A stretch of DNA of 64,000 nt from Kiritimatiellia bacterium. GTDB taxonomy: Bacteria; Verrucomicrobiota; Kiritimatiellia; RFP12; UBA1067. The notes under the pieces were generated by a model. That model was given only the letters and a program-made list of their open reading frames with translations, made no database searches and was not told where the DNA came from. The stretch is taken from assembly GCA_045641465.1 (NCBI GenBank), contig JAZUGW010000166.1, forward strand, positions 691-64,690, written 5' to 3'. Both the position numbers and the translations under genes were made by a program. This document shows positions 1 to 64,000 of the stretch, in pieces (within the stretch, counting starts at the first letter, position 1; every line of letters begins with the position of its first letter).

Positions 1-2737
1 TGCAAAGTTCCACGCCGCCTTCGCCGATATTAATCACACATCCGTCGGAACACGGCTGGAAGATGCCGCCGTTAGTAACGACGACTTTTTTTACATTCAA
101 CGTTGCATCGCCCGCGCAGAACGCGACAACGGACGTATTCTTGATCGTGAGCGTGTAATCCGGTCCGTCCAGGCGAGGACCCTTGCCGCGGAAGTCGAGA
201 CGCGTCGAACCGCCGAGTGTGGCATCGCCCGTCAGCTTGACCTGATTCAAATGATTTCCATTGGAAGTCGACGAGTTGAAGTTGACCAACGCGCCCTCGC
301 CGTCGGGACCTTCGCCCTCAAGACGGAACTCGCGATTGTAGGTCGGCGCCACACCGCCCGCGCCGTAGTTGAGGTCGAACTGGCCCTTCCCTTTCACGGT
401 GATCGTGCCGCCCGCACCGAGAACGTCTTTCGAGGCCGTGTTGTTCGCCGTATAGCCATTGCGGAACACACCGTTCGTGACGGTGATCGGAATGTCGGCG
501 GCAAGCTTGCCGGTCGTCCACATGAAGGAACCTTCGCCGTCCTTCACGAGCGCGAGCGCCCCCGTGAAAGTCGCCGCGCCGTTCGCCGTTCCCGTTGCCT
601 TCGGCACGGTGAGAACCAGTTCGGCCGCAGCCGCGCTGTTCGCGATGGACAACGCGCCCGTCGGGGTGCGGTTCCAGTTGAGCTTGAGTCCGAATCCCTT
701 GAGGTCAAGCGCCAGACCGGCCGGCAGCGCCGCGAGATCGAGTCCGCGCCAATCGCCCGCCGCCGCGAGTTCGAGCGCATTGCCCTCCACGCGCAGCGCG
801 CGATACGGCACGGCGGAATCCGCCGGGAAGTTGAACGTCGTCGGCGATTCGAGAACGATCGTCGTCTCGGCCGTGGGGATCGCACCCGCAATCGGCACAC
901 CCGTGATATCGGTGCACGCCCAGTTCGCCGGGTCGTTCGCCCGCGTACGGTCGCCGCCACCGATCCAGCGCGCGGTCATCGGCACCGAACGGGACGCGGT
1001 TACGACAAGCGCGCCGCCTTCCACCGCGAGGGTGACCGGGAAGCCGACCGCCTGGAACTTCGCCGCATCGCCCGCCGCGAGGCCGCCCGAAACGAGTGTG
1101 AGCTTGCCGTCCGTACCGAACGCCGCATCCGCCGCGCAGACGAGCGACACCGTAACCGGATTCGCCGCACTCGCCCCCGAAAGGTCGACGGTTCCCGTCT
1201 GAAGCTTGTCACATCCCTCGGCGGTCACATCGAAAAAGAGCCACGCGCCGCCCGCAAGCGTCAGCGTGCCCGCGACAGTCGTCGTACGCGCCGCGCCATC
1301 GGCCAGCGAGAGCGTACCTTCCGCCAGGTTGAACGACTTGTAGTTCGCCACGGCGCCGGCATTCAACGTACCCGCGCCACGCTTCACCACGTTCGTCCCC
1401 GTAAGGGCATCATCCGCCTCGGCCGTACCCTCCAGCACCTCGAAGCCGTTTTCCGTCGGCTGGAAAGCGTAGCCGTAGCCGAGTTCGGCCGTCCCCGTGT
1501 TCGGATAGAAGGCGCCCGTCATCTCGTCGCGAACACCCACGCGGCCGTTCGCATCGCGTGCGGCGCGCAGACGGCGCTGCGGCACCAAGGTCCGCGTCAT
1601 CGCACCCTCGGCGTGGTCGATGTCCATACCGTAGAAACGGAAGGAAGACTGATGTCCACCCGCATTGTCGCTGAAGATCGCAAGGATGGGATCGTCTGCC
1701 GATGTCGCGACCGAGCGCGAAACGAGCAACGACTGGCTCGTGCCTGTCGTCAGGTTCCGCAGCGTTGCCATGTTCGAATCGTCCACCGTGAATGTATAGC
1801 GCGAAGTGCCGTCGGCCGGATCCATCGTCGTGAAGATGTCGCCCGCGCTGTGGAAGTAGAAGCGATTGCTCTGCTGGTTGAAGAGGTAGCAGCTACCGCT
1901 CCACTGGAGACCGAAGAAGGCTGTCGAGTTGACATAGACGGGACAACCGAACTCGAAGAAGACCGTCGTGTCATCGTCCATCGTGTAGTCGGTACGGACC
2001 TTCTGCCGGCCGTCGCTCACCGCATAGTTGACCCAGGCCTCGCCCTCGTCGGAACCAATGAATCGTCCCGTGCCGCAGTTGGCGAAGAACTTTCCGCTCA
2101 CGCGGTCGAAGAGACCGGCCGCACCGTCAAGGCGACGGCGGCACGGCACGAAGTCGCGCTGCAGGCCCTGCGCATCCTCGATACGGAAGCTGTAGAGCGT
2201 CATCCGGCACCACGAACCATCCGGCGTGACACCTTGTATTCCCGCCGTGTTGAGATTGAAAATGAGCATCGTGTTGGCGCCCGAATCGACCTTGCCCGTC
2301 GCCGTGACGGCGCCCACGGGACCATCCGCCGTGGACCAAGCCGCCTCGCGGCCTTCGCAGACGATCGTCGTGCGCACATCGAACACAAACGGATCGGCGA
2401 AATCCTCGATACCCGAACGGTTGAACACCGGCAGAGAGTTCGTCTTGCCCGACTTCGCAAAGAAGACAAAGGCATTACGCACGTAGCTCGAGTTGCGCGC
2501 ACCGAAAACGCCGGTCCAAGTCGACGGCTGCGATGCATCCACCTTGACATCGCACGTTACCTTCGTGCTCGCATCGTGGATGTAGTCCGTATCGATGTAC
2601 TCGGTTCCCGTCGACCGAATCCACTCCAACGAAACATATTCACCCGGCAATGCCGTTTCCGCGCCGGCGAACAACCCGCCGAGCAGAGTAAATCCCGCAA
2701 TCAACACAGATCGAACCTGTCGACTGAATGGACACAT
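1..2737 (-). CDS. giant secreted beta-helical surface protein with PATR-like repeats (5' part; C-terminus beyond window start)
   Basis: Reverse-strand translation from ATG at 2737 gives MCPFSRQVRSVLIAGFTLLGGLFAGA (signal peptide), then a jelly-roll-like N-domain and repeats of the GTLTLAGG/TLTIKNTSVVAFC type. GGGAGG Shine-Dalgarno 7 nt upstream. It is absent from the ORF track only because it runs off the window. Paralogous to 2827..6975. Confidence 0.75.
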   Translation of the reverse strand, partial: MCPFSRQVRSVLIAGFTLLGGLFAGAETALPGEYVSLEWIRSTGTEYIDTDYIHDASTKVTCDVKVDASQPSTWTGVFGARNSSYVRNAFVFFAKSGKTNSLPVFNRSGIEDFADPFVFDVRTTIVCEGREAAWSTADGPVGAVTATGKVDSGANTMLIFNLNTAGIQGVTPDGSWCRMTLYSFRIEDAQGLQRDFVPCRRRLDGAAGLFDRVSGKFFANCGTGRFIGSDEGEAWVNYAVSDGRQKVRTDYTMDDDTTVFFEFGCPVYVNSTAFFGLQWSGSCYLFNQQSNRFYFHSAGDIFTTMDPADGTSRYTFTVDDSNMATLRNLTTGTSQSLLVSRSVATSADDPILAIFSDNAGGHQSSFRFYGMDIDHAEGAMTRTLVPQRRLRAARDANGRVGVRDEMTGAFYPNTGTAELGYGYAFQPTENGFEVLEGTAEADDALTGTNVVKRGAGTLNAGAVANYKSFNLAEGTLSLADGAARTTTVAGTLTLAGGAWLFFDVTAEGCDKLQTGTVDLSGASAANPVTVSLVCAADAAFGTDGKLTLVSGGLAAGDAAKFQAVGFPVTLAVEGGALVVTASRSVPMTARWIGGGDRTRANDPANWACTDITGVPIAGAIPTAETTIVLESPTTFNFPADSAVPYRALRVEGNALELAAAGDWRGLDLAALPAGLALDLKGFGLKLNWNRTPTGALSIANSAAAAELVLTVPKATGTANGAATFTGALALVKDGEGSFMWTTGKLAADIPITVTNGVFRNGYTANNTASKDVLGAGGTITVKGKGQFDLNYGAGGVAPTYNREFRLEGEGPDGEGALVNFNSSTSNGNHLNQVKLTGDATLGGSTRLDFRGKGPRLDGPDYTLTIKNTSVVAFCAGDATLNVKKVVVTNGGIFQPCSDGCVINIGEGGVELC

Positions 2738-2776
2738 AACAAACCTCCCTTTTCTTATTTTGTAAAAACTTTTTTC

Positions 2777-2805
2777 ATTATAGAAAATCCCAATATCGTT
2801 GTCAA
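2777..2805 (-). promoter_or_regulatory. sigma70-type promoter (-35 TTGACA, 17-nt spacer, -10 TATAAT) for the upstream giant surface protein gene
   Basis: The reverse strand reads cTTGACAacgatattgggattttcTATAATg about 40 nt upstream of the ATG at 2737, in an AT-rich intergenic patch. Confidence 0.6.
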
Positions 2806-2826
2806 GAAATCTGTCAGTTGGCGCTC

Positions 2827-5800
2827 TTACCGAATGAGCACGATGAGGCCCTTGTCGACGTAGAGTCCGTCGCCCTTGCGGGCGAACGAAAACTCTCCGT
2901 TCACCTCGTGGAAACGAACCGTGGGACGCGTTGTCCACGACATCACCTTGTCGTTGGGATGGATGCCCTTGAGGCGTTCGCCGAAGAAGATGCCGAAATC
3001 GGCGTTCTCCGGACCCGTCCAGTTGCGGTTGTCGTAGGAGAAGTCGCCTCCCGTCTTCTTCGAGAGGTCGATCACCGTGCGGGACGCAAAGGACCCCACG
3101 CCCTGCTCCGAGAGCGTGCCGTCTTCAAGAACGAGTTGACCCTGGAAACCGCTCGCACGTGCGAGGAGCGTAGCCGTGCCGCCCGCCAGGCGAATCTCAC
3201 CGGTTCCGAGCACCGTGCAGGCATCAAGGAAGCGGGCCGTACCGCTCGAGAGGAGGAACGTGCCGTTGTTCAGCAGCGTCCCCGCCAAGCCGAGGTTGGT
3301 GCTCGTACCGTTCAACACGTTGACCGTCGCGCCGGCGGCGATTTCCACATCCGTGAACGTGCCCGTGCGATCCTGCACCTTGAGCGTGTTGCCGGCCGAA
3401 ACCGTCACCTTGCCGTTGAACTTGTACTCGTTCTGCGTGCTTCCGATCACGCCACCGCCCTCGCCCACTTCGACGGGCATGTTGACTTCGTAGGGCGTCG
3501 CTTTGTTCGTCCAGGTGATAAGCTTTCCGCCGTTCGTCAGGACGATCTTCTCGGAAATGGAGAAATCGCCGGTGGAGTCGCCGCACGGCTGGAAGAAACC
3601 GCCGTCCGTCACCACGACACGCTTGACGTAGATCGACGAATTACCGCCACAGAACGCGACCACCGAGGTGTTCTTGATCGTGAGCGTATAGTCCTCGCCA
3701 TGGAGACTGCACGAGCCACCCACAGAACTGGCGCGGAAATCGAGGCGTCCCTTGCCGCCGAAGGTGGCATCACCTGTGAGGAAAGCCGTCTTCATATTGA
3801 TGGCCGTATTCTGCGAGTTGAGCAGCGCACCGCTCCCGTCGGGACCTTCGCCTTCGATGTAGAACGTGCGATTGACGAGAGAGCCTACACCCTTGTTCGA
3901 GGTATCGAGCTGACCCTTGTTCGCGATCGTGATCGTGCCGCTCGAGCCGAACACGTTCTGCGACGCCATCGCGAGGCGGAAGACGCCGTTTGAAATGAAC
4001 ATCGGAACCGATGCGGCAATCGTGCCCGACACCCAGTTGAGCGTACCGGGCGTATCCTTGATGAACCGCGCATTCCCCGTCACGTTGAACTGCGCATTGT
4101 CGACGGAGGCCGTTTCTCCCGCATCGACGTCGAGGAACAAGGCGCCGCCCGGCGTGAGCGAATCCGTCACCGTGAGCGCGGGCGTGGTCGCCGTCGGCGG
4201 CAGGAGGCGCAGATTGTGGCCGAGGAGGTCGATGGTCACGCCTGCCGACAACGCTTCGACCGGCACCCCCGTCCAATCGCAGTCGGACGTAAGGGCGATC
4301 GGCGAACCGATGGAGAGACTCTTGCAAACGAGGCTTTCGCCCCGCGCCAAGCTGAAGCTGCCGGCCGTTGTACCCGGCACGGTCACAACCGTGTCAGCCG
4401 TGGGAAGTTGATCGGGCATCACGTCGTTGACGGCATTCCGGCACTCCCAGTTCGCCAGATCAGTACGGTCTCCCGTGCGTCCGAGGCCCGTCCAGGTGGC
4501 CGTAACCACAAGCGAAAGGTCGGCATAGCGCGCCTTCAAGGCACCGTTCTCGACAAAGAGCACAAGCGTACCCGCCGGGAGTCCCGTATAGGTGAACTTC
4601 GCCTCATCGCCGGCCGCAAGGCCTTGGGCAATCAACGTGGGCACCGTCGCAAAGCTTGAGTCTTCATCAAGTACGAAGTCAAGTACGATTGGCGCCTCCG
4701 CCGTCACCCCTGTGAGATCGAGCGTGGCGGGAACGATGGAATCCGCCGCCGTCGCCGTGACATCGAGCCCGAGGTGCGTACCGCCAGCGAGTGTGAGCGC
4801 ATCGAACGCATACGTCTTCGCCGCGCCGTCCGCAAAGGAAAGGCCGCCCGCCGAAACCGTCACCGGCATCGTGAACGCCGTGACCGAGGCCACGCGCATC
4901 GTGCCATCCGTCACCTTCGAAATGAGCGTGCAGTCGTTCGGGATGAGCGTCGCCGCCACTTCGCCATTCCGCACCACGAGCGTCGTTCCCTCCAGACTCC
5001 AATCGATGTCGCCGAAGGTTCGGTAGTAGTCGGCGGCAGGGCCCGTAGAAGAGAGGAGGCGCGTCGACCAGAACCGCACATCGTCGCAGACGTTGTCGGC
5101 GTTCGGCGTGGTCACCACCCATGACGACGTGTTGACAACGCCGCATCCGTGCGGATAAGCCGGGAGATTGTTCTGCTTGTTGTAACCACCAAGCACCTGG
5201 AAGCACTTGTTCGCAAACGTGTACTGAATCGACCCCGCAGCCGGCACGCCGTCCACTTCCACCGTCACCGCACCGTTCGCGGCATGGCGGAACACGTAGG
5301 AATGGTACTGCGTGACGTCCGCCACGGGAACCGAGAGCGTCCGCTGGATCGCCGAGTTTTTCTCGACGGCGAGGCAGATGCTGTTCGCGCTTTCGGAAAG
5401 AACGAGCAACGTCTCGGCATTGCCCTGGCGCATCGATCCCAGGCAGAGGAGGACATGATTGGCCGCCGCAACCGTCTTGAACCGGGTGGCGAAGGTGAAT
5501 TCCGATCCCAGATTGACACTGGTATACCACGGCGAAGTTCCCCAGATGCCCTTCCCGAGTTTCGTATCGACGAAATTCGCAATCGCGTTCTTCCCGTTCG
5601 GGGAGTAGTTGCCGCCCCAAACGACCCGCGTATCCGAACCCTCGTTGTTTCGCCATGCCGGATTGGTGGGCGTATCGAAGGTCAGTTTGATTTCGGGCTC
5701 GAGGACAAGATCGGCAACGAGCGCCCCGTTGCGCACGCTAAACGTCGCGTCTACGCCACTCGCAGCGGCGAACTTCTCCTCATCGCCCGCGACCAGGCCA

Positions 5801-6975
5801 TTCGAGATCAAAACCAGGCCCTGCGCCGCTTCCGTCCCCCCTATGAGACGGAAATTGATGCGCACAGGGTTCGCCGCGCTCGCCCCCGAAAGGTCGAGCG
5901 AACCGGGCGCAAACGCATCGCACCTGTCTGCGGCAACATCCACATCAAGCGTCGTCCCGCCCGCGAGCGTCAAAGCGCCCGTGACCTCATACGCTTCGGC
6001 CAGTCCATTCTGGAACGACACTTCGCCGGCCTGAACCGAAAGGGCCGGGAAGGTCTTCACCGCATCAAACCGCGCGAGCCCCGTCGTCACCTTCTCCACG
6101 CATGTGCAACCCTGGAAATCGGGATAGCTCGAATGGAGCTCGCCCTTCCCGATCGTGAGCGTGGTTCCGTCAAGCGTTTCGTCCGAATCGCCGAAGAGCG
6201 CGGCATATTCAAGTCCTTCCGCCTCGGTGAGCAGCGTCCCCGTCCAAATGCGCACGTCGTCCACGACATTGTCGGGGTTGGGGGTCGTCACAACCCAGGT
6301 GTCTTTGTTCACCGTCCCGCAGCCATGCGGGTAAGCCGCAAGTTCATTCTGCTTGTTGTAGCCGCCGAGAATCTGCAACAGATTGGAACTGTGGGAATAG
6401 GCGATCGATCCGTTCGCGGCCACACCGTCGACTTCGGCGGTAACCGTACCGTTGTTGTAACGGAAGACGTAGGCGTGATAACGCGTCACATCCGTCACGG
6501 GAATTTCAAACGTCCGCTGGATCGCCGTCTTTTTTTCGACGGCGAGGCAGATGCTGTTCGCACTTTTGGAAACAACGAGCAACGTCTCGTTATTGCCGCG
6601 CATTCCCCCGAGGCAGAACAGGATGTGATTGGGGGCCGTCACCGTCTTGAAGCTGAGGCCCAGCGTGAATGTCGTTCCCGGGGAAACGATGTTGCCCCAC
6701 GGCGAACAGTCGCGAAGGCCATACCCCAGCCGAGTCGCATCGAAATTGCCAATGGCATTCTTGCCGTTCACCGAATAGTTGCCACCACTATTGTAGGCCT
6801 TACCGCTACCGTGGCCGCCCGTACCGGTGCTGCGATACCACTGCGTAGACGACGTGTCGTCAAACGTGATCTTGATGGCAGGATCCGGCAACGCCTGAAC
6901 GACAAATGCAACCGCGCTCGTCAAAACGACGACACAGAAATGCCGAAACACTTCTCCCATATTCGAACAAACCAT
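2827..6975 (-). CDS. giant secreted surface protein: two tandem LamG/concanavalin-like domains followed by a PATR/beta-helix repeat region
   Basis: 1384-aa ORF. The ATG at 6975 is preceded by GGAGG with 6-nt spacing, and the track's TTG at 6981 is probably an over-extension. Signal peptide MGEVFRHFCVVVLTSAVAFVV. Two ~200-aa internal repeats carry LamG-like motifs (NGKNAI.NF...LL.LSESANSICLAVEK...GGYNKQN..AYPHGCG...DDVR.W). The C-terminal half has GTxTLAGG-type beta-strand repeats shared with gene 1. Confidence 0.8.
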   Translation of the reverse strand: MVCSNMGEVFRHFCVVVLTSAVAFVVQALPDPAIKITFDDTSSTQWYRSTGTGGHGSGKAYNSGGNYSVNGKNAIGNFDATRLGYGLRDCSPWGNIVSPGTTFTLGLSFKTVTAPNHILFCLGGMRGNNETLLVVSKSANSICLAVEKKTAIQRTFEIPVTDVTRYHAYVFRYNNGTVTAEVDGVAANGSIAYSHSSNLLQILGGYNKQNELAAYPHGCGTVNKDTWVVTTPNPDNVVDDVRIWTGTLLTEAEGLEYAALFGDSDETLDGTTLTIGKGELHSSYPDFQGCTCVEKVTTGLARFDAVKTFPALSVQAGEVSFQNGLAEAYEVTGALTLAGGTTLDVDVAADRCDAFAPGSLDLSGASAANPVRINFRLIGGTEAAQGLVLISNGLVAGDEEKFAAASGVDATFSVRNGALVADLVLEPEIKLTFDTPTNPAWRNNEGSDTRVVWGGNYSPNGKNAIANFVDTKLGKGIWGTSPWYTSVNLGSEFTFATRFKTVAAANHVLLCLGSMRQGNAETLLVLSESANSICLAVEKNSAIQRTLSVPVADVTQYHSYVFRHAANGAVTVEVDGVPAAGSIQYTFANKCFQVLGGYNKQNNLPAYPHGCGVVNTSSWVVTTPNADNVCDDVRFWSTRLLSSTGPAADYYRTFGDIDWSLEGTTLVVRNGEVAATLIPNDCTLISKVTDGTMRVASVTAFTMPVTVSAGGLSFADGAAKTYAFDALTLAGGTHLGLDVTATAADSIVPATLDLTGVTAEAPIVLDFVLDEDSSFATVPTLIAQGLAAGDEAKFTYTGLPAGTLVLFVENGALKARYADLSLVVTATWTGLGRTGDRTDLANWECRNAVNDVMPDQLPTADTVVTVPGTTAGSFSLARGESLVCKSLSIGSPIALTSDCDWTGVPVEALSAGVTIDLLGHNLRLLPPTATTPALTVTDSLTPGGALFLDVDAGETASVDNAQFNVTGNARFIKDTPGTLNWVSGTIAASVPMFISNGVFRLAMASQNVFGSSGTITIANKGQLDTSNKGVGSLVNRTFYIEGEGPDGSGALLNSQNTAINMKTAFLTGDATFGGKGRLDFRASSVGGSCSLHGEDYTLTIKNTSVVAFCGGNSSIYVKRVVVTDGGFFQPCGDSTGDFSISEKIVLTNGGKLITWTNKATPYEVNMPVEVGEGGGVIGSTQNEYKFNGKVTVSAGNTLKVQDRTGTFTDVEIAAGATVNVLNGTSTNLGLAGTLLNNGTFLLSSGTARFLDACTVLGTGEIRLAGGTATLLARASGFQGQLVLEDGTLSEQGVGSFASRTVIDLSKKTGGDFSYDNRNWTGPENADFGIFFGERLKGIHPNDKVMSWTTRPTVRFHEVNGEFSFARKGDGLYVDKGLIVLIR

Positions 6976-7260
6976 TCTCAACCTCCAAGTTAATCAACTT
7001 CTACGAGTTAAACAGGATGATTTTATCAAATATCCCATCGAACTTCAATCCTAAAAGTCAAAGGCCGAGATTCCCTCGTTTACATCAGGCTACTATTTTG
7101 TTACACTGTCTCTCGCTATCAACCAGGAGATATCCGAGGATGTTAGCACAAGACCGCCGGACGCTTGGATGCGTAAGATCGACTCTGTCTCTTCCCCAAG
7201 ATTAAGTCCGGCGATCTTGTTTTAATTCACACAGGATTCCCAGTGTCCATTAGTCGTGAA

Positions 7261-7337
7261 TGGTGGGCTATAGTGGATTCGAACCACTGACCTCTTCCAT
7301 GTCAAGGAAGCGCTCTAACCAACTGAGCTAATAGCCC
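7261..7337 (-). tRNA. tRNA-Val (anticodon GAC), CCA encoded
   Basis: The reverse complement GGGCTATTAGCTCAGTTGGTTAGAGCGCTTCCTTGACATGGAAGAGGTCAGTGGTTCGAATCCACTATAGCCCACCA folds as a canonical cloverleaf: 7-bp acceptor stem, D-arm GCTC/GAGC, anticodon stem CTTCC/GGAAG with loop TTGACAT, T-arm AGTGG-TTCGAAT-CCACT. Confidence 0.9.
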
Positions 7338-7410
7338 TCATACCTTTGAAGGCAACGCGGAATAGTGTATCAAAAATCGTTGATAAGGTCAATGAAGAAA
7401 TTAAGAAAAA

Positions 7411-10400
7411 TTACGGTTCGTAGGGTGTACGGAAACGCTCTCGACGTAGAATGGCACGATTCCAGCGCGCGCGGTCGTTCGCATCCCAATCGACAAGCTC
7501 GTCATAGGCGCCGCAGAACGGCACACCCAAGTCGACCCAAAGCGCGAGCGTGCGACACTCGGCATCTGTCAAACCCGCTGCATGGCCCTTGTCGAGCATC
7601 TCCGAAAAGAGCTTGCTTGTCCGCGAACCACGCGAACACGGCGGTATCAGCTTCGGCGTCGACGAGGATGCCACCCAATTGAGCACTGGATGATCGGGAT
7701 TTCCAATCCAGATCCGGTCCGCCCAGTAGTTGCGCTTCTTTCCAAGCCAAGTCGAATGCGTCAGGTTCACGTACGCACGCGACCAATAGCGCTTGCCCGT
7801 AATGTCTTTCACGAGTTCGCCGGAGAGGTCCATCAGCTTGGGATTGTCGTCGCGATTATGGCAGCTCACGCACCGCCGCGCGAGAATCGGCTGGACATCT
7901 TCTCGGAAGCTGAACGCACGTGGCGCCGGTGCAAGTGCGACTGTCGGACGGGGCAATGACGCGCCATGATAGTCGGGCGATTCGTTCGTGCGTTCATGAC
8001 AACCCACACAGCTCGCGACCTCATCCGGCTGAAGCGTCGTCCAACTGCGCATCGTCTGAACCAGGCGCCCCTTCTCGTCGAGCAACTGAAAATAGAGCGG
8101 CGTTCGAGCCGGGACCGTGAACGCCACGGATCCATCCGCCGCCACGGGTACTTCGCCGAGTACGCGCTTGACCATCCACGTACCGTTGCCAATTGCCGGC
8201 GGCGAACTCGATGCGCCCATCTGGAGCGGTCCCTGGTTCAAGTTCCAGCCCGTGCCAATCGGACGATAATCGAGCGACACCACCCGCAGCGACTTGACGC
8301 ACCCCGCCGGTGCACCTTTCATCGCTTCCCCGGCGTACACGTCGCGAATCGTTACCGTCCCCGTCGTATGGTCCTCATGGGGACGCTTGGACGTACGCGC
8401 CACAAGCTTCCTCGCCCGTACAGGAACAGGCCGTCCACAAGACACTTTCCCCTTCTGCGCGACGAGCAGTTCACGCGCCCCATGGACATCCATCCAGTAA
8501 AGTCCCATCGCATGGTCACGCTCGCGTCCCGCCTTCCGCCCGCGCGGGTTCTGCGCGAGCACTACACTCTCTTCGTTCACCGGGTAGGGATAGGCCGAGA
8601 GCGCCCCCTGCTGACCGAAGTCCGAGTCTTTACGTACGAACGTCGACTTCCGCAAGGGCGCCACCTGCCAGCACCCTTCCGTCTCTTCACGCCCCGCGCG
8701 AGGATCGAAACGCATCAGTTCCCCCGGCTGCCAGGCATGATGCCCCGTACCGATCGCAAAGAAATAAGGGCTATTCGGCACAGCACGTGCATGGATGATC
8801 GTATTCGGGAAGAACGAATTCGCCCCGTAGATCGCGCGTTGCGTCGTTCCATCGGGGTTCATCGCCATCAACGGCTGCGTGTAGATCTGTCCTCGGTCGT
8901 TGTATTCCCAACGCGTATAGAAGACACGTCCATCCCATGTCAGCGTCGGATAATAGTCATGCACCTGGTCGAAGGTGATGCGTGTGATATTCGAACCGTC
9001 GGCCTCGCACCGATAGAGATTGTCGACTTCGCTGAACCAGCAGTCGATGACCTGCGAACAACGCGTCGACGCAAAAAGGATGCACCCGTCAGCCAAATAG
9101 CACCCTTCAATGTCGGACGCCCCCTTTCCAAACGTCAACTGACGAACCTGTCGCGTCGCCAGCGTCATTTCATAGAGATGGTAATCGTCATGATCACGAT
9201 CCGCTCGATAGGAATAGAGAATGCGTGTTCCATCCGGCGACACATCGACATCCCGAAAACAACCAGCACGCGTCTTCAGCAGCGTTGTCTCCTGCCAGAG
9301 TCCGTCGGGCGAATACTCGGCGAGACACAAGGACGAACCAACGGCACGATAGTCATGATCGTCGCTCAGCGGCGAAGTACCGTCTGAAAGATCGACCAGT
9401 TTCTGAAACACCGTCTTCCCCGGGACATAATGACGGCAGTACACCCATTTCGTTGCAAATGCCCGGACAGGCTCCAAACGCGCCGCCCGTCGCGCAAGAC
9501 ACTGTTCACGCCATGCCGCCTCCGTGAGATAGGTCGGCTGTGAACCACCCGCCTGCAGTCGCCAGTCGGCGAGCAATTCGGCCATCGCAGACGATGTTTT
9601 CGGCGCGGGCTTGTAGTTCTCCGCATGCAGAAAAGCGGCCGGATCACTCATCGTCTCATAGTCGGCCTTCACACGGTCTGCAGACTGCGCCCCATCCGCC
9701 ACGCGCACTTCGTCGTAAAGTCCGCACCAGCTCTGCGTCGTAAGCGTCGGGGCATTGCCGATGCCGAGTCCACCACCGCCATTACTGATTCCCTCGCAGG
9801 AATCCGTCAGCTCCGCTTCCGCCCCATTCACATAAAGCCTTACATTCGGCGTGCCATCGAAGACCGCTGTCACATACGTCCATTCGGCAAACGAAGGCGA
9901 AACGAAATGCTTCCATTTGGCATGATCACCGCCGACGCCCCCAAAATCCCAGCGATTGTCATGCAAATAGAATTCAATGCCGCAGGTCGTGTTGTTATCC
10001 CGACGCGAACTAAAGAACACCTGATACCGGCCACGAGCCACCCGCGTACTCTTGAACCACCCCGAGAAAGAGACCTCGCCATACGTTGTGAGATTTTTCC
10101 AGTAGCCATTCGGCGCGACAAGCGCATTCCCGCAGCGTTCAAGCGAGGTCTGGTTCACCCGTGCACCACCGACGACACCATCCGCAGTCGCCGTCATCTG
10201 TCGCAGCATTTCCGCACTCCCCTGACGACCAAAACGCGGTACCGCATCGTTTCCGAAACCGGACCTGTCGGGTTCGACCTCGGCGCCGCTCGCACGCCCC
10301 ATATGCCACACACCCGTAAAACCATCCCAGACACGATCCGAGGCATCTGCCGTTTTCCGCGCCTGCGCATCGCCCCAATGAAGCGTAAGCGACGTCTGCG

Positions 10401-10698
10401 CACTCTTCAAACGCGGCACCTTGACCCAGACGAGGGACTGTCCGGACGAATTCCACGTGTCGATTTCGTGGGGGACGACACGCCCCGTCTCGTCTTCAAA
10501 CCAGATGTCCCTGCCATCGGCCGAGGCACGGAAATCGGGCACGGCCTCGGGCAATTTCACCAACGCCTGGAAATTCGTCAGCGTGGTCGTGCCCGTATAC
10601 CCTTGAAAGTGAAGCCGCGCCTGCTCGCCTGCTGCGGATGCACACATCACCAGCGAGCCAAGTGCCAATCCAGCGATTCGATTCCTCATTGCGAACAT
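7411..10698 (-). CDS. secreted multidomain protein: DUF2341-like and LamG N-terminal domains, a TolB-type beta-propeller, and a C-terminal PSCyt1-type cytochrome c region with two CxxCH motifs
   Basis: 1095 aa with signal peptide MRNRIAGLALGSLVMCASAAGE. DUF2341-like DGRDIWFEDETG...VWVKVP. LamG ending in DEVRV. PD40-like repeats (SPDGTRILYSYRADRD, NPDGTTQRAIY). C-terminal CVGCHE and QPILARRCVSCHN, the latter being the Planctomycete cytochrome c signature. Confidence 0.8.
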   Translation of the reverse strand: MFAMRNRIAGLALGSLVMCASAAGEQARLHFQGYTGTTTLTNFQALVKLPEAVPDFRASADGRDIWFEDETGRVVPHEIDTWNSSGQSLVWVKVPRLKSAQTSLTLHWGDAQARKTADASDRVWDGFTGVWHMGRASGAEVEPDRSGFGNDAVPRFGRQGSAEMLRQMTATADGVVGGARVNQTSLERCGNALVAPNGYWKNLTTYGEVSFSGWFKSTRVARGRYQVFFSSRRDNNTTCGIEFYLHDNRWDFGGVGGDHAKWKHFVSPSFAEWTYVTAVFDGTPNVRLYVNGAEAELTDSCEGISNGGGGLGIGNAPTLTTQSWCGLYDEVRVADGAQSADRVKADYETMSDPAAFLHAENYKPAPKTSSAMAELLADWRLQAGGSQPTYLTEAAWREQCLARRAARLEPVRAFATKWVYCRHYVPGKTVFQKLVDLSDGTSPLSDDHDYRAVGSSLCLAEYSPDGLWQETTLLKTRAGCFRDVDVSPDGTRILYSYRADRDHDDYHLYEMTLATRQVRQLTFGKGASDIEGCYLADGCILFASTRCSQVIDCWFSEVDNLYRCEADGSNITRITFDQVHDYYPTLTWDGRVFYTRWEYNDRGQIYTQPLMAMNPDGTTQRAIYGANSFFPNTIIHARAVPNSPYFFAIGTGHHAWQPGELMRFDPRAGREETEGCWQVAPLRKSTFVRKDSDFGQQGALSAYPYPVNEESVVLAQNPRGRKAGRERDHAMGLYWMDVHGARELLVAQKGKVSCGRPVPVRARKLVARTSKRPHEDHTTGTVTIRDVYAGEAMKGAPAGCVKSLRVVSLDYRPIGTGWNLNQGPLQMGASSSPPAIGNGTWMVKRVLGEVPVAADGSVAFTVPARTPLYFQLLDEKGRLVQTMRSWTTLQPDEVASCVGCHERTNESPDYHGASLPRPTVALAPAPRAFSFREDVQPILARRCVSCHNRDDNPKLMDLSGELVKDITGKRYWSRAYVNLTHSTWLGKKRNYWADRIWIGNPDHPVLNWVASSSTPKLIPPCSRGSRTSKLFSEMLDKGHAAGLTDAECRTLALWVDLGVPFCGAYDELVDWDANDRARWNRAILRRERFRTPYEP

Positions 10699-10714
10699 CC
10701 ATTCTCACAGAAAG

Positions 10715-12199
10715 TTAACGAATCGTGCGCTCGGGAAGCGCCGAGGGTGCGTTGGTGGGAGCCGTTTCACGCGCTCCGAACATGATGTCAACCTCCTTGC
10801 GACGCAACTCCGCAAGACGGTCCGACTCGCGTTCGCGCGCGCGTTCCAACTCCGTCTGCTTGGCCTGGGCCAAGGCCACCGCCTGTTCGAGTTCTTCACA
10901 GTCTTTCGTGGCCGCCGTAAACTGCGCCCGCCAGGTGTTCAACTGCTTCTCCTTCGCAGCAATCGTCACCCGTATCTGCGCGAGCGCACCGTCGAGTGCC
11001 GTCTTGAACCGCGCCTGGGCGGCCGCATTCAACTTTATCTCCGCCGCAAGCTGCGGATGGTTTTCAGTGTATTTCGTCCTCAAATCATTCAGCAGCGCCG
11101 TCTCCTCGACGAGCGCCCTAAAAGAAGCGGCGACTTCCGACCCTTGCGGAATCACCGACGGACATCCTCCGGCCGCGAGACCACTCGTCTGCAGATAGAC
11201 AAGCGCCCGCTCAAGCGTCTGACAGGCTTCGAGATCGCGTTCACAAGCGCGCAGTCCCTCTTGGACCTTTCCACGCGTCTGTTCGAGTCCATCGCGTCGT
11301 ACCGCAACAACCGCAGGGCCGCCTGTCGTCAGAAAATCCTGCAGCGTCTTGAGCGCCTGCTCCGAGACGCTCTTCTGGTGTTCGATCTCCGCACGGACAG
11401 CGACAAGATTCGATTCGCGTATTCGCGCTTCAGTCGCGGCCTTTTCGGCCTGTTCCTGCAGTGCTTTGGCGCGTTTCTGCGCCCGTTCCTGTTCACGCGC
11501 ACCGCTATTCACCTGTTCGTAGGCCCGCTCAAGCCACCCGGTCTTCCAGCCCCAGTAGATGCCACCGCCCAACACGACAAGCAGCAGGAACAGCTTGCCT
11601 TTGGAAATCGGCTTCGAGGTTTTTTGGGGGGACTGTCCCCCCGAATGGTGGCTGTGATGATGATGGTGACGTCCGGACCCATCCGACGAACTCATCGCGA
11701 AAACAGATGGATCCGCCAACGCGGCGGCGAAAGATGAACAGGACGGGAAACGCGCCTGCGGCTCCTTCGCCAATGCGCGCACGAGCACCTCGCGGCGAGG
11801 ACAATCCATCGGCAGATCCGGCGGACGGTTCATCAGCACGGTTTTAATGACCGTCTCGTCATTCGTCTCAAACACAGAGGCGAAAGGAGCCTTCCCCAAA
11901 ACCAGTTCAACAAACAACGCCGCGAGCGCATACTGGTCGGTCCAGGAATTCTTCCGTCCTCCCCACCAGCGTTCCGGCGCACGATAGCGCCACTGCGACA
12001 GCAACTCCGGCATCTCGCCGCCCGCCGACTCGTCGGTGACACGAACACGCACGACCGGACGCCCCGCACCGTCCAGTTCGATCCGCACGCTCGTGGGTGT
12101 AATGTCAAAATCCTCCCCTTTCCCCAAATGCGCCTGATGGAGCCGCTGAACGAGCTGGGCCACGATGTCCAGCGCCTGGTTGAATGAGTAGGTTTTCAC
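10715..12199 (-). CDS. membrane protein: N-terminal Hanks-type kinase C-lobe remnant (pseudokinase), His-rich linker, one TM helix, C-terminal Wzz/GumC-like chain-length-determinant coiled coil
   Basis: GTG start whose GTGA overlaps the stop of the upstream gene. Kinase C-lobe motifs YRAPE...SWTDQYALAALFVELVLGKAPF are present, but there is no N-lobe, the HRD equivalent is degenerate (EDFDITPTSV) and DFG is replaced by TDE. HHHHHSHHSGG linker and TM LFLLLVVLGGGIYWGW. The coiled coil carries the PCP-family motif LRTKYTENHPQLAAEIKLNAAAQ. Confidence 0.65.
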   Translation of the reverse strand: MKTYSFNQALDIVAQLVQRLHQAHLGKGEDFDITPTSVRIELDGAGRPVVRVRVTDESAGGEMPELLSQWRYRAPERWWGGRKNSWTDQYALAALFVELVLGKAPFASVFETNDETVIKTVLMNRPPDLPMDCPRREVLVRALAKEPQARFPSCSSFAAALADPSVFAMSSSDGSGRHHHHHSHHSGGQSPQKTSKPISKGKLFLLLVVLGGGIYWGWKTGWLERAYEQVNSGAREQERAQKRAKALQEQAEKAATEARIRESNLVAVRAEIEHQKSVSEQALKTLQDFLTTGGPAVVAVRRDGLEQTRGKVQEGLRACERDLEACQTLERALVYLQTSGLAAGGCPSVIPQGSEVAASFRALVEETALLNDLRTKYTENHPQLAAEIKLNAAAQARFKTALDGALAQIRVTIAAKEKQLNTWRAQFTAATKDCEELEQAVALAQAKQTELERARERESDRLAELRRKEVDIMFGARETAPTNAPSALPERTIR

Positions 12200-12507
12200 T
12201 TCGCTGACTTCTTCCGTTGTGTACGTTTCGTTTTCTTGACCTTCTTCGGCGATTCGAGAGGTCCTAGTTTCGTAAGCATTTTCACGAGGCCGTCGGCGAT
12301 GAGCGTTTTCACACGCTCCTTCATTTCGTCGGCGGCATCCGCGAGGCCATCAAGCTTACGGTTCAAACGACGAATCCCTGCATCGATGTCAAGCAACACC
12401 GAACCCACGGCCTGGTCCACCGCCTTAAGCGGCTTCGCCCTGAGTTTACGAGGCGCCGGCTTTTTCTTTTTCTTCGGCGCTTTTTGGGGAGGTTCTTTCG
12501 GCTTCAC
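12196..12507 (-). CDS. small lysine-rich basic protein (histone H1-like tails flanking a helical core)
   Basis: 103 aa, GTG start with GAGG Shine-Dalgarno. N-terminus KPKEPPQKAPKKKKKPAPRK and C-terminus KKVKKTKRTQRKKSAK. Tightly packed between the His-rich lipoprotein gene (14-nt gap) and the pseudokinase gene (4-nt overlap), which suggests translational coupling. Confidence 0.55.
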   Translation of the reverse strand: MKPKEPPQKAPKKKKKPAPRKLRAKPLKAVDQAVGSVLLDIDAGIRRLNRKLDGLADAADEMKERVKTLIADGLVKMLTKLGPLESPKKVKKTKRTQRKKSAK

Positions 12508-12520
12508 CGCCGGGCCTCAT

Positions 12521-12754
12521 TTAGCGAGACCGAGCCGGCGGCGGAGGCGGCGGCACCGGGCGAACGGCCGGCGGATGCACCGGCTTCGCATGATGCGCGG
12601 GCGCAGGATGCACAACCGGCGCATACCCGCCATGCGGTCCCTGCTGATAGTAGCCAGGACCACCCGAATGATGATGGTGGTGATGACCGTGATGGCAACC
12701 GGCGAAAGCAAACGCCACGCCGAAAACGAACGCGAGGATAAGTGTGTTTTTCAT
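12521..12754 (-). CDS. small His-rich lipoprotein (putative periplasmic metal-binding)
   Basis: The ATG at 12754 (the track ORF is over-extended to 12835) gives MKNTLILAFVFGVAFAFAGC (lipobox) followed by HHGHHHHHHSGGPGYYQQGPHGG...HPAPAHHAKPVHPP and a polyproline tail. Confidence 0.6.
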   Translation of the reverse strand: MKNTLILAFVFGVAFAFAGCHHGHHHHHHSGGPGYYQQGPHGGYAPVVHPAPAHHAKPVHPPAVRPVPPPPPPARSR

Positions 12755-12797
12755 GAGTCCATTATAGCGAATTCGCGCCCAAAAGGCAAGGTCCAGA

Positions 12798-14015
12798 TTA
12801 TTTCTTTGGCTTGGGGATGGTGAGCGCGAAGGCACTATTGGCGAGTGCCATCACGCCCGCCGTGCTGAAGAGGACTCCCGCACCGAACCGATCGAAAATC
12901 CAGCCGCCGAGCAACGCGTAGAAGACGGTGATGACATGGTTCACGGAAATGCCGGACGACAGCGTTGCCGTCAACTCCTCCTGAGAGTCGGAGAGCGTAC
13001 GCGCATAAAGGTTCGTCGCAATGGAGGCATTCGAAATGATCGCATCGAGAATGTAGTTCACGCACACGACCGCAATCGCCACCTTCGGCGGAAAGATGTC
13101 CTTCGCAAATCCATAGAGCAGACACACGAAGAACAAGATGACCGTATCCCAAATCATGACGTTCCGATAGCCCCAATGATCCGCCAGGCGGCCGATGAGG
13201 CGTCCACCCCACAGCGCCGTCAGAAACGCACTGATGCCGAACAGGAGTGCGATATCCTTTGTCTCCATCCCGTAGAGCTTGATCAGCACGAACGGACCGA
13301 ACGTGAAGAACACCTGCTTACGCGCACCGTAGAAAAGTTCGAGTGCATAGAATTTCGCATACTTCTTGCGGAAATAGAACGTCGGACGCGGCTTGCCCTG
13401 CAAACCAGGCTCCTTCATGCGTCCGCCCAGCCACACGCTCGCCCCCAAAAGGACGATGATCATGCACCAGACGATGTCGTAGAGGATGCGCTGCGACGCG
13501 ACGGACATCAGATGCGTCCCGACAAAGAACACGGCCGCCACGAGCAGACTGCCCACCACCGTTCCCGCATTGATCGCACTCGTCACAATGCCAAGCGATT
13601 CCCCGCTCTTCCCTTCACGCGCGACTGAAAGCGCCAACGACTGGCGCACGGGCATCACCAGGTGTTCACCCAGCGCCCACACAGTGATGAAGATCACCAC
13701 GCCCATCCATGGAACGGGAATCAGCAGCAATCCTGCCGCAAGCAGGGAAATCAGCGTGCCGATACGCAGCACCTGCCAGTCCGAACACTTGTGGAAGAGC
13801 GCGAGAATCGCAATCAGCAGAACGCCTGGCGTTTCACGCAGGAACTCCAGCATGCCGCGGTCGAGTCCGCCGATCTTGTAGAACTCCACCAGGAAGTTGT
13901 TGAAGGTCGCCTGAAAACTGCCGATACCGACGCCCCAAACGAGAATGCTGGTGAAAAACGCCAGCCAGCCCGAACCGGGCCGGCACACCGAACCGTAATC
14001 ACGGAGGCGGAACAT
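12798..14015 (-). CDS. MFS-family transporter
   Basis: Trimmed to the ATG at 14015 (MFRLRDYG...), which is preceded by AAAAGGAG with 5-nt spacing. About 12 predicted hydrophobic helices. The 5' region of the track ORF looks like non-coding over-extension. Confidence 0.8.
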   Translation of the reverse strand: MFRLRDYGSVCRPGSGWLAFFTSILVWGVGIGSFQATFNNFLVEFYKIGGLDRGMLEFLRETPGVLLIAILALFHKCSDWQVLRIGTLISLLAAGLLLIPVPWMGVVIFITVWALGEHLVMPVRQSLALSVAREGKSGESLGIVTSAINAGTVVGSLLVAAVFFVGTHLMSVASQRILYDIVWCMIIVLLGASVWLGGRMKEPGLQGKPRPTFYFRKKYAKFYALELFYGARKQVFFTFGPFVLIKLYGMETKDIALLFGISAFLTALWGGRLIGRLADHWGYRNVMIWDTVILFFVCLLYGFAKDIFPPKVAIAVVCVNYILDAIISNASIATNLYARTLSDSQEELTATLSSGISVNHVITVFYALLGGWIFDRFGAGVLFSTAGVMALANSAFALTIPKPKK

Positions 14016-14047
14016 TTCAACTCCTTTTCCGCGGGGGGACAGTCCCC

Positions 14048-15058
14048 TCAACCGAAAATCTTCGAATAGAACGGCGCCCAGTAGCTGATCACCTGTGTCG
14101 CACCGGCACGGAAGATCGCATAGAGCGACTCGCGCGCCGTCGCATAGAGGTCGCAATACCCCTTCTCGGCGGCGGCGAAGATCATCGAATACTCGCCCGA
14201 GACGTTATAGGCCATCACCGGCAGGTCCGTCCGCGCACGCACTTCCTTGATGAGGTCGAGGTAGAAAAGCGCCGGCTTCACCATCAGCGCATCCGCACCC
14301 TCGCGTTCATCCAAAACAGATTCGCGCAAGGCCGTACCGGGATCGCGATAGCTCGCCTGATAACCTTGACGGTCGCCCTTCGACGGCGCCGAATTTTCGG
14401 CATCGCGGAACGGTCCGTACATCTGCGAGGCAAACTTCGTCGAGTACGAAATGAGCAGTGTCTTCGAGAAGCCTTCTTCATCGAGCGCCCGACGGATCGC
14501 CGCAATCTGGCCATCCATCATTGCCGACGGCGCCACGCCGTCCGCACCGGCACGTGCGTGCGAAACCGCTACGCGCGCGAGCATCTCGCAAGCCGCATCG
14601 TTGTCGATGTCACCTTCGGAATCGTGCGGGCCGCAATGACCGTGGCACGTATAGGCACATAGGCAGACATCCGTGAGAATCACCAGATCCGGATACGCCG
14701 CGCGCAGGATCGGAATCGCCCGCTGCACCGCACCCTGCGGATCAGCCGCCGGCGTACCGCACTCGTCCTTGCCCTCGCCCTCATGCTGGCCGAAGAGCAA
14801 CACGCTCTTGATGCCCTGCGCAACGACGGGTGCGAGTTCCTTCACGAGTTCGTCCGCCGACAGACGGAACTGTCCCGGCATCGACGGAATCTCTTCACGA
14901 CGCCCCTCACCCGGCAAAACGAACACCGGCCAGATGAAACTCGCCGCCGGCGGTTGCGGCATCGCAAAAAGGTCGCGGATCGCCGCCGTACGACGCAACC
15001 GACGCAGACGCACATTCGGATACCCTGCACCCCACGCACCATTCATCTCTTCGCACAT
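14048..15058 (-). CDS. hemB: porphobilinogen synthase (delta-aminolevulinic acid dehydratase), Zn-type
   Basis: Starts MCEEMNGAWGAGYPNVRLRRLRRTAAIRDLF (the ATG at 15058 was verified). Cys-rich Zn site CLCAYTCHGHCG, active-site region GADALMVKPA, typical C-terminus. The track ORF is extended 112 codons upstream by GC-rich read-through. Confidence 0.9.
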   Translation of the reverse strand: MCEEMNGAWGAGYPNVRLRRLRRTAAIRDLFAMPQPPAASFIWPVFVLPGEGRREEIPSMPGQFRLSADELVKELAPVVAQGIKSVLLFGQHEGEGKDECGTPAADPQGAVQRAIPILRAAYPDLVILTDVCLCAYTCHGHCGPHDSEGDIDNDAACEMLARVAVSHARAGADGVAPSAMMDGQIAAIRRALDEEGFSKTLLISYSTKFASQMYGPFRDAENSAPSKGDRQGYQASYRDPGTALRESVLDEREGADALMVKPALFYLDLIKEVRARTDLPVMAYNVSGEYSMIFAAAEKGYCDLYATARESLYAIFRAGATQVISYWAPFYSKIFG

Positions 15059-15090
15059 TTTAGACAACTTCTTTCGTTCGTATCTTTTAC

Positions 15091-17865
15091 TTAGAAGGAA
15101 ATGGACGGATCGAACGGATAGCGTCCGAACTTCTCGCCGTAGACCGCGAGACCGCCCTTCTCGGCCGCCAGACGGATCGTCACCGTGCCGGCCCCTTTGG
15201 CAGCGACCTCCGCCGAAATCTCGGCCTCCACAAGCCAGCCGTAGCTGCCCGCCTCGCGCAGCTTCCTGTCGCGCGGCTGCGCGAACCACGAAAGGATGCC
15301 CCGATGGTCCGCCGGATCGTCCGGAAGCGCCACCGTCTTCACCAGCACGCCATTCGCAAACACCTGAACTTCGCCCGGCCACTTGAAGTCGCACGTCATC
15401 GGATAGGAATTCGGGTTCTTCGAACGGTCGGCGAAACCGCCGCCGAGCATGCAGTCCAGATCGCGCGTGCCCTTGTCGAGATCCGTCGAGTCCTTGGCGT
15501 TGAGGCGCTTGGACGACACTTCAGCGCGGAAGGTCAACGTCTTGTTCTGCGCGCCCTCGGGCAGTTTGAAGACATACTCGAAGGCTCCCTTGCCCGCACC
15601 GCAGGCCTTGAGTCCGTCAAGGATGTTCCACTGCTTCTGGCTCCAGGTCGCCTTCGTGAACGAACCGGCCGGAACGGAGATCGTATCCGCCGACGGATTC
15701 GCACGCGTCACAAAGCACGCGAAGTTGCGTCCCACCACGGCATCGCCATCGACGAGCGAGAAGCAGATCACGCCGCACGCCGTCTCGTTCGGCAGCTTGA
15801 CCGGCACGTCCAGCACGCGACCGTTCTGCCACGAAGCACCCGTAAAGGTCCCCGCATCCACCGGCAGGCCGTCAATGAACTTGCCCTTGGCATTGTAGGC
15901 ACGCACGCGATAGGTGACCGCGAGCTTGTGGCCGGCATACTTGTCCGTCGTGAGCGACACGTCAACCGGCATCATCCACGTCTCGCCCGCCTTGAATTCG
16001 CGGCAGAGTTCCGTGTCAAGCGGCAGAAACGCATCCGCATGCCAGTCCTGCAGTTTGGATCCCGGAAAGAGGTCCTCAATGCCCGTGTACTTGGGCGTAC
16101 GATCGAACCGCACGTAGCCGTTCCATTCGTTGATCACGTCGTGATGCTCCGTATAGAGCCAGCCCGTGCACTGGAGGTGGCGACGGAACGCATTGATCAT
16201 CAAATGGTAGTCCCACGACCAGTCGCAGTCGCCCGTCGAACCGTCATACCCCCACACGTTACCGCACTCGCTGTTCAGCATCGGCGCATTGCCCTGCACA
16301 AAGCCGCCGATATAGTTGCGCGTGGAACCGGGGAACGTGCCCTTGCACCAGTCCGAAACCGTGTTCTCCCAATTGTAGCCCGCCGTGTAGGCATGCCACG
16401 TGTTGAGGTCCGTCACCACATGGTCGTGGTTGCACGGCGAGTTGTCTTCCACAAGGCGGGTTGGATCAAGACGCTTCGCCTTCGCATAGGCCTGCGCGAC
16501 CGCACGACGCACCCACGGGGCATACCGCTGGGCACGATTCCGGCCCCAGTTTTCGCCGTCCGCAAAGAGTCCCCACGTTTCATTGAACAGCACCCACGAG
16601 AAAACGCTCGGATGGTTGAAGTCGCGCTTGACCATGCCCTCGAAGCAGAACCAGTGCTCACGGAACATCGCTTCCGACGCAGCGCCCCAGGCACACGGCA
16701 CATCCGCCATAATCAGCAGACCGAGCTTGTCGGCCCAGTAGAGCTTGCGCGGCACTTCAACCTTGATGTGCACGCGGTTGCCGCTGAGGGCGAGCTTCTT
16801 CGAGATCAGGATCTCGTTCTTCATGAACTCGTCCGTCGGGAACGTATAGAACCCTTCCGGATGGTAGCTCTGGTCAAGCGTGAGCTGGAGGTAGATCGGC
16901 TTTCCGTTCAACGTCACACACGGAAATTCCGTTCCCGGGATCTTGCCCATGCCGACCTTGCGCATGCCGAAGTAGGTGTTCACCTCGTCGCGCGCAGGAG
17001 CCTCTTCCAGCGGCTTGCCGTCCTTATCGACGTCCTTGAGCGAACAGACGACCTCGTAGAGATAGGGATGCTCGAGGTCCCAGAGCTTCACATCGCGCAA
17101 CGCGATCTTGACCTTCGCGCTCATCTGTCCCGGCAGGAACGACGCCGTCGCAACCTTCGCACGGTCCTCCGGCTTGAATGCAATTGAAAAGAGAAGCGGC
17201 TTCTTGGCCGGCGCCCCGAGCGTCACATCCGCCGTCACGGACCCGTTCTCGATGTCCGGCGTGAAGTGCACGGTCTCCAGGTATTCATCGCCGCGAGCTT
17301 CAAGGTAGACGGTCTGCCAGATGCCGCGCGCATTGCCGTAGCCCTGCTTGCCGTAGAGACGCCAGTCCGAACGGCTCATCTCGTTGCCGGCATCCCATGC
17401 ACGGATCGTCAGCTTCTGCGCCACGCCCCAGGCGATGTGGTCGGTGATCTCGAACTCGAACGGCGTGTAACCGCCCGAATGTTCACCCAGACGATGCTTG
17501 CCGAACCACACGGTCGTGTCATGGTCGCTCGCCCCCACGACGAGGAAGACGCGCTTGCCCTTCCACTCGGCCGGCACCGTGATGTCGCGCCGATACCAAC
17601 CGATATCCGCTTCGTCCTTGACGCCCGACAAGGCGCTTCCCCACGGGAACGGCACCAGAATCGACTGCGCGAACTTCGCGTCGTCGGCCTCGAACCATTT
17701 TTCGCGGCAGCCCGCATCCTGTTTGTCGGACGCAAACTTCCAGGTCCCGTTCAGGTTCATCCAGCCCGCACGCGACCAATCCGGACGCGGATGTTCCGGC
17801 AGCGGAATCTCCGCCAGCGAAACCAGCGACAGCACGCACGCGAGAGCCAAGAAACGAAGCTTCAT
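15091..17865 (-). CDS. glycoside hydrolase family 2 (beta-galactosidase/beta-glucuronidase-like), secreted
   Basis: 924 aa with signal peptide MKLRFLALACVLSLVSLA. GH2 N-terminal sugar-binding hallmark HPRPDWSRAGWMNLNGTWKF. TIM-barrel NE acid/base region WDAGNEM. Confidence 0.85.
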   Translation of the reverse strand: MKLRFLALACVLSLVSLAEIPLPEHPRPDWSRAGWMNLNGTWKFASDKQDAGCREKWFEADDAKFAQSILVPFPWGSALSGVKDEADIGWYRRDITVPAEWKGKRVFLVVGASDHDTTVWFGKHRLGEHSGGYTPFEFEITDHIAWGVAQKLTIRAWDAGNEMSRSDWRLYGKQGYGNARGIWQTVYLEARGDEYLETVHFTPDIENGSVTADVTLGAPAKKPLLFSIAFKPEDRAKVATASFLPGQMSAKVKIALRDVKLWDLEHPYLYEVVCSLKDVDKDGKPLEEAPARDEVNTYFGMRKVGMGKIPGTEFPCVTLNGKPIYLQLTLDQSYHPEGFYTFPTDEFMKNEILISKKLALSGNRVHIKVEVPRKLYWADKLGLLIMADVPCAWGAASEAMFREHWFCFEGMVKRDFNHPSVFSWVLFNETWGLFADGENWGRNRAQRYAPWVRRAVAQAYAKAKRLDPTRLVEDNSPCNHDHVVTDLNTWHAYTAGYNWENTVSDWCKGTFPGSTRNYIGGFVQGNAPMLNSECGNVWGYDGSTGDCDWSWDYHLMINAFRRHLQCTGWLYTEHHDVINEWNGYVRFDRTPKYTGIEDLFPGSKLQDWHADAFLPLDTELCREFKAGETWMMPVDVSLTTDKYAGHKLAVTYRVRAYNAKGKFIDGLPVDAGTFTGASWQNGRVLDVPVKLPNETACGVICFSLVDGDAVVGRNFACFVTRANPSADTISVPAGSFTKATWSQKQWNILDGLKACGAGKGAFEYVFKLPEGAQNKTLTFRAEVSSKRLNAKDSTDLDKGTRDLDCMLGGGFADRSKNPNSYPMTCDFKWPGEVQVFANGVLVKTVALPDDPADHRGILSWFAQPRDRKLREAGSYGWLVEAEISAEVAAKGAGTVTIRLAAEKGGLAVYGEKFGRYPFDPSISF

Positions 17866-17917
17866 TGGATTTCCTCCTCAGTTAAAACCGACCGACAAAC
17901 TCTTTTCTTCAGACGAA

Positions 17918-19180
17918 TCACTTGACGCGCAGCAGGAAGAAGTTCTTCTTGCCGCTGCGCAGGACGGCGAGCCGTCCATCCACGAGATCAGCTTCGCCCA
18001 TCATGCGATCGACACCGCACTTCGCGCTGTTGAGCGAAAGTCCGCCCTGCTGGGCCATACGGCGCGCTTCGCCGTTGGACTTGAACATGCCCGCCTGTGC
18101 CGCCACCATGAACGCCGGCTTGCCGACAATGTCTTCCTTCGCCAACTCGGCGCTCTTGACGTCCTTGAAGATCGTCTCGAGTTCGTCCGCACTCTTGCCC
18201 GTGATGTCACCGCCGAACAGCGTCTGCGTGGCACCCAGCGCCGTCTTCACGCCTTCTTCACCGTGCACGAGACGCGTAAGTTCTTCCGCCAGCGCCTTCT
18301 GCGGAATGCGGGCTTCCGGATTCGCCTTCATCTGCGTTTCGAGTTCGGCGATCTCCGACAGCGGACGCAGCGAGAACACCTTGAGGTAGCGGATCACGTC
18401 TTCGTCCGCCGAACGCAGGAAGAACTGATACCAGTCGTACACGGACGTCTTTTCGGCGCTCATGAACATGGCGTTGCCCTCGCTCTTGCCGAACTTCTTG
18501 CCCGAACCGTCGAGCAGCAACGGGAACGTAAGACCATACGCCGTCTTGCCACGCATCTTGTGCACGAGGTCCGTACCGGCCGTGATGTTGCCCCACTGGT
18601 CGGCGCCACCCACTTCCATCGTGCACCCGTAGGTGTCGAAGAGGTGGAGGAAGTCGTTGCCCTGCAGAATCTGATAGCTGAACTCCGTGAACGTCAACGC
18701 GCCTTCGCTCGCCTCGAGGCGCTTCTTCACGCTCTCCTTCGCCAGCATCTGCGGCACGCGGAAGTTGATGGCGACATCGCGCAGGAAGGCGATCGCACTC
18801 AACCCCGAATACCAGTCGTAGTTGTCCACCATGATCGCGGCATTGGGGCCGTCGAAATCGAGGATGCGCGAAAGATTCTCGCGAATGCCCTTCTTGTTCT
18901 CCGCCACCTGCTCGAGCGTGAGCATGTTGCGTTCCGCGCTCTTACCGCTCGGATCGCCGATCAAGCCCGTCGCACCGCCCACAAGCGCAATCACCTTGTG
19001 ACCCGCGAGCTGCAGACGACGCAACATCATGATCGACACGAGATTGCCCGCCTGGAGCGAATTCGCGGAGGGATCGAAACCGCAATACACCGTCTGCGGC
19101 GTCTCCAGCATCTTCTCGATTTCAGGATCGGAAACGGCCTCCACCAGGCCGCGTTCAACCAGTTCTTTAAAGAGACTCAT
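17918..19180 (-). CDS. tyrS: tyrosine--tRNA ligase
   Basis: 420 aa. Class I motifs in CGFDPSANSLQAGN (HIGH region) and KFGKSEGN (KMSKS). C-terminal S4-like domain. Confidence 0.95.
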   Translation of the reverse strand: MSLFKELVERGLVEAVSDPEIEKMLETPQTVYCGFDPSANSLQAGNLVSIMMLRRLQLAGHKVIALVGGATGLIGDPSGKSAERNMLTLEQVAENKKGIRENLSRILDFDGPNAAIMVDNYDWYSGLSAIAFLRDVAINFRVPQMLAKESVKKRLEASEGALTFTEFSYQILQGNDFLHLFDTYGCTMEVGGADQWGNITAGTDLVHKMRGKTAYGLTFPLLLDGSGKKFGKSEGNAMFMSAEKTSVYDWYQFFLRSADEDVIRYLKVFSLRPLSEIAELETQMKANPEARIPQKALAEELTRLVHGEEGVKTALGATQTLFGGDITGKSADELETIFKDVKSAELAKEDIVGKPAFMVAAQAGMFKSNGEARRMAQQGGLSLNSAKCGVDRMMGEADLVDGRLAVLRSGKKNFFLLRVK

Positions 19181-19191
19181 TGTCTTGACTT

Positions 19192-19515
19192 TCAGTTCTT
19201 AGCTTCTTCAATTGCCGCCAAAATGTCATCGGGCTTCTGCAGACCGTCGAGACGCACCTTCTCCTCGCCGTCCTTGAAAATGAGAAGCGTCGGAATCGAA
19301 AGCACCTCAAGCCGCGCCGCAAGGCCGGGCTCGTTGCCCACATCTACCTTGCAGACCTTCACCGTGCCGTCGAGCTTCGGCAGCACCTGCTGCTCGATCA
19401 GCGCGCCCAGCACCTTGCACGGACCACACCAAGTCGCCCAAAAATCGACGAGCGTCACACCCGTCTCAACCGTCGCGTCGAACGCGTCTTCGGTCAATTC
19501 AATCACTTCTGCCAT
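19192..19515 (-). CDS. trxA: thioredoxin
   Basis: The ATG at 19515 (MAEVIELTEDAFD...) has a GAGGAA Shine-Dalgarno. WCGPC active site, 107 aa. The track ORF is over-extended by 58 codons. A candidate promoter TTGTTC-17-TAAAAT lies ~40 nt upstream. Confidence 0.9.
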   Translation of the reverse strand: MAEVIELTEDAFDATVETGVTLVDFWATWCGPCKVLGALIEQQVLPKLDGTVKVCKVDVGNEPGLAARLEVLSIPTLLIFKDGEEKVRLDGLQKPDDILAAIEEAKN

Positions 19516-19644
19516 TTGATTCCTCGATTCTTTTGTCAACACAGGATATTTTAGCAAAAAACGGCGCGGCGAACAAGGAAGTAATGGGATATCTCGGCTG
19601 CGCGACGCGTTCTTCGACGCACGCTTCGACGACTCGCTACGAAA

Positions 19645-19676
19645 TCGTACACAACAAGGCTTTTCTATGCTATAAT
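19645..19676 (+). promoter_or_regulatory. promoter with extended -10 (TGcTATAAT) and conserved upstream TCGTACAC box
   Basis: The sequence tcgtacac-N18-TATGCTATAATA lies 23 nt upstream of the ATG at 19699, and AAGGAG at 19688-19693 is the Shine-Dalgarno. A near-identical motif recurs upstream of ftsH. Confidence 0.45.
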
Positions 19677-19698
19677 AATAGTCATCCAAAGGAGTATT

Positions 19699-21975
19699 AT
19701 GTCTAACAGTTCTACCTTGAAGTTTCTGGCGGTTCTTACGAGTGCGGTGACGATTGTCGGCTGCTCGACCATCACTAAGGGTCCCCGCGGCGGTTCACCC
19801 GAGGCCTGGTCTGCCATCGTCGCGACGAACGCGCCGATCCGTGTCGCCATCTACGAGGATCTCGGAGCCGGCGACGAGTCGGTCTTCAAGCTGAACCGTC
19901 TGGCCACCCTTTCGGACGACATCGATTTCCTGCCCGTTGACGCGGACTCGATCCGCGACGGTGCGCTCGACCAGGCGAACGTGTTCGTGCTCTCCGCCAC
20001 GGATGAAAAACGCCTCGCCCAAACCCTCGGGACCAAAGGCTGTGAAAACATTCGTTCGTTTGTCAAGGACGGCGGCTCGTTCCTCGGCATTTCAGCCGGC
20101 GCCACCTACGCCCTGGCCGATGCGCCGCTCGCGCTCGCCGCCTACACGAACCAGCCGTGCGTCCACTGCCGCGCCGCAACGACGATCGAAGTCTATTACA
20201 ATACGAACGCGTTCCACGCGGCCGGATTCAAACCCGGCACGCTCGAGACGCGTTTTGACTTCGGACCGTGCATGCTGCCCGGCCCCGCGATCAAGGACGC
20301 CGCCGCGAAGACGGTCGCCACATTCCGCGGGAACGTCCACCTCGTGGACCGAAACGCCCAGGCGCCGTCGATGCGCGGATGCGCCTCCGCTGTGGCGGGG
20401 ACCTACGGCAAGGGACGCATCTGGCTCTTGGCCGACCACCCGGAAGTCGCGCCCGCCACGACCTTCGCCCTGCGCCGCGCGCTGACCTACCTCGCCCACG
20501 GACGCGTTCCCAAACTCGTTCATCCGCAGCGGACCAAGGGCCAGCTCAGCGTGGGTTTCCTGTCGCTCTCCGCGCCGGGACGGAAAGGCGCCGCGTTTAT
20601 GTCCTACCTGAACACTTCCGAGCAATTCGACGTCGTCCCCCTCGGCCGCGCCGGTCTGCTTGCAGGCGACATGACACATGTCGACGCGATTGTGCTGCCG
20701 CCGACAATGACGAAGGAAGACGAACAGAACCCCTTCTACGCGGCCGACCTGCCGACGTTCGTCAACCACGGCGGCACCGTGGTCGACCTTCGAAAGACAA
20801 AGGCGTTCGAGGCGCTTAAAGCGCTCCACAACCTCTATCTCGCCCCAGCGCCCCAACCGCGCAAACCGTTGCGTCCCGCGCCGAACGAACTGGCGCCGAA
20901 TCCCGTCCGTACGGTTTTCTACGGTGCCACAGGTGCCGGCGGAAACGGCATTCTGCGCGTGGCGCGCATGTTCGCCGCATCGACGAACTATGTTGTGCGC
21001 TTCGTTGAAGGCAAGGACATCCGTGAAGGCGTCCTCAAGAACGCCGACCTCTACATCGCGCCGGGCGGCGGTTCGGACACCCAATCGAGCAACCTCGGCC
21101 CGCAGGGTCGTACCAACCTCGTCAACTGGATCCGCAACGGCGGACTCTACCACGGCACCTGCGCGGGTGCCTACCTCGCCTCGTGTAACAACCCCGACGC
21201 GAAAAAGAAACTGCGTCTCCAGTTGATGCCCACCTACACGCAGAAGTGCCCCTATCGCGGCGGCAACGCGCTCGTGAAACTGCGCTATACACCGGCCGGC
21301 GAAAAGGCCCTGGGGCGCAAGGGCGTCGATGAGATGTTCTACCACGGCGGACCCATCCTGCTGCCGGCTCCTGTGATTCCGGACGGCGAGTTTGAAACCC
21401 TCGCCACCTTCGAGAGCCAGAATGTCTATGTCTACAACGGCAACACGACACCGGAAATGGGCGGACACGCTGCCATCGTCGCGGGCCGCCTCGGCAAGGG
21501 CAAGGTGATGGGCATGTCGCCCCATCCGGAGGCCGACGACGGAACGGAAAGTCTCGTGCGCGACGAAATCAAGTTCCTGACGGGACGCGAACTCGATGGC
21601 GGACGCAACTGGCGGACGCGTGGCAACCTTTCGGTCGCCTTCTTCTGCAACCGCTACTACAACGACGGCGGCGAACTCGCGCTCGACCTTCTGGACATGC
21701 CGGGATTCGATGTCTGCGCGCAAGGGACACGTGGCGTGAACAGCGGCTACCTTGAACATCTGGACATCGTCGTCGTCTCCCACCCGCGCGAATCCACGAT
21801 GGCCCTCTTCAAGGAATTTCTCGCGCGCGGTGGACAGGTCTACGTGTGGTACACGAATGACAAGGAGAAGTCGTACATCCCTGCTGACAAAACGGGCAAT
21901 CTGCACGTCTTCCCCAACGCCCTCGCCTGCGGAAAGGCCCTGAAGAAACTTTCCGACGAAAACCTTCGTCACTGA
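19699..21975 (+). CDS. lipoprotein with three class-I glutamine-amidotransferase-like (DJ-1/PfpI superfamily, BPL_N/ThuA-like) domains
   Basis: 758 aa. Lipobox LAVLTSAVTIVGCS. Three repeats each carry a nucleophile-elbow-like motif (GGSFLGISAGATYA; GGLYHGTCAGAYLAS), with 'VAIYEDLGAGDES', 'VGFLSLSAPG' and 'RTVFYGATGAGGNG' at the domain starts. Confidence 0.6.
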   Translation: MSNSSTLKFLAVLTSAVTIVGCSTITKGPRGGSPEAWSAIVATNAPIRVAIYEDLGAGDESVFKLNRLATLSDDIDFLPVDADSIRDGALDQANVFVLSATDEKRLAQTLGTKGCENIRSFVKDGGSFLGISAGATYALADAPLALAAYTNQPCVHCRAATTIEVYYNTNAFHAAGFKPGTLETRFDFGPCMLPGPAIKDAAAKTVATFRGNVHLVDRNAQAPSMRGCASAVAGTYGKGRIWLLADHPEVAPATTFALRRALTYLAHGRVPKLVHPQRTKGQLSVGFLSLSAPGRKGAAFMSYLNTSEQFDVVPLGRAGLLAGDMTHVDAIVLPPTMTKEDEQNPFYAADLPTFVNHGGTVVDLRKTKAFEALKALHNLYLAPAPQPRKPLRPAPNELAPNPVRTVFYGATGAGGNGILRVARMFAASTNYVVRFVEGKDIREGVLKNADLYIAPGGGSDTQSSNLGPQGRTNLVNWIRNGGLYHGTCAGAYLASCNNPDAKKKLRLQLMPTYTQKCPYRGGNALVKLRYTPAGEKALGRKGVDEMFYHGGPILLPAPVIPDGEFETLATFESQNVYVYNGNTTPEMGGHAAIVAGRLGKGKVMGMSPHPEADDGTESLVRDEIKFLTGRELDGGRNWRTRGNLSVAFFCNRYYNDGGELALDLLDMPGFDVCAQGTRGVNSGYLEHLDIVVVSHPRESTMALFKEFLARGGQVYVWYTNDKEKSYIPADKTGNLHVFPNALACGKALKKLSDENLRH

Positions 21976-21985
21976 GAGGTCTGCC

Positions 21986-23695
21986 ATGACGCCTGAAGAA
22001 GAAATCCACACCCTAAGAACCGCCCTGGCCCGTACCGAGGCCCGTCTCGCCGAAGTTGAGATTCTCCGGCATGAGACCGAGGTTCTCAACATTCAACTCG
22101 AGAACCAGATTTCCGCCCTTCAGAAACGTTCAAGCGCAGAAATGGAGCTGCGTGACGTCATCACGGAAAACTCGCCTTTCGCCGTCTATATGATGGAGGT
22201 CTGGGAAGGCGAATACCGCTATGTCTATGCGAATCCGGCCGCCTGTAAACTCTTCCGCCTCACGCGCGACCAGATCATCGGCCATACCGATGCTGAACTC
22301 TTCATTGAGCCCGTGGCCCGCGTGTGCCGCGAGCATTGCGACCAGGCGATGGAAAAGAAGAACATTCTGACCGTCGATGAAAAATTCGAAGACGTGACGG
22401 GCGAACAGCACAATCTGACCTGCATTCTCGCGAAATGCCATGACGCTGCAGGCCGTCAGCTCCTCATCGGTTTCTGCCTTGACCGTACGGCCGACGCCGA
22501 GAACCGCCTGCAGATCCAGGAACTGAACCGGACGCAGGACGAACTCATCGCCCGTCTCCGCGACGAACGCGACCGCGCCGTCGCCGCCGAAAAGGCGCGC
22601 AGCTTCTTCTTCTCAACCGTCAGCCACGACATTCGCACGCCGTTGAACGCCATCATCGGCTTTTCGGAGATGCTCAAGCTAGGCGTCGACGACCCCGAAG
22701 AACGCAAGCGCTTTCTCGACTCCATTCTGGTCAGCGGCAAGACCCTCCTTCAGCTCATCAACGACGTACTCGACTTGTCCAAGCTCGAAGCCGGGAAGAT
22801 GGAAATCCATCCGGAACCGACCGACTGCGGGAAACTTGTGACAGAGATCGGCGACGCCTTCCGCGCGAGTGCCGTGAACAAACTTGTCGAAATCCGCAGC
22901 ACGGTCACAACGCCGATGCCGATCCTCATGGTCGACCCGCAGCGTATCCGCCAGATTCTGTTCAACCTCGTCGGCAACGCCATCAAATTCACGACGCAAG
23001 GCCACGTGGCCATCTCGGCTGGATTTAATCCGGCAGAAGACAACACCTTCACCTTGCGTGTCGAGGATACGGGCTGCGGCATTCCCGAAGAGGACCAGGA
23101 ACGCATCGCCCTTCCCTACGTCCAGGCGAATGGTCCCGGACGCCACGGCGGCACGGGCCTCGGTCTTGCCATCTGCAAGGAACTCGTCAGCTGCATGGGC
23201 GGCAACCTCAAATTCGCCTCGACAGTCGGCAAGGGGACGATTTTCCAGGTCCAGCTTCCCAACATCGAAATCGCCAAGGAAGCCACGCTGAAAACGCTTT
23301 CAGCCACCCAGCTGATCCGCCTCGCCGTCTCAGGGCCTGTCCCCACGACAAAACGCGTCTTGATCGTCGACGATTCGGCCGTCAATCTCTCGGTTCTGAA
23401 AGCCATGCTCAAGCGCATGGGCATTCAAAACATCTCGACGGCGGGCAATGGACGCGAGGCTCTTGAAATTCTCGGCACGAAACCCATCGACCTCATCCTC
23501 ACCGACATGTGGATGCCCGTGATGGACGGACGCAAACTCGTCTGCGCCATACGCGCAGATGCCCGCTTCTCCAAGCTCCCCGTCTACGCGGTCACCGCAG
23601 ACGTGGAAACGCGCAAGGAATGCGCGACAGCCGGATTCACGGGCATCCTGCTGAAGCCTCTCACACTGGAGAAGCTTCGGACCCTCTTCGGGTAA
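21986..23695 (+). CDS. hybrid sensor histidine kinase/response regulator (PAS-HisKA-HATPase_c-REC)
   Basis: 569 aa. H-box FFSTVSHDIRTPLNAI. N, G1 and G2 boxes (NLVGNAIKFT, DTGCGI, GGTGLGLAI). Receiver domain LIVDDSAVNL...DLILTDMWMPVMDG...K. Lies 10 nt after the preceding lipoprotein gene, so it is probably in the same operon. Confidence 0.9.
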   Translation: MTPEEEIHTLRTALARTEARLAEVEILRHETEVLNIQLENQISALQKRSSAEMELRDVITENSPFAVYMMEVWEGEYRYVYANPAACKLFRLTRDQIIGHTDAELFIEPVARVCREHCDQAMEKKNILTVDEKFEDVTGEQHNLTCILAKCHDAAGRQLLIGFCLDRTADAENRLQIQELNRTQDELIARLRDERDRAVAAEKARSFFFSTVSHDIRTPLNAIIGFSEMLKLGVDDPEERKRFLDSILVSGKTLLQLINDVLDLSKLEAGKMEIHPEPTDCGKLVTEIGDAFRASAVNKLVEIRSTVTTPMPILMVDPQRIRQILFNLVGNAIKFTTQGHVAISAGFNPAEDNTFTLRVEDTGCGIPEEDQERIALPYVQANGPGRHGGTGLGLAICKELVSCMGGNLKFASTVGKGTIFQVQLPNIEIAKEATLKTLSATQLIRLAVSGPVPTTKRVLIVDDSAVNLSVLKAMLKRMGIQNISTAGNGREALEILGTKPIDLILTDMWMPVMDGRKLVCAIRADARFSKLPVYAVTADVETRKECATAGFTGILLKPLTLEKLRTLFG

Positions 23696-23722
23696 GCCAA
23701 ACGGCCTTTCGCGAGCGCGCCC

Positions 23723-24802
23723 TTAGAGGCGCGTATCGCAGAAGTCGAGGAACAGCTTGAAGTCACGCAGGTCGAAGGCATGTCCGCCTTCGTGGCAATG
23801 GTAGCCGACCTTGCCCTTCAGTCCCTGCTTTTCCCACGCCGCCGCGACTTTGTCCGCCGCTGCCTTTTCAGCCGCCGGACCTGCCCAGTCGTCCTTCGAA
23901 CCGCTCGCCACATAGAGGCAGCGCGGCGACACAAGGCCCATCCACTCGTCCTGGTCATGCGTGATTTCCAGATCGTGACCACGCCACTTCAGGTAGTTCT
24001 GGCAGAACCAATACGGGAACCCGCGTGTGATCTGATGGATGTGTTCGCTCCGATCTGCCTTGAACTTGTTCAGCTTCGCACCACCGCAACCGGACGCATT
24101 GGAATACGTGATTTTGAAACGCGGATCCGTCACACCCGCGCAGATCGCCGTCTTGCCGAGGCGGGAATGTCCGCACACCGCCACACGCTTCGCATCCAGC
24201 ATCGGCTGCGTCTCGATCCAGTCCAGCACGCGGCTATGCCCCCACGCCCACGCACGGATCGTTCCCCAGCTCGTCGCCGTACGATCGGACTCGCCACCAT
24301 ACACCTCAAACACGCCATACGGATACGGCGGCAACGGCTTCCCCTGCTGCTTGAGGCTCGCGATCATGCGCCGGCGCGGCTGATCGGGCGCCACCTCGTT
24401 GAGATTGTAGTGGACAATCGCATACCCGCGCGAAGTCACGTAGGCGTGGATTTCCTTCTGCAGCTTGTCCTGCTCATGGGAATACTTGTCGTCATGCATG
24501 CCGTTGTTCCATGCGCGGAAATCGCCCATGAGGATCACCGGACACGGCTTCTCCTTGGAGGCTCCGGCCGGCAGCTTGACCGTCAGATCCACTTTGACCT
24601 TGCCGGCGAAGACGATGCTATTCCCCTGGAACGTCATATCCGCCGGACGCCCAATCGGCGCATGGCCGTATTCATTGTCCAGGAACCACTGCATCAATTC
24701 CTTCTTGCCCGCATCGAGTTTGTCAAACGCCGGGTCCGCAGCCATCAGCGTGGTTGCTCCCATCGCGACCAACAGGCCCAAAAACATCCTTCTCTTGATC
24801 AT
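23723..24802 (-). CDS. CE15-like glucuronoyl esterase (alpha/beta hydrolase), Tat/Sec-secreted
   Basis: 359 aa. N-terminus MIKRRMFLGLLVAMGATTLMAA carries an RRxFLG twin-arginine-like motif. Ser-nucleophile motif VCGHSRLGKTA (the CE15 GxSRxG). C-terminal GYHCHEGGHA (catalytic His-Cys pair region). Confidence 0.6.
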   Translation of the reverse strand: MIKRRMFLGLLVAMGATTLMAADPAFDKLDAGKKELMQWFLDNEYGHAPIGRPADMTFQGNSIVFAGKVKVDLTVKLPAGASKEKPCPVILMGDFRAWNNGMHDDKYSHEQDKLQKEIHAYVTSRGYAIVHYNLNEVAPDQPRRRMIASLKQQGKPLPPYPYGVFEVYGGESDRTATSWGTIRAWAWGHSRVLDWIETQPMLDAKRVAVCGHSRLGKTAICAGVTDPRFKITYSNASGCGGAKLNKFKADRSEHIHQITRGFPYWFCQNYLKWRGHDLEITHDQDEWMGLVSPRCLYVASGSKDDWAGPAAEKAAADKVAAAWEKQGLKGKVGYHCHEGGHAFDLRDFKLFLDFCDTRL

Positions 24803-24829
24803 CGTAACAACCTTTCCTTTTTTGTTGAG

Positions 24830-25561
24830 TTAGAAATTCTGAAGCTGGGCGATTTCCGCCGGTGTCAGATCGCGCCAATCGCCCGGCTGCATTTCCGGTG
24901 GCAGCCGCAAGGCTCCGACGGAAACGCGCTTGAGCGCCAACACCACCAAATGCGCCGCACTGCACATATAGCGGATCTGACGCTTGCGGCCTTCACGCAG
25001 GCGGAAGCGGAGGATCGTGATGTTATTGCGATCGGCACGCACGACCTCCACGGGACACGGACGCGTCACATACCCGTCCGGCATGGTGACCGGTCCTCGC
25101 AGAATGTTCAGCTTCTCTTCGTTCCAGTGGCCGGCGACCCGTACGAGATAGGTCTTTTCGTGCAGGAAGCGCGGATGCGTCAACCGCAACGTCAAGTCAC
25201 CGTCATTGCTCATCAAAAGCAGGCCTTCGCTCTCCTTGTCGAGACGGCCGACCGGCACCAGACGCTCGCGCACCTGGCCCCGCAGCAGATCCGTCACCGT
25301 CTGCCCGCCAAACGGATCGCTGACGGTCGACAGCACCCCCACAGGCTTGTAGAGGAGAATCGTCCGCGTACGTTCCTGGGCGGCGCCGAGCGGCCGTCCG
25401 TCAACGGCGATCCGGACCTTTTCCGGGTCGAATTTCAATCCGAGTTCCGTCACCACCTTGCCGTCAACCGTCACGCGCCCCGCGACAATCATCTCCTCTG
25501 CATGACGCCGACTCGCAACGCCTCGATGACTTAAAATCTTCTGTAGTCTCTCTTCCGCCAC
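24830..25561 (-). CDS. rRNA pseudouridine synthase (RsuA/RluB family) with S4 domain
   Basis: 243 aa. S4 motif RLQKILSHRGVASRR. Catalytic region VGRLDKESEGLLL with the conserved Asp. Confidence 0.85.
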   Translation of the reverse strand: MAEERLQKILSHRGVASRRHAEEMIVAGRVTVDGKVVTELGLKFDPEKVRIAVDGRPLGAAQERTRTILLYKPVGVLSTVSDPFGGQTVTDLLRGQVRERLVPVGRLDKESEGLLLMSNDGDLTLRLTHPRFLHEKTYLVRVAGHWNEEKLNILRGPVTMPDGYVTRPCPVEVVRADRNNITILRFRLREGRKRQIRYMCSAAHLVVLALKRVSVGALRLPPEMQPGDWRDLTPAEIAQLQNF

Positions 25562-25603
25562 AATCCCATCCTTCTCAATTCTGCCGTCCCTACCCGTAGC
25601 ACA

Positions 25604-26185
25604 TCAAATGTTGATGTTGATCGTCGTCAAGGCGGCCATGCACGCGAGCGTCACCAGCACAAACAGAACGATCCTGCAGATCATGTGAACCTTCGCCCGT
25701 TTGGCTTCACGTTTTTCGCGATCTTCTAGATACGTCTGAATGCTCGTGACCGATGCCTGCAATCGTTCGATGGCCAATTCAATCCGGCGCGTATCCAGCT
25801 TGACCGACGGCGCTGATTCCTGAACCATTGGAATTTCAGGAAACTCGAACGAACGAGGAGTCACTGCCGCAGACGATGTCTGCGGCATCTTCGCCAGCAG
25901 CTCGCGGAAATGAGCCTTCGACTGCGGATTGCGGTCATGTGTCGCCAGATAGAGCAGATCCTCGCGCGACATCTCTTCCTCAACCTCTTTCTGGTAGGTT
26001 GCATAAAGCCCGTCATCCACTTCGTTCTGGAAGACCGTGCAATAGAACATCAGCGCAATGTACTCCTTCGCTCCCTGTGGGGCGTCGTTGAAGTACTTCG
26101 CCAGTTGCGGATCCTCCATGCACTTCGCGTGGGCTTCACGGATTTTCGACTCGGGGATCACGCCATCGGTATCATCATCAGCCAT
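25604..26185 (-). CDS. hypothetical tail-anchored membrane protein
   Basis: The ATG at 26185 (MADDDTDGV...) has AAGGAGG with 7-nt spacing. Soluble acidic domain plus a single C-terminal TM helix (IVLFVLVTLACMAALTT). No recognisable family. Overlaps the start of the upstream SDR gene by 8 nt. Confidence 0.5.
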   Translation of the reverse strand: MADDDTDGVIPESKIREAHAKCMEDPQLAKYFNDAPQGAKEYIALMFYCTVFQNEVDDGLYATYQKEVEEEMSREDLLYLATHDRNPQSKAHFRELLAKMPQTSSAAVTPRSFEFPEIPMVQESAPSVKLDTRRIELAIERLQASVTSIQTYLEDREKREAKRAKVHMICRIVLFVLVTLACMAALTTININI

Positions 26186-26876
26186 TGCCAACCTCCTTGT
26201 CTTTTGTGTCGTTTGAAAGAAGCGATTGTCCAGCATCCACCGCGAGGATCTGCCCCGTCACGGATTCAGCCTCCAAGAAAAACGCCACGGCCTCCGCGAC
26301 ATCCTTCGGCGAAGGACGCCGTTCAAGCAAAATGGAACCGCCCGGCTCGTGATTTTCAGCCGCAGTCGGCAACAACACGGGACCCGGCGCGACGGCATTG
26401 ATCCGAAGCGATGGCGCCAATGTCACCGCGAGACGATCCATCATCACCTTCAATGAATATTTTGAGAGGGCATAGGGCGTCATGTCGCATGCGTCTGACA
26501 AGATTCGCACATCGAGCAGATTGACAACGGAACCCGTCTTTTTCTGCTGCCGAAGACGCATCGCCAAAAGCGTGGCCAACGACGTCGGCGCATTAAAATT
26601 AACTTGAATTAGACGCTCGCTGCGCGCAGCGTCCAAAGCCGACGCGGTGGAAAACTCGGACGCGTTGTTGACGATCGCACAAAGATCGGGTGCCATCTCG
26701 CACGCCTTATGGAAAAGGCGCGCGGGGGCTTCGACGTCCGAAAAATCAGCGCACAGCGGGTTGTCGGCCTCCCGCGAATGAACGAGCACGTTCCATCCGC
26801 GAGAACGGAGGACGTCGCAGATTGCCTTGCCAATCCGCTTCGCGCCTCCTGTGACCAACACGCTGCCCGTGCGCAT
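26178..26876 (-). CDS. SDR-family oxidoreductase (pteridine-reductase/FolM-like)
   Basis: 232 aa. Rossmann motif VLVTGGAKRIGKAI. Catalytic YxxxK (PYALSKYSLK). NNAS motif. Confidence 0.8.
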   Translation of the reverse strand: MRTGSVLVTGGAKRIGKAICDVLRSRGWNVLVHSREADNPLCADFSDVEAPARLFHKACEMAPDLCAIVNNASEFSTASALDAARSERLIQVNFNAPTSLATLLAMRLRQQKKTGSVVNLLDVRILSDACDMTPYALSKYSLKVMMDRLAVTLAPSLRINAVAPGPVLLPTAAENHEPGGSILLERRPSPKDVAEAVAFFLEAESVTGQILAVDAGQSLLSNDTKDKEVGNG

Positions 26877-26883
26877 CCACCAC

Positions 26884-28776
26884 CTACTTGAGCATCAGCT
26901 GCGTCAGCAGCTTGGTGAAACGACCCGGATCGGGGATGGCCGAACCTTCGGCAATCAACGCCTGGTCGTAGAGAAGTTCAACGGCATCCTTGAGCTCATC
27001 GCCGCTGAGACCTTTCATCTTTGTCACGAGCGGATGCGTGGCATTGACTTCAAGCGTGCGCTTTTCATGCGGAACTTCCTGGTTCATCGCGCGCATCATG
27101 CGCTCCATCGACGCCGAAAGCGCATTGGCACCCGCCACAAGGCAGCACGGCGAATCGGCCAGACGCGTCGACACACGCACATCTGCCACATCGTTCTTGA
27201 GCTGCTCCTTGACGGCGTCGAGGAACGGCTTGAGATCGGCGGACGCCTTTTCGTTGGCTTCCTTCTCTTCCTTCTGTTCCTTCTCGCTGCCGAACTGCAC
27301 ATCGCCCTTCGCGATGTCGATCAGCTTCTTGCCCTCGTATTCGCGCAGGTCGTCCACGAGCCACTCGTCAACCGGATCGACGAAGAAGAGCACATCGCAG
27401 CCATGCTGCAGCGCCTTCTCGATCTGCGGCGAATGACGGGCGTCTTCCAGGCGCTCCGCCGTCAGATAGTAGATGTCCTTCTGGTCCTTCGGCATCGCCT
27501 TCACATACTCGTCGAAGGAAATGCGCTTGCCCTCTTCGGTCTTCGCCGAATAGTAGAGCATCAGCTTCTTGATGCGGTCGGCGTTTGCATAGTCCGTACG
27601 AATGCCTTCCTTGAGGATGCGTCCGAACGCACCGAAGAACTCCGTGTAGGCCTCCGCCTTCTTGTCCTTCATCTCCTGCAGCGTCGCAAGGATCTTCGAC
27701 GTCACCGCCTGCTTGATCTTGCGGATCACGGCGTCATCCTGCAGCATCTCACGGCTCACATTGAGCGGCAAGTCGGCGGAATCCACCACGCCCTTCGCAA
27801 AGCGCAGATACTCCGGCAACAGCATCTCGAAATCGTCGCCGATGAACACGTTGCGCACGTAAAGGGAGAGTCCGCGTTTCGTGTTCGGCATATAGATGTC
27901 CATTCCCGCCTGCTTCGGCAGGAACAGCAACGCCTTGAATTCCACCGCACCTTCACCGGAGAAGTGAATCGTCTCAAGCGGATCCGAATAGTCGCGCGTG
28001 AGGTGCTTGTAGAATTCGTTGTACTCCTCCTGCTTGACATCCTTCTTCGCGCGCTTCCACAAGGCCGTCATCGTGTTGAGCGGCTTCGGCTCTTCCGGCT
28101 GCTTCGCCTCCTCGCCCTCTTTCTTCTCCTCCTTCTTCTCGGGCAGTCCCTTGAAGAAGATCGGGTAGGCGATGAAGTCCGAGTAGTCTTTGACAAGGCT
28201 TTCAATACGCCACTGGTCGAGATATTCCTCGAACTCAGGACGCAGATGCAGCATCACGCTCGTACCGAATTCATCGCGCTGGCCGTCTTCGATCGTGTAC
28301 GTGCCGCTGCAATCGCTCTCCCACTGGTAGGCGGCCGCTTCACCGCGCTTCTTGGAAACGACACGAACCTTGTCCGCCACCATGAACGCCGCGTAGAAAC
28401 CCACGCCAAACTGTCCAATGAGTTCCGGCAGATTCGAACCACCCTTTTCCTTGAGCGCCGCACGAAACGCCTTCGTCCCGGAGCTGGCGATGACGCCAAG
28501 ATTCTTGTCGAGATCCTCGGCGTTCATGCCGCTACCGTTGTCCGAGATCATCAACGTCTTGGAATCCTTGTCGGCGACGATCTGGATGCGCCATTCAGGA
28601 TTGTCCGACACAAGCTCCGGCTGCGTCAGACCGAGATATTTTGCACGGTCGATCGCATCGGACGCGTTCGAGATGAGTTCGCGCAGGAAGATTTCCTTCT
28701 TCGAGTACAACGAGTTCACGACGAGATCAAGCATTTCCTTGATCTCAGCCTTAAAAAGATGACTCTTCTTTTCCAT
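26884..28776 (-). CDS. htpG: molecular chaperone HtpG (Hsp90)
   Basis: 630 aa. N-terminal GHKL ATPase motifs (ELISNASDA, DNGSGM, GQFGVGFYAAF). Characteristic middle and C-terminal domains. Confidence 0.95.
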   Translation of the reverse strand: MEKKSHLFKAEIKEMLDLVVNSLYSKKEIFLRELISNASDAIDRAKYLGLTQPELVSDNPEWRIQIVADKDSKTLMISDNGSGMNAEDLDKNLGVIASSGTKAFRAALKEKGGSNLPELIGQFGVGFYAAFMVADKVRVVSKKRGEAAAYQWESDCSGTYTIEDGQRDEFGTSVMLHLRPEFEEYLDQWRIESLVKDYSDFIAYPIFFKGLPEKKEEKKEGEEAKQPEEPKPLNTMTALWKRAKKDVKQEEYNEFYKHLTRDYSDPLETIHFSGEGAVEFKALLFLPKQAGMDIYMPNTKRGLSLYVRNVFIGDDFEMLLPEYLRFAKGVVDSADLPLNVSREMLQDDAVIRKIKQAVTSKILATLQEMKDKKAEAYTEFFGAFGRILKEGIRTDYANADRIKKLMLYYSAKTEEGKRISFDEYVKAMPKDQKDIYYLTAERLEDARHSPQIEKALQHGCDVLFFVDPVDEWLVDDLREYEGKKLIDIAKGDVQFGSEKEQKEEKEANEKASADLKPFLDAVKEQLKNDVADVRVSTRLADSPCCLVAGANALSASMERMMRAMNQEVPHEKRTLEVNATHPLVTKMKGLSGDELKDAVELLYDQALIAEGSAIPDPGRFTKLLTQLMLK

Positions 28777-28799
28777 TTCTATCTTCTTTACATCAATTC

Positions 28800-28998
28800 A
28801 AACAATCTCAATCGTCAATCGCCCAATCATCCAATCGCCCAATCGAACAATCCGAACAATCGCCCAATCATCCAATCGAACAATCCGAACAATCGAACAA
28901 TCCGAACAATCGAACAATCCGAACAATCGAACAATCCGAACAATCGAACAATCCGAACAATCGAACAATCCGAACAATCCGAACAATCGAACAATCAA
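28800..28998. repeat. tandem repeat of ~25 CAATC-cored 8-9-bp units, including ~6 perfect copies of a 17-bp unit (caatcgaacaatccgaa)
   Basis: Plus strand reads ...caatcgcccaatcatccaatcgaacaatccgaacaatcgaacaatccgaa(x6)... . GC content is much lower than in the flanks. Sits between the glyA stop (29006) and the htpG start (28776). The 72-aa ORF in the track here (28798..29016) is a repeat artefact. Confidence 0.85.
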
Positions 28999-29005
28999 CC
29001 CAATG

Positions 29006-30682
29006 TTAAGGCACAAGGAACTTGGCCGTAAGCGCCTTCGCCTTCGCCTTGACCTTCGCCTGCATCTTCAGGTTCGTGATGTCGTCCAGGATGTCGCAGA
29101 TCCAGCCGCCGATCTTCGCGGCTTCCTTTTCCTTCATGCCACGCGTCGTGATGGAGGCCGTTCCCACGCGGATGCCGCTCGTCTTGAACGGCGACTCGGT
29201 GTCGTACGGAATCGCGTTCTTGTTCACGACGATACCGGCTGCGTCCAACGCCGCCGCCGCTTCCTTGCCCGTAATGCCCTTGGAGGTCTTCACGTCCACC
29301 AGGAAGAGGTGGTTGTCGGTGCCGCCCGAAACGATGCGATAGCCGCGATCCTTCACAACCTTGCACATCGCCGCGCAGTTCTTGACGATCTGCTGGGCAT
29401 AGCCCTTCTTTTCCGGACTCATCCACTCACGGAAGCAGATCGCCTTCGCGGCGATGATGTTCTCGAGCGGACCGCCCTGCATGCCCGGGAACACGGCACT
29501 GTCCAGCGCCTTCGCCCACTTCTCCTTGCAGAGCACCATGCCGCCGCGCGGACCGCCCAGCGTCTTGTGCGTCGTCGTGGTGACGAAGTCGGCATACGGC
29601 ACCGGGGACGGATGCGCCCCGCCCGCAACGAGACCCGCGATGTGCGCCATGTCGACCATCATGATGCAGCCGACCTTGTCGCAGATTTCACGGATGCGCT
29701 TGAAGTCGATCGTGCGCGGATAGGCCGAAGCACCCGTCAGAAGGATCTTCGGCTTCACTTCCATCGCCTGCTTCTCCATCGCATCGTAATCGAGACGCTC
29801 GGTCTTCTTGTCGACCGTGTACGGAACGATGTTGTAGATCTTGCCCGAGAAATTCACGGACGAACCGTGCGAGAGGTGTCCGCCCTGGTCGAGCGAGAGC
29901 GACATGATCGTGTCGCCCGGCTTGATCGTGGCGAAGTAGACGGCCATGTTCGCCGCGCTGCCGCAGTGCGGCTGCACATTGGCGTGTTCAGCGCCGAAGA
30001 GCTTGCACGCACGCTGGCGCGCGAGCTCTTCCGCATTGTCCACCGGCACGCAGCCCGAGTACCAGCGCTTGCCCGGATAGCCTTCGGCGTACTTGTTCAT
30101 CAGCACGCTGCCAGCCGCCATGCGCACGGCGCGGCTCGACGTGTTTTCGGACGCGATCAGGTTGATTTCCGTATCTTCCTGAACCACCTGCGCCTTGATC
30201 GCCGCGTAGATTTCCGGATCGGCCTTCGCGAGGTACGAGAAGTCGCTCAGACGCATCGCACGCTCGAGCTTTCCGCGGCGGCGCGCATGACGCGTCGCCG
30301 TATCGAGCTTCGTGGAGACGAACTTCTTGAGAATCTTGATCGCCGCCGCCGGCTTCGTGCGGTCCTGACCGAGGCAGAGCACGTTCGCACCGTTGTGGGC
30401 ACGCGCCATCTCGGCATCACGCTCGTCGCGGCACAGCGCCGCGCGCACGTTCTGGAACCGGTTCGCGGCCATCGTCATGCCCATGCCCGTGGTGCAGACC
30501 AAAACACCAAAGTCGACCTCCTCGAGAGCAACCAGCTCCGCCACGGCATCGGCGTAGTCCGGATAGTCGCAGGACTCCGCCGTCGCCGGACCCATATCCA
30601 GGAATTCGGCATCCTTGTACTTGGCAAGAATCGCCTGCTTCAACTCAAATCCACCGTGGTCGGAACAAATTGCAATCTTCAT
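29006..30682 (-). CDS. glyA: bifunctional fusion: ribose-5-phosphate isomerase B (N-terminal ~145 aa) fused in frame to serine hydroxymethyltransferase
   Basis: N-terminus [15 protein letters not shown]...[16 protein letters not shown]...NGANVLCLG is RpiB/LacAB. It continues with no stop into GlyA ([58 protein letters not shown] ... PLP-Lys region [14 protein letters not shown]). Confidence 0.9.
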
Positions 30683-30728
30683 GATCTTTTTTTCTTTGCT
30701 AGTGTTTTTTGGGGTTAAGTCTTCTTAC

Positions 30729-33965
<3,237 letters not shown>

Positions 33966-34036
33966 ACCTTCCTCGTTTCAGCCCGAGAATCAACAGAATC
34001 CCCGAGGCCAAAAACTAAATCGCAAATCGGGTAGAT

Positions 34037-34065
34037 ATTATACCGAAAACGGACGCCAATCGCAA
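34037..34065 (-). promoter_or_regulatory. candidate sigma70 promoter (TTGCGA-17-TATAAT) for carB
   Basis: The reverse strand reads tccTTGCGAttggcgtccgttttcggTATAATatc ~70 nt upstream of the carB ATG, and the leader contains GAGGAAGG. Confidence 0.5.
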
Positions 34066-34112
34066 GGAGAAAACCCATTCATTCGAACGGGCGACTTGCC
34101 GTCTGTCGGGCA

Positions 34113-35438
34113 TTACCTGATTTCGACGAGCGCACCGGCGCAGGTGGGCAATGGGAAGGCGTACATGCCCTTCTCGAGGCGCTTCACGGGGATCGGTCCC
34201 TGACCGCCCTGCACGGAGACCTTTGCCTTCGGCGCGGGGACGAAACAGACCTCGACCGTACCCGGCTTGTCGTCGCGCGGATCGCCTGCCGCCGTCACAA
34301 AGAACGCCCGCGCACCCTTCGCCGACGCCGCGCGCGGTTCCATCACGCCCACGAGCAGCGGCGAACCGTCCGCCGCATGCAGATTCGTGACGCCGCCGGT
34401 CGTCAGCTGCGCGGCTTTCGGACACGGCTGCAGCGGATTGCGCGGCGAGTTTTCGGGGAAGCCCACAAAGTGCGTCGCAACGGACCGATACTTCATATAC
34501 GCCGGCCCCAATCGCTTCAGCTCGGCGTTCATCGTCTGCAGCTTTGCGTACTGCGGCGTCAGATTGCCCGCCTTGTCGATGACATTGTTGGTCCACCAGC
34601 CGGCGCACCAGCAGGCCCACGTGATCGCCTCGGCGCCGAAGCTCATCGCCGCATACGCCTGGAACCGCAGGCGGTTCAGGCTCGTCGGCGGCAGCCCCTC
34701 GCGCGAATTCACCTGCGGAATATACCAGAAGCTCCGCTTCGTCTTGCGGCATGCATTCGCCACGATGATGAAATTGTCGTAGCACTTCTGCAGGAACCGG
34801 TCGCCCGCCTGCGGGCCCGTATACGGGTAGAAGTCGTACGAAATGTAATCGAGCGGCACATCCCGGCAATACGCCTCGATATGCTCCAAGTAGGTCGGCG
34901 TGCCCAGCTGGTTCACCGTCTGCTTCGCCGAATTCTGCGACACGCTCGCGTAGTTCGGGTAGAGGTTCAAGTAGAGCGGCACACCCGGCAAGGCCTTGTT
35001 GAGCTGACGCACCACGTCGCCATAGTACGGGAAATCGAGCGCGGACGGTTCGTCGCCGATATCCACGGCCCAAATGGCCGGATGGTCCTTGTACGCCGCC
35101 GCTGCCGCCGCATATTTCTCCGGGGGGTTGATCGTCTTCATCTGTCCGGCACGATCGCCGTCACCACCCCACCAGCCCGGCATCAGACCGCCGACGATAG
35201 CGCCCACGCCATATTTGGCGAACAGGTCCAACGTCGGCCGATCGCTGTGCGAAACGCCGATGATGAAGTCCACCCCGCAGTCGTGGATGGCCTTCACATG
35301 CGCTTCCGTACGCGCATTCGCCTGCAGACAATACGCGCCGATCAAGAGGTTCTTGCGGTTCATCCGCTCGCTCGGCACCGCCCCCAGGGCGCTCCCGGCG
35401 GCCGCCATCATCAAAATGCCCAACATCGTCTTCTTCAT
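34113..35438 (-). CDS. secreted TIM-barrel glycoside-hydrolase-like protein (family not assigned)
   Basis: 441 aa. Signal peptide MKKTMLGILMMAAAGSALGA. AAAGGAA Shine-Dalgarno. Aromatic-rich segments (LYLNLYPNY, YISYDFYPY, WACWCAGWW) typical of GH catalytic barrels. Contains a C-terminal beta-sandwich-like region. Confidence 0.55.
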   Translation of the reverse strand: MKKTMLGILMMAAAGSALGAVPSERMNRKNLLIGAYCLQANARTEAHVKAIHDCGVDFIIGVSHSDRPTLDLFAKYGVGAIVGGLMPGWWGGDGDRAGQMKTINPPEKYAAAAAAYKDHPAIWAVDIGDEPSALDFPYYGDVVRQLNKALPGVPLYLNLYPNYASVSQNSAKQTVNQLGTPTYLEHIEAYCRDVPLDYISYDFYPYTGPQAGDRFLQKCYDNFIIVANACRKTKRSFWYIPQVNSREGLPPTSLNRLRFQAYAAMSFGAEAITWACWCAGWWTNNVIDKAGNLTPQYAKLQTMNAELKRLGPAYMKYRSVATHFVGFPENSPRNPLQPCPKAAQLTTGGVTNLHAADGSPLLVGVMEPRAASAKGARAFFVTAAGDPRDDKPGTVEVCFVPAPKAKVSVQGGQGPIPVKRLEKGMYAFPLPTCAGALVEIR

Positions 35439-35459
35439 GACCCGTTTCCTTTCTTGACT

Positions 35460-36020
35460 TCAAGTCGCATCTGCCACCAATTTGAAAAACACGCCCGCAC
35501 AGGCCAGCGTGTCATCGAGCGCGTCGTGGCTGTTGATTCCCTCGATTCCGAGAGGCTCGAGAAGATTGCCGAGCGCGTGGCTCTTCAGGTCCGGACGCAG
35601 CCGCCGCGACAGCGCCAGCGTGTCACAGAGCTGGACGCCTTCCGGCTCGAACGCCACGTCGAACTTCGCGCACTCCTGCTGCAGCATCCGCATGTCGAAC
35701 CGGTTGTTGTGCGCCACCAGCAGCACGTCGGATCCAAGGAAGTCGAAGAACTGGCGCAGCGCATCGGACGGTTCGATTCCGTGCTCATCCAGGTAATCCA
35801 TCGAAATGCCGTGGATCTGCTCGGCAAAGGGATTCATCTCGCAGGACGGATGAATGTAGACGTTCATCGTCCGCTCGAGCTGTCCATTGACATACTCCGC
35901 CGCCGCCAGCTGGCAGATTTCATCCGAACTCGTGCAGCCCGTCGTTTCCGTGTCGAACACCACCACCCGACCGGTGGTGGCGAACGACGCAAAAGTCTCT
36001 ATGCTGTTGTACTTTCCCAT
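35460..36020 (-). CDS. DnaQ-like 3'-5' exonuclease (DEDDh)
   Basis: 186 aa. Exo I VVFDTETTG. Exo II LLVAHNNRFDMRML. Exo III HDALDDTLA. Confidence 0.8.
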   Translation of the reverse strand: MGKYNSIETFASFATTGRVVVFDTETTGCTSSDEICQLAAAEYVNGQLERTMNVYIHPSCEMNPFAEQIHGISMDYLDEHGIEPSDALRQFFDFLGSDVLLVAHNNRFDMRMLQQECAKFDVAFEPEGVQLCDTLALSRRLRPDLKSHALGNLLEPLGIEGINSHDALDDTLACAGVFFKLVADAT

Positions 36021-36041
36021 AGCGCTTTGTGGGGTTGCCGA

Positions 36042-37829
36042 CTACTTGCCTGAAAGGACAGTGAAAACGGCGAGAAGGATGCCGCAGAGGCCCTCGCCCG
36101 CGATCAGACCGGCGGAGAAGAGCGTACCCGCATCTTCGCCTTCCGCCTTCTGTCCCCGCACATGGTTCACCCACTTGCGGATCATGCCGCCCGCGAAGAC
36201 GGTCGCGTTAAGGCCGAACGGCAGGTAGATGCCGATGGCGAACGGCATCACCGGCACGCGGAAGATCGCGAGTACGACGGCGATCACCGCGCCATAGCCG
36301 AGATACTGCCACGGCAGCTGTCCGTCCATGATGCCTTCCACGATCACCTTCATCATGTTCGCCTGCGGCGCCGAGAGCTGTTCGCTGCCAAAGCCCCAGG
36401 CCTTGTTGAGCAGAACAAGCACGAAGCCGATGGCCAGCGCGGAGGCGACCGAACCGATGAGCAGGCCGAGTTCCTGCTTCCAGGGCGTCGCGCCCACGAG
36501 GTAGCCCGTCTTCAGGTCCTGCGCCGTATCGCCCGCCATGGACGCGACGATGCAGACGACGCTGCCGACGGAAATCGCGGCCACCATGCCCACCGCGCCG
36601 ACGACGCCCGTCACCTTCAACACGAGCGACGCGACGACGAGCGTGGCGATCGTCATGCCGGAAACCGGATTGTTCGAGGCGCCGACCAAGCCCACCATCC
36701 GCGCCGAAACCGCCGCGAAGAAGAAGCCGAAGAGCGCCACCAGCATCGCCCCCAGAAGTCCCACCTTCACATAGGGCACCATCCAGATGAAGAGAATCAC
36801 GCAGCCGACACCGCCGAGGATGGTCTTCATCGGAATGTCACGTTCCACGCGCGGCAGATTCGCCGCCGCATTTCCCGCGCCCTTCAGTCCGCCCGCCAGC
36901 GACGCCTTGAACGTACGCGCGAAGAGCGGCATCGACTTCGCGAGCGAAATGAAGCCGCCCATCGCAATCGCCCCCGCACCCACATAGCGCACATACTGCT
37001 TCCACACGGCCTGCGCCCCTTCGGCGGACCAGAGCTGCGACGCTTCCGGCACGAACCAGCTGAAGATCGGCACGAGCACCATCCATCCGAAGAACGCGCC
37101 GGCGACAAGCAGCGTCGAGATCTTCGGACCCACCACGTAGCCGACGCCGAGCAGCGCCGCCGAAACCTCGAAACCCATCGCGCCGCGCACGAAGCGAACC
37201 GGGAAGAGGAAGGCCTCGGGGATCCACTTGAAGCCGCCCGTAATCACCTTCACGAGCGCCGCCAGACCGAGGCCCATGAACACCATGCTCGCCTGCTTCG
37301 CACCCTTCTCGCCCGCATGCAGCACATCCGCGCACGCCCGGCCTTCCGGATAGGGGAGCGACTTCTGTTCTTCGACGATCAGCGGACGCCGTAGCGGCAC
37401 CATCATCAGCGTACCGAGCGCACCGCCCACAAGCGCGATGATCGTCACCGGGATGATGTCCGTCGCGCTCGAAACGACCTGCACCCAGTCCGTCTTGCCT
37501 TCCTTCGCCCACTGAGCCGCCCAGAGATAGAGCGCCGGCACGGTGAAGATCATCCCGGCCGCCAGCGACTCGCCCGCGCTGCCGATCGTCTGCACCATGT
37601 TGTTCTCGAGAATCGAGTCGCGCCGCAACACAAAACGCAGAACGCCCATCGAGATCACGGCGGCGGGAATCGACGCTGAAATCGTCAAACCCACGCGCAA
37701 CCCCAGATAGGCATTGGCCGCACCGAAGACGACCGCCAGCAGCACACCGAGGATGATGGCCGTCAAGGTCATTTCCTTCACTTTGATTTCGGGCTCCTTC
37801 GTCCCGACAACCTTTTCGTTTCCTTCCAT
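36042..37829 (-). CDS. OPT-family oligopeptide transporter
   Basis: 595 aa polytopic membrane protein. N-terminus EMTLTAIILGVLLAVVFGAANAYLGLRVGLTISASIPAAVISMG is typical of OPT-superfamily bacterial members. Confidence 0.85.
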   Translation of the reverse strand: MEGNEKVVGTKEPEIKVKEMTLTAIILGVLLAVVFGAANAYLGLRVGLTISASIPAAVISMGVLRFVLRRDSILENNMVQTIGSAGESLAAGMIFTVPALYLWAAQWAKEGKTDWVQVVSSATDIIPVTIIALVGGALGTLMMVPLRRPLIVEEQKSLPYPEGRACADVLHAGEKGAKQASMVFMGLGLAALVKVITGGFKWIPEAFLFPVRFVRGAMGFEVSAALLGVGYVVGPKISTLLVAGAFFGWMVLVPIFSWFVPEASQLWSAEGAQAVWKQYVRYVGAGAIAMGGFISLAKSMPLFARTFKASLAGGLKGAGNAAANLPRVERDIPMKTILGGVGCVILFIWMVPYVKVGLLGAMLVALFGFFFAAVSARMVGLVGASNNPVSGMTIATLVVASLVLKVTGVVGAVGMVAAISVGSVVCIVASMAGDTAQDLKTGYLVGATPWKQELGLLIGSVASALAIGFVLVLLNKAWGFGSEQLSAPQANMMKVIVEGIMDGQLPWQYLGYGAVIAVVLAIFRVPVMPFAIGIYLPFGLNATVFAGGMIRKWVNHVRGQKAEGEDAGTLFSAGLIAGEGLCGILLAVFTVLSGK

Positions 37830-37858
37830 TTTCGTTTTGATCCTTTACTGAACTGAAA

Positions 37859-39139
37859 TCACTTCTTCTTGTAGAAGACGAATGTTCCGGCTTCGACCGA
37901 CTTCTCGTTGATCTTGTCGCCCGTTACGATCTTCCCTTCAGGACTATAGTAGTACGTCGTGGGCGAACGCCAGGCGGCACCGGCGATTTTATACGGCGAC
38001 AGGGACGGACTCACAGGTCCTCCGCGCGTATAGCCCGGCAGCTTGGCAAGCGCCGCGAGATCGCGTACGTCATCCCCCATGCGCCCCACGTGCAAGTTCG
38101 CCGGCAACGGCAAAACAGTGTCCTTCCCGTCAACTGCAGGCGCCGTCTCTTCCTTGGGGGCCGGAGGTACGATCAATTTCGCGTCCTTCTTGAAAAACCC
38201 GCCCTTCAGACCGACCAGCTGGAGCCAGCTGCGTTCCGGCTTTTCGGTCGGGGCGACTTCCGGCTTCGGCACCACCAACGGCGGCTTCACAATCGGCGGA
38301 GGCGTTTTCGGTGGCCGCGCCGACGGCTTCGGAGCAGTACGCTGCGCAACGACCGGCGGACTCTTCGCCGGCGGACGTGCCACCGGTTTCGGCTTCGCGG
38401 GAACCGAACGCGCGGCCACCGCTGCAACCGGTGCAGGACGCGCGCCGATCTGCGCCCGCCCTCTTCCATAGTAGGCCGCCATCGTGTCGACGCTACCATA
38501 CAGAACACAGTTCAAATAGGGATCCGCCTGGACGAGGCGCTTCGCCTTCACATCCGGATCGTAGGCCACGCGCGAGGTCAAGCCGAGTTTCGCACGGACG
38601 CTCGGCATGGCGAACAACATGCCGCAGCGCTTGCGTCCCCGATGGCGTTTCTTGTGGAAGCGATTCGGTGCGCCGTAGGCGACTTGCGAATGGCAGACGA
38701 TCTGCGAATCCTTGAGACCGTAGATCTTCTTCAGCCGCGCCAGAAGTTCCTTCAACGCCTCGAGCTGCTTAACGGGCATCGTCTTATTGTGATAGCCGAC
38801 GACCTCGATGCCGATGGAATATTCGTCGCAGTCTTCCTTGGAATTCCACATGGAGCGTCCCGCATGGAACGCCTCCAGATTGCGGTCGACAATGCGGTAG
38901 ACCTCACCCGCATCCGTCACGCAGTAGTGCGCTTCACCGCGTTCGCTGAGCTTGTTCAGGGCACTCTTCGCGTGCGCCTCGGTCGTATGCAGCACGATGA
39001 GACTCGTCGCCTGGCGCGGATCACGCTCCTTGTTTCGCGGCGAACGATAGTTGTCCTTGATCACCAGCGGCGCCGCGGCGCAGACGCCGGCGAGAAACAC
39101 CGTCAAAAAAAAGGCGAAAGATGAAAGGAGACTGCGCAT
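37859..39139 (-). CDS. N-acetylmuramoyl-L-alanine amidase (Amidase_2/PGRP domain) with Pro-rich linker and C-terminal domain
   Basis: Probable ATG at 39139 (MRSLLSSFAFFLTVFLAGVCAA signal peptide); the track's GTG at 39166 lies inside an upstream repeat. Zn-amidase motifs LIVLHTTEA...HYCV...EAFHAGRS...GIEVVGYH. Linker PKPVARPPAKSPPVV...PPIVKPP. Confidence 0.8.
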   Translation of the reverse strand: MRSLLSSFAFFLTVFLAGVCAAAPLVIKDNYRSPRNKERDPRQATSLIVLHTTEAHAKSALNKLSERGEAHYCVTDAGEVYRIVDRNLEAFHAGRSMWNSKEDCDEYSIGIEVVGYHNKTMPVKQLEALKELLARLKKIYGLKDSQIVCHSQVAYGAPNRFHKKRHRGRKRCGMLFAMPSVRAKLGLTSRVAYDPDVKAKRLVQADPYLNCVLYGSVDTMAAYYGRGRAQIGARPAPVAAVAARSVPAKPKPVARPPAKSPPVVAQRTAPKPSARPPKTPPPIVKPPLVVPKPEVAPTEKPERSWLQLVGLKGGFFKKDAKLIVPPAPKEETAPAVDGKDTVLPLPANLHVGRMGDDVRDLAALAKLPGYTRGGPVSPSLSPYKIAGAAWRSPTTYYYSPEGKIVTGDKINEKSVEAGTFVFYKKK

Positions 39140-39196
39140 CGGCAATCTGAACCTTTCACCTTTCACCGTTCACCTTTCGCCTGTGCAGAAACGCGC

Positions 39197-40789
39197 TCAG
39201 ATGTTGAGCGACGTCTTGCTCCAGGGTTCCTTGCCCGCGAGGAGCGAAGGCGTTGTCATTTCAGGCGGCACCGGAATGCCCAGCAGCTGCAAGGCCGTCG
39301 GAGCAATCGCGGAAAGCTTCGCGAGCGGCGTCAGGCGCACGCCCGCAGCGTCCTTGGCGACGTAGAAGCAGTCGACGAGGTTGAGCGTGTGGCTCGTCTT
39401 CGTGAGACCCGTCTTGTAGTCGACCATCTGTTCGGCGTTACCGTGGTCCGCATAGATCAGCACGTGCGCGTCGAGCTCCATCAGACGCGGCAAGATATTG
39501 CCGATGCATTCGTCCGTCACTTCGACGGCCTTCGTCGCCGCGGCGGAATCGCCCGTGTGACCGACCATGTCGCAGTTCGCGTAGTTGACGACGATGAGGC
39601 CGTACGGATTGTTCTCGAGACGCTTCAGGAGTTCGTCCGTCACGTTGTACGCTTCCATTTCCGGGTGCGACGCGAACGTCGCCGCATCGAAGCGGCTCTT
39701 GACTTCGATCTGGTCCTCACCCGCCGACGGTGTGGTGGACTTGCCGTTGAAGAAGCTCGTCACGTGCTTGATCTTCTGCGTTTCCGCGAGGCGGAGCTGC
39801 TTGAGACCGGCCTTCGACACGACTTCGCCGAGGAGATTATCCATGCCGCCGCCTGCGCCCATCGCGCCGAGGAGGTAGTCCTCGAACTCGTCCCAATAGC
39901 GCGTGAAGCCCAGGAACGTCACCTGCGGCTTCGCCTTCTGGTTCGCGGCGTCCGGATAGTCCGCCGACACAAACGCCTGCGTCAGCTGGATGGCACGGTC
40001 CTGACGGTAGTTCGTGTGCATGACCACATCGCCGTCCTTCATGCCGTCGTAGTCGCCGATCACATAGCACGGAATGTACTCGTCGGTCATCGGCGTCGCA
40101 TCCGGGGTCTTGCCCGTCGCGTACTCGTCCTTCACGCACGCCTCGATCGTCGCGGCCTTCTTGCCCTCGCAGGAGACGATGCAGTTATAGGCTTCGGTCG
40201 TCAGCTTCCAGTTTTTGGAACGGTCCATGCCGTAGTAGCGGCCCATCGCCGTGCCGATCTTCGCATTGCCGACGGCGGCGAGTTCCTGTTTCAGGCGCGC
40301 GATGTACTCGAGCGTCGAACGCGGCGGCGTGTCGCGTCCGTCGAGGAACGGATGCACCACGATGCGGCCTTCCGGAAATTCCTGGCGCGCGCGCTTCATG
40401 AGCTTGTAGAGATGCTCCTGGTGCGCGTGGACGCCTTCGTCCTGCAGGAGGCCGAAGAAATGGAGCTGGGAATTGTTCTTCTTCCAGTTGGCGATGAGGT
40501 TCGCCCACTTCGGGCTCTGGAAAAGCTCGCCCGAGGAGAGTCCGTCGTCGATGCGCTTGAGCTCCTGCACGACGATGCGGCCCGCGCCCATGTTCAGATG
40601 GCCGACTTCGCTCGACCCCTGATAGCCGTCCGGCAGGCCCACGGCCTCGCCGCAGCAGTCCAGCAGGCAGTGCGGATAACGCGCGCGGATCTGGTCGATA
40701 ACCGGCGTCTTCGCGGCCGCCACGGCATTGCCGTCATGATGATCGTTAACACCCCATCCATCGCGGATGATCAATACGACTGGTCTCAT
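39197..40789 (-). CDS. gpmI: 2,3-bisphosphoglycerate-independent phosphoglycerate mutase
   Basis: 530 aa. N-terminus MRPVVLIIRDGWG; metal-binding His/Asp clusters of the iPGM family are present. Confidence 0.95.
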   Translation of the reverse strand: MRPVVLIIRDGWGVNDHHDGNAVAAAKTPVIDQIRARYPHCLLDCCGEAVGLPDGYQGSSEVGHLNMGAGRIVVQELKRIDDGLSSGELFQSPKWANLIANWKKNNSQLHFFGLLQDEGVHAHQEHLYKLMKRARQEFPEGRIVVHPFLDGRDTPPRSTLEYIARLKQELAAVGNAKIGTAMGRYYGMDRSKNWKLTTEAYNCIVSCEGKKAATIEACVKDEYATGKTPDATPMTDEYIPCYVIGDYDGMKDGDVVMHTNYRQDRAIQLTQAFVSADYPDAANQKAKPQVTFLGFTRYWDEFEDYLLGAMGAGGGMDNLLGEVVSKAGLKQLRLAETQKIKHVTSFFNGKSTTPSAGEDQIEVKSRFDAATFASHPEMEAYNVTDELLKRLENNPYGLIVVNYANCDMVGHTGDSAAATKAVEVTDECIGNILPRLMELDAHVLIYADHGNAEQMVDYKTGLTKTSHTLNLVDCFYVAKDAAGVRLTPLAKLSAIAPTALQLLGIPVPPEMTTPSLLAGKEPWSKTSLNI

Positions 40790-40874
40790 TCTTTTGATTT
40801 CCTTCTGATTCTTTGACTAAACGTGAGAGAGCTTTGCGTGAATCCACATTCCCAAGCTCTCGATTAAAATGCAT

Positions 40875-41390
40875 TCAGGGCGTGAACGTCTCCGCCTTCG
40901 GCGCACGAACATCCTTGGCGAGCTTGTCGAGCACGCCGTTGACAAAACGGCCGCTCTTCGTCTCGGAGAAGAATTTCGCGAGGTCGATCGCCTCGTTCAC
41001 AACGATCGGCGCTGGGATGTCCAGACACGTCGTCAGCTCCCATACGCCGAGGCGCAGCACATTGCGCTCGACCGTGCCGAGACGGTAGATGGACCAATTG
41101 CGGAGATAGTTTTCGATCTGGGCGTCCAGCTTCTCGCGTGCCGCCCACACGCCGCGCACGCGCTCTTCCGTGAAGCCGCGCATTTCCGCGAGCGAGCACT
41201 GCACCTGCGGATCCTGCGCGGTGAAGAGCGGACGGCACCTCTTCGTATCGTCTTCCAGCAGCTCGAGCTCGAGCTCGGCCTGCTGATCCCAGAACGCGGT
41301 GATGCCCGCTTCGACATCGAACGGCGGATTCAGATCAAACTGCACCAGAAGCTGAAGTGCCCATTCGCGGGCCTGCCGACGCGTGGCCAT
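40875..41390 (-). CDS. nusB: transcription antitermination factor NusB
   Basis: 171 aa. RRQAREWALQLLVQFDL..., typical NusB helical fold signature. Start overlaps the stop of the upstream SPFH gene. Confidence 0.9.
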   Translation of the reverse strand: MATRRQAREWALQLLVQFDLNPPFDVEAGITAFWDQQAELELELLEDDTKRCRPLFTAQDPQVQCSLAEMRGFTEERVRGVWAAREKLDAQIENYLRNWSIYRLGTVERNVLRLGVWELTTCLDIPAPIVVNEAIDLAKFFSETKSGRFVNGVLDKLAKDVRAPKAETFTP

Positions 41391-42328
41391 TAATGCGCCT
41401 CCTCGGAAGTCGTCTTCTTGACAATGGTCGTGCAGGCCTTCAGGATGCCGGCGACATTGGCGAGATCGCCCGGAATGATCATCGTGTTGTTCGTCTTCGC
41501 CAGGTTGCCGAACTGCGCGAGATACTGCTGCGCCAGCTGCATGTTCACGGACTCGAGACCGCCCTGCGAGTTGATCGCCTCGGCAACCTTCTGAATGCCG
41601 GCCGCCTGCGCCTCGGCGACGAGGAGAATCTCCTTCGCGCGGCCTTCGGCTTCGTTGATCTTGCGCTGACGCTCGCCTTCGGACAGGTTGATCGCCTGCT
41701 GCTTCTCGCCCTCGGCGCGGTTGATCTTCGCCTGGCGTTCACCTTCGGATTCCGCAATCATCGCGCGCTTCTCGCGTTCGGCGCGCATCTGCTTTTCCAT
41801 CGCGTCGCGAATCGTGCGCGGGGGCGTGATGTTCTTGATCTCGTAGCGCGTCACCTTGATGCCCCACGGGTCGCTCGCCTTGTCCACCGCCGTGACAATC
41901 GCCGAGTTGATCGCCGTACGCTCCTCGAAGGAGCGATCGAGATCGAGCTTGCCCATCTCGGAACGCATCGTCGTCTGCGCCAGCTGCGTGGTGGCGAAGA
42001 GGTAGTTGCCGATGCCGTAGGACGCCTTGACCGGGTCCATCACCTGCATGTAGAGGATGCCGTCGACCGACACGGCGATGTTGTCCTTCGTGATGCACTC
42101 CTGCGGCGGCACGTCGATGGCCTGCTCCTTCAGCGTGTGCTTGTAGGCGATTTTATCGAAGAACGGCACGAGGATGTGGAACCCCGCCTCGAGCGTGCAG
42201 CGGTACTTGCCGAGCCGCTCCACGATGTAGGCCGTCTTCTGCGGCACGACGATGGCGGTCTTGAGGATCGCCACAAGGACGATGAACGCAACCACGGCAA
42301 AAAACACGACTGGCACTGTTATTGGCAT
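41390..42328 (-). CDS. SPFH/band-7 (stomatin/prohibitin-like) membrane protein
   Basis: 312 aa. N-terminal TM helix, SPFH core (YIVERLGKY...DNIAVSVDGILYMQV) and C-terminal coiled coil. AAAGAGG Shine-Dalgarno. Confidence 0.85.
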   Translation of the reverse strand: MPITVPVVFFAVVAFIVLVAILKTAIVVPQKTAYIVERLGKYRCTLEAGFHILVPFFDKIAYKHTLKEQAIDVPPQECITKDNIAVSVDGILYMQVMDPVKASYGIGNYLFATTQLAQTTMRSEMGKLDLDRSFEERTAINSAIVTAVDKASDPWGIKVTRYEIKNITPPRTIRDAMEKQMRAEREKRAMIAESEGERQAKINRAEGEKQQAINLSEGERQRKINEAEGRAKEILLVAEAQAAGIQKVAEAINSQGGLESVNMQLAQQYLAQFGNLAKTNNTMIIPGDLANVAGILKACTTIVKKTTSEEAH

Positions 42329-42407
42329 TTGAAACCTCTTTATTACAATTTTAGTCCCTTAACCGAGGGCGCCGCCAACCAGGTGGACACCTCGCGGAAA
42401 GAGAGTA

Positions 42408-42436
42408 GTATTATAGAAGATTCTCCGTCCGGTGAC
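42408..42436 (-). promoter_or_regulatory. sigma70-type promoter (TTGTCA-17-TATAAT) for the SPFH-nusB-gpmI transcription unit
   Basis: The reverse strand reads cTTGTCAccggacggagaatcttcTATAATact ~80 nt upstream of the ATG at 42328. It forms a divergent promoter region with the ftsH promoter. Confidence 0.55.
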
Positions 42437-42458
42437 AAGTCAGAATATTCAACACTTT

Positions 42459-42491
42459 CTTCGTACACGCGCGCGCGATATATGCTATAAT
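42459..42491 (+). promoter_or_regulatory. promoter with extended -10 (TGcTATAAT) and upstream TCGTACAC box; ftsH mRNA would be near-leaderless
   Basis: The sequence tcgtacac-N19-TATGCTATAATA has its TATAAT ending 9 nt before the ftsH ATG at 42501. No Shine-Dalgarno can fit in that space. Confidence 0.45.
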
Positions 42492-42500
42492 AGAGAACCT

Positions 42501-44513
42501 ATGTCCGAAGAAAAGATTGACAAACAAACCGACGCGCAGAAAAAGTCGCGTCCGATCCCGAAAGCCCCCGCCCCGCAAGGGATGCGCGGAGGCTGGATTA
42601 TGCTGATTGTTCTGGCCACCGTGCTGTTGGCTTCGCGCTTCTACGACAAAGCCGCCAACGCCCCCACCCAGGAGCTCGCGCAGAACGAGTTCATGGCGGC
42701 CGTCGCCTCCAACAGCGTCGAAAAGGTCGAGCGCGTGCGCGTGCTCGACAGCGGCAGCACGTATCTGCGCGGCCGCCTCAAAGGCGCCGCGTCCGATTTC
42801 CGCGTGAACCTCGTCCCCGGCGAGAACGACCGCCTGATGGGCTACTTGCTCGAACGGAACCTGAAGTGTCCCATCAAGGAAGAGTCGCCGATCTTCGGCC
42901 CCTTCCTGCAGCAGCTGCTCATTTTCGGCGTGTTCGCCGCCCTGCTCTGGTTCCTCATCTACCGGAAGATGATGGGCGGCGGCGGTTCAGGCGGCGTGTT
43001 CTCGATGGGCAAGTCGCGCGCCAAGCTGCTGGACGAAAACAAGGGCAAGGGCAAGGTGACGTTCAAAGACGTCGCCGGTGTCGACGAGGCCAAGGAGGAT
43101 GTCGCGGAGATCGTGGAGTTCCTCAAGGCCCCCAGCAAGTTCACGAAGCTCGGCGCGCGCATTCCGCGCGGCATTCTCCTGGTGGGGCCGCCCGGCACTG
43201 GCGAGAGCTGTGTCGCCAAGGCGATCGCCGGCGAGGCGAAGGTGCCGTTCTTCTCGATCAGCGGCAGCGACTTCGAGGAGATGTTCGTCGGCGTCGGTGC
43301 GAGCCGTGTGCGCGACCTGTTCGAACAGGGCAAGAAGAACGCGCCGTGCATCATCTTCATCGACGAAATCGACTCGGTCGGACAGAAGCGCAACGCGGGC
43401 GGCATGACGGCCCAGCGCTGTGCGGACCAGACGCTGAACGCGATGCTCGTCGAGATGGACGGTTTCGGAACGAACGACGGCGTGATCGTGATCGCCGCGA
43501 CGAACCGTCCCGACATCCTCGACCCCGCCCTGCTGCGTCCGGGGCGCTTCGACCGCCAGGTGCATGTCGACCTGCCGACGCTCAAGGGCCGCGAGGAGAT
43601 TCTCAAGATCCACGCCGCCAAGGTGAAACTCGCCGACGACGTCGACCTCTCGCGCCTCGCGCGCGGCACCTCGGGCCACTCGGGCGCCGACCTCGCGAAC
43701 ATCATCAACGAAGCCGCCCTTCTCGCCGCACGGCGCAACCTCGAGGCGATTCCGCACGCCATTCTCGAAGAGGCGCGGGACAAGGTCTTCTGGGGAAGCG
43801 AACGCAAGAGCGCCGGCTATACGCGGAAGGAATACGAGACGACGGCCTGGCACGAGGCGGGACACGCCCTCGTGCAGCTGCTGCTGCCGAATTCGGATCC
43901 GCTCCACAAGGTTTCGATCATTCCGCGCGGGCGCGCCCTCGGCGTCACGATGTCCCTGCCGGAACAGGATGTGTTGAACCGCACCAAGTCCTGGTTCCTC
44001 GACTACATGGCGATCTGCTGCGCCGGCCGTATCGGCGAGAAGATCCACACGTCGGACATCTCGACCGGCGCCGCACAGGACATCGTGCAGGCGACCGCCG
44101 TCGCCCGTGCGATGGTCTGCCGCTTCGGCATGAGCGAATCGTTCGGCTTCCAGTCCTTCATCGAGCCCAACGTGCTGGCCGTCGAAGAAGCGCCGCCGCC
44201 CTTCTCCCAGAAGACCGCCGAGGCGATCGACGTCGAAGTGAAGACGCTGGTCGATGCCGCCTACGCCAAAGCCACACAGCTGCTGAACGACAACCGCGAC
44301 AGACTCGAGCTGCTGGCCAAGACCCTTCTTGAAAAGGAGACGCTCGACGGACGCGAGGTCGAATCGCTTCTGGGACTCGAACGCGAGCACCCCGAAGAAA
44401 CGGCGAAGCCGGAAGAACCCGCCGCCCCCTCCGAAGAGACGCCCAAGGCGGAAGACACACCCCTGGCGGACGAAACGCCTAAGGCGGAAGAACCGAAGAC
44501 TACCGAGGCCTGA
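42501..44513 (+). CDS. ftsH: ATP-dependent zinc metalloprotease FtsH
   Basis: The ATG at 42501 (MSEEKIDKQ...) was chosen; the track ORF starts 23 codons earlier inside the promoter. Two TM helices, Walker [12 protein letters not shown], Zn motif HEAGHA. The C-terminal tail is Pro/Glu/Lys-rich. Confidence 0.95.
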
Positions 44514-44514
44514 C

Positions 44515-45327
44515 ATGATCTGGAAATGCAGAGAACACGAGCTCGACCTGTCCAGCACGACACGCGTGATGGGCGTCGTCAATGTCACACCCGACTCATT
44601 CTCGGACGGCGGACTCTACTACAAGCCCGCCGAAGCGATTGCGCGCGCCCGCAACTGTGTGAACGAGGGCGCTGACATCATCGACCTCGGCGGCGAATCG
44701 ACGCGGCCGGACGCGACGCCTCTCAACTGGCAGCGCGAGTGGCTGCGGCTCGAGCCCGTGCTGCACATTCTCGTCCGCGAATTCGCCAACACGCCGATTT
44801 CGGTGGACACCTATCATCCCGAAACCGCGGAACGCGCGCTGGCCGAAGGCGCGTCGATCATCAACTGCGTCTATGCCGAACCGATTCCCGCCATGGCGCT
44901 GCTCGCACGCCGTACCGGATGCGGTCTCATCATACCGTGCCGTTCGGCAGCCGAACTTGCCGCGCTGAATCTGCCGTCCGCATTGACAGGCGGCGAGCGT
45001 ACGCAGGTGCTGATCGATCCTGAAATCGGTTTCGCCACGACGCGCGAGGAAGACCTTGCGCTGCTCGGCTCGCTTCGGACGCTCGCCCAGCTTGCGCCCG
45101 TCTGCGTCGGCGTCTCGCGCAAGCGCTTTGTCAAGAAGCTTACAGGGGAACGCGTCGCGGGCAAGAACCTGGGCGGTAGCGTCGGCGCCGCCGTCTGGTG
45201 CGTCATGAACGGGGCTTCCGTCGTGCGGGTGCATGACGTCAAGGAAACGCGGCAGGCAATCGATGTCGCCCGCCTGCTGGCGACCACCTTCCCCGCTGAA
45301 AATCCCGTCTCATTCACAAAGGCTTGA
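44515..45327 (+). CDS. folP: dihydropteroate synthase
   Basis: The ATG lies 1 nt after the ftsH stop (tgacATG). Pterin-binding motifs MGVVNVTPDSFSDGG and DIIDLGGESTRP. The track ORF 44329..45327 is an over-extension that overlaps ftsH. Confidence 0.9.
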   Translation: MIWKCREHELDLSSTTRVMGVVNVTPDSFSDGGLYYKPAEAIARARNCVNEGADIIDLGGESTRPDATPLNWQREWLRLEPVLHILVREFANTPISVDTYHPETAERALAEGASIINCVYAEPIPAMALLARRTGCGLIIPCRSAAELAALNLPSALTGGERTQVLIDPEIGFATTREEDLALLGSLRTLAQLAPVCVGVSRKRFVKKLTGERVAGKNLGGSVGAAVWCVMNGASVVRVHDVKETRQAIDVARLLATTFPAENPVSFTKA

Positions 45328-46295
45328 TCGCCATGCACTTGAACTGGCAGACAATTTCAACTTGGATTCCCGACATCCTTCAGATTGCGATCCTGTACTT
45401 CTCGATCTACGCAATCCTCAAGGCCGCGCGCGGTTCGCGTTTCGGCCAGGTGCTGATGGGCACGGGCATCATCTTCGCGCTCTTGATCGCCTTCACGTTC
45501 CTCTTCAACTTCGACGTGCTCGCGTTCATCGTGAAGAGTCTGCTCGGCTACCTCGCCCTTTCAACGGTCGTCATCTTCCAGCCGGAGATCCGCCGCATCC
45601 TCGCGACGATCGGCGCCTTCCTGTTCGCCGACAACCGCCACCAGGGTCCGGCCAGCAAGGGACACGTCACCCCCGAGGAACTCGTCTCGTACATCTTCAA
45701 GCTGGCGCGGGCGCGTACAGGCGCACTCATCGCCATCGAACGCGGCATCTCCCTGCGCGGCGTTGAAACCACGGGCGTCACGCTCGACGCGATCATTTCG
45801 AACGAACTGATGTTCTCGATCTTCACCGAACCGATGCCGCTCCACGACGGCGGCGCCATCATCCGGCACGGCCGTCTCGCCGCCGCGCACTGCCTCTTCC
45901 CCGTCTCGAGCAATCTCGACAGCCTCTTCGACTCGGGCATGCGCCACCGCGCGGCCGTCGGCCTCAGCGAAGAGACGGATGCGCTCGTCATCGCCGTCAG
46001 CGAGGAACGCGGCCGCGTCTCCGTCGCCCACAACGGACGCCTCCTGCGCTATCCGGACTTGTCCGACGATTCGCGCAAGGCCGTCTTGCGCTGGGTGCGC
46101 AAGGCCATGCCGCAGCAGAAGACGGCGATGGAAACAATTGCCGACTGGCTTCGGCGTCGGCGTGAACGCCTGACGCAACCAACCCCGCAACCGGAAACGC
46201 CCCCGACTCCCGACACGGCGCCGATCCCGCATCGGCCCACTTTGAAAGACGGTACCGAGGGAACGCCCGCCGAGAAGGAAGGAACGTCCAAATGA
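45324..46295 (+). CDS. cdaA: diadenylate cyclase CdaA (membrane-anchored DAC domain)
   Basis: 323 aa. Three N-terminal TM helices. DAC motifs GALIAIER, DGG..I..GRL, RHRAAVG, SEERG.VS. C-terminal Pro/Thr-rich tail. Confidence 0.9.
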   Translation: MIAMHLNWQTISTWIPDILQIAILYFSIYAILKAARGSRFGQVLMGTGIIFALLIAFTFLFNFDVLAFIVKSLLGYLALSTVVIFQPEIRRILATIGAFLFADNRHQGPASKGHVTPEELVSYIFKLARARTGALIAIERGISLRGVETTGVTLDAIISNELMFSIFTEPMPLHDGGAIIRHGRLAAAHCLFPVSSNLDSLFDSGMRHRAAVGLSEETDALVIAVSEERGRVSVAHNGRLLRYPDLSDDSRKAVLRWVRKAMPQQKTAMETIADWLRRRRERLTQPTPQPETPPTPDTAPIPHRPTLKDGTEGTPAEKEGTSK

Positions 46296-46462
46296 AAAAC
46301 TTCCTCAAAAATCTTCTTTCCCTTTTCACACGTAACTGGTGGCTCAAGCTTCTGGCGCTGGCTTTGGCGCTGGCGGTCTTCTACGGCGTGCGCGGATCCA
46401 TCCACGGCACGTCCTACACCGATGATTTCATGAGAGGCCCTTCTAATGCAGACAACCGATAA
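46292..46462 (+). pseudogene. 56-aa remnant of CdaR (YbbR): N-terminal TM segment only
   Basis: The ATG overlaps the cdaA stop (aATGa). Encodes MKNFLKNLLSLFTRNWWLKLLALALALAVFYGVRGSIHGTSYTDDFMRGPSNADNR. This resembles the N-terminal TM of CdaR proteins (B. subtilis MDKFLNNRWAVKIIALLFALLLYVAV), but no YbbR repeats follow and the ORF stops inside the ftsK start region. It is not in the ORF track because it is shorter than 60 aa. Confidence 0.45.
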
Positions 46463-49364
46463 AGAACAATCCAACTATCCTTACGAATCGTCCTTGCGTC
46501 GCCGGCTGATCGGATTCTTCATGTTTCCGATCGCCTTCTTCCCGTTCATCGCGCTCTTCACCTACAACTGGCGCGACGTCTCGGCCCTGGTGATTCCTCC
46601 ACACACGCCGACGGTGAATCTGATCGGCCAAGTCGGCAACTGGTTCGCCTACCTCGGCTACCAGCTCATCGGCCTCGGCATCTGGTCCGTTCCGCCGATC
46701 TGCGTGTTCGCCGGACTCCGCCTCGCCTTTGGACGTTCCTTCCATCCGGGCCGCCGCACGGTCGGCGTTCTGCTGTTCGTCTTCTCCGGCACCTGCCTGC
46801 TGCAGCTGACCGGCCACCTGCCCGTCATCGCCAACAAGCTGTACGAGCTGAACATCGCCCCGAATGCCGGCGGCGCCGTGGGCTATCTCGTGATGACGCG
46901 CGGACTCGCCCAGCTGCTCTCGCCTTTCGGCTCGGGCGTGCTGATGATCTGCCTGATGCTGTTCTCGATCTTCTTCACCATCGGCTTCCACACGATCATC
47001 GACGGACTCGCCCGCCTGACGGCCTGGGCGGCCGATCGCAAGGCCGAGGCGGAAGCCGCCGCCGAAGCCGCAGAAGAAGAAGCGCAGATCCAGGCGCAGG
47101 AAGCCGCCTTGGCCGCGCGCGAAGAAGCCAAGGCCCAGCGTCTGGCCGAGAAGCAGCGCATCGCCGATGAAAAGGCGGCCAAGAAGGCCGAGAAAGAAGC
47201 CGCCCGCGAACTGCTGCGTCAGCAACGCGAAGAGCAGCGGCGCCAGAAAGAAGCCGCGAAGCTCGCCGCCGAGGAAGAACGCCGTCAGCTGCGCGAGCGT
47301 CTGCAGACCGATCTCACGACGACCTCAGGTGCCGTGCTGGACTGGGCTCCGCAAGCCCCCCTGCCCCAGACGCCGACGCCCACGCCGTCCGCGCCTCCGC
47401 CGCTGATGGTGCCGGACGCCTTCCCCGCGGCCGACCCCGTTGTCCGCCCGGTACGCTCCGTCAATCCGATGCCCCAGCCCTTGCGTCCATCCGTCGCCCC
47501 GGCAGCACCGGCGCCGCGTCCGGTCGCCCCGGCACCGGCTCCGGTGTTTCCACCCGCCGCGGCATTCGCACCGACGCCTGCGCCCAAACCTGCACCGGTA
47601 CCGGCAGCGGAACCTGCGCCCGCACCCGAGCCGGTCGAGGACAAGGGGCCCTATCTGCTGCCGACCGTTGCGCTTTTGCACGACGTCCCGCCCAAGACAG
47701 GCGGAGCCGAAAACACGTCGGCCATGGCCCAGCGTCTCATCGACACGCTCAAGGTGTTCGGCGTGAACGCAGAGCTCGCCTATTACGTCGCCGGACCCGT
47801 CGTGACGCAATATGCCCTCACGCTTGAAACGGGAACGCGCGTCGAGAAAGCCGCCGGTCTTCAGCGCAACATCCAGATGGCGCTGCAGGCAACCTCGTTG
47901 CGTATCGAAGCGCCGATCCCCGGCAAGAACGCCGTTGGTATCGAAGTGCCGAACCTGAAGCCGGCCTCCGTCAGCTTCCGCGAAATCATCGACGGCGAAC
48001 TCTGGCAGAAGAATTCGCCCGGCAAGTTCCAGGTGCCGCTTCTTCTCGGCAAGGACGCCGCCGGAAACGACCTCGTGGCGGACCTTGCCAAGCTACCGCA
48101 CCTGCTCGTCGCCGGCGCCACGGGCCAAGGCAAGTCCGTCTGCCTCAACTCGATCATCAACGGTCTCTTGATGTGCCGTACGCCGGAACAGCTGAAGCTC
48201 ATCATGGTGGACCCCAAGCGCGTCGAATTCACGGCCTACAACAAGCTGCCGCATCTGCTCGTGCCGATCATCAACGACACGAAGAAAGTCGTGTTCGCAC
48301 TGCGTTCGGCCGTCGTCGAAATGGACCGCCGTCTCAAGATGTTCGCCAAGGTCGGCAGCCGTAACATCGTGGACTTCAACAACCGCAAGACCGTAACGCA
48401 AGGCGACATGTTCGGTGCGGACGAAGTGGTGAACGGCGATCCTGAAATCCCGAAGACCGTCCCCTACATCGTCATCATCATCGACGAAGTGGCGGACATC
48501 ATGCAGGCCGCGAAAAAGGAAGTCGAACCGGTCATCGCCCGGCTCACCGCCCTTGCGCGTGCGACCGGCATCCATCTCATTCTGGCGACGCAGCGTCCGG
48601 ACGCGAACATCATCACCGGCGTCATCAAGTCGAACATCCCCGGACGAATCGCCTTCAAGACGTCCTCCTCGATCGACTCCCGTACGATCCTCGACGCCAC
48701 GGGCTCGGAACTGCTCATCGGCAAGGGCGACATGCTCTTCAAAATGTCCGATGGCCGCCTCCTGCGCGCCCAGGGATCGTTTATCTCGGACGAAGAGATC
48801 AACAACATCGTCACGTTCATCGGCGAACACGCCAACGTGCAGTTCGACGAAAAACTCACGAAGCGCCTGGAACGCATCAAAGAGGCCGATCCGAACGAGG
48901 AAATGGACGACGAGGACGGCGAGGACAATTCGAAGGAAGTTCCGATGGATCCGATGGCGGCCCCCACCGCCAGCGGCATGCCCGCGCCTTCCGGCATGAC
49001 GCAGAACAAGGAAGACATGCTCTACCGCCGTGCGCTCGAAGTGCTGCGCGACACGAAACGCGCGTCCACTTCGCATCTGCAAAGACGAATGGGCATCGGC
49101 TACAACCATGCGGCCCGCCTCATCGACCTGCTGGAAGAGCGCGGTGTGATCGGCGTCAACCGAGGGGCCGGTCCGCGCGAGATTCTGCTGGACCCCGAAG
49201 CGATCCTCAATCAGATGGACGGGGTCGCTCCGACACCGACCACACCGGAAGGAGATGTCCTTGTGGCAGGCGCCCCCGATGCGGCCGGTTTCGCCCCGCA
49301 ACCGCCCAGTTCGGGCGTTCCGACAGGCGACGACGATCCTTTTGGTTTCCCGCCCGAGTCTTAA
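46446..49364 (+). CDS. ftsK: DNA translocase FtsK/SpoIIIE
   Basis: 972 aa. N-terminal 4-TM domain, long Pro/Ala-rich linker, RecA-like motor (Walker A GATGQGKS), C-terminal gamma winged helix (RRALEVLRDTKRASTSHLQRRMGIGYNHAARLIDLLEERGVIG). Confidence 0.95.
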   Translation: MQTTDKEQSNYPYESSLRRRLIGFFMFPIAFFPFIALFTYNWRDVSALVIPPHTPTVNLIGQVGNWFAYLGYQLIGLGIWSVPPICVFAGLRLAFGRSFHPGRRTVGVLLFVFSGTCLLQLTGHLPVIANKLYELNIAPNAGGAVGYLVMTRGLAQLLSPFGSGVLMICLMLFSIFFTIGFHTIIDGLARLTAWAADRKAEAEAAAEAAEEEAQIQAQEAALAAREEAKAQRLAEKQRIADEKAAKKAEKEAARELLRQQREEQRRQKEAAKLAAEEERRQLRERLQTDLTTTSGAVLDWAPQAPLPQTPTPTPSAPPPLMVPDAFPAADPVVRPVRSVNPMPQPLRPSVAPAAPAPRPVAPAPAPVFPPAAAFAPTPAPKPAPVPAAEPAPAPEPVEDKGPYLLPTVALLHDVPPKTGGAENTSAMAQRLIDTLKVFGVNAELAYYVAGPVVTQYALTLETGTRVEKAAGLQRNIQMALQATSLRIEAPIPGKNAVGIEVPNLKPASVSFREIIDGELWQKNSPGKFQVPLLLGKDAAGNDLVADLAKLPHLLVAGATGQGKSVCLNSIINGLLMCRTPEQLKLIMVDPKRVEFTAYNKLPHLLVPIINDTKKVVFALRSAVVEMDRRLKMFAKVGSRNIVDFNNRKTVTQGDMFGADEVVNGDPEIPKTVPYIVIIIDEVADIMQAAKKEVEPVIARLTALARATGIHLILATQRPDANIITGVIKSNIPGRIAFKTSSSIDSRTILDATGSELLIGKGDMLFKMSDGRLLRAQGSFISDEEINNIVTFIGEHANVQFDEKLTKRLERIKEADPNEEMDDEDGEDNSKEVPMDPMAAPTASGMPAPSGMTQNKEDMLYRRALEVLRDTKRASTSHLQRRMGIGYNHAARLIDLLEERGVIGVNRGAGPREILLDPEAILNQMDGVAPTPTTPEGDVLVAGAPDAAGFAPQPPSSGVPTGDDDPFGFPPES

Positions 49365-49416
49365 CACGTTTCAAAAATAGTCATTTAACATTTACCCCTA
49401 ATCAAGAAAGGTTCAC

Positions 49417-50544
49417 ATGAGCTTCGGTCAAACGTTTCGTACCGCCCGTGAGGCCAAAGGTCTCACACTCGCCCAGGTTGCCGCGAAAACGCGCATCCTC
49501 GTACAGATCATCACCGACATGGAGAACGAAGACTTCCACCGGATCCCCGCACCGATCTACGGCCGCGGGTTTGTGCGGCTCTATGCCGAATGCGTCGACC
49601 TCGATCCGACGCCGTTGATTCATGAATTCATGGAAATTTTCGAGGGCCGCCGTCCACCGGCTTCGGCGCGGCCGATACCGATCGAACCGCAGGACGAAGA
49701 ACCGATTTCGGCGCCCCAGCCGATGTCGATGCCCGAGCCGCTGTCGGTCCCCCAGCCGATGTCGATTCCCGAACCGATTTCGACGCCGGCGTTCGAGCCG
49801 ACTCCCGCGCCCGAGCCGACCCCGATTCCCGCCACGCCGTATGCGCCACCGACCCAGCCGGTGGAAGTGCCGGAAACGATCACCCCCTTCGCGCCACCGC
49901 CTGTGACACCGCAGCCGATTCCCCAACCGGAACCCGAGCCGATGTCGCGTCCCGAGCCCGAACACCTCTGGGATCCACCGGCACAGCCGCAGCCCGCGCC
50001 CCGGCCGGAACCTCAGCCGCAGCCTTCGGTTGTCAAGGGCCTTGACCTCTTTGAACAGGCCACCGCACCTCAACCGCCGCCGGTTCGACCGGCCGCGCCG
50101 ACGGCATTGCCGCCGCAGATCGACGCGTCGTCGCCGTTCCTGGCCGGTTCCTCCTACGAGGACAACGGACCGTCAACGACTCAGCGTCTGCGCGATGGTT
50201 TTATGGACATTTCGTCCAGCCTCATCCACCGCGTCCACAAGATTCCGCGTAGCGCCTGGCGAATCAGCCTGCTCGTGCTGGCCTCGCTGCTCGTGCTCGC
50301 GCTCATCGTCTTCGGGTGCGTCAAGCTCTATCAGGCCACTTCGCATCTGCCGACAACGCCCGGCACCAAAGAGACGAAGCCGAAACAGACGCCTCCCGCG
50401 AAACCTGCGGTCACCCCGGCGAAGCCCGCGCCTGCGACTACGCGTACGACGAAACCGGCCGCAGCACAGCAGACACAGAAGCCGAAGGCACCCGGCAAAC
50501 TCCGGACGACCGGTCAGAAGGTCCCGTCGCTCTACATGGACTGA
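49417..50544 (+). CDS. RodZ-like cytoskeleton-associated protein (XRE-type HTH, TM, Pro-rich periplasmic region)
   Basis: 375 aa. N-terminal HTH FRTAREAKGLTLAQVAAKTRIL. PxPxP repeats (PQPMSMPEPLSVPQPMSIPEPISTP). TM ISLLVLASLLVLALIVFGCV. Lys/Thr/Pro-rich tail. Confidence 0.7.
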   Translation: MSFGQTFRTAREAKGLTLAQVAAKTRILVQIITDMENEDFHRIPAPIYGRGFVRLYAECVDLDPTPLIHEFMEIFEGRRPPASARPIPIEPQDEEPISAPQPMSMPEPLSVPQPMSIPEPISTPAFEPTPAPEPTPIPATPYAPPTQPVEVPETITPFAPPPVTPQPIPQPEPEPMSRPEPEHLWDPPAQPQPAPRPEPQPQPSVVKGLDLFEQATAPQPPPVRPAAPTALPPQIDASSPFLAGSSYEDNGPSTTQRLRDGFMDISSSLIHRVHKIPRSAWRISLLVLASLLVLALIVFGCVKLYQATSHLPTTPGTKETKPKQTPPAKPAVTPAKPAPATTRTTKPAAAQQTQKPKAPGKLRTTGQKVPSLYMD

Positions 50545-50551
50545 TCTCTCG

Positions 50552-51133
50552 ATGAAATGCGAACTCTGCCATAAGGGTGATGCGCAAGTTGCCATCACCC
50601 TCACCGTCAACGGGAAATCCAAGGAACTTTACGTCTGCAAGGCCTGCGCTGAAAAGAACAAAACCCAGGTACAGGTACCCGGCAAAAAGAAACCCAGCGC
50701 GCATCCGGGGCATCCTCAGCTGTCCGTGATGGGCAAGTCGGCCGACGATCTGCCGCAGCCGCTCGTCGACGGCTTGGTCAAGGCCACGATCGACTTCATG
50801 AAAGGCGTTGCCGAAGTCGAAGAAAACGAACACCGTGTCTGTCCGGTCTGCAAATCGAATTGGGAGAAGATCAAGAACTCGGGTCGTATTCCCTGTCCCA
50901 GCTGCTGGAAAACATTCGCCAAGCAAATTCGCAACGAATTCCTCACAGGCGAATATGCGCTCAACCATGTCGGGTCCGCTCCCGCCGTTTCCAAGCTGTC
51001 GAATGTCGAATCGGTCCGCGCCGTACTTGAACGCGAACTCAAAGACGCCATCGCGCGGGAAGACTACCATGCCGCCGCGAACCTTAAAAAGAAACTTGAC
51101 GCTCTCGACGCCGAAAAGGAGAACCCCGCATGA
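50552..51133 (+). CDS. mcsA: McsA-like ClpC/McsB activator (zinc fingers plus UVR motif)
   Basis: The ATG at 50552 (MKCELCHKGD...) is used; the track ORF is over-extended through the preceding rodZ-like gene. CxxC...CxxC twice (CELC..CKAC; CPVC..CPSC). UVR-like C-terminus YHAAANLKKKLDAL. Confidence 0.7.
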   Translation: MKCELCHKGDAQVAITLTVNGKSKELYVCKACAEKNKTQVQVPGKKKPSAHPGHPQLSVMGKSADDLPQPLVDGLVKATIDFMKGVAEVEENEHRVCPVCKSNWEKIKNSGRIPCPSCWKTFAKQIRNEFLTGEYALNHVGSAPAVSKLSNVESVRAVLERELKDAIAREDYHAAANLKKKLDALDAEKENPA

Positions 51134-51981
51134 GATTTCGTCATAAAGCCGGGGAATATCCCAATCTGCTCGCGCGCGACGTCCTTTCAGGCGGCACCCT
51201 GACGTTGTGGCGGAATCCAGCGGACCAACCATTTGGCGAAAACGACAAATGGGCCTTGACCGCCGGATGGAATTCCACCCAGGACTTCGCCGATGCCTAT
51301 GCGCAACTCGAAGCGGACGAGAAGAAACTCGCCGAGACTCAGACATTTGCCTGGGATACCGACTTCGGGTATCTTTCGCCGGATCCGCTTCACTGCGGAA
51401 CGGGTCTTGGCATCGAGGGCGAGTTCCATCTCGAAGCCCTGCATCTCATCGGCGATCTGCCCCCCGTGCTGAATGCCTTTGAGGCCATGCGCTTCATGAG
51501 TTCAAGCATCGTCGAAGACGGCATCCGCCAGGCGGCCCACATCTTCCGTGTACGGAATCTTGCGACGCTGGGTCTCCCCGAGCGAGAACTGCTCAAGCGG
51601 GCGCATCGTCTCTTCGACGATCTCACCACGCAGGAGCTCAACGCCCGTCGCGCGCTGGTCGAAGATTCGCCGCGCATCATCGAGGATTCGATGTCGCGTG
51701 CGCTTGCCATCCTCCGTTCCGCCCGTCTCCTCGCCCCCGGGGAACTGCTCGACCTGCTTTCGCCGATTCTTCTCGGCACCACGATGGGGTTCATCGACGG
51801 TATCACGCGGTCGGAAACGATCAAGTTGATGCGAACCCAGCTGAATGCGCCGGAAATGCCGTCCAACTCGGCAGAGGACGATCGCAAGCGCGATGCCCGC
51901 GATGCCGCTTTGGCCGATCGGATCAACAAGCGATTTGCCTCCGTGGATTTAAATTCATACGCAGAATCCTGTCTCAACTAA
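51130..51981 (+). CDS. McsB-like protein (ATP:guanido phosphotransferase fold) with degenerate active site
   Basis: 283 aa; the ATG overlaps the mcsA stop. Homologous core FGYLSPDPLHCGTGLGIEGEFHLEAL aligns with McsB [26 protein letters not shown]. The catalytic Cys-Pro-x-Asn signature is replaced by Asp-Pro-Leu-His, and the protein is shorter than canonical ~360-aa McsB. Confidence 0.6.
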   Translation: MRFRHKAGEYPNLLARDVLSGGTLTLWRNPADQPFGENDKWALTAGWNSTQDFADAYAQLEADEKKLAETQTFAWDTDFGYLSPDPLHCGTGLGIEGEFHLEALHLIGDLPPVLNAFEAMRFMSSSIVEDGIRQAAHIFRVRNLATLGLPERELLKRAHRLFDDLTTQELNARRALVEDSPRIIEDSMSRALAILRSARLLAPGELLDLLSPILLGTTMGFIDGITRSETIKLMRTQLNAPEMPSNSAEDDRKRDARDAALADRINKRFASVDLNSYAESCLN

Positions 51982-51993
51982 ATATTCGAAGAA

Positions 51994-54510
51994 ATGAACA
52001 TCGACTACACACCAAATGCAGAACGCGCCCTGGACGGAGCCACTGCCGCCGCGCGCCGTTTCAACCATACCTACATCGGCACAGAACACATTCTCTGCGC
52101 CATCCTTGCAATTCCCAATTGTGAAGCCTGCCGGCGTTTTGTCCGACTTGGCATCGATCCGGAAGAACTCCGTCTTCAGCTCGAGCAGCTGATCGGCCGG
52201 GGAGGAGACGCCCGCGTTCTCGGGGACATCCCCTTCACGCAGCGGACCAAGAAGATCCTCGAACTCGCCAAGATCGAAGCCCAGCACCAGCAGGCCAATC
52301 TGGTCGGCACCGAACACCTCGTTCTCGCCATGCTGCGCGAAGGCGATTCCGCAGGTGCCCAGATTCTTTTCAACCACGACCTGGATGCCGAGAAATATCT
52401 TGCTGCCGGCAAGCCCGTTGAATCTCCAACGCGAGCCAGCGCATCCGACTCGCAGGAGAATCCCGAAGAAGAAGGTACCTCGGAGGATGAGGACAACGGT
52501 CCTGACGGCGGACCTGGCGAGGGCCCGATGCCGCGCAAGAACGGCAAGAGCAAAACGCCGGCGCTGAATGCGTTTGGACGCGACCTCACGGCGCTTGCAC
52601 GCAAAGGCGAGCTTGATCCGGTCATCGGACGCAAAAGCGAACTTCAGCGCATTGTGCAGGTGCTTTCCCGCCGCACGAAAAACAACGCCGTTCTCATCGG
52701 CGAAGCCGGCGTGGGAAAAACCGCCGTCGTCGAAGGTCTTGCACAGGCCATCGTGCTCGGCGATGTGCCGGAGCGGATGCGAGACCGCCGCGTCATCTCG
52801 CTCGACATGGCGCGCGTGGTGGCCGGAACGCAGTACCGCGGACAATTCGAAGAGCGCCTGAAACAGCTGATCGAAGAAACGAAGCGCGTCAAGAACGTCA
52901 TTCTGTTCCTTGACGAAATCCACACGCTCGTCGGCGCCGGGGGATCGGAAGGCGCAATGGATGCCGCCAACATCCTCAAGCCCGCGCTCGCGCGTGGCGA
53001 ACTGCAGGTGGTCGGTGCGACCACGCTCAAGGAATACCACAAGTCGATTGAAAAGGATGCCGCGCTCGAGCGCCGCTTCCAGTCCATCCTCGTCAACGAG
53101 CCTTCGATCGACGACACGGTGGCGATTCTGACCGGCATTGCCTCGCGCTACGAAGAACATCACAATGTGAAGTTCTCGCCCGCCGCCCTTCGTGCGGCCG
53201 TCACACTGACGGCGCGTTATCTGCCTGCGCGGCTTCTGCCGGACAAGGCAATCGACGCCCTCGACGAGACTGGTGCGCGCGTGCGAATGAAGACCGCCGT
53301 GCGTCCGCCGGACTTCAAGGCCGACCAAGACGCCATCGAGGCACTGCATGCCCAGAAGGATGCGGCCGTCAAAGTCAGCAATTTCGAGGAAGCCGCCAGA
53401 CTGCGCGACGCCGAACTCGCCGCACGCCAAGCTCTTGAGGAAAAACTCAAAACCTGGCGGAACGAACATCTGGAAAAGACCATCGACATCACCGAGGACG
53501 ATATCGCCGCGACGGTGGCTTCGATTTCAGGCGTTCCCGTCGAACGCATGACGGAATCGACCGCCGGCAAGCTGCTGACCATCGAGCGCGAACTGAATGC
53601 GTCCGTCATCGGCCAGAACGAGGCCATCGAATCCATCGCCCGCGCGCTTCGCCGTTCGCGTGCAAATCTCGGCGATCCGAAACGTCCGATCGGCTCGTTC
53701 CTGTTCCTCGGTCCCACCGGCGTAGGTAAAACCCTGCTCGCGAAAATGCTGGCCGAGAAGATCTACGGTGATCCGAAGGCCCTGATTCCGCTCGACATGA
53801 CGGAATTCTCGTCAGGTTTCACCAGTTCTCGCCTCGTGGGCGCGCCGCCTGGATATGTGGGCTATGATGAGGGCGGACAGCTCACCGAACGCGTGAGACG
53901 GCGGCCCTATTCCGTCGTTCTCTTCGACGAATTCGAAAAGGCTTCACCCGAAGTGATGAACATGATGCTGCAGTTGCTGGACGACGGCCGTCTGACCGAT
54001 GGCCAGGGACGCCAAGTCGACTTCCGCAACACGATCGTGATCGCCACGGCAAACCTCGGATTCGACTTTGCCCGCGAAGGCAAGTCTTTCGGCTTTTCTC
54101 AGGAAACCGCCCAGACCTCGTACGAGGCGCTCCGTGACAAACTGATGGACGAGGCCAAGCGCACCTTCCGTCCCGAACTGCTCAACCGCTTCGACGAAAC
54201 CGTCGTGTTCAAGAAACTCGGCAAGGACGAAGTCGCGTGCATTCTCGACCTCGAACTCGCCAAATTGCGTGCACGTCTCTCCGAGAAGGATATGACGCTG
54301 GAGCTCGACAAGAAGGCAACCGAATTCCTCTGCGAAAAAGGTTCCGACGATGCAATGGGTGCGCGTCCGCTTCGTCGTGCCGTTCAGCACTGGGTCGAAG
54401 ATCCGCTGGCCGACCTTCTGCTGCGCGACACGCTGGTGCCGGGCCGGATCAAGGTCTCGCTGGACAAGGAAGGAAAGAATCTGACATTCAAGCAATCGAA
54501 GAAAGACTGA
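51994..54510 (+). CDS. clpC: ATP-dependent Clp protease ATP-binding subunit ClpC (class III Hsp100)
   Basis: 838 aa. Two Clp_N repeats, two AAA+ modules (GEAGVGKTA; GPTGVGKT), UVR motif, C-terminal ClpB_D2-small domain. Unusual acidic insertion [23 protein letters not shown] after the N-domain. Confidence 0.95.
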
Positions 54511-54517
54511 CCGCGGC

Positions 54518-54538
54518 GGCGCGCTCGGGGAGCGCGCC
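54518..54538 (+). terminator. GC-rich hairpin (8-bp perfect stem GGCGCGCT/AGCGCGCC, 5-nt loop) immediately after clpC
   Basis: The sequence ggcgcgctCGGGGagcgcgcc lies 8 nt after the clpC stop. It has no U-tract, so it is either a factor-dependent or GC-type intrinsic terminator, or an mRNA-stabilising stem. Confidence 0.45.
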
Positions 54539-54580
54539 CTACCGAATTTAGCCATACCGTCACCTGGAGGATAATGAAAA

Positions 54581-55522
54581 ATGAAAAAGTTGATGACAGC
54601 ACTTGTCCTATTCGGACTTTCTGTTTCGGTCTATGCGGGAGCACGTGAAGATGGTCTTTTCATCTCCCATGTCCATCGGGGTGGCGGGAAGTTCGAACGT
54701 CCCGACAACACATTGGAAACGTTCCTCTGGTGCTGGGGGAACGGTTCCGCGCTCGAATGCGATTGCCGCTGCACGAAAGACGGTGTCGGTATCATGTTCC
54801 ACGACAACGACTTGCGTCGAACGCCGCGCGGCATTCCCGAGACGTGGAAGACACGCAAGATCAGCGAAATGAACTGGGCCGACATCCGCGATATCGACGT
54901 CGGATCCTATCTCGACGCACAGTATGCCTCCCAGCGCATTCCCACGATCCAAGCGGTGATGGCGGCGATGGCGGGACATCCCTCCTATCTTCTCTTTGTG
55001 GACGAAAAAGGCGCGGGGCCTGCGCGCATTGCCGCTGAAGCACGCAAGGCCGGCGTACTGGACCAAGTCTACTACACAGGCTGCAGCTATCCCAATATCG
55101 TCAAATGGAACGAAGTCGTGCCGGGCGGCAAGTCCTTGCTGTGGATCGGACGGTTTCCGAAATTCAAAGACCGTTTCGACCCGGTCAAACGGGCCAAGAT
55201 GGCGAAAGAGGTCCAGGCGCATTTCGAAAAATACATGGTGGAACTGCGCCAGGCGAACTTCAAGTACGTGAATGCGGTTTCACTGCATACCTACTGGAAT
55301 CCGAAGGACCCTGTCGATCCGTTCATCCTTGGCACGGACTACTTGAAAAAGCTCATCGACGAGTTCCACGCCCATGGCGTCAAGGTCTGCTCGATCCCGT
55401 TTGAAGGCGGCGAAAATGAGGCCTGCTATTATCGCCTTTGGGAACTCGGGTGCGACGGATTCTCAACCGACTATCCTTCCGTGATGTTCAAAGTCATCAA
55501 AAAATTAAAGGTTAAAGATTAA
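54581..55522 (+). CDS. secreted glycerophosphodiester phosphodiesterase (GDPD family)
   Basis: 313 aa. Signal peptide MKKLMTALVLFGLSVSVYAGA. GGAGG Shine-Dalgarno. Catalytic motifs HRGGG...PDNTLETF and LECDCRCTKDGVGIMFHD. Confidence 0.85.
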   Translation: MKKLMTALVLFGLSVSVYAGAREDGLFISHVHRGGGKFERPDNTLETFLWCWGNGSALECDCRCTKDGVGIMFHDNDLRRTPRGIPETWKTRKISEMNWADIRDIDVGSYLDAQYASQRIPTIQAVMAAMAGHPSYLLFVDEKGAGPARIAAEARKAGVLDQVYYTGCSYPNIVKWNEVVPGGKSLLWIGRFPKFKDRFDPVKRAKMAKEVQAHFEKYMVELRQANFKYVNAVSLHTYWNPKDPVDPFILGTDYLKKLIDEFHAHGVKVCSIPFEGGENEACYYRLWELGCDGFSTDYPSVMFKVIKKLKVKD

Positions 55523-56631
55523 AAAGGCCAGAGCCAAAAGGCCGGGTTCTTTTCGAGCCATTCACCCATCGATTGGAGGCGCGAGGGTGGCGTCGTCGAT
55601 TTCTTCTTGGCAGCGGCCAAGCGGATTTCGATCGGTTCAAAACGAGTCGGATACTCGGCCCGCCGTCGAATCTTCTCCGCATAGGCCTCGCTGTAGAAAC
55701 GGCCATCTGCCGTTCGGTCACGACGGGCATTGTAACGCCGCAAGGCTTCCGGCCAACCGTCGAAGAAGCCTTTCGGACGTCGCCAGGCGGCTTGTCCTGA
55801 AGTTCCGAACCCCTTCCGTACAAGAAACATAATCGCCGCACGGACATTGGTCTCAAGTTCCCCTTCATTACGCTTTTCGGGTTTCTTGAGTCCCACATCG
55901 AGTTTGGCCGCGTCCCAGTCCCCCGGCACATTCACCTGGAGCGGATCGCACCACCAAGCCGCCCGCGCCACGGGACCGTTCCCACCGGACTCTTCGATCA
56001 TCATGGATTTGACCAGAGCCGGCGTCAGGTCTGAAATCTTCGCCGTCTGTACGGCGCTACCGCCACACCAAATCTGCTTGTTGGCATTGAAAGCAACAAC
56101 CATCTGAACGATCAGATCGTCGTGCGCCTGATAGCGTGCGTCTTCAAACCCGGCGAACACGGGGATCTCAAGCGGATTGCGAACCTCGGGACGCAAGGCC
56201 AAATCAACGACCTTCTTCTTATTCTTCTTCGGACGCACCCTGAAAATCCGGCGATAATAACGCTCAAGTCTATGAACGACTTTCATCTCGTCGTCCGTGA
56301 CGAAACGACGATCGATCCAGAAGTGTCCCCAGATATCGAAGATGAACGAGTTGCCGCCCGTGTTGATGCGATAGAAATGATTCGCCGCCGAAGGTGGAAC
56401 TTCTGCGATCCCCTTCGCCGCAAGTTTTCTCTTGTGTTCGGCTTCGCGTTTCTGCGCGCGGGCATTGATGTTGATCGCTTCCGAAACGAGCTGCGTGACT
56501 TCAATGATTTCACGCGGCGAAAGTGTCGTCATCTGCGCGGACGAAGACAAGCTCGCGCCACCCAATGCCAGAATGCAGACAAGGGATCGGAAGAAAACTG
56601 ACAGACGTGTACGCACCTTAAACGACGACAT
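55519..56631 (-). CDS. secreted hypothetical protein, possibly lytic-transglycosylase-like (weak SLT-type ES motif)
   Basis: The start was taken at the ATG at 56631 (MSSFKVRTRLSVFFRSLVCILALGGASLSSSAQ signal peptide) rather than the track's 56766, which would overlap the TSCPD gene by ~150 nt. Contains MMIEESGGNGPVARAAWWCDPLQVNV. Domain assignment is weak. Confidence 0.4.
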   Translation of the reverse strand: MSSFKVRTRLSVFFRSLVCILALGGASLSSSAQMTTLSPREIIEVTQLVSEAININARAQKREAEHKRKLAAKGIAEVPPSAANHFYRINTGGNSFIFDIWGHFWIDRRFVTDDEMKVVHRLERYYRRIFRVRPKKNKKKVVDLALRPEVRNPLEIPVFAGFEDARYQAHDDLIVQMVVAFNANKQIWCGGSAVQTAKISDLTPALVKSMMIEESGGNGPVARAAWWCDPLQVNVPGDWDAAKLDVGLKKPEKRNEGELETNVRAAIMFLVRKGFGTSGQAAWRRPKGFFDGWPEALRRYNARRDRTADGRFYSEAYAEKIRRRAEYPTRFEPIEIRLAAAKKKSTTPPSRLQSMGEWLEKNPAFWLWPF

Positions 56632-56878
56632 CCGGCTTGACCGCAATTTCGGCTTCAAGCGCCCGCGCCAGCTGGTCCGGACACGATGTTCCGCCACGGC
56701 AGTTGATGCCCTTGCACAAGGCGATGACATCCTCGACCTTGCGTCCGACCGCCAGACGGGCCACACCTTGCGTATTGCCCGGGCATCCGCCGATAATCTG
56801 ACACGCCGTCAGAATGCCGTCTTTCACTTCATACTGAATTGCCTGTGAACACGTACCACTCGTTCGATAAAGCTTCAT
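56618..56878 (-). CDS. TSCPD-domain small Cys-rich protein
   Basis: 86 aa, MKLYRTSGTCSQAIQYEVKDGILTACQIIGGCPGNTQGVARL...GGTSCPDQLARALEA. It has the eponymous T-S-C-P-D motif and conserved Cys pattern of the TIGR03905-like family. Confidence 0.7.
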   Translation of the reverse strand: MKLYRTSGTCSQAIQYEVKDGILTACQIIGGCPGNTQGVARLAVGRKVEDVIALCKGINCRGGTSCPDQLARALEAEIAVKPDVVV

Positions 56879-56936
56879 TTCCTTCTCCTTCTTCCATTCT
56901 CAGAATTCAAACCCTCAACCGCTTCACCTCGAACCA

Positions 56937-59900
56937 TTAGGGGTTCTTCTTCGGCGGCTTCGGCGGCAAGGGCGGCAAAAGACGATAGACGAACCCGCGT
57001 GCCAACACGAGATGATCCCACGCGAAGGCCTGATTGTATTCGTTCGCCGGGGTGATCGGCACACGCCATTTCTGCTTCTCGTCTTTCGCAACCGTCCAGA
57101 TTTTCATCTGCGGCTGAATCGTCGGCGGCATCTTCTTGGCAGTCGCCACGACCGTGAAGTTGTTGGACGAAGCCGGAATGACTTTCGGCTTGAACGTAAG
57201 GTAGGCATTATCCTCCAGCGTAATCGGCGCGTTGAATCCATCATGGCGAATGATTTCAAGCGGAATCGGCTGACGCCACCACGGGCGCATCAGAAGACCG
57301 CTCCGCTTGGCATAGATCTCGTAGCGCGGGACAGGCCGGTGGATGCGGAGCGTGTAGAAATAAGTCCCTCCACCCTTCCTCGCTTCGTCCGTCACGCGTG
57401 CGGTATACTTGCCGGGCGCGAGGCGGACTCGTCCAATTGGATCGCACTCCGCCTGAATGACGCTTCCGACATGAACGGTATTCGTCACATCGTCGAAGCG
57501 TGCAATCATCTTGCCGGCCTCATTGAAAACGGTGACGCGTGCATCCAGCGGCAAACCGAGTCGACGCGACAGGAGGTCGAACACATAGACGCCCTCCTTT
57601 TTGATTTCAAACGCATTCGTTACAACGGCGCCGGGTTTCGCCACGCAACCAGAGAACTGCGCCACCACGGCATTCGTCGGTAAGGCATAGTTCGGCAACG
57701 GAGAGAGCGAAAGATAACGCAACTGGGGACGTGCCTTCGCACCTTCTGACACGCGGATCGCATAGACGAAGTCCGCACGTCCCCGATAGAGATTGTCATG
57801 GATCTTCAGCGCATAGTCGCCATCCTTGGGCACGGTAAACGTAAGGACGGAATCGGGATGGAAGAAATAGTCGTCATTAAAAGCGACTTCATGATTGTTG
57901 GTATCGACAATGCTCAACACGGGATTGAAAAAGCCAGGCACCGCATCGCCGATGTAGGGCTGAAACTCGCGGGCGATGGTCTGAAACGTCAGTACACGCC
58001 CCTTCTTCATGTTGGGCAGACGCCATGTATCGGTCGTGCCCGGATAAATCTGGCCGTTCAAAATGCACGGCACATTTTCAACGGCCGGCGGTTCAGGCTG
58101 CTTGCGATGGGGCGGAACGTAGAGCGGCTCTTCAACGACGGGAAGCTTGGTCACGATGATCGGACGCGGCGGAGAAAATCCCGATCCGGCGCCAAGGCGG
58201 AAATCACGTGCACCGAGGGGAGCATTGGTCTCGACCGACAGCGTCACGAGCGCCGCCTGATTGAGCGAGGGCGTCATCTGCAGGGGATTACGCGGCATAA
58301 ACAGCCAGCGTTCCACCTGCTGGATCTGCCGCGCATCGAGTTGTCCCAGCACATTCCACCAGCGGTTGCTGCGCCATTCGTTGTAGTGCTCGTTTTCAAC
58401 CGGCAAGGGAGGTTGGGTGCGATCACCCTGCGCAATCTGGTCGAGCCATTTCACCAAGTACTTGCGCTGATCCCCTGTCGGCACCGGAAAACCCGGCACG
58501 AGCTCGACGTTCAGGACGCGAACGCCCGATCCGCTCACGACGGCCCCCTGGGCACCCCAAAAATACTGTCCGCCGACAAGGACGCGATTCGTCGTACCGG
58601 CCTGTATCGTTGCCGGATAGATGAAACCGACATACGGATCCGCCGCCGAAGCGGAAAGCGCCGTCAGCATCCCAAGACAGACAAGCAGCACGCCCAAAGC
58701 ACGACGGGCCGCATCAAGAGCCACGCGGGCTTTCGCATTCAACACGGTCAGACCGAACCGCTTGAGCGTCTCGTGATAGAGCGCTTCACCCTCGCAGTTG
58801 CCGAAGTCCTTCTTGACCTCCTTCATCGCCGCGACAAGTTCTTCCGTCGGAATCTGATCAATGGACCGCGTCTTCTTCACTTCGCGTACCGGCTTGGCCT
58901 TCAGGGCGGTCACACCAGGCGGCAAGGACGAAGCCGCCGGCTTCGCAGCCGGCGAAGGCTGTTTCGCCGAAGCTTCCTGCGCGATCTGTTCATCACGCGT
59001 TTCCAATGCTTCCAAAAGCGAAAGCAAGGCCCCTTCGGCGCGTTTGCGATCATAAGCCCAGTCCACACTCCACAGACGCGTCACATGCCAGCCGAGCCCC
59101 TTCAGCACCGAGGCGCGCAGCACATCACGATCACGGGTGGTCCGCTGGCTCGCGTAACACGGACCATCGCATTCGATCGCGCACAGATAGCCTTCGCCTT
59201 GACGGCGACGAACGGCCAGATCGATGCGGAAGCTCCCGCAGCCGGCATTTTCGTCCACGGTCCAGCCATGGTTGCGCAACATCGTCGCCACGGCCTGGGG
59301 AAATTCGACGGCAAACGGATCCGTGTTGGCGAGATCGGCTTCAACCGACGACGCGACACCGCCCTTTTCCGCGAATTCAAGGAAACTCTTCAGATGTGCC
59401 GCACCGGTCGCCGACGTGCGGTTGAGGTCGATCTGCGAACCGTGAATGCTTGAGAACACAACGACCTGCTCTTTCGCACGCGTCACGGCGACATTCAACC
59501 GGCGTTCACCGCCATCCCGATTCAACGGACCGAAATTCATCGCGAGTTTGCCGTCCGCATCCGGCGCATAGCCGACGCTGAAGAGGATCACATCGCGTTC
59601 GTCGCCCTGGACGTTTTCGAGATTCTTCACGAAGAACGGTTCGTCCGTATCGTCGCCGAAGAACTTCTCCAACGACGACTCCTTTTCACGCCGTTCTTCG
59701 ATGAGGTCTTCGATCAGCGTCTGCTGCGCCTGGCTGAACGTCACCACGCCCACCGAACGGCGACGATAGCCGGGGGCCGCGAAGTGCGTAAACACGTAGT
59801 CGACGAGCGCTTCCGCCTCCTTGCGGTTCGTCCGCGACGCACGACGTTCGAAGGTACCACCTTCCACGAATTCGAACCGTACGCCGAGACGCGGCGAATC

Positions 59901-62327
59901 GCTCGCAGCAGGGAAGGTATTCAAACGGTCGCCATAGTAGTTATGGTTGCTGAACGAGATCAACGACTCGTGGCGGCTGCGGTAGTGCCAATTGAGGTAG
60001 GCCGAATGGACACCCGCCGCAAGGCATTCATCCAGAATGGATTCCATGTCCGCGACGGATTCATCCTCCTCGTCCTCGACCTCCGCTTCACCCTTCTGGA
60101 AGAAGTTCGTCGGCGGCATCTGCTTCGGATCGCCCACGCAGACGAACTGCTTACCGCGCGCAATGACGCCGATCGCGTCCCACACGGGAATCTGCGAGGC
60201 TTCGTCGAACACCACCAGGTCGAAAGACGCATCGGCCGGCAGATACTGCGCTACCGACAACGGACTCATCAGGAAGCACGGCTTGATGTCCGCCACAAGG
60301 TGCGGGATTTCCGCCAGCAACTGACGAACCGGCTTCTGGCGCGCCTTCTTTTCGCACTCGCGCCGCAGAATGCCGAGTTCGCTCGCCGCCGGACAATCCC
60401 CTCCGCGGCGGCGCGGCAGGCGCGTCGCGAGCTTGGCGAACACCTCGCCCTTGGCAAGTTCCGCCAAGCGCGCATCGAACTCGCGATAGAGTTTCACGCA
60501 GTTGTCGTGGTTGAGGCCGTTGAAGGCATTGAAACGCGGTTCCTCCCGCGTCACGGCATCCAGCATCTTCGCCGCGTAGGCATCGCGGAAGCGTGCGAGG
60601 ATGTCGTCCGGCGCAATCGTCCCCGCCTCGACCGCCCGGGCGAGTCCCGCCAGGCCGGCCTTTTCGGCCAGCTCCTTGGCGCGACGCCAATTCAGCACGC
60701 CGCGAAGTTCGTCGGTCGCCCCCGCAAGTCGTTCGGCGTCTTCGGGTTTCATCTTGAAGGCCTGTCCGAACGGGACGAGCGCACGATGGCGGAAAGCGGT
60801 CAAAACGCGTCCAAAGAAACCCTTACGGCTTCCCTGAACGAGATCTTGCGCCACGGTCGCGACCTCCCGTTCAAAACCGGGGGACCACTCCTGCGCGACC
60901 AGCGGCGCCAACGCGGCAACGGCTTCGGGCGTTGTACCGCGCCACCCGTTCGCGAGCTCCTCGGTGAGCCGTTCGGCCGCTTCATGGTCGGCGCGCGCCT
61001 CGTGCAACGTGTCGATCGAAAGCAGTCCCTCGTCCTTTAAATGGGACTTGCCGGTTTCTTCATCGACGGACGCAATCAGATGCGCAAAGCAGTCGCACGC
61101 GGTGAGTCCGTTCGGATAGATCTTGTGCAGTGCACGCACATAGGCATCAAGTTCCTCGCGCGACGAGGCGAGATTCTGCGACGTCGTCTGCCAGTCGGCA
61201 GGTCCCTGACAGTCCGGCACGTCGAGCGCCTCGGCGAACTGTGCAAGCACCTCGGCCTTGCCGGACTTGTTCGAATGCAGCTCGAGGCAGAAAGGCTTCA
61301 GGCCAATCGACGAGAGACGCCGATGCACCACATCGAGCGCGGCCTTCTTTTCGGAGACGAACAGCACGCGCCGCCCCAGTGCCAGGTTGTGCGCAATCAG
61401 GTTCGTAATCGTCTGGCTCTTACCCGTACCGGGCGGACCGTGCAGCACGAACGTCTTGCCCATCGCGGAATAGAGCACGGCCGTCATCTGGGACGAATCG
61501 GCGCTCAGCGGACAATACACTTTTCCGGGCACGATCTTTTCGCCGATCGCCTCCGGCGGAAAGACCTTGACCCCGTCGTCATACAGACCGCCGCCCTTGA
61601 CAAGATGGTCGACGAGCGGATTCTTCCGCAACTCGTCCATGCGCGTCGTCATGTCCTTCCACATCACGAACTTGCCGAACGAGAACTGTCCGAGTGCGAC
61701 ATCGCGCGTCACGGTCCAGCCCTTCTGTTCAGCCGTCGCCTGAATGAAGGCATCTACGATCGCATTGACATCGACGCCTTTTTCATCAGTCGGCAACGGA
61801 TCGATGTTCGGCACCGTGATACGGAACTCGCTTCTCAGCAGCTCAAGCAGCGTAGCATTCACAACGGTATCGTCGTCAAGCGCCGTCAGGCGAATGTCCT
61901 TCAGCGACTTGCGAACGAGCTTGACCGGCACGAGGATGAGCGGGGCGCGATAGAACTTCGGATCGCTTTCGGAGGGACGCCACGAGAGAAATCCGATCGC
62001 GACGAAGAGCGTGTTCACGCCACCCTCTTCAAGATCCGTCTTCGCCACGCGGAAGAGGTTCTTCAAACGCTTTTGCGTTTCCTCCGGCGTGACATTTGAA
62101 ACGAGGAATCCGTCCTCGGGATCACCCGTCTCGATCGGCACGACCTCTTCAGACGACAAACGGTCCTCAAATGTCGCGATGTCACGGCAGAAAAGCGGTA
62201 GCACCTGCTTGCTGTCGCGGACATTCAGCAGACGATTCCGCAAAGAAAGGTCCAAAAGCTTTTTGGACCATCTGTCGGTTCTTTCACTCATTTCTTTCTT
62301 CTCTTCTCGATTTTTACCAGGTACCAT
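56937..62327 (-). CDS. giant single ORF: DUF4011/Upf1-like SF1 helicase with Vsr-like (DUF559-type) endonuclease and DUF3320-like region, continuing in frame into an RR signal-peptide-like segment plus ~690-aa beta-rich secreted-type domain with two PPC-like modules
   Basis: 1796 aa. DUF4011 signature LLDLSLRNRLLNVRDSKQVLPL. Helicase motifs VLHGPPGTGKSQTITNLIA, DEASQ, VTFSQAQQ, VQGDERDVILFSVGY. Nuclease core RIDLAVRR...GYLCAIECDGPCYASQ...D...LGWHVTRLW. Then ...FGLTVLNAKARVALDAARRALGVLLVCLGMLTALSASA|ADPY... followed by GDYALKIHD...FVYAIRV and GKYTARVTDE...GGGTYFYTLRIHR (PPC-like signatures). Start ambiguity: ATG 62327 (MVPGK) or ATG 62291 (MSERTD). Confidence 0.75.
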   Translation of the reverse strand: MVPGKNREEKKEMSERTDRWSKKLLDLSLRNRLLNVRDSKQVLPLFCRDIATFEDRLSSEEVVPIETGDPEDGFLVSNVTPEETQKRLKNLFRVAKTDLEEGGVNTLFVAIGFLSWRPSESDPKFYRAPLILVPVKLVRKSLKDIRLTALDDDTVVNATLLELLRSEFRITVPNIDPLPTDEKGVDVNAIVDAFIQATAEQKGWTVTRDVALGQFSFGKFVMWKDMTTRMDELRKNPLVDHLVKGGGLYDDGVKVFPPEAIGEKIVPGKVYCPLSADSSQMTAVLYSAMGKTFVLHGPPGTGKSQTITNLIAHNLALGRRVLFVSEKKAALDVVHRRLSSIGLKPFCLELHSNKSGKAEVLAQFAEALDVPDCQGPADWQTTSQNLASSREELDAYVRALHKIYPNGLTACDCFAHLIASVDEETGKSHLKDEGLLSIDTLHEARADHEAAERLTEELANGWRGTTPEAVAALAPLVAQEWSPGFEREVATVAQDLVQGSRKGFFGRVLTAFRHRALVPFGQAFKMKPEDAERLAGATDELRGVLNWRRAKELAEKAGLAGLARAVEAGTIAPDDILARFRDAYAAKMLDAVTREEPRFNAFNGLNHDNCVKLYREFDARLAELAKGEVFAKLATRLPRRRGGDCPAASELGILRRECEKKARQKPVRQLLAEIPHLVADIKPCFLMSPLSVAQYLPADASFDLVVFDEASQIPVWDAIGVIARGKQFVCVGDPKQMPPTNFFQKGEAEVEDEEDESVADMESILDECLAAGVHSAYLNWHYRSRHESLISFSNHNYYGDRLNTFPAASDSPRLGVRFEFVEGGTFERRASRTNRKEAEALVDYVFTHFAAPGYRRRSVGVVTFSQAQQTLIEDLIEERREKESSLEKFFGDDTDEPFFVKNLENVQGDERDVILFSVGYAPDADGKLAMNFGPLNRDGGERRLNVAVTRAKEQVVVFSSIHGSQIDLNRTSATGAAHLKSFLEFAEKGGVASSVEADLANTDPFAVEFPQAVATMLRNHGWTVDENAGCGSFRIDLAVRRRQGEGYLCAIECDGPCYASQRTTRDRDVLRASVLKGLGWHVTRLWSVDWAYDRKRAEGALLSLLEALETRDEQIAQEASAKQPSPAAKPAASSLPPGVTALKAKPVREVKKTRSIDQIPTEELVAAMKEVKKDFGNCEGEALYHETLKRFGLTVLNAKARVALDAARRALGVLLVCLGMLTALSASAADPYVGFIYPATIQAGTTNRVLVGGQYFWGAQGAVVSGSGVRVLNVELVPGFPVPTGDQRKYLVKWLDQIAQGDRTQPPLPVENEHYNEWRSNRWWNVLGQLDARQIQQVERWLFMPRNPLQMTPSLNQAALVTLSVETNAPLGARDFRLGAGSGFSPPRPIIVTKLPVVEEPLYVPPHRKQPEPPAVENVPCILNGQIYPGTTDTWRLPNMKKGRVLTFQTIAREFQPYIGDAVPGFFNPVLSIVDTNNHEVAFNDDYFFHPDSVLTFTVPKDGDYALKIHDNLYRGRADFVYAIRVSEGAKARPQLRYLSLSPLPNYALPTNAVVAQFSGCVAKPGAVVTNAFEIKKEGVYVFDLLSRRLGLPLDARVTVFNEAGKMIARFDDVTNTVHVGSVIQAECDPIGRVRLAPGKYTARVTDEARKGGGTYFYTLRIHRPVPRYEIYAKRSGLLMRPWWRQPIPLEIIRHDGFNAPITLEDNAYLTFKPKVIPASSNNFTVVATAKKMPPTIQPQMKIWTVAKDEKQKWRVPITPANEYNQAFAWDHLVLARGFVYRLLPPLPPKPPKKNP

Positions 62328-62372
62328 TCCCTCGATACACTTGGCCCATCTCGGCTATACCGTGTGATGATA

Positions 62373-62401
62373 ATTATACACGATTTAGCCCCCCATGTGA
62401 A
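62373..62401 (-). promoter_or_regulatory. candidate sigma70 promoter (TTCACA-17-TATAAT) for the giant helicase ORF
   Basis: The reverse strand reads gggTTCACAtggggggctaaatcgtgTATAATtatcatc ~45 nt upstream of the ATG at 62327. Confidence 0.5.
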
Positions 62402-62779
62402 CCCAATTTTCACTTGAAGAGTCGACGCATCTGCAGCCGTATCGTAATTGGCCGCCCTCACTTCTAAGGCTCTTCGGGAATAAGTGTGGGTCAGTCTGGC
62501 GCCGGGTTCATCCCATCATGTACGCAGATGCCTTCGGCATACGCAGTTTTGGCGAAATCCGATCCGGCTACGACGCCCGCGCCGCTGGGCGGCCTCCCAG
62601 ACGACGGGAGATTGTCCGATTGCAAAGACCGATGCGTCAACGGAATTAGACGAAACCGAGACAACGCCGATGACTGTCAAATGGAAAATGGAAAACGGAA
62701 AATGGAAAATGCACCAAGCCTCAACGCCCATTTCACTTTCTCCATTTTCAGTTTTACATTCGAGACGACTTTCGTCACC

Positions 62780-63316
62780 TCATCGGATCGTGAGAACAAG
62801 GGCGTCGTGAACACGCTTCGGGGTTACTGTGAGCGACGACGCCGACGGGCCCGTGATGCGTATACGCGTCCGATCGAAATCGGGAATGCGGACGTTCGGA
62901 TCGAACGAACCGGCACAAAGCGGCATGGAACCGGGTTCCCCCAGCTGCCAAAGCGGTGGCTCTGCCCGCCTCCCTGGCTTGAGAACGAGAGACATCCGCG
63001 AACCGTACGGAGTAGCGACGGACGACGCCTTGACCTCTCCGTTGACGCCGCGAACTACGAACGCATTCCGCGACCATTCGACGGCGATCTTCGACTCATC
63101 ATCGGACAGACATCCGTCACCGTCGGCATCGTGCCCGACGGCGACCTCGATCCGGCAGTCCGACGACTGCGGCAGATCCAGATCGAACTTCATCCCCACC
63201 TTCGGCTCCGAGACGATAGGACACGGCACCGTCCGCTCAACCATCGTCGAAAACGAGGAAGGCGCGTTCGTCACCGCAAGTGATGCCACAGCAAACAAGA
63301 CTGCACCGACCATCAT
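62780..63316 (-). CDS. small secreted hypothetical protein
   Basis: 178 aa. Signal peptide MMVGAVLFAVASLAVTNA. No recognisable domain. Start overlaps the stop of the upstream Cys-rich gene (ATGA-type coupling). Confidence 0.5.
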   Translation of the reverse strand: MMVGAVLFAVASLAVTNAPSSFSTMVERTVPCPIVSEPKVGMKFDLDLPQSSDCRIEVAVGHDADGDGCLSDDESKIAVEWSRNAFVVRGVNGEVKASSVATPYGSRMSLVLKPGRRAEPPLWQLGEPGSMPLCAGSFDPNVRIPDFDRTRIRITGPSASSLTVTPKRVHDALVLTIR

Positions 63317-64000
63317 TCATTCCCTCCTTCGCCGATAGTCAACTGCCACAGGGGTTGACCTGAAGACAGAATTTGGTTGGTGACGGCCGTAAAATGTTGG
63401 CGATTATACTGACTGCAGTCTTGGCAATTCAACATGAACACTGCAAAGTCAAGACGGTTGGAACTTGTCGAATAACCTTCGAGAGCCGAAACGAAAAGTC
63501 TATCAAGATGCTTCCCTCCCGACGAATTATTTTTCCTATGACCGTAAAACCTATTGGCAACGCTTTCAACATGAGAGACAGCACACGTCCCATTGGTCAC
63601 GCCCTCAAGCAATCTGTTTGTATAAAAGCCACACAGGAACCCCCTTTCTTTAGCAGCAAATGCAGTTGTATTCGTGAAAACATTTTCAACGAAACACGCA
63701 CTTTCAAGATTCAACGGAAGCATGGGAACAATATTCCGAATCACATGCATGCGCATGCGGTGCGAACAGGTCGGATTGAGGAACAGTTCCTTGATCCACG
63801 GCAGCGCGGCCGTATAGTTCATGAACGCGCACTGCGACACCGCGAGTTCGGTGACGCTTCGGTAGTCGTTCGTCTCGCTGCTGTAGTCGTGCCGCCCCAT
63901 ACCTTCAAGGAATGCGTCGAACGCGGCCTTCTTTTCTTTGGGCGTCCAGTCCCCGTCGACCGCCAGACGGAAGAACTTCCGAGGAGTTCGAGTGTCGAAG
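63313..64000 (-). CDS. Cys-rich hypothetical protein from a low-GC segment, possibly BspA-type LRR-like (3' part; N-terminus beyond window end)
   Basis: The reading frame stays open past the track's ATG at 63900 to the window edge (...FDTRTPRKFFRLAVDGDWTPKEKKAAFDAFLEGMGRHDYSS...). Cys recur every ~16-24 aa (QCAF, PTCSH, SACFV, FLCGF, GTCAV, NCQDC). Local GC is clearly lower than in the flanks. Confidence 0.5.
   Translation of the reverse strand, partial: FDTRTPRKFFRLAVDGDWTPKEKKAAFDAFLEGMGRHDYSSETNDYRSVTELAVSQCAFMNYTAALPWIKELFLNPTCSHRMRMHVIRNIVPMLPLNLESACFVENVFTNTTAFAAKERGFLCGFYTNRLLEGVTNGTCAVSHVESVANRFYGHRKNNSSGGKHLDRLFVSALEGYSTSSNRLDFAVFMLNCQDCSQYNRQHFTAVTNQILSSGQPLWQLTIGEGGNE

Follow-up and report, generated by a model that had tools for sequence, protein, structure and literature searches.

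What does a protein do that joins one half of a protein kinase to a periplasmic coiled coil? The usual picture of a pseudokinase is a bilobal fold whose active site is dead. Polysaccharide co-polymerases (PCPs) form an oligomeric ring, typically an octamer, which controls polymer length or export; both of their termini are cytoplasmic, and two transmembrane (TM) helices flank the periplasmic domain. Control of the PCP-2 proteins is generally ascribed to P-loop BY-kinases or BY-pseudokinases. For the gene studied here, the original prediction was a kinase C-lobe fused to a PCP-type ectodomain, and both halves of this reading withstood testing by profile searches, hhalign and Foldseek.

The gene occupies positions 10715..12199 of the minus strand in the window, the whole 64,000-nucleotide stretch of DNA that was analysed. 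It encodes 494 amino acids from a GTG start, in the order kinase C-lobe, His-rich/basic linker, TM helix and PCP-like helical ectodomain. The predicted open reading frame (ORF) proves genuine: the frame is uninterrupted, the gene lies close against those on either side, and its product belongs to a small family, mainly from Kiritimatiellia MAGs and annotated "hypothetical". Given identities of 33–96% and a Ka/Ks of about 0.07, the conservation of this family is far beyond chance. The exact 494-residue sequence is already in public collections; the same cluster includes MCQ2393722.1, whose annotation reads 'hypothetical protein [Kiritimatiellae bacterium]'. The source of the protein is gut or rumen Kiritimatiellia.

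A kinase C-lobe without an N-lobe

Residues 1–165 (11705..12199, minus strand) form a Hanks-type protein-kinase C-lobe that extends from αE to αI. The predicted kinase similarity was upheld at the level of profile and fold. Searching the PDB with the family profile retrieved PknA (111–283, E 5e-19) and PknB (111–280, E 3e-13), and Foldseek superposed about 167 columns of the AF2 model of the C-lobe on PknB/PknA with an rmsd of 3.2–4 Å. Complete Kiritimatiellae/Lentisphaerae kinases have C-lobes with 36–42% identity to this one. As a single sequence, the protein matches Pfam Pkinase (PF00069) weakly (residues 63–116, E 0.0045; 16.9 bits, under the gathering threshold of 31.7) and the NCBIfam models StpK7 (1.3e-12), MAD6 (6.6e-8) and PknB (9.3e-5), all in the second half of the kinase models. 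The family-invariant APE motif YRAPE (residues 72–76; 11972..11986, minus strand) is followed by the invariant αF segment DQYALAALFVELV. The invariant columns are R71, Y72, A74, P75, E76 and D88–V100, together with R150 in the αH–αI region. Hence the core of the Hanks C-lobe is present, comprising the APE motif, the αF Asp, the αH–αI Arg and the helices αE to αI.

The Gly-rich loop, the β3 VAIK Lys and the αC Glu of the bilobal PF00069 fold are absent from the window protein, as predicted, and from all family members. All of the 19 homologues (protein clusters) and 7 genome loci start at the αD/αE boundary. Ahead of the kinase match, the family proteins have 16–37 residues, whereas the nearest complete kinases have 140–225. 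This boundary is fixed beside differing upstream genes, with gaps of just 13–22 bp, and tblastn with kinase N-lobes found no N-lobe remnant in the window. On the cytoplasmic side, a Hanks-type Ser/Thr kinase has been cut exactly at the hinge, which leaves αD/αE to αI.

Both catalytic motifs are altered in the way that was predicted. In the family and PDB-profile alignments, DFDITPTS (residues 30–37; 12089..12112, minus strand) stands at the catalytic loop, canonically HRDxKPxN, where parent-type kinases have HRDVKPAN. D30-F31-D32 takes the HRD position; the Asp equivalent D32 is retained and is nearly invariant across the family, and the Lys and Asn are gone. At the DFG position, where parent-type kinases have LDFGLA, the protein has T55-D56-E57 (12029..12037, minus strand), and no Mg-binding motif remains. 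Throughout the family, other residues stand in for the catalytic-loop Lys and Asn, and most members, the window protein among them, have also lost DFG; some members, such as P0007, retain HRD and DLG. Because the whole N-lobe is missing and the catalytic-loop Lys, Asn and DFG are lost, no kinase activity is expected. Judged by its sequence, the half-kinase protein is probably non-catalytic and unable to phosphorylate.

Membrane topology and the PCP-like ectodomain

The C-lobe is followed by the His-rich linker and the single TM helix that had been foreseen. The low-complexity cytoplasmic linker (residues 166–199; 11603..11704, minus strand) contains the run HHHHHSHH and a basic juxtamembrane stretch, has a pLDDT below 50, and is His-rich in most family members. 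The TM helix KGKLFLLLVVLGGGIYWGW (about residues 200–218; 11546..11602, minus strand) includes the family-invariant W216. Hydropathy and charge distribution predict an N-in/C-out topology: basic residues lie on the N-terminal side of the helix across the family, with a mean of 4.7 K/R in the 15 residues before it versus 2.65 after. Neither a TM scan nor charge and hydropathy revealed a second TM helix, and the protein ends 20 residues past the last helix. The family proteins are single-pass inner-membrane proteins. The original prediction described this topology as inverted relative to BY-kinases. This is correct for domain order, in which the kinase-derived domain precedes the TM helix and a BY-kinase follows TM2, but the membrane orientation is not inverted, because both ends of a PCP are cytoplasmic.

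Residues 219–476 (10772..11545, minus strand) constitute a periplasmic, all-helical ectodomain, which AF2 models as helices 222–292, 295–343, 355–376 and 382–474 with a pLDDT of 86, mostly above 90. By aligning the family ectodomain with 24 PCP-2a proteins in hhalign, we obtained a probability of 99.3% (E 1.2e-20) over 198 gapless columns. The aligned core, residues 262–459 (10823..11416, minus strand), corresponds to columns 217–414 of 798, the central periplasmic helical segment of PCP-2a, and takes in the IPxxSEV and YTxxHPxV motifs with loops and motifs in register. The latter is the helix-turn-helix motif LRTKYTENHPQLAAEIKL (residues 373–390; 11030..11083, minus strand), common to PCP-2 proteins and correctly named in advance as a PCP signature. 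Its H381-P382 is invariant in the family, and in 104 other profile hits both residues reach at least 90% conservation.

With the ectodomain profile, HMMER searched 1.84 billion representatives exhaustively and gave 53 long hits, in which the motif H is invariant and the P at least 90% conserved. They carry CbiA (43/53), AAA_31 (40/53), GNVR (36/53) and Wzz (31/53) domains; the profile thus retrieves PCP-2a (Wzz/GNVR/BY-kinase) proteins specifically, and no Smc or myosin-type coiled coils. Of 15 family ectodomains, 9 match the XrtA chain-length determinant model TIGR03007 (best E 2.6e-9), although the window sequence alone does not. In tblastn, residues 124–337 of the Kiritimatiellia PCP-2a protein P0128 match 11431–10793 (E 8e-14), the sole match in the window; PCP queries match the target ORF and no other PCP gene there. 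On this basis, homology is established between the ectodomain and the central helical segment of PCP-2 co-polymerases.

The half-kinase protein is not a complete PCP. The hhalign match is confined to PCP columns 217–414, and the Wzz region (TM1 and the membrane-proximal base), the Pro-rich/GNVR segment and TM2 are missing. After the invariant F474-G475, the C-terminal tail (residues 477–494 and stop; 10715..10771, minus strand) is disordered, with a pLDDT below 50, and holds no Pro-rich motif. Pfam Wzz (PF02706) and GNVR (PF13807) match neither the window protein nor the 15 family ectodomains at E<=1. Walker A/A'/B motifs and a C-terminal Tyr cluster mark a BY-kinase; the window protein has no Walker A motif and no AAA_31/CbiA match in Pfam/NCBIfam, and is not one. 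Single-sequence Pfam/NCBIfam searches with the ectodomain returned coiled-coil noise such as ATG16, Rad50 and SMC, and its profile found nothing meaningful among PDB sequences, Wzc not being retrieved at E<=10. The predicted PCP-type coiled coil thus stands for the central helical segment and not for the remainder of a PCP. Likewise, its similarity to Wzz/GumC is supported by hhalign, HMMER and TIGR03007, but Foldseek against the PDB gave generic coiled coils (Smc best, E 5e-3; chemoreceptor), with the Wza-Wzc entry 9r64_I ranked 31st (E 0.09).

Relatives and genomic neighbourhood

The closest complete kinases are Kiritimatiellae and Lentisphaerae paralogues with the signature 'QW...TDQYALA..F.ELV.G..PFA.VFET.D'. 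Relatives that share the ectodomain form a reduction series. P0029 has the same ectodomain (E 5e-49) behind a full-length but degenerate Pkinase domain (27–295), in which the β3 Lys is Arg and HRD is HCA. The C-lobe-only family comes next, and P0026–28 have lost the kinase remnant entirely, leaving the His-rich tail, the TM helix and the ectodomain. P0026 lies directly after citrate synthase, a position syntenic with that of the C-lobe-bearing P0008. Within the family, the mean pairwise identity is 55% for the C-lobe versus 42% for the ectodomain, and about 40 residues of the C-lobe are invariant. Comparing the window gene with locus L038 gave a Ka/Ks of 0.066 in the C-lobe; the ectodomain value is 0.063. 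The C-lobe appears to be kept under strong purifying selection.

In the class Kiritimatiellia we also notice active-type Hanks kinases fused to complete two-TM PCPs (P0032, P0044, P0167, P0181). In the P0032 type the catalytic motifs are intact, and the PCP part is 82% identical to a local PCP-2a. The domain combination had been put forward as an unrecognised one. Our literature search found no description of a C-lobe-only bacterial kinase or of a Pkinase–Wzz/GNVR fusion, but these proteins show that the combination is not unique to the window gene. Since such Hanks-PCP fusions sit in kinase islands and not in polysaccharide loci, the PCP-like module may have no link to polysaccharide and act instead as a sensor or stalk.

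The space upstream of the gene is occupied, as predicted, by a Lys-rich ORF of 103 residues (12196..12507, minus strand). Its stop overlaps the start of the half-kinase gene by 4 nt in GTGA, so that the two are translationally coupled. In L038 this ORF has 72% amino-acid identity and the same 4-nt overlap; it is absent from the other family loci and matches no Pfam/NCBIfam family. We rejected it as a family partner or N-lobe substitute, as it is a lineage-specific neighbour kept only in this close relative.

Other neighbours also differ among the loci: they are citrate synthase and aldose epimerase in L001–3 and GDPD and LepA in L004, while L038 has another gene downstream. No conserved operon partner emerged. 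Polysaccharide export genes, which had been suggested as possible neighbours, did not appear. Within about 20 kb in the window there is no wzx, wzy, wza or glycosyltransferase gene, and no polysaccharide gene adjoins the family gene in 7 other distinct loci (including L001–L005 and L038), the loci that this survey covered. No conserved neighbourhood links the half-kinase family with polysaccharide export, or with any other pathway.

Possible role and comparison with known systems

We propose, at about even confidence and with structural input from monomer models, that the half-kinase protein is a non-catalytic scaffold joining a PCP-like periplasmic assembly to cytoplasmic partners after the stepwise reduction of a (pseudo)kinase. 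A receptor-type (pseudo)kinase would have captured a PCP-derived ectodomain before this reduction. The ectodomain most likely self-assembles like the helical regions of PCPs, or intercalates with the genuine PCP-2 proteins of the same organism, and the assembled ectodomains would form a periplasm-spanning helical stalk or ring. At the cytoplasmic face, the C-lobe most likely acts as a docking or oligomerisation module through its conserved αF-αG-αH substrate-binding side, with full-length paralogous Ser/Thr kinases, or partners of those kinases, as its probable partners. Such an arrangement would parallel EcpK acting on EpsV, where a scaffold that needs no phosphorylation is coupled to a PCP-like assembly. 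Against the proposal stand the dispensability of the C-lobe in some lineages, shown by P0026–28, the generic coiled coils in Foldseek, the unmatched Pfam Wzz/GNVR models and the lack of a polysaccharide neighbourhood. A broader and more tentative idea is a Kiritimatiellia-specific system, in which Hanks (pseudo)kinases before TM1 replace post-TM2 BY-kinases in controlling PCP assemblies. The selected C-lobe would then be a docking or decoy platform for paralogous kinases, coupling the envelope/polysaccharide machinery to Ser/Thr signalling without catalysis.

Alternatively, the ectodomain might be the sole functional part, and the C-lobe a remnant being lost, at most a folded cytoplasmic plug. 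The reduction series from P0029 to P0026–28, with the synteny of P0026 after citrate synthase, favours such a relic. A decaying remnant is expected to drift faster than a functional domain, so that the higher identity of the C-lobe, its many invariant residues and its low Ka/Ks make this account unlikely. Homology to PCP-2a and to the chain-length determinants TIGR03007/TIGR03017 would fit a genuine co-polymerase of a Wzx/Wzy pathway, with the C-lobe in place of a BY-kinase; however, TM2, the Pro-rich/GNVR segment and the membrane-proximal base/Wzz region are missing, and no wzx, wzy, wza or glycosyltransferase genes lie beside the gene in the window or the 7 other loci, so we judge it quite improbable.

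The resemblance to PCPs might also be compositional, a generic coiled coil with a coincidental HP motif, as the coiled-coil noise in the Pfam and PDB sequence searches (ATG16, Smc, haemagglutinin) and the top Foldseek matches (Smc, chemoreceptor) would allow. The PCP-2a-specific profile search, the 198-column gapless in-register alignment and the independent match to TIGR03007 make this very unlikely. We give marginally less credence still to a split kinase, activated by an N-lobe supplied in trans on another polypeptide. Its attraction is the nearly invariant D32 and the HRD and DLG of members such as P0007; against it, the catalytic Lys and Asn are replaced family-wide and DFG in most members, the window protein included, the window holds no N-lobe-like coding sequence, and upstream neighbours vary by locus. 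The truncation itself, and nothing more, suggests a pseudogene or assembly artefact, a piece of a normal kinase gene. This reading has a negligible chance and is refuted by the conservation data: the boundary is the same in 19 protein clusters and 7 loci, several independent contigs encode the identical protein, and the frame is intact, tightly packed and at a Ka/Ks of about 0.07.

If the scaffold reading is correct, a conserved and selected C-lobe-only protein would show the substrate-binding half of a kinase as a stand-alone interaction module. Together with the active Hanks-PCP fusions, the half-kinase family suggests that Ser/Thr signalling, too, can be wired to PCP-type periplasmic assemblies. 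Active kinase, full pseudokinase, half-kinase and no kinase make a natural series for studying kinase decay. Kiritimatiellia specialise in degrading sulfated polysaccharides and make copious exopolymer, and the control of their envelope is for that reason ecologically interesting.

Among known systems, the PCP-2a/BY-kinase fusions (Wzc, GumC/ExoP-like; TIGR01005, TIGR03007, TIGR03017) share with the half-kinase protein the homologous central helical segment, including the motifs 'IP..SEV', 'YTxxHPxV' and 'LER.RE', and also join a kinase-derived cytoplasmic domain to the ectodomain. Unlike them, the half-kinase protein has one TM helix, no Wzz base, no Pro-rich/GNVR segment and no P-loop BY-kinase; it carries an N-terminal Hanks-fold remnant and lies in no polysaccharide gene cluster. 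The PknB/PknA-type receptor Ser/Thr kinases (the 'TDQYALA' paralogues, L012–L036) have the same plan of N-terminal cytoplasmic kinase fold, single TM helix and extracytoplasmic C-terminal domain, whereas the half-kinase protein lacks the N-lobe (Gly-loop, β3 Lys, αC, hinge), the catalytic Lys/Asn and DFG.

The bacterial Ser/Thr pseudokinase families named in a review, ActPs1-3/GLW (MviN), CP1, DYD and DLHK (PMC12599244), and YukC/EssB are similarly Hanks-derived, catalytically impaired and often membrane-associated. The N-lobe is mentioned there in a passage on the MviN back-to-back dimer, and neither a C-lobe-only family nor a PCP/Wzz fusion is apparent from the headings or a term search of that review (PMC12599244). 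In Myxococcus xanthus, the BY pseudokinase EcpK is proposed to be a phosphorylation-independent scaffold on the PCP-2 protein EpsV (PMC12004946), so that there too a catalytically dead cytoplasmic module of kinase origin is paired with a periplasmic protein of the PCP type. EcpK folds as a P-loop BY-kinase and is not fused to its PCP, and EpsV has both TM helices of a full PCP and is encoded within an EPS gene cluster (PMC12004946); unlike EcpK, the dead module here is Hanks-fold, halved and fused to the ectodomain. The nearest counterparts in architecture are P0029 and P0032, P0044, P0167 and P0181, which place a Hanks kinase N-terminal to a PCP-type ectodomain, as the window protein does; P0029 differs in that its N-lobe is still present, and its ectodomain is truncated alike.

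Kinase C-lobe, linker and membrane helix

The ORF of the original prediction, at window positions 10715..12199 (-), is intact and encodes 494 aa from a GTG start. The protein consists of a kinase C-lobe, a linker, one TM helix and an ectodomain derived from polysaccharide co-polymerases (PCPs). Several independent public contigs carry an identical protein, and 19 homologous protein clusters (481-518 aa, 33-96% identity) align with it end-to-end. When one genome per species was scanned, this architecture was found at seven loci, mostly from Kiritimatiellae/Kiritimatiellia MAGs of rumen and gut. The family is taxonomically restricted.

With the window sequence alone, Pfam Pkinase matches residues 63-116 below threshold (E 0.0045), and the NCBIfam matches to StpK7 (1.3e-12), MAD6 (6.6e-8) and PknB (9.3e-5) are likewise sub-threshold. 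All of these matches fall in the C-terminal half of the kinase models. The family profile unambiguously matches M. tuberculosis PknA (residues 111-283, E 5e-19), with PknB, PknE, PknI and StkP next in rank. In the AlphaFold2 model (mean pLDDT 80.9), pLDDT is 75-91 across most of residues 1-170 and 60-69 at the activation segment (residues 51-70). Superimposing the modeled N-terminal domain on the PknB/PknA kinase domains aligned ~167 columns at 3.2-4 Å, in agreement with the kinase C-lobe proposed earlier.

The kinase match starts at αD/αE, immediately past the hinge. Only 16-37 residues lie ahead of it in true family loci, compared with 140-225 residues ahead of the same point in the nearest complete kinases (L012-L036, from Kiritimatiellae, Lentisphaerae and Verrucomicrobia MAGs). 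The N-lobe is thus missing as predicted, and no N-lobe-like coding sequence was found anywhere in the 64-kb window. At other loci, the family gene starts 13-22 bp past unrelated genes (citrate synthase, GDPD). Both observations show the truncation to be ancestral and clean, and on the same grounds a frameshift or assembly artefact was ruled out. The complete kinases read ...MEYAPGVTLSQWRKQFPDRKVPIAQAL...HRDVKPAN...LDFGLA...YMAPEQW...TDQYALAALFHELIVGEVPFASVFETGD and share 36-42% identity with the window C-lobe, which marks them as its parent subfamily.

The catalytic loop, D30-F-D-I-T-P-T-S37, retains the Asp equivalent and lacks the Lys and Asn, and the DFG position reads T55-D-E57; the degenerate HRD and the TDE replacement were both read correctly. 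The APE motif Y72-R-A-P-E76, also anticipated, is family-invariant, as are the αF segment D88-QYALAALFVELV and the αH-αI arginine R150. Every ATP-binding element and most catalytic elements have been lost.

The linker (residues 166-199) is basic, His-rich (HHHHHSHH) and modeled with low confidence. It leads into the sole hydrophobic helix (residues ~200-218), so that the expected His-rich linker and single TM helix are both present. In the family as a whole, the 15 residues preceding this helix contain on average 4.7 K/R and those after it 2.65, and acidic residues are fewer before than after. The K/R excess, together with the lack of a signal peptide on the kinase-derived domain, argues for an N-in, C-out topology.

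The C-lobe is the best conserved part of the family proteins, at a mean pairwise identity of 55%; the ectodomain averages 42% and the linker 28%. Between the window gene and that of its close relative L038 (79% identical), where Ks is close to saturation, the C-lobe has a Ka/Ks of 0.066 and the ectodomain one of 0.063. Purifying selection acts on both domains wherever they are present.

The PCP-derived ectodomain

The ectodomain (residues 219-476) is predicted with high confidence (pLDDT mostly >90) to form four long helices (222-292, 295-343, 355-376, 382-474). Pfam returned coiled-coil noise only, as did PDB sequences searched with a profile, and Foldseek against the PDB returned Smc and chemoreceptor coiled coils, with Wza-Wzc 9r64 at E 0.09. 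With HMMER, an ectodomain-only profile was compared exhaustively with 1.84 billion representative proteins, giving 108 matches at E<=1e-3. Beyond the family, these are mainly proteins of ~720-830 aa, in which the aligned segment lies between TM1 (~residues 50-110) and TM2 (~430-490). The 53 matches of at least 560 aa carry CbiA (43/53), AAA_31 (40/53), GNVR (36/53) and Wzz (31/53), and the long hits match the NCBIfam models TIGR01005, TIGR03007, TIGR03017 and Wzc. By domain content they are PCP-2a/BY-kinase proteins, two-TM PCPs with a P-loop kinase domain.

When the ectodomain profile was compared with a profile of 24 of these PCP-2a proteins (99.3% probability, E 1.2e-20), 198 gapless columns were aligned, ectodomain 44-241 with PCP columns 217-414 of 798. 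The alignment places 'IP.ESEV' in register with 'LP...PR..EI', 'kfTErHPxV' with 'RYTxxHPxV' and 'LERARERE' with 'LERER', and also 'FL..GG'. The HP of the predicted PCP signature is family-invariant, and its conservation across all HMMER matches is at least 90%, which upholds that motif. Of 15 family ectodomains, 9 match the curated TIGR03007 model for the XrtA-system chain-length determinant (best E 2.6e-9), and 4 match TIGR03017 EpsF. P0128, a Kiritimatiellia PCP-2a protein with GNVR and P-loop domains, has the target ORF as its sole match in the 64-kb window (E 8e-14).

Absent from the target are the PCP base/Wzz region next to the membrane (PCP columns ~90-216), the Pro-rich/GNVR segment and the second TM; the C-terminus lies ~20 residues past the invariant F474-G475. 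The PCP-type ectodomain of the original prediction therefore holds for the helical segment and not for these parts. Sequence comparison indicates an ectodomain that is PCP-derived and incomplete.

Other ectodomain-profile matches (P0034, P0049, P0056, P0066, P0090, P0093 and others) are small secreted proteins with 2-3 tandem repeats of ~45-57 aa. Each repeat has 'LLT(K/R)YTEQHPxV', so the PCP 'HP' helix-turn-helix also exists as a stand-alone repeat unit. In P0036 and two further matches, a BlaR1-type M56 peptidase/sensor domain is fused to a PCP-like helical segment, followed in P0036 by two SLBB domains (Wza/OPX-type). Here, too, a signalling domain is coupled to periplasmic helices of PCP type.

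Relatives and gene neighbourhood

P0029 (623 aa) has the same truncated ectodomain (E 5e-49) preceded by a kinase domain of full length (Pfam Pkinase 27-295). In this domain the Gly-loop is degenerate, β3 Lys is replaced by Arg and HRD by HCA, and DFG is retained, the pattern of a bilobal pseudokinase. P0026-P0028 (~300 aa) contain just a His/Arg-rich tail, TM and ectodomain. P0026 starts 14 bp after citrate synthase and is syntenic with the C-lobe-bearing P0008; its copies (L042 2559-3494, L043 6001-6936) directly follow citrate synthase, like the C-lobe-bearing gene in L001-3. These architectures and the synteny fit a reduction series, from full pseudokinase to C-lobe only to loss of the kinase remnant. 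In L042, a type III CRISPR-Cas (Cmr) cluster comes after P0026.

In P0032, P0044, P0167 and P0181 (~720-750 aa), a Hanks kinase is fused N-terminally to a complete two-TM PCP. These kinases are apparently active (GxGxxG, AIK, HRDVKPGN, DFG). Compared with local PCP-2a/BY-kinase proteins, P0032 reaches 82% identity over its PCP portion. The fusions lie in kinase islands (L040, L041, L045), adjoining other Ser/Thr kinases, FHA, Band_7, Snf7-like and AAA genes; L045 holds FHA, Band_7/DZR, Snf7-like, AAA and four more Pkinase genes, three with FGE-sulfatase domains. Hanks-kinase-PCP fusion thus recurs as a theme in Kiritimatiellia. A literature search on such fusions found nothing.

No conserved operon surrounds the family genes in the loci compared. 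In the window, the target is flanked by a Lys-rich ORF and a LamG/HZS_alpha protein, and genes for an MFS transporter, ALAD, a GH2 hydrolase and TyrRS also lie in the neighbourhood. L038 is syntenic upstream and differs downstream, and the neighbours in L001-3 and L004 are unrelated housekeeping genes. The family genes of the window, L038, L001-3 and L004 have no wzx, wzy, wza or glycosyltransferase gene nearby, and no link to a pathway emerged.

The Lys-rich ORF (12196..12507 (-), 103 aa) has KKKKKP/KKTKRTQRKK tails flanking a helical core, with a histone-H1-like look, and no family in Pfam or NCBIfam. Its counterpart in L038 (7223-7609) is 72% identical, and the remaining family loci lack it. 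Its stop overlaps the target start as GTGA, indicating translational coupling. Upstream, a small secreted/lipoprotein-like ORF (12521-12754 (-)) has a His run directly after the signal peptide, MKNTLILAFVFGVAFAFAGCHHGHHHHHH.... At several loci, similar ORFs (L001 8134-8532, L004 2190-2645, L005 3764-4240, L038 6985-7209) precede the family gene at a distance of 0.3-7 kb. Together with the target's cytoplasmic His-rich linker, they could reflect coincidence or a metal-related link. The best promoter-like site of the region (12761-12789 (-), TTGCCT-17-TATAAT, 10/12) ends 6 nt ahead of the His-rich ORF ATG, which suggests a leaderless transcript. A possible unit headed by it comprises the His-ORF, the Lys-rich ORF, the target and perhaps the LamG gene.

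The LamG gene (7411-10698 (-)), 16 bp downstream of the target, encodes a 1095-aa secreted protein with DUF2341, a LamG-like domain and a hydrazine-synthase-alpha middle domain (E 1e-32), and its C-terminal region contains a CxxCH-type haem motif; L038 has a GFO_IDH_MocA gene in its place. The 1384-aa ORF at 2827-6981 (-) contains an internal duplication of two ~420-aa copies that resemble LamG/concanavalin-type segments, and has no Pfam match at E<=1e-5.

A possible scaffold and its alternatives

The Hanks kinase and PCP building blocks are both well known. A conserved Hanks-kinase C-lobe without N-lobe, joined to a truncated PCP ectodomain, appears to be undescribed. By term search and outline, a 2025 review (PMC12599244) on families of bacterial Ser/Thr pseudokinases mentions neither a C-lobe-only or truncated family nor a Wzz fusion. 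The domain combination flagged earlier as unfamiliar is annotated publicly just as 'hypothetical protein [Kiritimatiellae bacterium]' (MCQ2393722.1, a cluster mate of the target in NCBI nr), and we found no description of it.

Most likely, the target is a non-catalytic scaffold. In the periplasm, the ectodomain would form or join a helical assembly like that of PCPs, and on the cytoplasmic side the conserved αF-αG-αH face of the C-lobe would serve for docking or oligomerisation. The most credible alternative is that the C-lobe is a relic, in keeping with P0026-28, whose ectodomains stand without a kinase remnant, but the high conservation of the C-lobe speaks against it. Less credible is a genuine chain-length determinant, since TM2 and the base are missing and the gene context speaks against it. 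A split kinase completed in trans ranks lower still, as the catalytic residues are lost. Chance coiled-coil composition as the source of the PCP similarity is effectively excluded, and so is a pseudogene.

A scaffold or docking role for the target would be analogous to that of the BY-pseudokinase EcpK, which scaffolds the PCP EpsV (PMC12004946).

What the first reader, a model, noticed from the sequence alone, without database searches (positions are those of the whole stretch)
56937..62327. Cytoplasmic-type helicase-nuclease (DUF4011/Upf1-like/Vsr-like/DUF3320) runs without a stop into a signal peptide and a 690-aa secreted-type domain
Large DUF4011-SF1 helicase-DUF3320 proteins normally end shortly after the DUF3320 'FGLTRL...' region. 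Here the same frame continues through a textbook RR-containing signal peptide (MALDAARRALGVLLVCLGMLTALSASA^ADPY if started at the internal GTG) into a beta-rich region with two pre-peptidase-C-terminal-like modules (GDYALKIHD...FVYAIRV; GKYTARVTDE...GGGTYFYTLRIHR). There are three explanations: (i) a genuine membrane-anchored helicase-nuclease with an extracytoplasmic sensor domain, which would be an undescribed architecture reminiscent of defence or signalling proteins; (ii) two genes joined by loss of a stop codon, with the downstream secreted protein made by internal (GTG/TTG) initiation; (iii) an assembly or sequencing error. Any of the three is worth resolving.
Basis: partly seen in the sequence, partly recalled or inferred. 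Interest (0 to 1): 0.8.

Follow-up and report, generated by a model that had tools for sequence, protein, structure and literature searches.

The report
Defence helicase fused to secreted protein
In a small group of Kiritimatiellia bacteria, a cytoplasmic anti-phage-type helicase-nuclease gene has merged in frame with the neighbouring gene for a secreted protein, exactly at that protein's export signal; evolution has kept the merger, so one reading frame probably yields a cytoplasmic enzyme and an exported protein joined (or later cut apart) at the membrane.

Summary
ORF 56937-62327(-) (1796 aa; the true start is probably ATG 62291, giving 1784 aa) joins an Hhe/ProA-like DUF4011 - SF1 helicase - MTES_1575 nuclease to a 568-aa beta-sandwich/PPC protein, through a signal-peptide-like segment (aa 1208-1228, ...RR-ALGVLLVCLGMLTALSASA|ADPY).

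It is not an error. The same open junction occurs in at least 6 near-identical assemblies and in three lineages only 72-74% identical (dS 0.7-1.8). Both halves are under purifying selection (dN/dS 0.13-0.26).

Stand-alone helicases end at ...LDAAxRR. Stand-alone secreted homologues (>400, Kiritimatiellia) begin with an ~18-aa signal peptide cleaved before ADPYVGY. The helicase's basic tail has therefore replaced the Met + n-region.

The nearest stand-alone secreted gene (P0001) carries an 18-codon remnant of the helicase start, so it is an in-frame deletion derivative of the fusion.

A parallel DUF1501 fusion of the same domain has the same junction. Two of its three loci examined have no usable internal start codon.

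Best reading (about 0.55): one polypeptide, whose internal Sec signal exports the C-terminal half and is probably cut by signal peptidase. Separate internal initiation is not excluded. A sensor role is unsupported. This is a new variant of a known kind, and rare (1 of 185,579 GTDB species).

The parts
56937..62327 (-). Whole fused ORF, 1796 aa as the longest ORF. The probable true start is ATG at 62291 (MSERTDRW...), giving 1784 aa.
   Evidence: ORF; orthologues L002/L003/L004 and six gene calls in the P0121 cluster all start at MSER.
62373..62401 (-). Promoter-like site (TTCACA-17-TATAAT, 11 of 12) upstream of the helicase start. It is the closer of two such sites upstream of the gene, and there is none inside the gene.
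   Evidence: This is a consensus match only.
61836..62261 (-). DUF4011 N-terminal domain (aa 23-164).
   Evidence: PF13195, E=7.5e-37. dN/dS is 0.08-0.12 among fused orthologues.
59451..61499 (-). Upf1-like SF1 helicase core (AAA_11 to AAA_12, aa 277-959). Motifs present: GPPGTGKS (aa 297), DEASQ (708), GDPKQMPP (732), VQGDERD (906), NVAVTRAK (945).
   Evidence: Exact-string matching finds GPPGTGKS, DEASQ and VQGDERD in all four fused relatives; GDPKQMPP and NVAVTRAK are found in P0121, P0123 and P0124 but not in P0122, whose sequence at those positions was not inspected. The nearest solved structures are SMUBP-2, Sen1 and Upf1.
59022..59303 (-). MTES_1575 / Vsr-like PD-(D/E)xK nuclease domain (aa 1009-1102; RIDLA at aa 1034, IECDG at aa 1051).
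   Evidence: PF18741, E=1.3e-26. (motifs conserved).
58695..58865 (-). Helicase C-terminal tail domain (aa 1155-1211, IDQIPTEEL...FGLTVLNAKARVALDAARRAL). This is the natural end of the helicase family.
   Evidence: stand-alone relatives P0125-P0130, P0160 and others stop at ...LDAA(xRR); the tail aligns to P0169 residues 1855-1933 of 1939.
58644..58706 (-). Internal signal-peptide-like segment, RR + ALGVLLVCLGMLTALSASA (aa 1208-1228). The predicted signal peptidase I site is ASA|ADPY, between 58644 and 58643.
   Evidence: It is collinear with the N-terminal signal peptides of 95 stand-alone homologues. Position -1 is always A, and -3 is A/S/G/L.
56937..58643 (-). Mature secreted-type protein (aa 1229-1796 plus stop): a multi-domain beta-sandwich protein with a helical insert.
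   Evidence: 432 homologues; all 120 listed are stand-alone or other fusions, and the named ones are Kiritimatiellae/Kiritimatiellia. (AF2 pLDDT 90.1, pTM 0.88). (domain-level fold matches only).
57744..58067 (-). First PPC-like beta-sandwich module (about aa 1421-1528; contains GDYALKIHD...FVYAIRV). Boundaries are approximate.
   Evidence: Secondary-structure layout of the model. Fold matches to ColG/ColH collagen-binding and PPC domains, target TM-score 0.63-0.77. PF04151 in homologues.
57339..57668 (-). Second PPC-like module (about aa 1554-1663; contains GKYTARVTDE...YFYTLRIHR). Boundaries are approximate.
   Evidence: NCBIfam FDP_fam hit at fragment residues 351-446, E=2.7e-4, below cutoff..

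Best explanation
This is a lineage-specific, evolutionarily maintained gene fusion.

Origin. An Hhe/ProA-like single-gene defence helicase-nuclease (short, ~1200-aa form) came to lie immediately upstream of a conserved Kiritimatiellia gene for a secreted beta-sandwich/PPC protein. A deletion then removed the helicase stop codon, the intergenic DNA and the secreted gene's ATG plus n-region. The helicase's natural basic C-terminus (...LDAARR) now directly precedes the hydrophobic core and the AxA cleavage site of the signal peptide.

Shown. The junction anatomy is as described. The fusion is conserved in five lineages. Both halves are under purifying selection. One lineage (P0001) later deleted helicase codons ~19-1209 in frame, leaving the secreted protein driven by the helicase start codon.

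Inferred.
- The ORF is translated from the helicase start as one ~195-kDa polypeptide.
- The helicase-nuclease stays in the cytoplasm.
- The internal signal sequence (positive side facing the cytoplasm) engages SecYEG/SecA as a hairpin and exports the C-terminal 568 aa.
- Signal peptidase I probably cuts at ASA|ADPY. This would release the periplasmic protein and leave the helicase-nuclease carrying a C-terminal hydrophobic tail at the inner membrane.
- The net effect would be obligatory co-expression of the two proteins and membrane localisation of a defence nuclease. It need not involve any signalling between the halves.
For: - Reality and age: the same open junction occurs in L005 (99% identical, independent assembly), in six cluster members of 1781-1793 aa, and in L002/L003/L004 (72-74% identical overall). 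dS is 0.66-1.8, with dN/dS 0.13-0.18 for the helicase and 0.16-0.26 for the secreted half. The flanking genes differ between lineages.
- Junction anatomy: stand-alone helicases at 53-71% identity stop at ...KARxxLDAA(xRR). A long-form relative ends 6 aa after the equivalent of L1211. 95 stand-alone secreted homologues have an N-terminal signal peptide (median 18 aa) cleaved before ADPYVGY, with -3 mostly A/V/L and -1 mostly G/A. The fused segments keep signal-peptide length (14-19 aa) and -1 = A. Within the window's own cluster, -3 varies only among A, S and G.
- Deletion scar: P0001 sits in the same SecA - 15x-aa - BPD_transp_1 - [gene] - GDPD - 48x-aa context as the fused genes of L003/L004. 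It is nested in the fused clade in the tree of the secreted half. Its first 54 nt match the helicase start at 38 of 54 positions, against 13.9 +/- 3.2 (maximum 30) over 38,658 offsets. The protein reads MSECIFGRLQQLLHLSFRT-IAAV..., compared with MSERVVRWSQKLLDLSLRN... and ...AARR-AIAV... in the fusions. Helicase loss by a clean in-frame deletion that keeps the helicase start is what is expected if the secreted half depends on that start.
- No support for internal initiation: no positionally conserved start codon; GTG-1195 is GTA in L005; no SD-like 4-mer before any of six candidates, against 16 of 30 window genes; chance alone gives at least one start-type codon with P=0.83-0.88; no internal promoter-like site.
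- Parallel case: at least 10 clusters fuse a signal-less DUF1501 to the same domain through the same kind of junction. L093 has no ATG/GTG/TTG in the 36 codons before the cleavage site, and L094 has only a TTG at -6. There the domain must be made as a fusion.
Against: - There is no direct evidence on translation, export or cleavage. All mechanistic steps after the gene structure are inferred.
- Every fused lineage does carry at least one in-frame ATG/GTG/TTG 13-27 codons before the cleavage site. About half of the window's genes also lack an SD-like motif. Internal initiation therefore cannot be excluded.
- Export of a 568-aa domain after a folded 1200-aa cytoplasmic domain would have to be late or post-translational.
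- In three lineages the uncharged stretch is only 14-16 aa. That is too short for a stable transmembrane anchor if it is not cleaved.
- The deletion scar is a single event (one cluster, three sequences).
- The DUF1501 analogy is indirect, and its own topology (a normally exported DUF1501 without a signal) is unexplained.
Confidence: 0.55

Rival explanations
1. Two functionally independent proteins share one reading frame. After the stop codon was lost, the secreted protein is still made mainly by internal initiation at a lineage-specific GTG/TTG/ATG just upstream of the hydrophobic core (GTG-1202 in the window, giving MALDAARRALGVLL...ASA|ADPY). The helicase read-through product is a tolerated by-product.
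For: Each lineage has at least one in-frame start-type codon 13-27 codons before the cleavage site that would give a plausible signal peptide: window GTG at -27, L002 TTG at -21, L004 GTG at -23, L003 ATG at -15. About half of the genes in the window lack an SD-like motif, so non-SD initiation is common here. The segment has remained signal-peptide-like rather than evolving into a long transmembrane helix in three of four lineages.
Against: - The candidate starts are not conserved in position. Their presence is expected by chance (P=0.83-0.88).
- GTG-1195, the only codon shared by four lineages, is GTA in the 99%-identical L005.
- No SD-like motif and no internal promoter-like site were found.
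- L003's only candidates give a signal peptide with no charged n-region.
- The P0001 derivative uses the helicase start, not an internal one.
- DUF1501 fusions of the same domain lack any usable internal start in 2 of 3 loci.
Confidence: 0.27
2. An integrated envelope-coupled defence protein. The segment is an uncleaved transmembrane anchor, and the periplasmic PPC/beta-sandwich domain senses phage adsorption or envelope damage and regulates the cytoplasmic helicase-nuclease across the membrane.
For: - The fusion has been retained for dS>1, with strong purifying selection on both halves.
- In the window/P0121 lineage the segment has grown to 19 uncharged residues. Its summed Hessa-scale insertion energy is about 0 kcal/mol, against 5.6 +/- 1.7 for stand-alone signal peptides.
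- The helicase half matches defence models: PADLOC PDC-S37 and Hhe, NCBIfam ProA.
- Members of the secreted-protein family often sit beside two-component signalling genes.
Against: - The secreted domain is an ordinary, widespread stand-alone protein of the class (432 homologues found, all 120 listed lacking a helicase).
- Stand-alone helicases of the same subfamily are never next to it.
- The AxA site and the conserved mature N-terminus are retained.
- One lineage simply deleted the helicase and kept the secreted protein.
- The fusion is confined to one small clade.
- No feature suggests signal transmission through a 14-16-aa segment.
Confidence: 0.12
3. Artefact: a mis-assembly, a chimeric contig, or a sequencing error that removed a stop codon or frameshift at about 58.6-58.8 kb.
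For: None found. This was only the prior, based on how unusual the architecture is.
Against: The identical junction is found in independent assemblies from different samples (L005, and P0244-P0248 on contigs up to 64.9 kb). It is also found in three orthologues that differ at about 26-28% of residues, with in-frame indels at the junction. Base composition is uniform across the junction.
Confidence: 0.01

Closest known systems
Hhe (DUF4011 - helicase - Vsr-like endonuclease single-gene anti-phage system; NCBIfam NF042953, PADLOC PDLC02194)
   Same: The order DUF4011 N-domain, Upf1-like SF1 helicase, PD-(D/E)xK nuclease is the same. Hhe is a single-gene system. [quoted passage not shown]
   Different: The score is 773.6 bits against an equivalog cutoff of 2000. 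Only profile positions ~1114-1697 of 1797 are well matched. The helicase part is ~1200 aa rather than ~1800 aa. No Hhe is known (to me, or in the papers searched) with a C-terminal signal sequence and a periplasmic domain.
ProA anti-phage protein (NCBIfam NF058533) / PADLOC candidate PDC-S37
   Same: These are the best-scoring curated models: ProA 1380.8 bits and PDC-S37 1106.7 bits. They share the helicase C-half, the nuclease and the C-terminal tail.
   Different: The score is below the ProA cutoff of 1500. The best stretch covers profile positions 1131-1727 of 1903. Pfam DUF3320 is absent. I found no paper describing ProA or PDC-S37 in the library, so its mechanism could not be compared.
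Stand-alone ~600-aa secreted PPC/beta-sandwich proteins of Kiritimatiellia (e.g. P0001-P0120; 'hypothetical protein')
   Same: They are 44-66% identical over the whole C-terminal half. The mature N-terminus ADPYVGYIYP and the domain order are the same.
   Different: They carry an ordinary N-terminal Sec signal peptide (median 18 aa, MKK... n-region). The window protein has 1200 aa of helicase-nuclease in place of the Met + n-region.
DUF1501::PPC-domain fusion proteins of Kiritimatiellia
   Same: The same secreted domain is fused at the same point: the natural C-terminus of the upstream protein ends in basic residues and is followed directly by the hydrophobic core and xxA|ADPYVGY. The N-terminal partner has no export signal of its own.
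   Different: The partner is a DUF1501 sulfatase-like domain encoded next to a PSCyt2/PSD1 gene, not a defence helicase. The family is more widespread (at least 10 clusters). Two of the three loci examined have no possible internal start codon.
Bitopic (N-in/C-out) bacterial membrane proteins with a cytoplasmic enzymatic domain and an extracytoplasmic domain, such as PknB-type kinases and anti-sigma factors (from general knowledge)
   Same: The predicted orientation matches: positive residues on the cytoplasmic side of a single hydrophobic segment, and a large folded extracytoplasmic C-terminal domain.
   Different: Those proteins have genuine ~20-aa or longer transmembrane helices without a signal-peptidase site, and their two halves are functionally coupled. 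Here the segment is signal-peptide-sized with an AxA site, and the halves have independent evolutionary histories.

Membership tests
Hhe (NCBIfam NF042953 equivalog) | Whole-protein score at or above the curated cutoff (2000 bits). | tested here: not met
   773.6 bits.
Hhe (architecture) | DUF4011 N-domain + SF1 helicase (AAA_11/AAA_12) + Vsr-like/PD-(D/E)xK nuclease in one polypeptide. | tested here: met
   PF13195 aa 23-164, PF13086/PF13087 aa 277-959, PF18741 aa 1009-1102. All seven probe motifs are present in the window protein.
Hhe / ProA | Confers phage resistance when expressed. | not testable with these tools
   Needs plaque assays.
ProA (NCBIfam NF058533 equivalog) | Whole-protein score at or above the curated cutoff (1500 bits), with full-length profile coverage (1903 positions). 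| tested here: not met
   1380.8 bits. The best stretch is aa 528-1131 to profile positions 1131-1727. The helicase part is only ~1200 aa.
DUF3320-containing long-form helicases (PF11784) | Pfam DUF3320 domain present. | tested here: not met
   No PF11784 hit at E<=0.1 on the whole protein or at E<=10 on aa 1129-1796. Only the extreme C-terminal tail is shared with P0169.
PADLOC candidate system PDC-S37 | Match to model PDLC05009. | tested here: inconclusive
   E=0, 1106.7 bits, aa 529-1124 to profile positions 769-1357 of 1550. There is no curated cutoff and coverage is partial.
Sec-type cleavable signal peptide | Positively charged n-region, hydrophobic h-region of about 7-15 aa or more, and small residues at -3/-1. 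| tested here: met
   RR + 19 uncharged residues + A-S-A|A. It is collinear with the signal peptides of 95 homologues. Within the cluster, -3 is A/S/G and -1 is A. No dedicated predictor (SignalP) was available.
Sec-type cleavable signal peptide | Located at the N-terminus of the translated product. | tested here: inconclusive
   It lies at aa 1208-1228 of the ORF. It is N-terminal only if an unconserved internal GTG/TTG is used.
Tat signal peptide | S/T-R-R-x-F-L-K consensus ahead of the h-region. | tested here: not met
   The sequence is D-A-A-R-R-A-L-G. The RR is part of the helicase tail, conserved in stand-alone helicases. Stand-alone secreted homologues have MKK/MRR Sec-type n-regions.
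PPC (pre-peptidase C-terminal, PF04151) domain proteins | Pfam PF04151 match. | tested here: not met
   No hit in the window protein, even at E<=10. PF04151 is precomputed for many homologues and is sub-threshold in P0044.
PPC (pre-peptidase C-terminal, PF04151) domain proteins | PPC / collagen-binding-domain beta-sandwich fold. | tested here: met
   The AF2 model (pLDDT 90.1) matches ColH CBD 3jqw, ColG CBD 1nqj and the B. anthracis PPC domain 5sv5 with target TM-score 0.63-0.77 and rmsd 2.8-3.6 A.
Bitopic signal-anchor membrane protein | Uncleaved hydrophobic helix long enough to span the membrane (about 19 aa or more). | tested here: inconclusive
   The window/P0121 lineage has 19 aa with a summed Hessa energy of about 0. 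L002/L003/L004 have only 14-16 aa, with 3.9-4.6 kcal/mol. All retain an AxA-type site.

The most novel reading that the evidence does not exclude
The fusion is not just tolerated but is a new kind of envelope-coupled immune protein. An uncleaved or conditionally cleaved hydrophobic segment tethers an Hhe/ProA-like helicase-nuclease to the inner membrane. The periplasmic PPC/beta-sandwich domain reports phage adsorption or envelope perturbation, for example by regulated cleavage or release. That would localise or unleash the nuclease at the site of DNA entry.
Probability: 0.1. Interest if true: 0.9.

Novelty: new variant of a known kind. Interest (0 to 1): 0.6.

Why it matters
If the ORF is translated as one chain, this is a natural bacterial 'polyprotein'. 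An internal Sec signal would partition a cytoplasmic DNA enzyme and a periplasmic protein from a single reading frame, and would place a defence-type nuclease at the inner membrane, where phage DNA enters.

The same junction logic recurs in the DUF1501 fusions. There internal initiation is impossible in two of the three loci examined. Internal signal sequences may therefore be an under-appreciated route of gene fusion and co-expression in Kiritimatiellia.

The P0001 deletion scar is a rare, datable record of gain and then loss of a defence gene inside a housekeeping gene. It also gives a natural control construct.

For annotation, such proteins are currently labelled only 'DUF4011 domain-containing protein'. 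Pipelines based on length or domains will miss the fusion or misread it as an error.

Tried and rejected
1. The homology search with the C-terminal half alone returned no fused protein, which at first suggested the fusion was unique. Searches with the helicase part and with the full length showed that P0121-P0124 had been missed. The cause is probably a length-ratio limit of the tool: listed hits were never longer than ~1.7x the query. That negative result was discarded.
2. A Tat signal (because of the 'RR') was rejected. The RR belongs to the helicase's conserved tail and there is no Tat consensus.
3. A compositional break at the junction, as a sign of recent acquisition, was not found. GC/GC3 is 0.607/0.737 for the helicase, 0.579/0.687 for the secreted half and 0.602 for the window. 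The other three lineages are likewise uniform.
4. A conserved helicase + secreted-gene neighbourhood, which would imply an operon partnership before the fusion, was rejected. The stand-alone helicases P0125 and P0126 have unrelated downstream genes.
5. The attempt to establish the pre-insertion locus from the outgroup P0006 was uninformative, because its context differs (PBP1A - gene - response regulator).
6. The GTDB genome scan found only the already known L002 contig. The JGI metagenome scan found no junction-spanning locus.
7. Literature on ProA and PDC-S37: nothing was found. DUF4011/DUF3320 papers mention only annotations.
8. The fold search against AFDB50 was unavailable. The PDB search gave only domain-level matches and no functional lead.
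9. Synonymous-site conservation upstream of the junction (ACG and CTC identical in four lineages) was judged to be within what codon bias can give, and was not pursued.
10. A second structure prediction across the junction was not run. With only five fused sequences it could not have distinguished between the hypotheses.
Full report
**1. The observation**

The window contains one uninterrupted minus-strand ORF, 56937..62327, of 1796 aa.

- Pfam places DUF4011 at aa 23-164, the SF1 helicase halves AAA_11/AAA_12 between aa 277 and 959, and the MTES_1575 PD-(D/E)xK nuclease at aa 1009-1102. It finds nothing beyond aa 1102.
- All seven probe motifs are present: GPPGTGKS, DEASQ, GDPKQMPP, VQGDERD, NVAVTRAK, RIDLA and IECDG.
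- Codon by codon, the frame continues through ...FGLTVLNAKARVALDAARRALGVLLVCLGMLTALSASA|ADPYVGFIYP... (aa 1191-1238) with no stop.
- The part after the predicted cleavage site is 568 aa, not about 690 aa.
- Pfam DUF3320 and PPC are not detected in this protein.
- The likely true start is the second ATG (62291, MSERTDRW...). All orthologues and six independent gene calls begin there.
- A strong sigma-70-like site (11 of 12) lies at 62401-62373. There is none inside the gene.

**2. The two halves**

*The N-terminal 1211 aa.*
- The best matches are the curated defence models. NCBIfam ProA scores 1380.8 bits (cutoff 1500) and Hhe 773.6 bits (cutoff 2000). PADLOC PDC-S37 scores 1106.7 bits, and PADLOC Hhe also matches.
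- This half is therefore a short-form relative of these single-gene helicase-nuclease systems. By NCBI's thresholds it is not a member.
- The nearest solved structures are only Upf1-like helicase cores: SMUBP-2, Sen1 and Upf1.

*The C-terminal half.*
- It has 432 detectable homologues. All 120 listed are proteins without a helicase, and the named ones come from Kiritimatiellae/Kiritimatiellia. Most are 580-650 aa.
- Each starts with an ordinary short signal peptide (median 18 aa). The predicted cleavage is directly before the highly conserved ADPYVGYIYP.
- An AlphaFold model built on 51 homologues is confident (pLDDT 90.1, pTM 0.88).
- The model is a string of beta-sandwich modules with a helical insert. 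PDB matches are at domain level only: ColG/ColH collagen-binding and PPC domains (target TM-score 0.63-0.77), Ig/FN3-like modules and the DeCLIC N-terminal domain.
- It looks like a binding or structural periplasmic or surface protein, not an enzyme.

**3. The junction is a seamless splice of two natural ends**

- Stand-alone helicases of the same subfamily (53-71% identical, 1174-1242 aa) terminate at ...KARxxLDAA...LDAAFRRK and the like. That is 0-8 residues from the point where the hydrophobic stretch begins in the window protein.
- The tail also aligns with the last 85 residues of a 1939-aa long-form relative, which ends 6 residues past the equivalent of L1211.
- The helicase's own basic C-terminus has therefore taken the place of the Met + Lys/Arg n-region of the signal peptide. 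The h-region, the AxA site and the mature protein follow unchanged.

**4. The fusion is real, old and maintained**

- Searches with the helicase part and with the full-length protein found exactly four clusters, among 5.8 billion, that span both halves: P0121 (99%), P0122, P0123 and P0124 (72-74% overall).
- P0121's cluster has six members from different assemblies, on contigs up to 65 kb. All are 1781-1793 aa. One is in NCBI nr as MCQ2393495.1, 'DUF4011 domain-containing protein'.
- The DNA of L005, L002, L003 and L004 confirms open junctions, with an in-frame 3-codon length difference.
- Between lineages dS is 0.66-1.8. dN/dS is 0.13-0.18 for the helicase, 0.08-0.12 for DUF4011, 0.10-0.37 for the tail plus junction, and 0.16-0.26 for the secreted half.
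- Base composition is uniform across the junction and equal to that of the host.
- The flanking genes fall into two arrangements: window/L005/L002 against L003/L004. The fused gene has therefore survived local rearrangements as a unit.
- The fusion is rare. It occurs in one of 185,579 GTDB species representatives (a Kiritimatiellia MAG) and in no junction-spanning contig from the JGI scan.
- Assembly or sequencing error is excluded.

**5. A deletion scar shows the direction and age of events**

- The closest stand-alone secreted homologue, P0001 (65% identical), lies in L001 between BPD_transp_1 and GDPD, downstream of SecA. The fused genes of L003 and L004 occupy exactly that slot.
- In a neighbour-joining tree of the secreted half, P0001 falls inside the clade formed by the five fused proteins.
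- Its N-terminus is atypically long: MSECIFGRLQQLLHLSFRT-IAAVALIGLGGRLRA|ADPY. Its first 54 nt match the first 54 nt of the L003 helicase at 38 positions. The background over all 38,658 offsets in the locus is 13.9 +/- 3.2, with a maximum of 30.
- A variant in the same cluster even retains ...LSLRT.
- The sequence is what an in-frame deletion would give, from ...LSLR|N (helicase codon ~18) to ...AARR|AIAV (codon ~1209).
- The fusion therefore predates this lineage. That lineage then lost the helicase but kept the secreted protein, now translated from the helicase's start codon.

**6. One polypeptide or two?**

I looked for signs of internal initiation.
- Candidate in-frame ATG/GTG/TTG codons exist 13-27 codons before the cleavage site in every lineage, but at different positions.
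- The only codon shared by four lineages (GTG-1195) is GTA in the 99%-identical L005.
- At a start-type codon frequency of 7-9%, at least one such codon in that stretch is expected with P=0.83-0.88.
- None of the six candidates in the window is preceded by an SD-like 4-mer, whereas 16 of 30 long ORFs in the window are. This is weak evidence, because half of the genes lack one.

Two observations favour a single translation product.
- The helicase was lost in P0001 by a clean in-frame deletion that retained the helicase start. That is the only viable route if the secreted half depends on that start. It is one of many routes if it does not.
- An independent and more widespread fusion joins the same domain to a signal-less DUF1501 (at least 10 clusters) through the same type of junction...GRLKELYR + h-region + xNA|ADPYVGY. 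In L093 there is no ATG/GTG/TTG in the 36 codons before the cleavage site, and in L094 there is only a TTG at -6. In that architecture the domain must be made as a fusion, with the internal signal-like segment working in place.

**7. Anchor or cleavable signal?**

- The uncharged stretch is 14-16 aa in L002/L003/L004 and 19 aa in the window lineage. The median for stand-alone signal peptides is 13 aa.
- Position -1 is A in all the fused proteins. Position -3 is A/S/G within the window's cluster and L in the others. All of these are acceptable to signal peptidase I, and they mirror the stand-alone proteins, where -3 is A/V/L and -1 is G/A.
- Only the window lineage reaches a summed Hessa-scale energy near 0 kcal/mol. 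Stand-alone signal peptides give 5.6 +/- 1.7.
- I therefore favour export followed by cleavage. The helicase-nuclease would be left with a short hydrophobic C-terminal tail at the membrane. This step is inferred, not shown.

**8. What it does**

- The helicase half is most plausibly a functional Hhe/ProA-like defence enzyme. Its motifs are present and its dN/dS is low.
- Hhe is reported as a single helicase-nuclease gene. Its activation appears to follow the function of phage DNA-metabolism genes rather than direct recognition of each gene (10.1101/2024.10.10.617714).
- The secreted half is a conserved protein of the class, of unknown but probably binding-type function.
- Several findings argue against an evolved sensor-effector coupling. 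The two halves have separate histories. Stand-alone helicases are never encoded next to the secreted gene. One lineage discarded the helicase.
- That reading is not excluded. It remains the most interesting possibility, at about 0.1.

**9. Novelty and verdict**

- Both components are of known kinds. The junction, a defence-type cytoplasmic helicase-nuclease read through an internal Sec signal into an exported protein, is not described in the papers I could search. In the databases it exists only as an unremarked 'DUF4011 domain-containing protein'.
- I rate it a new variant of a known kind: real, conserved but narrowly distributed. It comes with an unusually clear evolutionary record (gain, fusion, in-frame loss) and a parallel fusion family that points to a more general phenomenon.
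- Interest: 0.6.

Noticed in passing
L093:579-3563, L094:3001-5922, L095:3001-5952 (proteins P0063, P0044, P0088, plus P0080, P0082, P0087, P0089, P0091, P0092, P0095): A separate, more widespread fusion family, DUF1501 fused to the same secreted PPC/beta-sandwich domain (972-1024 aa). The DUF1501 domain starts at residue 3 with no Tat or Sec signal, and the gene begins 10-12 nt after a PSCyt2/PSD1 gene. The junction keeps a signal-peptide-like segment. Two of three loci have no usable internal start codon. The topology of a normally exported DUF1501 without a signal is unexplained.
   Followed up: partly
L001:7545-9383 (P0001; also P0250, P0251): This stand-alone secreted gene begins with an 18-codon remnant of the helicase gene (MSECIFGRLQQLLHLSFRT). 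It is a natural in-frame deletion of about 1190 helicase codons. The remnant now evolves fast as a signal-peptide n-region (9 of 19 residues retained), whereas the same 19 residues are identical in L002, L003 and L004.
   Followed up: yes
L095:5949-7938; L096:9877-10560; L097:4635-5318; L098:4416-5099: Members of the secreted-protein family are repeatedly followed by two-component signalling genes: HisKA/HATPase_c plus a response regulator in L095, and an OmpR-type response regulator 8 nt downstream in L096-L098. This may be a hint to the unknown function of the family.
   Followed up: no
window 62292-62327: The longest ORF starts 12 codons (MVPGKNREEKKE) upstream of the start used by all orthologues (MSER..., ATG 62291). 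The purine-rich stretch GAGAAGAGAAGAAAGAA just before 62291 may act as its ribosome-binding site.
   Followed up: partly
window 62000-62750 and 63250-63750: These are low-GC stretches (0.46-0.51, against 0.60 for the window) immediately upstream of the fused gene. The two minus-strand ORFs here (62780-63316, 178 aa; 63313-63900, 195 aa) have no Pfam match. The same genes precede the fused gene in L005. This may be foreign DNA.
   Followed up: no
window 54581-56878: Local rearrangement relative to L003 and L001. The GDPD gene that directly follows the (fused) gene on the same strand in L003 and L001 lies here on the opposite strand (54581-55522, +). It is separated from the fused gene by a TSCPD-domain ORF (56618-56878, -) and a 370-415-aa ORF (55519-56766, -) that is 70% identical to the gene downstream of the fused gene in L002.
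   Followed up: partly
L003:15402-16847, L004:8828-10285, L001:10367-11833: A conserved 481-488-aa neighbour of the fused or scarred gene has a weak, sub-threshold protein-kinase-like match (Pkinase, E=4.5e-5 in L003). Its function is unknown.
   Followed up: no
The search for homologous proteins behaviour: In all three searches the listed hits were never longer than about 1.7x the query. The 1784-1811-aa fused proteins were invisible to the 595-aa query even at 99% identity. Negative results from short queries about fusion partners should not be trusted.
   Followed up: partly

What the first reader, a model, noticed from the sequence alone, without database searches (positions are those of the whole stretch)
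58650..58760. Internal Tat-like signal peptide with candidate GTG/TTG restart inside the giant ORF
The segment ...KARVALDAARRALGVLLVCLGMLTALSASAADPY... contains in-frame GTG (Val of ARV) and TTG (Leu of VLN) codons a few residues upstream of an n-region with RR, a 17-residue hydrophobic core and an A-x-A-like SASA cleavage site. This is exactly what the N-terminus of an exported protein looks like. No strong Shine-Dalgarno precedes it.
Basis: seen in the sequence. Interest (0 to 1): 0.55.

Follow-up and report, generated by a model that had tools for sequence, protein, structure and literature searches.

The report
Export signal buried inside helicase fusion
The hydrophobic segment is a genuine secretion signal of a conserved exported protein, now sitting about 1,200 residues inside a giant protein because a complete helicase gene was fused in frame in front of it; two other assemblies from one related organism carry the same fusion.

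Summary
Residues 1199-1228 of the 1,796-aa ORF (56937-62327) form an n/h/c signal peptide ending ASA|ADPY.

It is homologous to the N-terminal Sec-type signal peptides of a roughly 600-aa Kiritimatiellia exported beta-sandwich protein family. All 90 free-standing relatives scanned start M-(K/R)-hydrophobic-A/G|ADPYVGYIYP.

Upstream lies a complete SF1 helicase-nuclease (DUF4011/AAA_11/AAA_12/MTES_1575; PDC-S37/ProA/Hhe-like). Its closest free-standing relatives stop at ...LDAAFRRK*, exactly where this ORF runs into the hydrophobic core.

The fusion is not an artefact. It recurs in two other assemblies (L008, L009; 74% aa identity to the window). Both halves are under purifying selection (dN/dS 0.06-0.19) and all indels are in frame. 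A third relative (L003) deleted the helicase in frame but kept its ATG and 18 codons as the new signal n-region.

"Tat-like" is not supported, because RR is not conserved. No candidate GTG/TTG restart has a Shine-Dalgarno match, a promoter or open mRNA structure.

Most likely the signal works internally in the fusion polypeptide and is cleaved by signal peptidase. This last step is inferred, not shown.

The parts
62373..62401 (-). Promoter-like site (TTCACA-17-TATAAT, 11/12), the only strong one upstream of or within the fusion ORF
   Evidence: A consensus match only. No such site lies between 58700 and 62300 on the minus strand.
62289..62291 (-). Most likely true start codon of the fusion gene (ATG, codon 13 of the mechanical ORF, whose first ATG is at 62325-62327)
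   Evidence: ATG AGT GAA is shared with the starts of L008, L009 and L003. The -20..+20 mRNA window has MFE 0.0 (z +2.6), the least structured in the whole ORF.
58707..62291 (-). Complete SF1 helicase-nuclease module: DUF4011, AAA_11, AAA_12, MTES_1575 nuclease and a short DUF3320-like tail ending ...LKRFGLTVLNAKARVALDAA
   Evidence: Pfam. NCBIfam ProA 1380.8 bits and Hhe 773.6 bits, both below their cut-offs. PADLOC PDC-S37 1109 bits. The free-standing relative P0310 (1,184 aa) has the same N- and C-termini. The closest relatives end ...LDAAFRRK*.
58701..58712 (-). Fusion junction (codons A1206-R1209). Helicase homology ends here, and the expected stop codon, intergenic spacer and original start codon of the downstream gene are all absent.
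   Evidence: DNA alignment with free-standing helicase 3' ends. Codon-level comparison of window, L008 and L003. Gapless junction alignment.
58701..58733 (-). Basic stretch K1199-R1209 (KARVALDAARR, net +3). It is the helicase tail and now serves as the n-region / cytoplasmic flank of the signal.
58656..58700 (-). h-region of the signal peptide, A1210-L1224 (ALGVLLVCLGMLTAL)
   Evidence: Highest hydropathy in the ORF. Aligns to the h-regions of family presequences. Predicted as a helix.
58644..58655 (-). c-region S-A-S-A, with the predicted signal peptidase I site between A1228 (58646-58644) and A1229 (58643-58641)
   Evidence: In the family, -1 is A/G/S in 100/108 and -3 is small or aliphatic in 105/108, immediately before the conserved ADPYVG. 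Cleavage itself is inferred.
56940..58643 (-). Mature exported protein (568 aa, A1229-P1796): several beta-sandwich domains, some resembling PPC/collagen-binding domains. The stop codon is at 56937-56939.
   Evidence: 445 homologues, the best 120 mostly 560-660 aa stand-alone. AF2 model pLDDT 90.6. Foldseek matches to PPC/collagen-binding domains and the DeCLIC N-terminal domain. dN/dS 0.19 and 0.11.
58668..58745 (-). Span holding the six in-frame start-capable codons (GTG 58745, TTG 58742, GTG 58724, TTG 58697, GTG 58691, ATG 58670; each number is the first base of the codon on the minus strand). These are candidate restart sites without supporting signals.

Best explanation
SHOWN. The segment is the retained h- and c-region of the Sec-type, signal-peptidase-I-type signal peptide of a conserved Kiritimatiellia exported beta-sandwich protein. 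A complete SF1 helicase-nuclease gene was fused in frame onto the 5' end of that gene. The fusion removed the helicase stop codon, the spacer, and the original start codon and n-region. The basic helicase tail (KARVALDAARR) now occupies the n-region position. The fusion is real and inherited, and both halves are kept by purifying selection.

INFERRED. Translation starts at the helicase ATG (62291) and gives one precursor of about 1,784 aa. When the hydrophobic segment emerges from the ribosome, it is targeted to SecYEG (probably via SRP) with N-in/C-out orientation. The 568 C-terminal residues are translocated. Signal peptidase I cuts after A-S-A(1228) and releases the mature protein starting ADPYVGF. 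The helicase stays in the cytoplasm carrying the signal peptide as a C-terminal hydrophobic tail, until or unless membrane proteases remove it. In effect the helicase is a giant n-region of a signal peptide.
For: 1. Homology. 445 relatives of the C-terminal part were found, and the best 120 are mostly 560-660 aa stand-alone proteins. In the 90 scanned, the presequence is 7-34 aa long (median 18) and lies directly before ADPYVGYIYP. The von Heijne -3/-1 pattern holds in at least 93% of 108 members.

2. Helicase completeness. The closest helicases end at ...KARTHLDAAFRRK*, within 2-4 codons of where this ORF enters the hydrophobic core. The free-standing P0310 (1,184 aa) shows that the helicase part is complete at both ends.

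3. Rarity and reality of the fusion. An exhaustive HMMER search with a junction-spanning query found exactly one other cluster spanning the junction among the best 150 hits: P0241, 1,805 aa. That cluster is present in two independent assemblies, L008 (NCBI MAG) and L009 (ENA), which are 99% identical to each other.

4. Selection. Window versus L008: 73.6% aa identity over 1,770 residues. Helicase dN/dS 0.145 (dS 1.17) and exported part 0.187. L008 versus L009: 0.064 and 0.105. Only in-frame indels occur.

5. Synteny. L008/L009 read SecA - 151 aa - BPD_transp_1 - FUSION - GDPD. L003 reads SecA - 158 aa - BPD_transp_1 - 612-aa exported protein - GDPD.

6. Deletion derivative. L003's gene begins ATG AGT GAA... 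(MSECIFGRLQQLLHLSFR), matching helicase codons 1-18 (MSERVVRWSQKLLDLSLR). By my count, 38 of 54 nt are identical. It then joins directly to RTIAAV... This is an in-frame deletion of about 1,183 helicase codons that keeps the helicase start as the only start of the exported protein.

7. No restart signals. No internal promoter-like site. No SD above background. No open mRNA structure at the internal candidates, whereas ATG62291 is the least structured site in the ORF.

8. Signal-like rather than transmembrane-like. The hydrophobic core is 13-15 residues. The 19-mer hydropathy in L008 is only 1.48.

9. Independent precedent in the same family. At least 8 clusters carry DUF1501, which lacks a signal of its own, fused in frame onto the same h/c region with no ATG or GTG at the junction.
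Against: - There are no expression data of any kind. Cleavage, targeting and the identity of the translation start are all inferred.
- Two start-capable codons are shared in position between the lineages (TTG58697/ATG and GTG58691/ATG). A conserved GTG lies at V1195. A restart therefore remains possible.
- Roughly two thirds of the first-ATG starts of long ORFs in this window lack an obvious SD, so its absence is weak evidence.
- The in-frame L003 deletion would occur by chance one time in three.
- The promoter scan covers only sigma-70-type consensus.
- No signal-peptide predictor was available.
- Efficient export directed by a signal 1,200 residues from the N-terminus has, to my knowledge, few bacterial precedents.
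Confidence: 0.55

Rival explanations
1. Internal restart. The exported protein is made separately by initiation at one of the in-frame GTG/TTG codons in the helicase tail (58745, 58742, 58724) or at TTG58697/GTG58691. It then has an ordinary N-terminal signal peptide. The read-through fusion is a by-product.
For: - Six in-frame start-capable codons lie within 34 codons of the cleavage site.
- TTG58697 and GTG58691 align with two ATG codons in L008/L009.
- Starts at 58745, 58742 or 58724 give 27-34-aa presequences with K/R, within the family range of 7-34.
- Many genes in this window lack an SD.
Against: - No SD-like pairing above the ORF background at any candidate start.
- No promoter-like site inside the helicase 3' half.
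- mRNA around the candidates is as structured as the ORF average or more so (z -1.4 to +0.5), while the real start is fully open.
- The two positions shared with L008 give presequences without any K/R, found in 1 of 108 family members.
- V1195 is conserved in free-standing helicases too, so its GTG needs no special explanation.
- L003 makes the protein from the helicase ATG and has ATA/GCG at the 'conserved start' positions.
- DUF1501 fusions of the same family have no ATG or GTG at the junction.
Confidence: 0.25
2. Uncleaved signal-anchor. The polypeptide stays intact as a bitopic membrane protein, with the helicase-nuclease in the cytoplasm, one transmembrane helix and a periplasmic beta-sandwich domain. 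This would physically couple an envelope-facing binding module to a defence-type DNA enzyme.
For: - The fusion is conserved with both halves under selection.
- Positive-inside flank (KARVALDAARR) and an acidic or neutral outside flank.
- The window segment has 19-20 uncharged residues with hydropathy 2.09.
- N-in single-pass proteins with cytoplasmic DNA-binding domains exist, for example ToxR and CadC (from my own knowledge).
Against: - The canonical -3/-1 cleavage motif is kept in all three fused genes (ASA, LQA), directly before the family's conserved mature N-terminus.
- The hydrophobic core in L008/L009 is only about 13 residues, with a 19-mer hydropathy of 1.48, below the usual transmembrane threshold.
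- L003 lost the helicase and kept the exported protein, so the exported part functions on its own.
Confidence: 0.12
3. Tat signal. The RR motif directs the folded downstream protein through the twin-arginine pathway.
For: R1208-R1209 lie immediately before the hydrophobic stretch.
Against: - The sequence is AARRALG, not S/T-R-R-x-F-L-K.
- RR is A-R-T in L008/L009 and F-R-T in L003.
- Only 4 of 90 family presequences have RR (MRR, MVRR or MKRR), in every case directly after the initiator Met.
- The h-region is highly hydrophobic, and the c-region has no basic 'Sec-avoidance' residue.
- The RR position corresponds to the F-R of the helicase tail AAFRRK.
Confidence: 0.03
4. Artefact or decay. The continuous ORF results from a mis-assembly, a sequencing error that hides a stop or frameshift, or a recent pseudogenising deletion.
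For: - The window's own sequence could not be found in the genome or metagenome collections, so its reads cannot be checked.
- The alternative frame has an ATG at 58714 that reads MRPVVLWACCLSVLGC*.
Against: - The same in-frame junction occurs in three independent assemblies, from two lineages separated by dS of about 1.2.
- dN/dS is far below 1 in both halves.
- A single indel cannot restore two separate genes, because the helicase frame would then have no nearby stop.
Confidence: 0.02

Closest known systems
Sec-type (signal peptidase I) N-terminal signal peptides
   Same: Basic n-region, a hydrophobic core of about 14 residues, and A-x-A at -3/-1. It is the positional homologue of the N-terminal signal peptides of the free-standing family members.
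   Different: It lies about 1,200 residues from the N-terminus, behind a folded cytoplasmic helicase-nuclease. Its n-region is the helicase's own C-terminal tail. No start codon with initiation signals precedes it.
Twin-arginine (Tat) signal peptides, including internal Tat signals such as that of the Streptomyces Rieske protein Sco2149 (recalled from memory, not checked here)
   Same: Two consecutive arginines before a hydrophobic stretch, in an internal position.
   Different: No S/T-R-R-x-F-L-K consensus. RR is not conserved in the orthologues. The core is strongly hydrophobic.
Type II (N-in) signal-anchor proteins such as ToxR, CadC and RodZ (own knowledge)
   Same: An N-terminal cytoplasmic nucleic-acid-binding domain, a single hydrophobic segment, and a periplasmic C-terminal domain.
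   Different: The hydrophobic core is short (13-15 residues). It is followed by a conserved cleavage motif and by the mature N-terminus of a family that is otherwise soluble and exported.
DUF4011 SF1 helicase-nuclease proteins listed as anti-phage: PADLOC PDC-S37 and Hhe, NCBIfam ProA
   Same: DUF4011 + AAA_11/AAA_12 + MTES_1575 nuclease + DUF3320-like tail. Strong profile matches: PDC-S37 1109 bits, ProA 1381 bits, Hhe 774/548 bits.
   Different: Below both NCBIfam cut-offs. About 1,200 aa against profiles of 1,550-1,910 positions. No stop codon, so it is fused to an exported protein. In L008/L009 it sits between BPD_transp_1 and GDPD, with a 28-nt gap upstream and a 4-nt overlap downstream, and no defence genes among the genes called on those contigs.
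DUF1501-PPC fusion proteins of the same exported family (P0044, P0057, P0075 and others)
   Same: A large domain without a signal of its own, fused in frame directly onto the retained h/c region and the ADPYVGY mature start.
   Different: A different N-terminal partner: the normal upstream neighbour DUF1501 rather than a helicase. This fusion is much more widespread, with at least 8 clusters and up to 91 member sequences.
Internal signal peptides of viral polyproteins, processed by host signal peptidase (own knowledge)
   Same: One translation product is split by signal peptidase into a cytoplasmic part and a translocated part.
   Different: That is eukaryotic ER machinery and viral genomes. 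Here it is a bacterial chromosomal gene, and processing has not been demonstrated.

Membership tests
Sec/SPase I signal peptide | Positively charged n-region | tested here: met
   K1199, R1201, R1208 and R1209 against D1205, net +3. The residues are supplied by the helicase tail.
Sec/SPase I signal peptide | Hydrophobic h-region of about 7-15 residues | tested here: met
   L1211-L1224 is 14 residues, and the 13-mer hydropathy is 2.47. The family median h-run is 13.
Sec/SPase I signal peptide | Small residues at -3 and -1 before the mature N-terminus | tested here: met
   A-S-A|A in the window. In the family, -1 is A/G/S in 100/108 and -3 is A/V/L/G/S/C/T/I in 105/108.
Sec/SPase I signal peptide | Located at the N-terminus of the translation product | tested here: not met
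   No stop codon upstream for 1,194 codons. No initiation signals at the internal start-capable codons. It works like a signal peptide but is not N-terminal in the ORF.
Sec/SPase I signal peptide | Actual cleavage and export | not testable with these tools
   This needs N-terminal proteomics or reporter fusions. No SignalP-type predictor was available.
Tat signal peptide | S/T-R-R-x-F-L-K consensus | tested here: not met
   The sequence is A-A-R-R-A-L-G.
Tat signal peptide | Twin arginine conserved among orthologues | tested here: not met
   A-R-T in L008/L009, F-R-T in L003, and RR in 4 of 90 family presequences.
Independent downstream gene (restart) | Start codon with a ribosome-binding site or unstructured initiation region | tested here: not met
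   Anti-SD duplex energies are -3.9 to +1.0, against an ORF background of -2.6 +/- 2.6. Folding z-scores are -1.4 to +0.5.
Independent downstream gene (restart) | Own promoter or an upstream stop codon | tested here: not met
   No sigma-70-like site inside the ORF and no in-frame stop. Other promoter types were not covered.
NCBIfam anti-phage ProA (NF058533) / Hhe (NF042953) | Whole-protein score above the curated cut-off | tested here: not met
   ProA 1380.8 against a cut-off of 1500. Hhe 773.6 against 2000. Only the C-terminal two thirds of the profiles are matched.
PADLOC PDC-S37 candidate defence helicase | Profile match | tested here: met
   1109.5 bits, E=0, best-scoring stretch at profile positions 769-1358 of 1550. 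The library has no curated cut-off. A defence function was not tested.
Kiritimatiellia ~600-aa exported PPC-domain protein family (unnamed) | Full-length homology from the ADPYVGYIYP start to the C-terminal AFAWDHL motif | tested here: met
   42-66% identity over 83-99% of the query to the best 120 relatives (over 92% in all but two). 71 invariant columns. A confident multi-beta-sandwich model.

The most novel reading that the evidence does not exclude
The fusion is a functional unit, not a tolerated accident. Either of two forms would qualify.

(a) It is a bacterial 'polyprotein', in which the Sec translocon and signal peptidase split one translation product into a membrane-tail-anchored defence-type helicase-nuclease and a periplasmic protein, made in fixed 1:1 stoichiometry.

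(b) It stays uncleaved and links a periplasmic binding module across the membrane to a cytoplasmic helicase-nuclease. That would be an envelope-sensing DNA-targeting defence protein.

The recurrent DUF1501 fusions would then mean that internal signal peptides behind large cytoplasmic domains are a regular design in Kiritimatiellia.
Probability: 0.3. Interest if true: 0.7.

Novelty: new variant of a known kind. Interest (0 to 1): 0.5.

Why it matters
Gene callers and annotators will report this as one 1,796-aa 'helicase' and miss that its last third is an exported protein with its own signal peptide.

The case shows how to recognise such run-on fusions: compare where free-standing relatives end and begin.

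If the fusion polypeptide really is exported and cleaved from an internal signal 1,200 residues in, it is a natural test case for several questions:
- how late in a nascent chain SRP/Sec targeting and signal peptidase can act in bacteria;
- how a cytoplasmic enzyme can acquire a membrane tail;
- how gene fusion and in-frame deletion can swap the n-region of a signal peptide without loss of function.

It also places a defence-type DUF4011 helicase between transport and envelope-type genes rather than among defence genes.

Tried and rejected
- Exact-match scans for the junction DNA found nothing in genome contigs (50-mer) or metagenome contigs (30-mer). The 1,796-aa product is not on record.

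- The search for related loci in GTDB genomes returned only one relative, at 57% identity and unfused. Its long upstream open frame is a GC-rich chance frame, not a fusion.

- The metagenome scan with a junction alignment returned three unfused relatives.

- The two word-indexed protein searches did not return the 1,805-aa fusion P0241. All hits were under 1,000 aa, so long proteins appear to escape that index. Only the exhaustive search found it.

- A sequencing-error or frameshift explanation was examined. The alternative frame contains ATG58714 (MRPVVLWACCLSVLGC*), but a single indel would leave the helicase without a nearby stop. Three assemblies agree, so this was rejected.

- A TAG-to-TTG stop-loss at 58697 was considered. 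It was rejected because L008 has ATG there, and the resulting native start (GTG58691) would lack any K/R n-region.

- P0027 (MSMGNIWSAWTRNLL...) was tested as a second helicase-deletion derivative. It was rejected because its upstream gene is DUF1501, with an ATGA overlap.

- Pfam DUF3320 was not detected in the tail, and Pfam found no family in the exported part above noise. A PDB sequence search was empty. Foldseek gave only domain-level beta-sandwich/PPC matches and no functional assignment.

- Literature searches for PDC-S37, for Hhe, and for bacterial internal signal peptides gave nothing usable.
Full report
**1. What is in the sequence**

The finding lies on the minus strand, inside the ORF 56937..62327 (1,796 aa). 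Read 5'->3' on that strand, the codons are:

...GGT CTG ACC GTG(58745) TTG(58742) AAT GCG AAA GCC CGC GTG(58724) GCT CTT GAT GCG GCC CGT CGT GCT TTG(58697) GGC GTG(58691) CTG CTT GTC TGT CTT GGG ATG(58670) CTG ACG GCG CTT TCC GCT TCG GCG | GCG(58643) GAT CCG TAT...

This translates to ...GLTVLNAKARVALDAARRALGVLLVCLGMLTALSASA|ADPYVGF.

The segment is the only strongly hydrophobic stretch in the polypeptide: the 19-mer Kyte-Doolittle mean is 2.09, against 1.20 for the next best.

**2. What the two halves are**

*N-terminal part (about 1,205 residues).*
- It is an SF1 helicase-nuclease with DUF4011, AAA_11, AAA_12 and the MTES_1575 restriction-endonuclease-like domain.
- It matches the candidate anti-phage families PADLOC PDC-S37 (1109 bits) and Hhe.
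- It matches NCBIfam ProA (1380.8 bits) and Hhe (773.6 bits), but below their cut-offs of 1500 and 2000.

*C-terminal part (568 residues).*
- It has no Pfam family above noise.
- It has 445 detectable homologues, and those that carry a source name are labelled Kiritimatiellia/Kiritimatiellae. The best 120 are mostly 560-660 aa stand-alone proteins.
- Of the 90 whose N-terminus I could scan, the presequence is 7-34 residues long (median 18), of the form M-(K/R)-hydrophobic stretch. It ends directly before a nearly invariant ADPYVGYIYP.
- K/R occurs in the first 8 residues in 107 of 108 members. Position -1 is A/G/S in 100 of 108, and -3 is small or aliphatic in 105 of 108. This is the classical signal peptidase I pattern.
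- An AlphaFold2 model (pLDDT 90.6) shows one N-terminal helix followed by a chain of beta-sandwich domains. Structural matches are to PPC/collagen-binding domains and similar extracytoplasmic modules.

The segment is the positional homologue of real N-terminal signal peptides.

**3. Where the helicase should have ended**

The closest helicase relatives (63-68% identity, Kiritimatiellae) end ...LYRETLKRFGLTVLTPKARTHLDAAFRRK*. A sister group ends ...LEGVRRF*.

In the window, helicase homology runs to ...KARVALDAA. The DNA alignment breaks there.

A free-standing relative of the same short architecture (P0310, 1,184 aa) has both the same N-terminus (RWTQRLLDLSLRNRLLN) and the same C-terminus.

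The helicase part is therefore complete. What is missing is only:
- its last one to three codons;
- its stop codon;
- the intergenic spacer;
- the start codon and n-region of the downstream gene.

In the relatives the helicase is followed by unrelated genes.

**4. The fusion is real and old**

The window's own sequence is not in the searchable collections.

An exhaustive HMMER search with a 540-aa query spanning the junction found one protein that spans it in a single aligned stretch: P0241, 1,805 aa, 70% identity. Every other hit among the best 150 matched only one side.

P0241 is encoded in an NCBI MAG contig (L008). A 99%-identical copy, P0377 (23 aa differences), is on an independent ENA metagenome contig (L009).

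Window versus L008 gives 73.6% identity in one HSP over 1,770 residues. Nei-Gojobori estimates are:

| Comparison | Part | dN/dS | dS |
|---|---|---|---|
| Window vs L008 | helicase | 0.145 | 1.17 |
| Window vs L008 | exported part | 0.187 | 1.44 |
| L008 vs L009 | helicase | 0.064 | 0.086 |
| L008 vs L009 | exported part | 0.105 | 0.057 |

All indels are in frame.

An assembly chimera, a sequencing error or a recently dead gene is therefore excluded for practical purposes. A single-indel repair would not recreate two genes in any case.

**5. Origin and a revealing derivative**

L008/L009 have the order SecA - 151 aa - BPD_transp_1 - fusion - GDPD. The fusion starts 28 nt after BPD_transp_1, and its stop overlaps the GDPD start.

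L003 encodes the closest 'unfused' homologue, P0001 (612 aa). It has SecA - 158 aa - BPD_transp_1 - P0001 - GDPD, with 82-92% identical neighbours.

P0001 has the longest presequence in the family, at 34 aa. Its first 18 codons are:
- L003: ATG AGT GAA TGC ATT TTC GGT CGG CTG CAA CAG CTT CTG CAC CTG TCC TTT CGT (MSECIFGRLQQLLHLSFR)
- L008 helicase: ATG AGT GAA CGC GTT GTC CGT TGG TCC CAG AAA CTT CTG GAC CTT TCC CTC CGC (MSERVVRWSQKLLDLSLR)

By my count, 38 of 54 nt are identical. After these codons L003 continues ACG ATA GCG..., which matches L008's post-junction ACG ATG GCG....

LLDLSLRNRLLN is native DUF4011 sequence. L003 is therefore an in-frame deletion of about 1,183 helicase codons from a fused ancestor. 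It retains the helicase's initiation region and start codon as the only start of the exported protein.

From the R of the junction to the cleavage site, L003 and L008 align without gaps over 18 residues. On the helicase side the alignment L-D-x-A-x-R is also gapless. This is compatible with recombination at the shared F-R / TTY-CGN microhomology. That origin is only a suggestion.

In the window lineage the neighbourhood has since been rearranged:
- GDPD (88% identical to L008's) is now convergent;
- an extra secreted 415-aa ORF lies in between;
- the upstream BPD_transp_1 gene is replaced by a promoter-like site.

**6. How the exported part is made**

There are three non-exclusive options:
1. 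translation of the whole fusion, with the signal acting internally;
2. an internal restart;
3. an uncleaved signal-anchor.

*Against a restart.*
- No candidate start has anti-SD pairing above the ORF background (-3.9 to +1.0 kcal/mol against a mean of -2.6). Good starts in this window reach -6 to -10.
- No sigma-70-like promoter lies in the helicase 3' half. The only strong one (11/12) is at 62401-62373.
- Local mRNA folding at the candidates is average or stronger than average. ATG62291, the start shared with L008 and L003, is the least structured 40-nt window of the whole ORF.
- The two start-capable positions shared with L008 (TTG/ATG and GVL GTG/ATG) would give presequences without K/R.
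- L003 has ATA and GCG at those positions and uses the helicase ATG.

*Against a stable anchor.*
- The -3/-1 motif and the mature N-terminus are conserved.
- The hydrophobic core is 13-15 residues long. L008's 19-mer hydropathy is 1.48.
- L003 shows that the exported protein works without the helicase.

*For option 1.* The same family has a second, independent and much commoner fusion class. DUF1501 is the usual upstream neighbour and has no signal of its own (L010). In this class it is fused in frame at ...GRLKELYR directly onto the h/c region. At least 8 clusters show this, and the L014 junction has no ATG or GTG.

I therefore favour option 1. The helicase acts as a giant n-region. The segment is inserted N-in/C-out, with the basic KARVALDAARR flank inside. 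The C-terminal 568 residues are translocated, and signal peptidase I cuts after A1228.

Every step after 'the ORF is continuous, conserved and lacks restart signals' is inference.

**7. Tat**

- The motif is AARRALG.
- The first R sits where the helicase tail has F (AAFRRK).
- The orthologues have A-R-T, and L003 has F-R-T.
- Only 4 of 90 family presequences have RR, always as MRR, MVRR or MKRR at the N-terminus.
- The core is highly hydrophobic, with no basic c-region.

The 'Tat-like' label is not supported.

**8. Verdict**

What is really there is a conserved in-frame fusion of a defence-type helicase-nuclease to an exported protein, through the latter's signal peptide. An in-frame helicase-loss derivative exists in a relative.

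This is a new variant of known things (gene fusion, internal signal sequence). It is moderately interesting. The main open question is experimental: is the precursor processed, or is it anchored?

Noticed in passing
L014 4001-6931; proteins P0044, P0057, P0067, P0069, P0072, P0074, P0075, P0076: A second, independent fusion class exists in the same exported family. DUF1501, which has no N-terminal signal, is fused in frame at ...GRLKE(L/I)YR directly onto the retained signal h/c region and the ADPYVGY start. At least 8 clusters show this, one with 91 member sequences. Internal signal peptides behind large domains seem recurrent for this family.
   Followed up: partly
L010 306-4670: The usual unfused context of the family is a three-gene cluster: a PSCyt2/PSD1-like protein with a clear twin-arginine signal (MQLTRRDFLGG), then a DUF1501 protein without any signal, then the exported PPC protein. 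A signal-less DUF1501 next to a Tat-signal partner raises the possibility of hitch-hiker export.
   Followed up: no
L003 7545-9383 (P0001): The 'unfused' closest homologue carries 18 codons of the helicase N-terminus (DUF4011 start) as the n-region of its 34-aa signal peptide. This is the scar of an in-frame deletion of the whole helicase.
   Followed up: yes
window 62249-62269 (-): A perfect 9-bp hairpin (GGTCCAAAA-AGC-TTTTGGACC) starts 22 nt downstream of the likely start ATG62291, inside the codons for WSKKLLD. The scan flagged it as terminator-like. L008 has an imperfect version at the same place. It may modulate translation or be a by-product of the conserved peptide.
   Followed up: no
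window 55519-56766 (-): An ORF between the fusion gene and GDPD has no Pfam or PADLOC match. Its likely real start is MSSFKVRTRLSVFFRSLVCILALGGASLSSSAQ..., which is another signal peptide. The ORF is absent from the L008 and L003 synteny.
   Followed up: partly
window 54581-55522 (+) versus 56937-62327 (-): GDPD is 86-88% identical to the gene immediately downstream of the fusion/exported gene in L003 and L008, but here it is on the opposite strand. BPD_transp_1 and SecA are not found upstream. The locus has been inverted or rearranged at both ends of the fusion gene, which now has its own promoter-like site.
   Followed up: partly
window 58667-58714 (-), alternative frame: An overlapping ATG at 58714 opens a short out-of-frame ORF, MRPVVLWACCLSVLGC*, which also looks like the start of a signal peptide. 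It is most likely a by-product of the T-rich second codon positions and not a gene.
   Followed up: partly
window 51130-54510 (+): An ATP:guanido phosphotransferase (McsB-like) gene lies directly upstream of a ClpC/ClpB-type double-AAA+ chaperone. This is a protein-arginine-kinase/Clp pairing better known from Firmicutes.
   Followed up: no
tool behaviour: The word-indexed homology search returned no protein longer than about 1,000 aa and missed the 1,805-aa fusion at 70% identity. Only the exhaustive representative search found it. Fusions of long proteins may be systematically missed by the indexed search.
   Followed up: no
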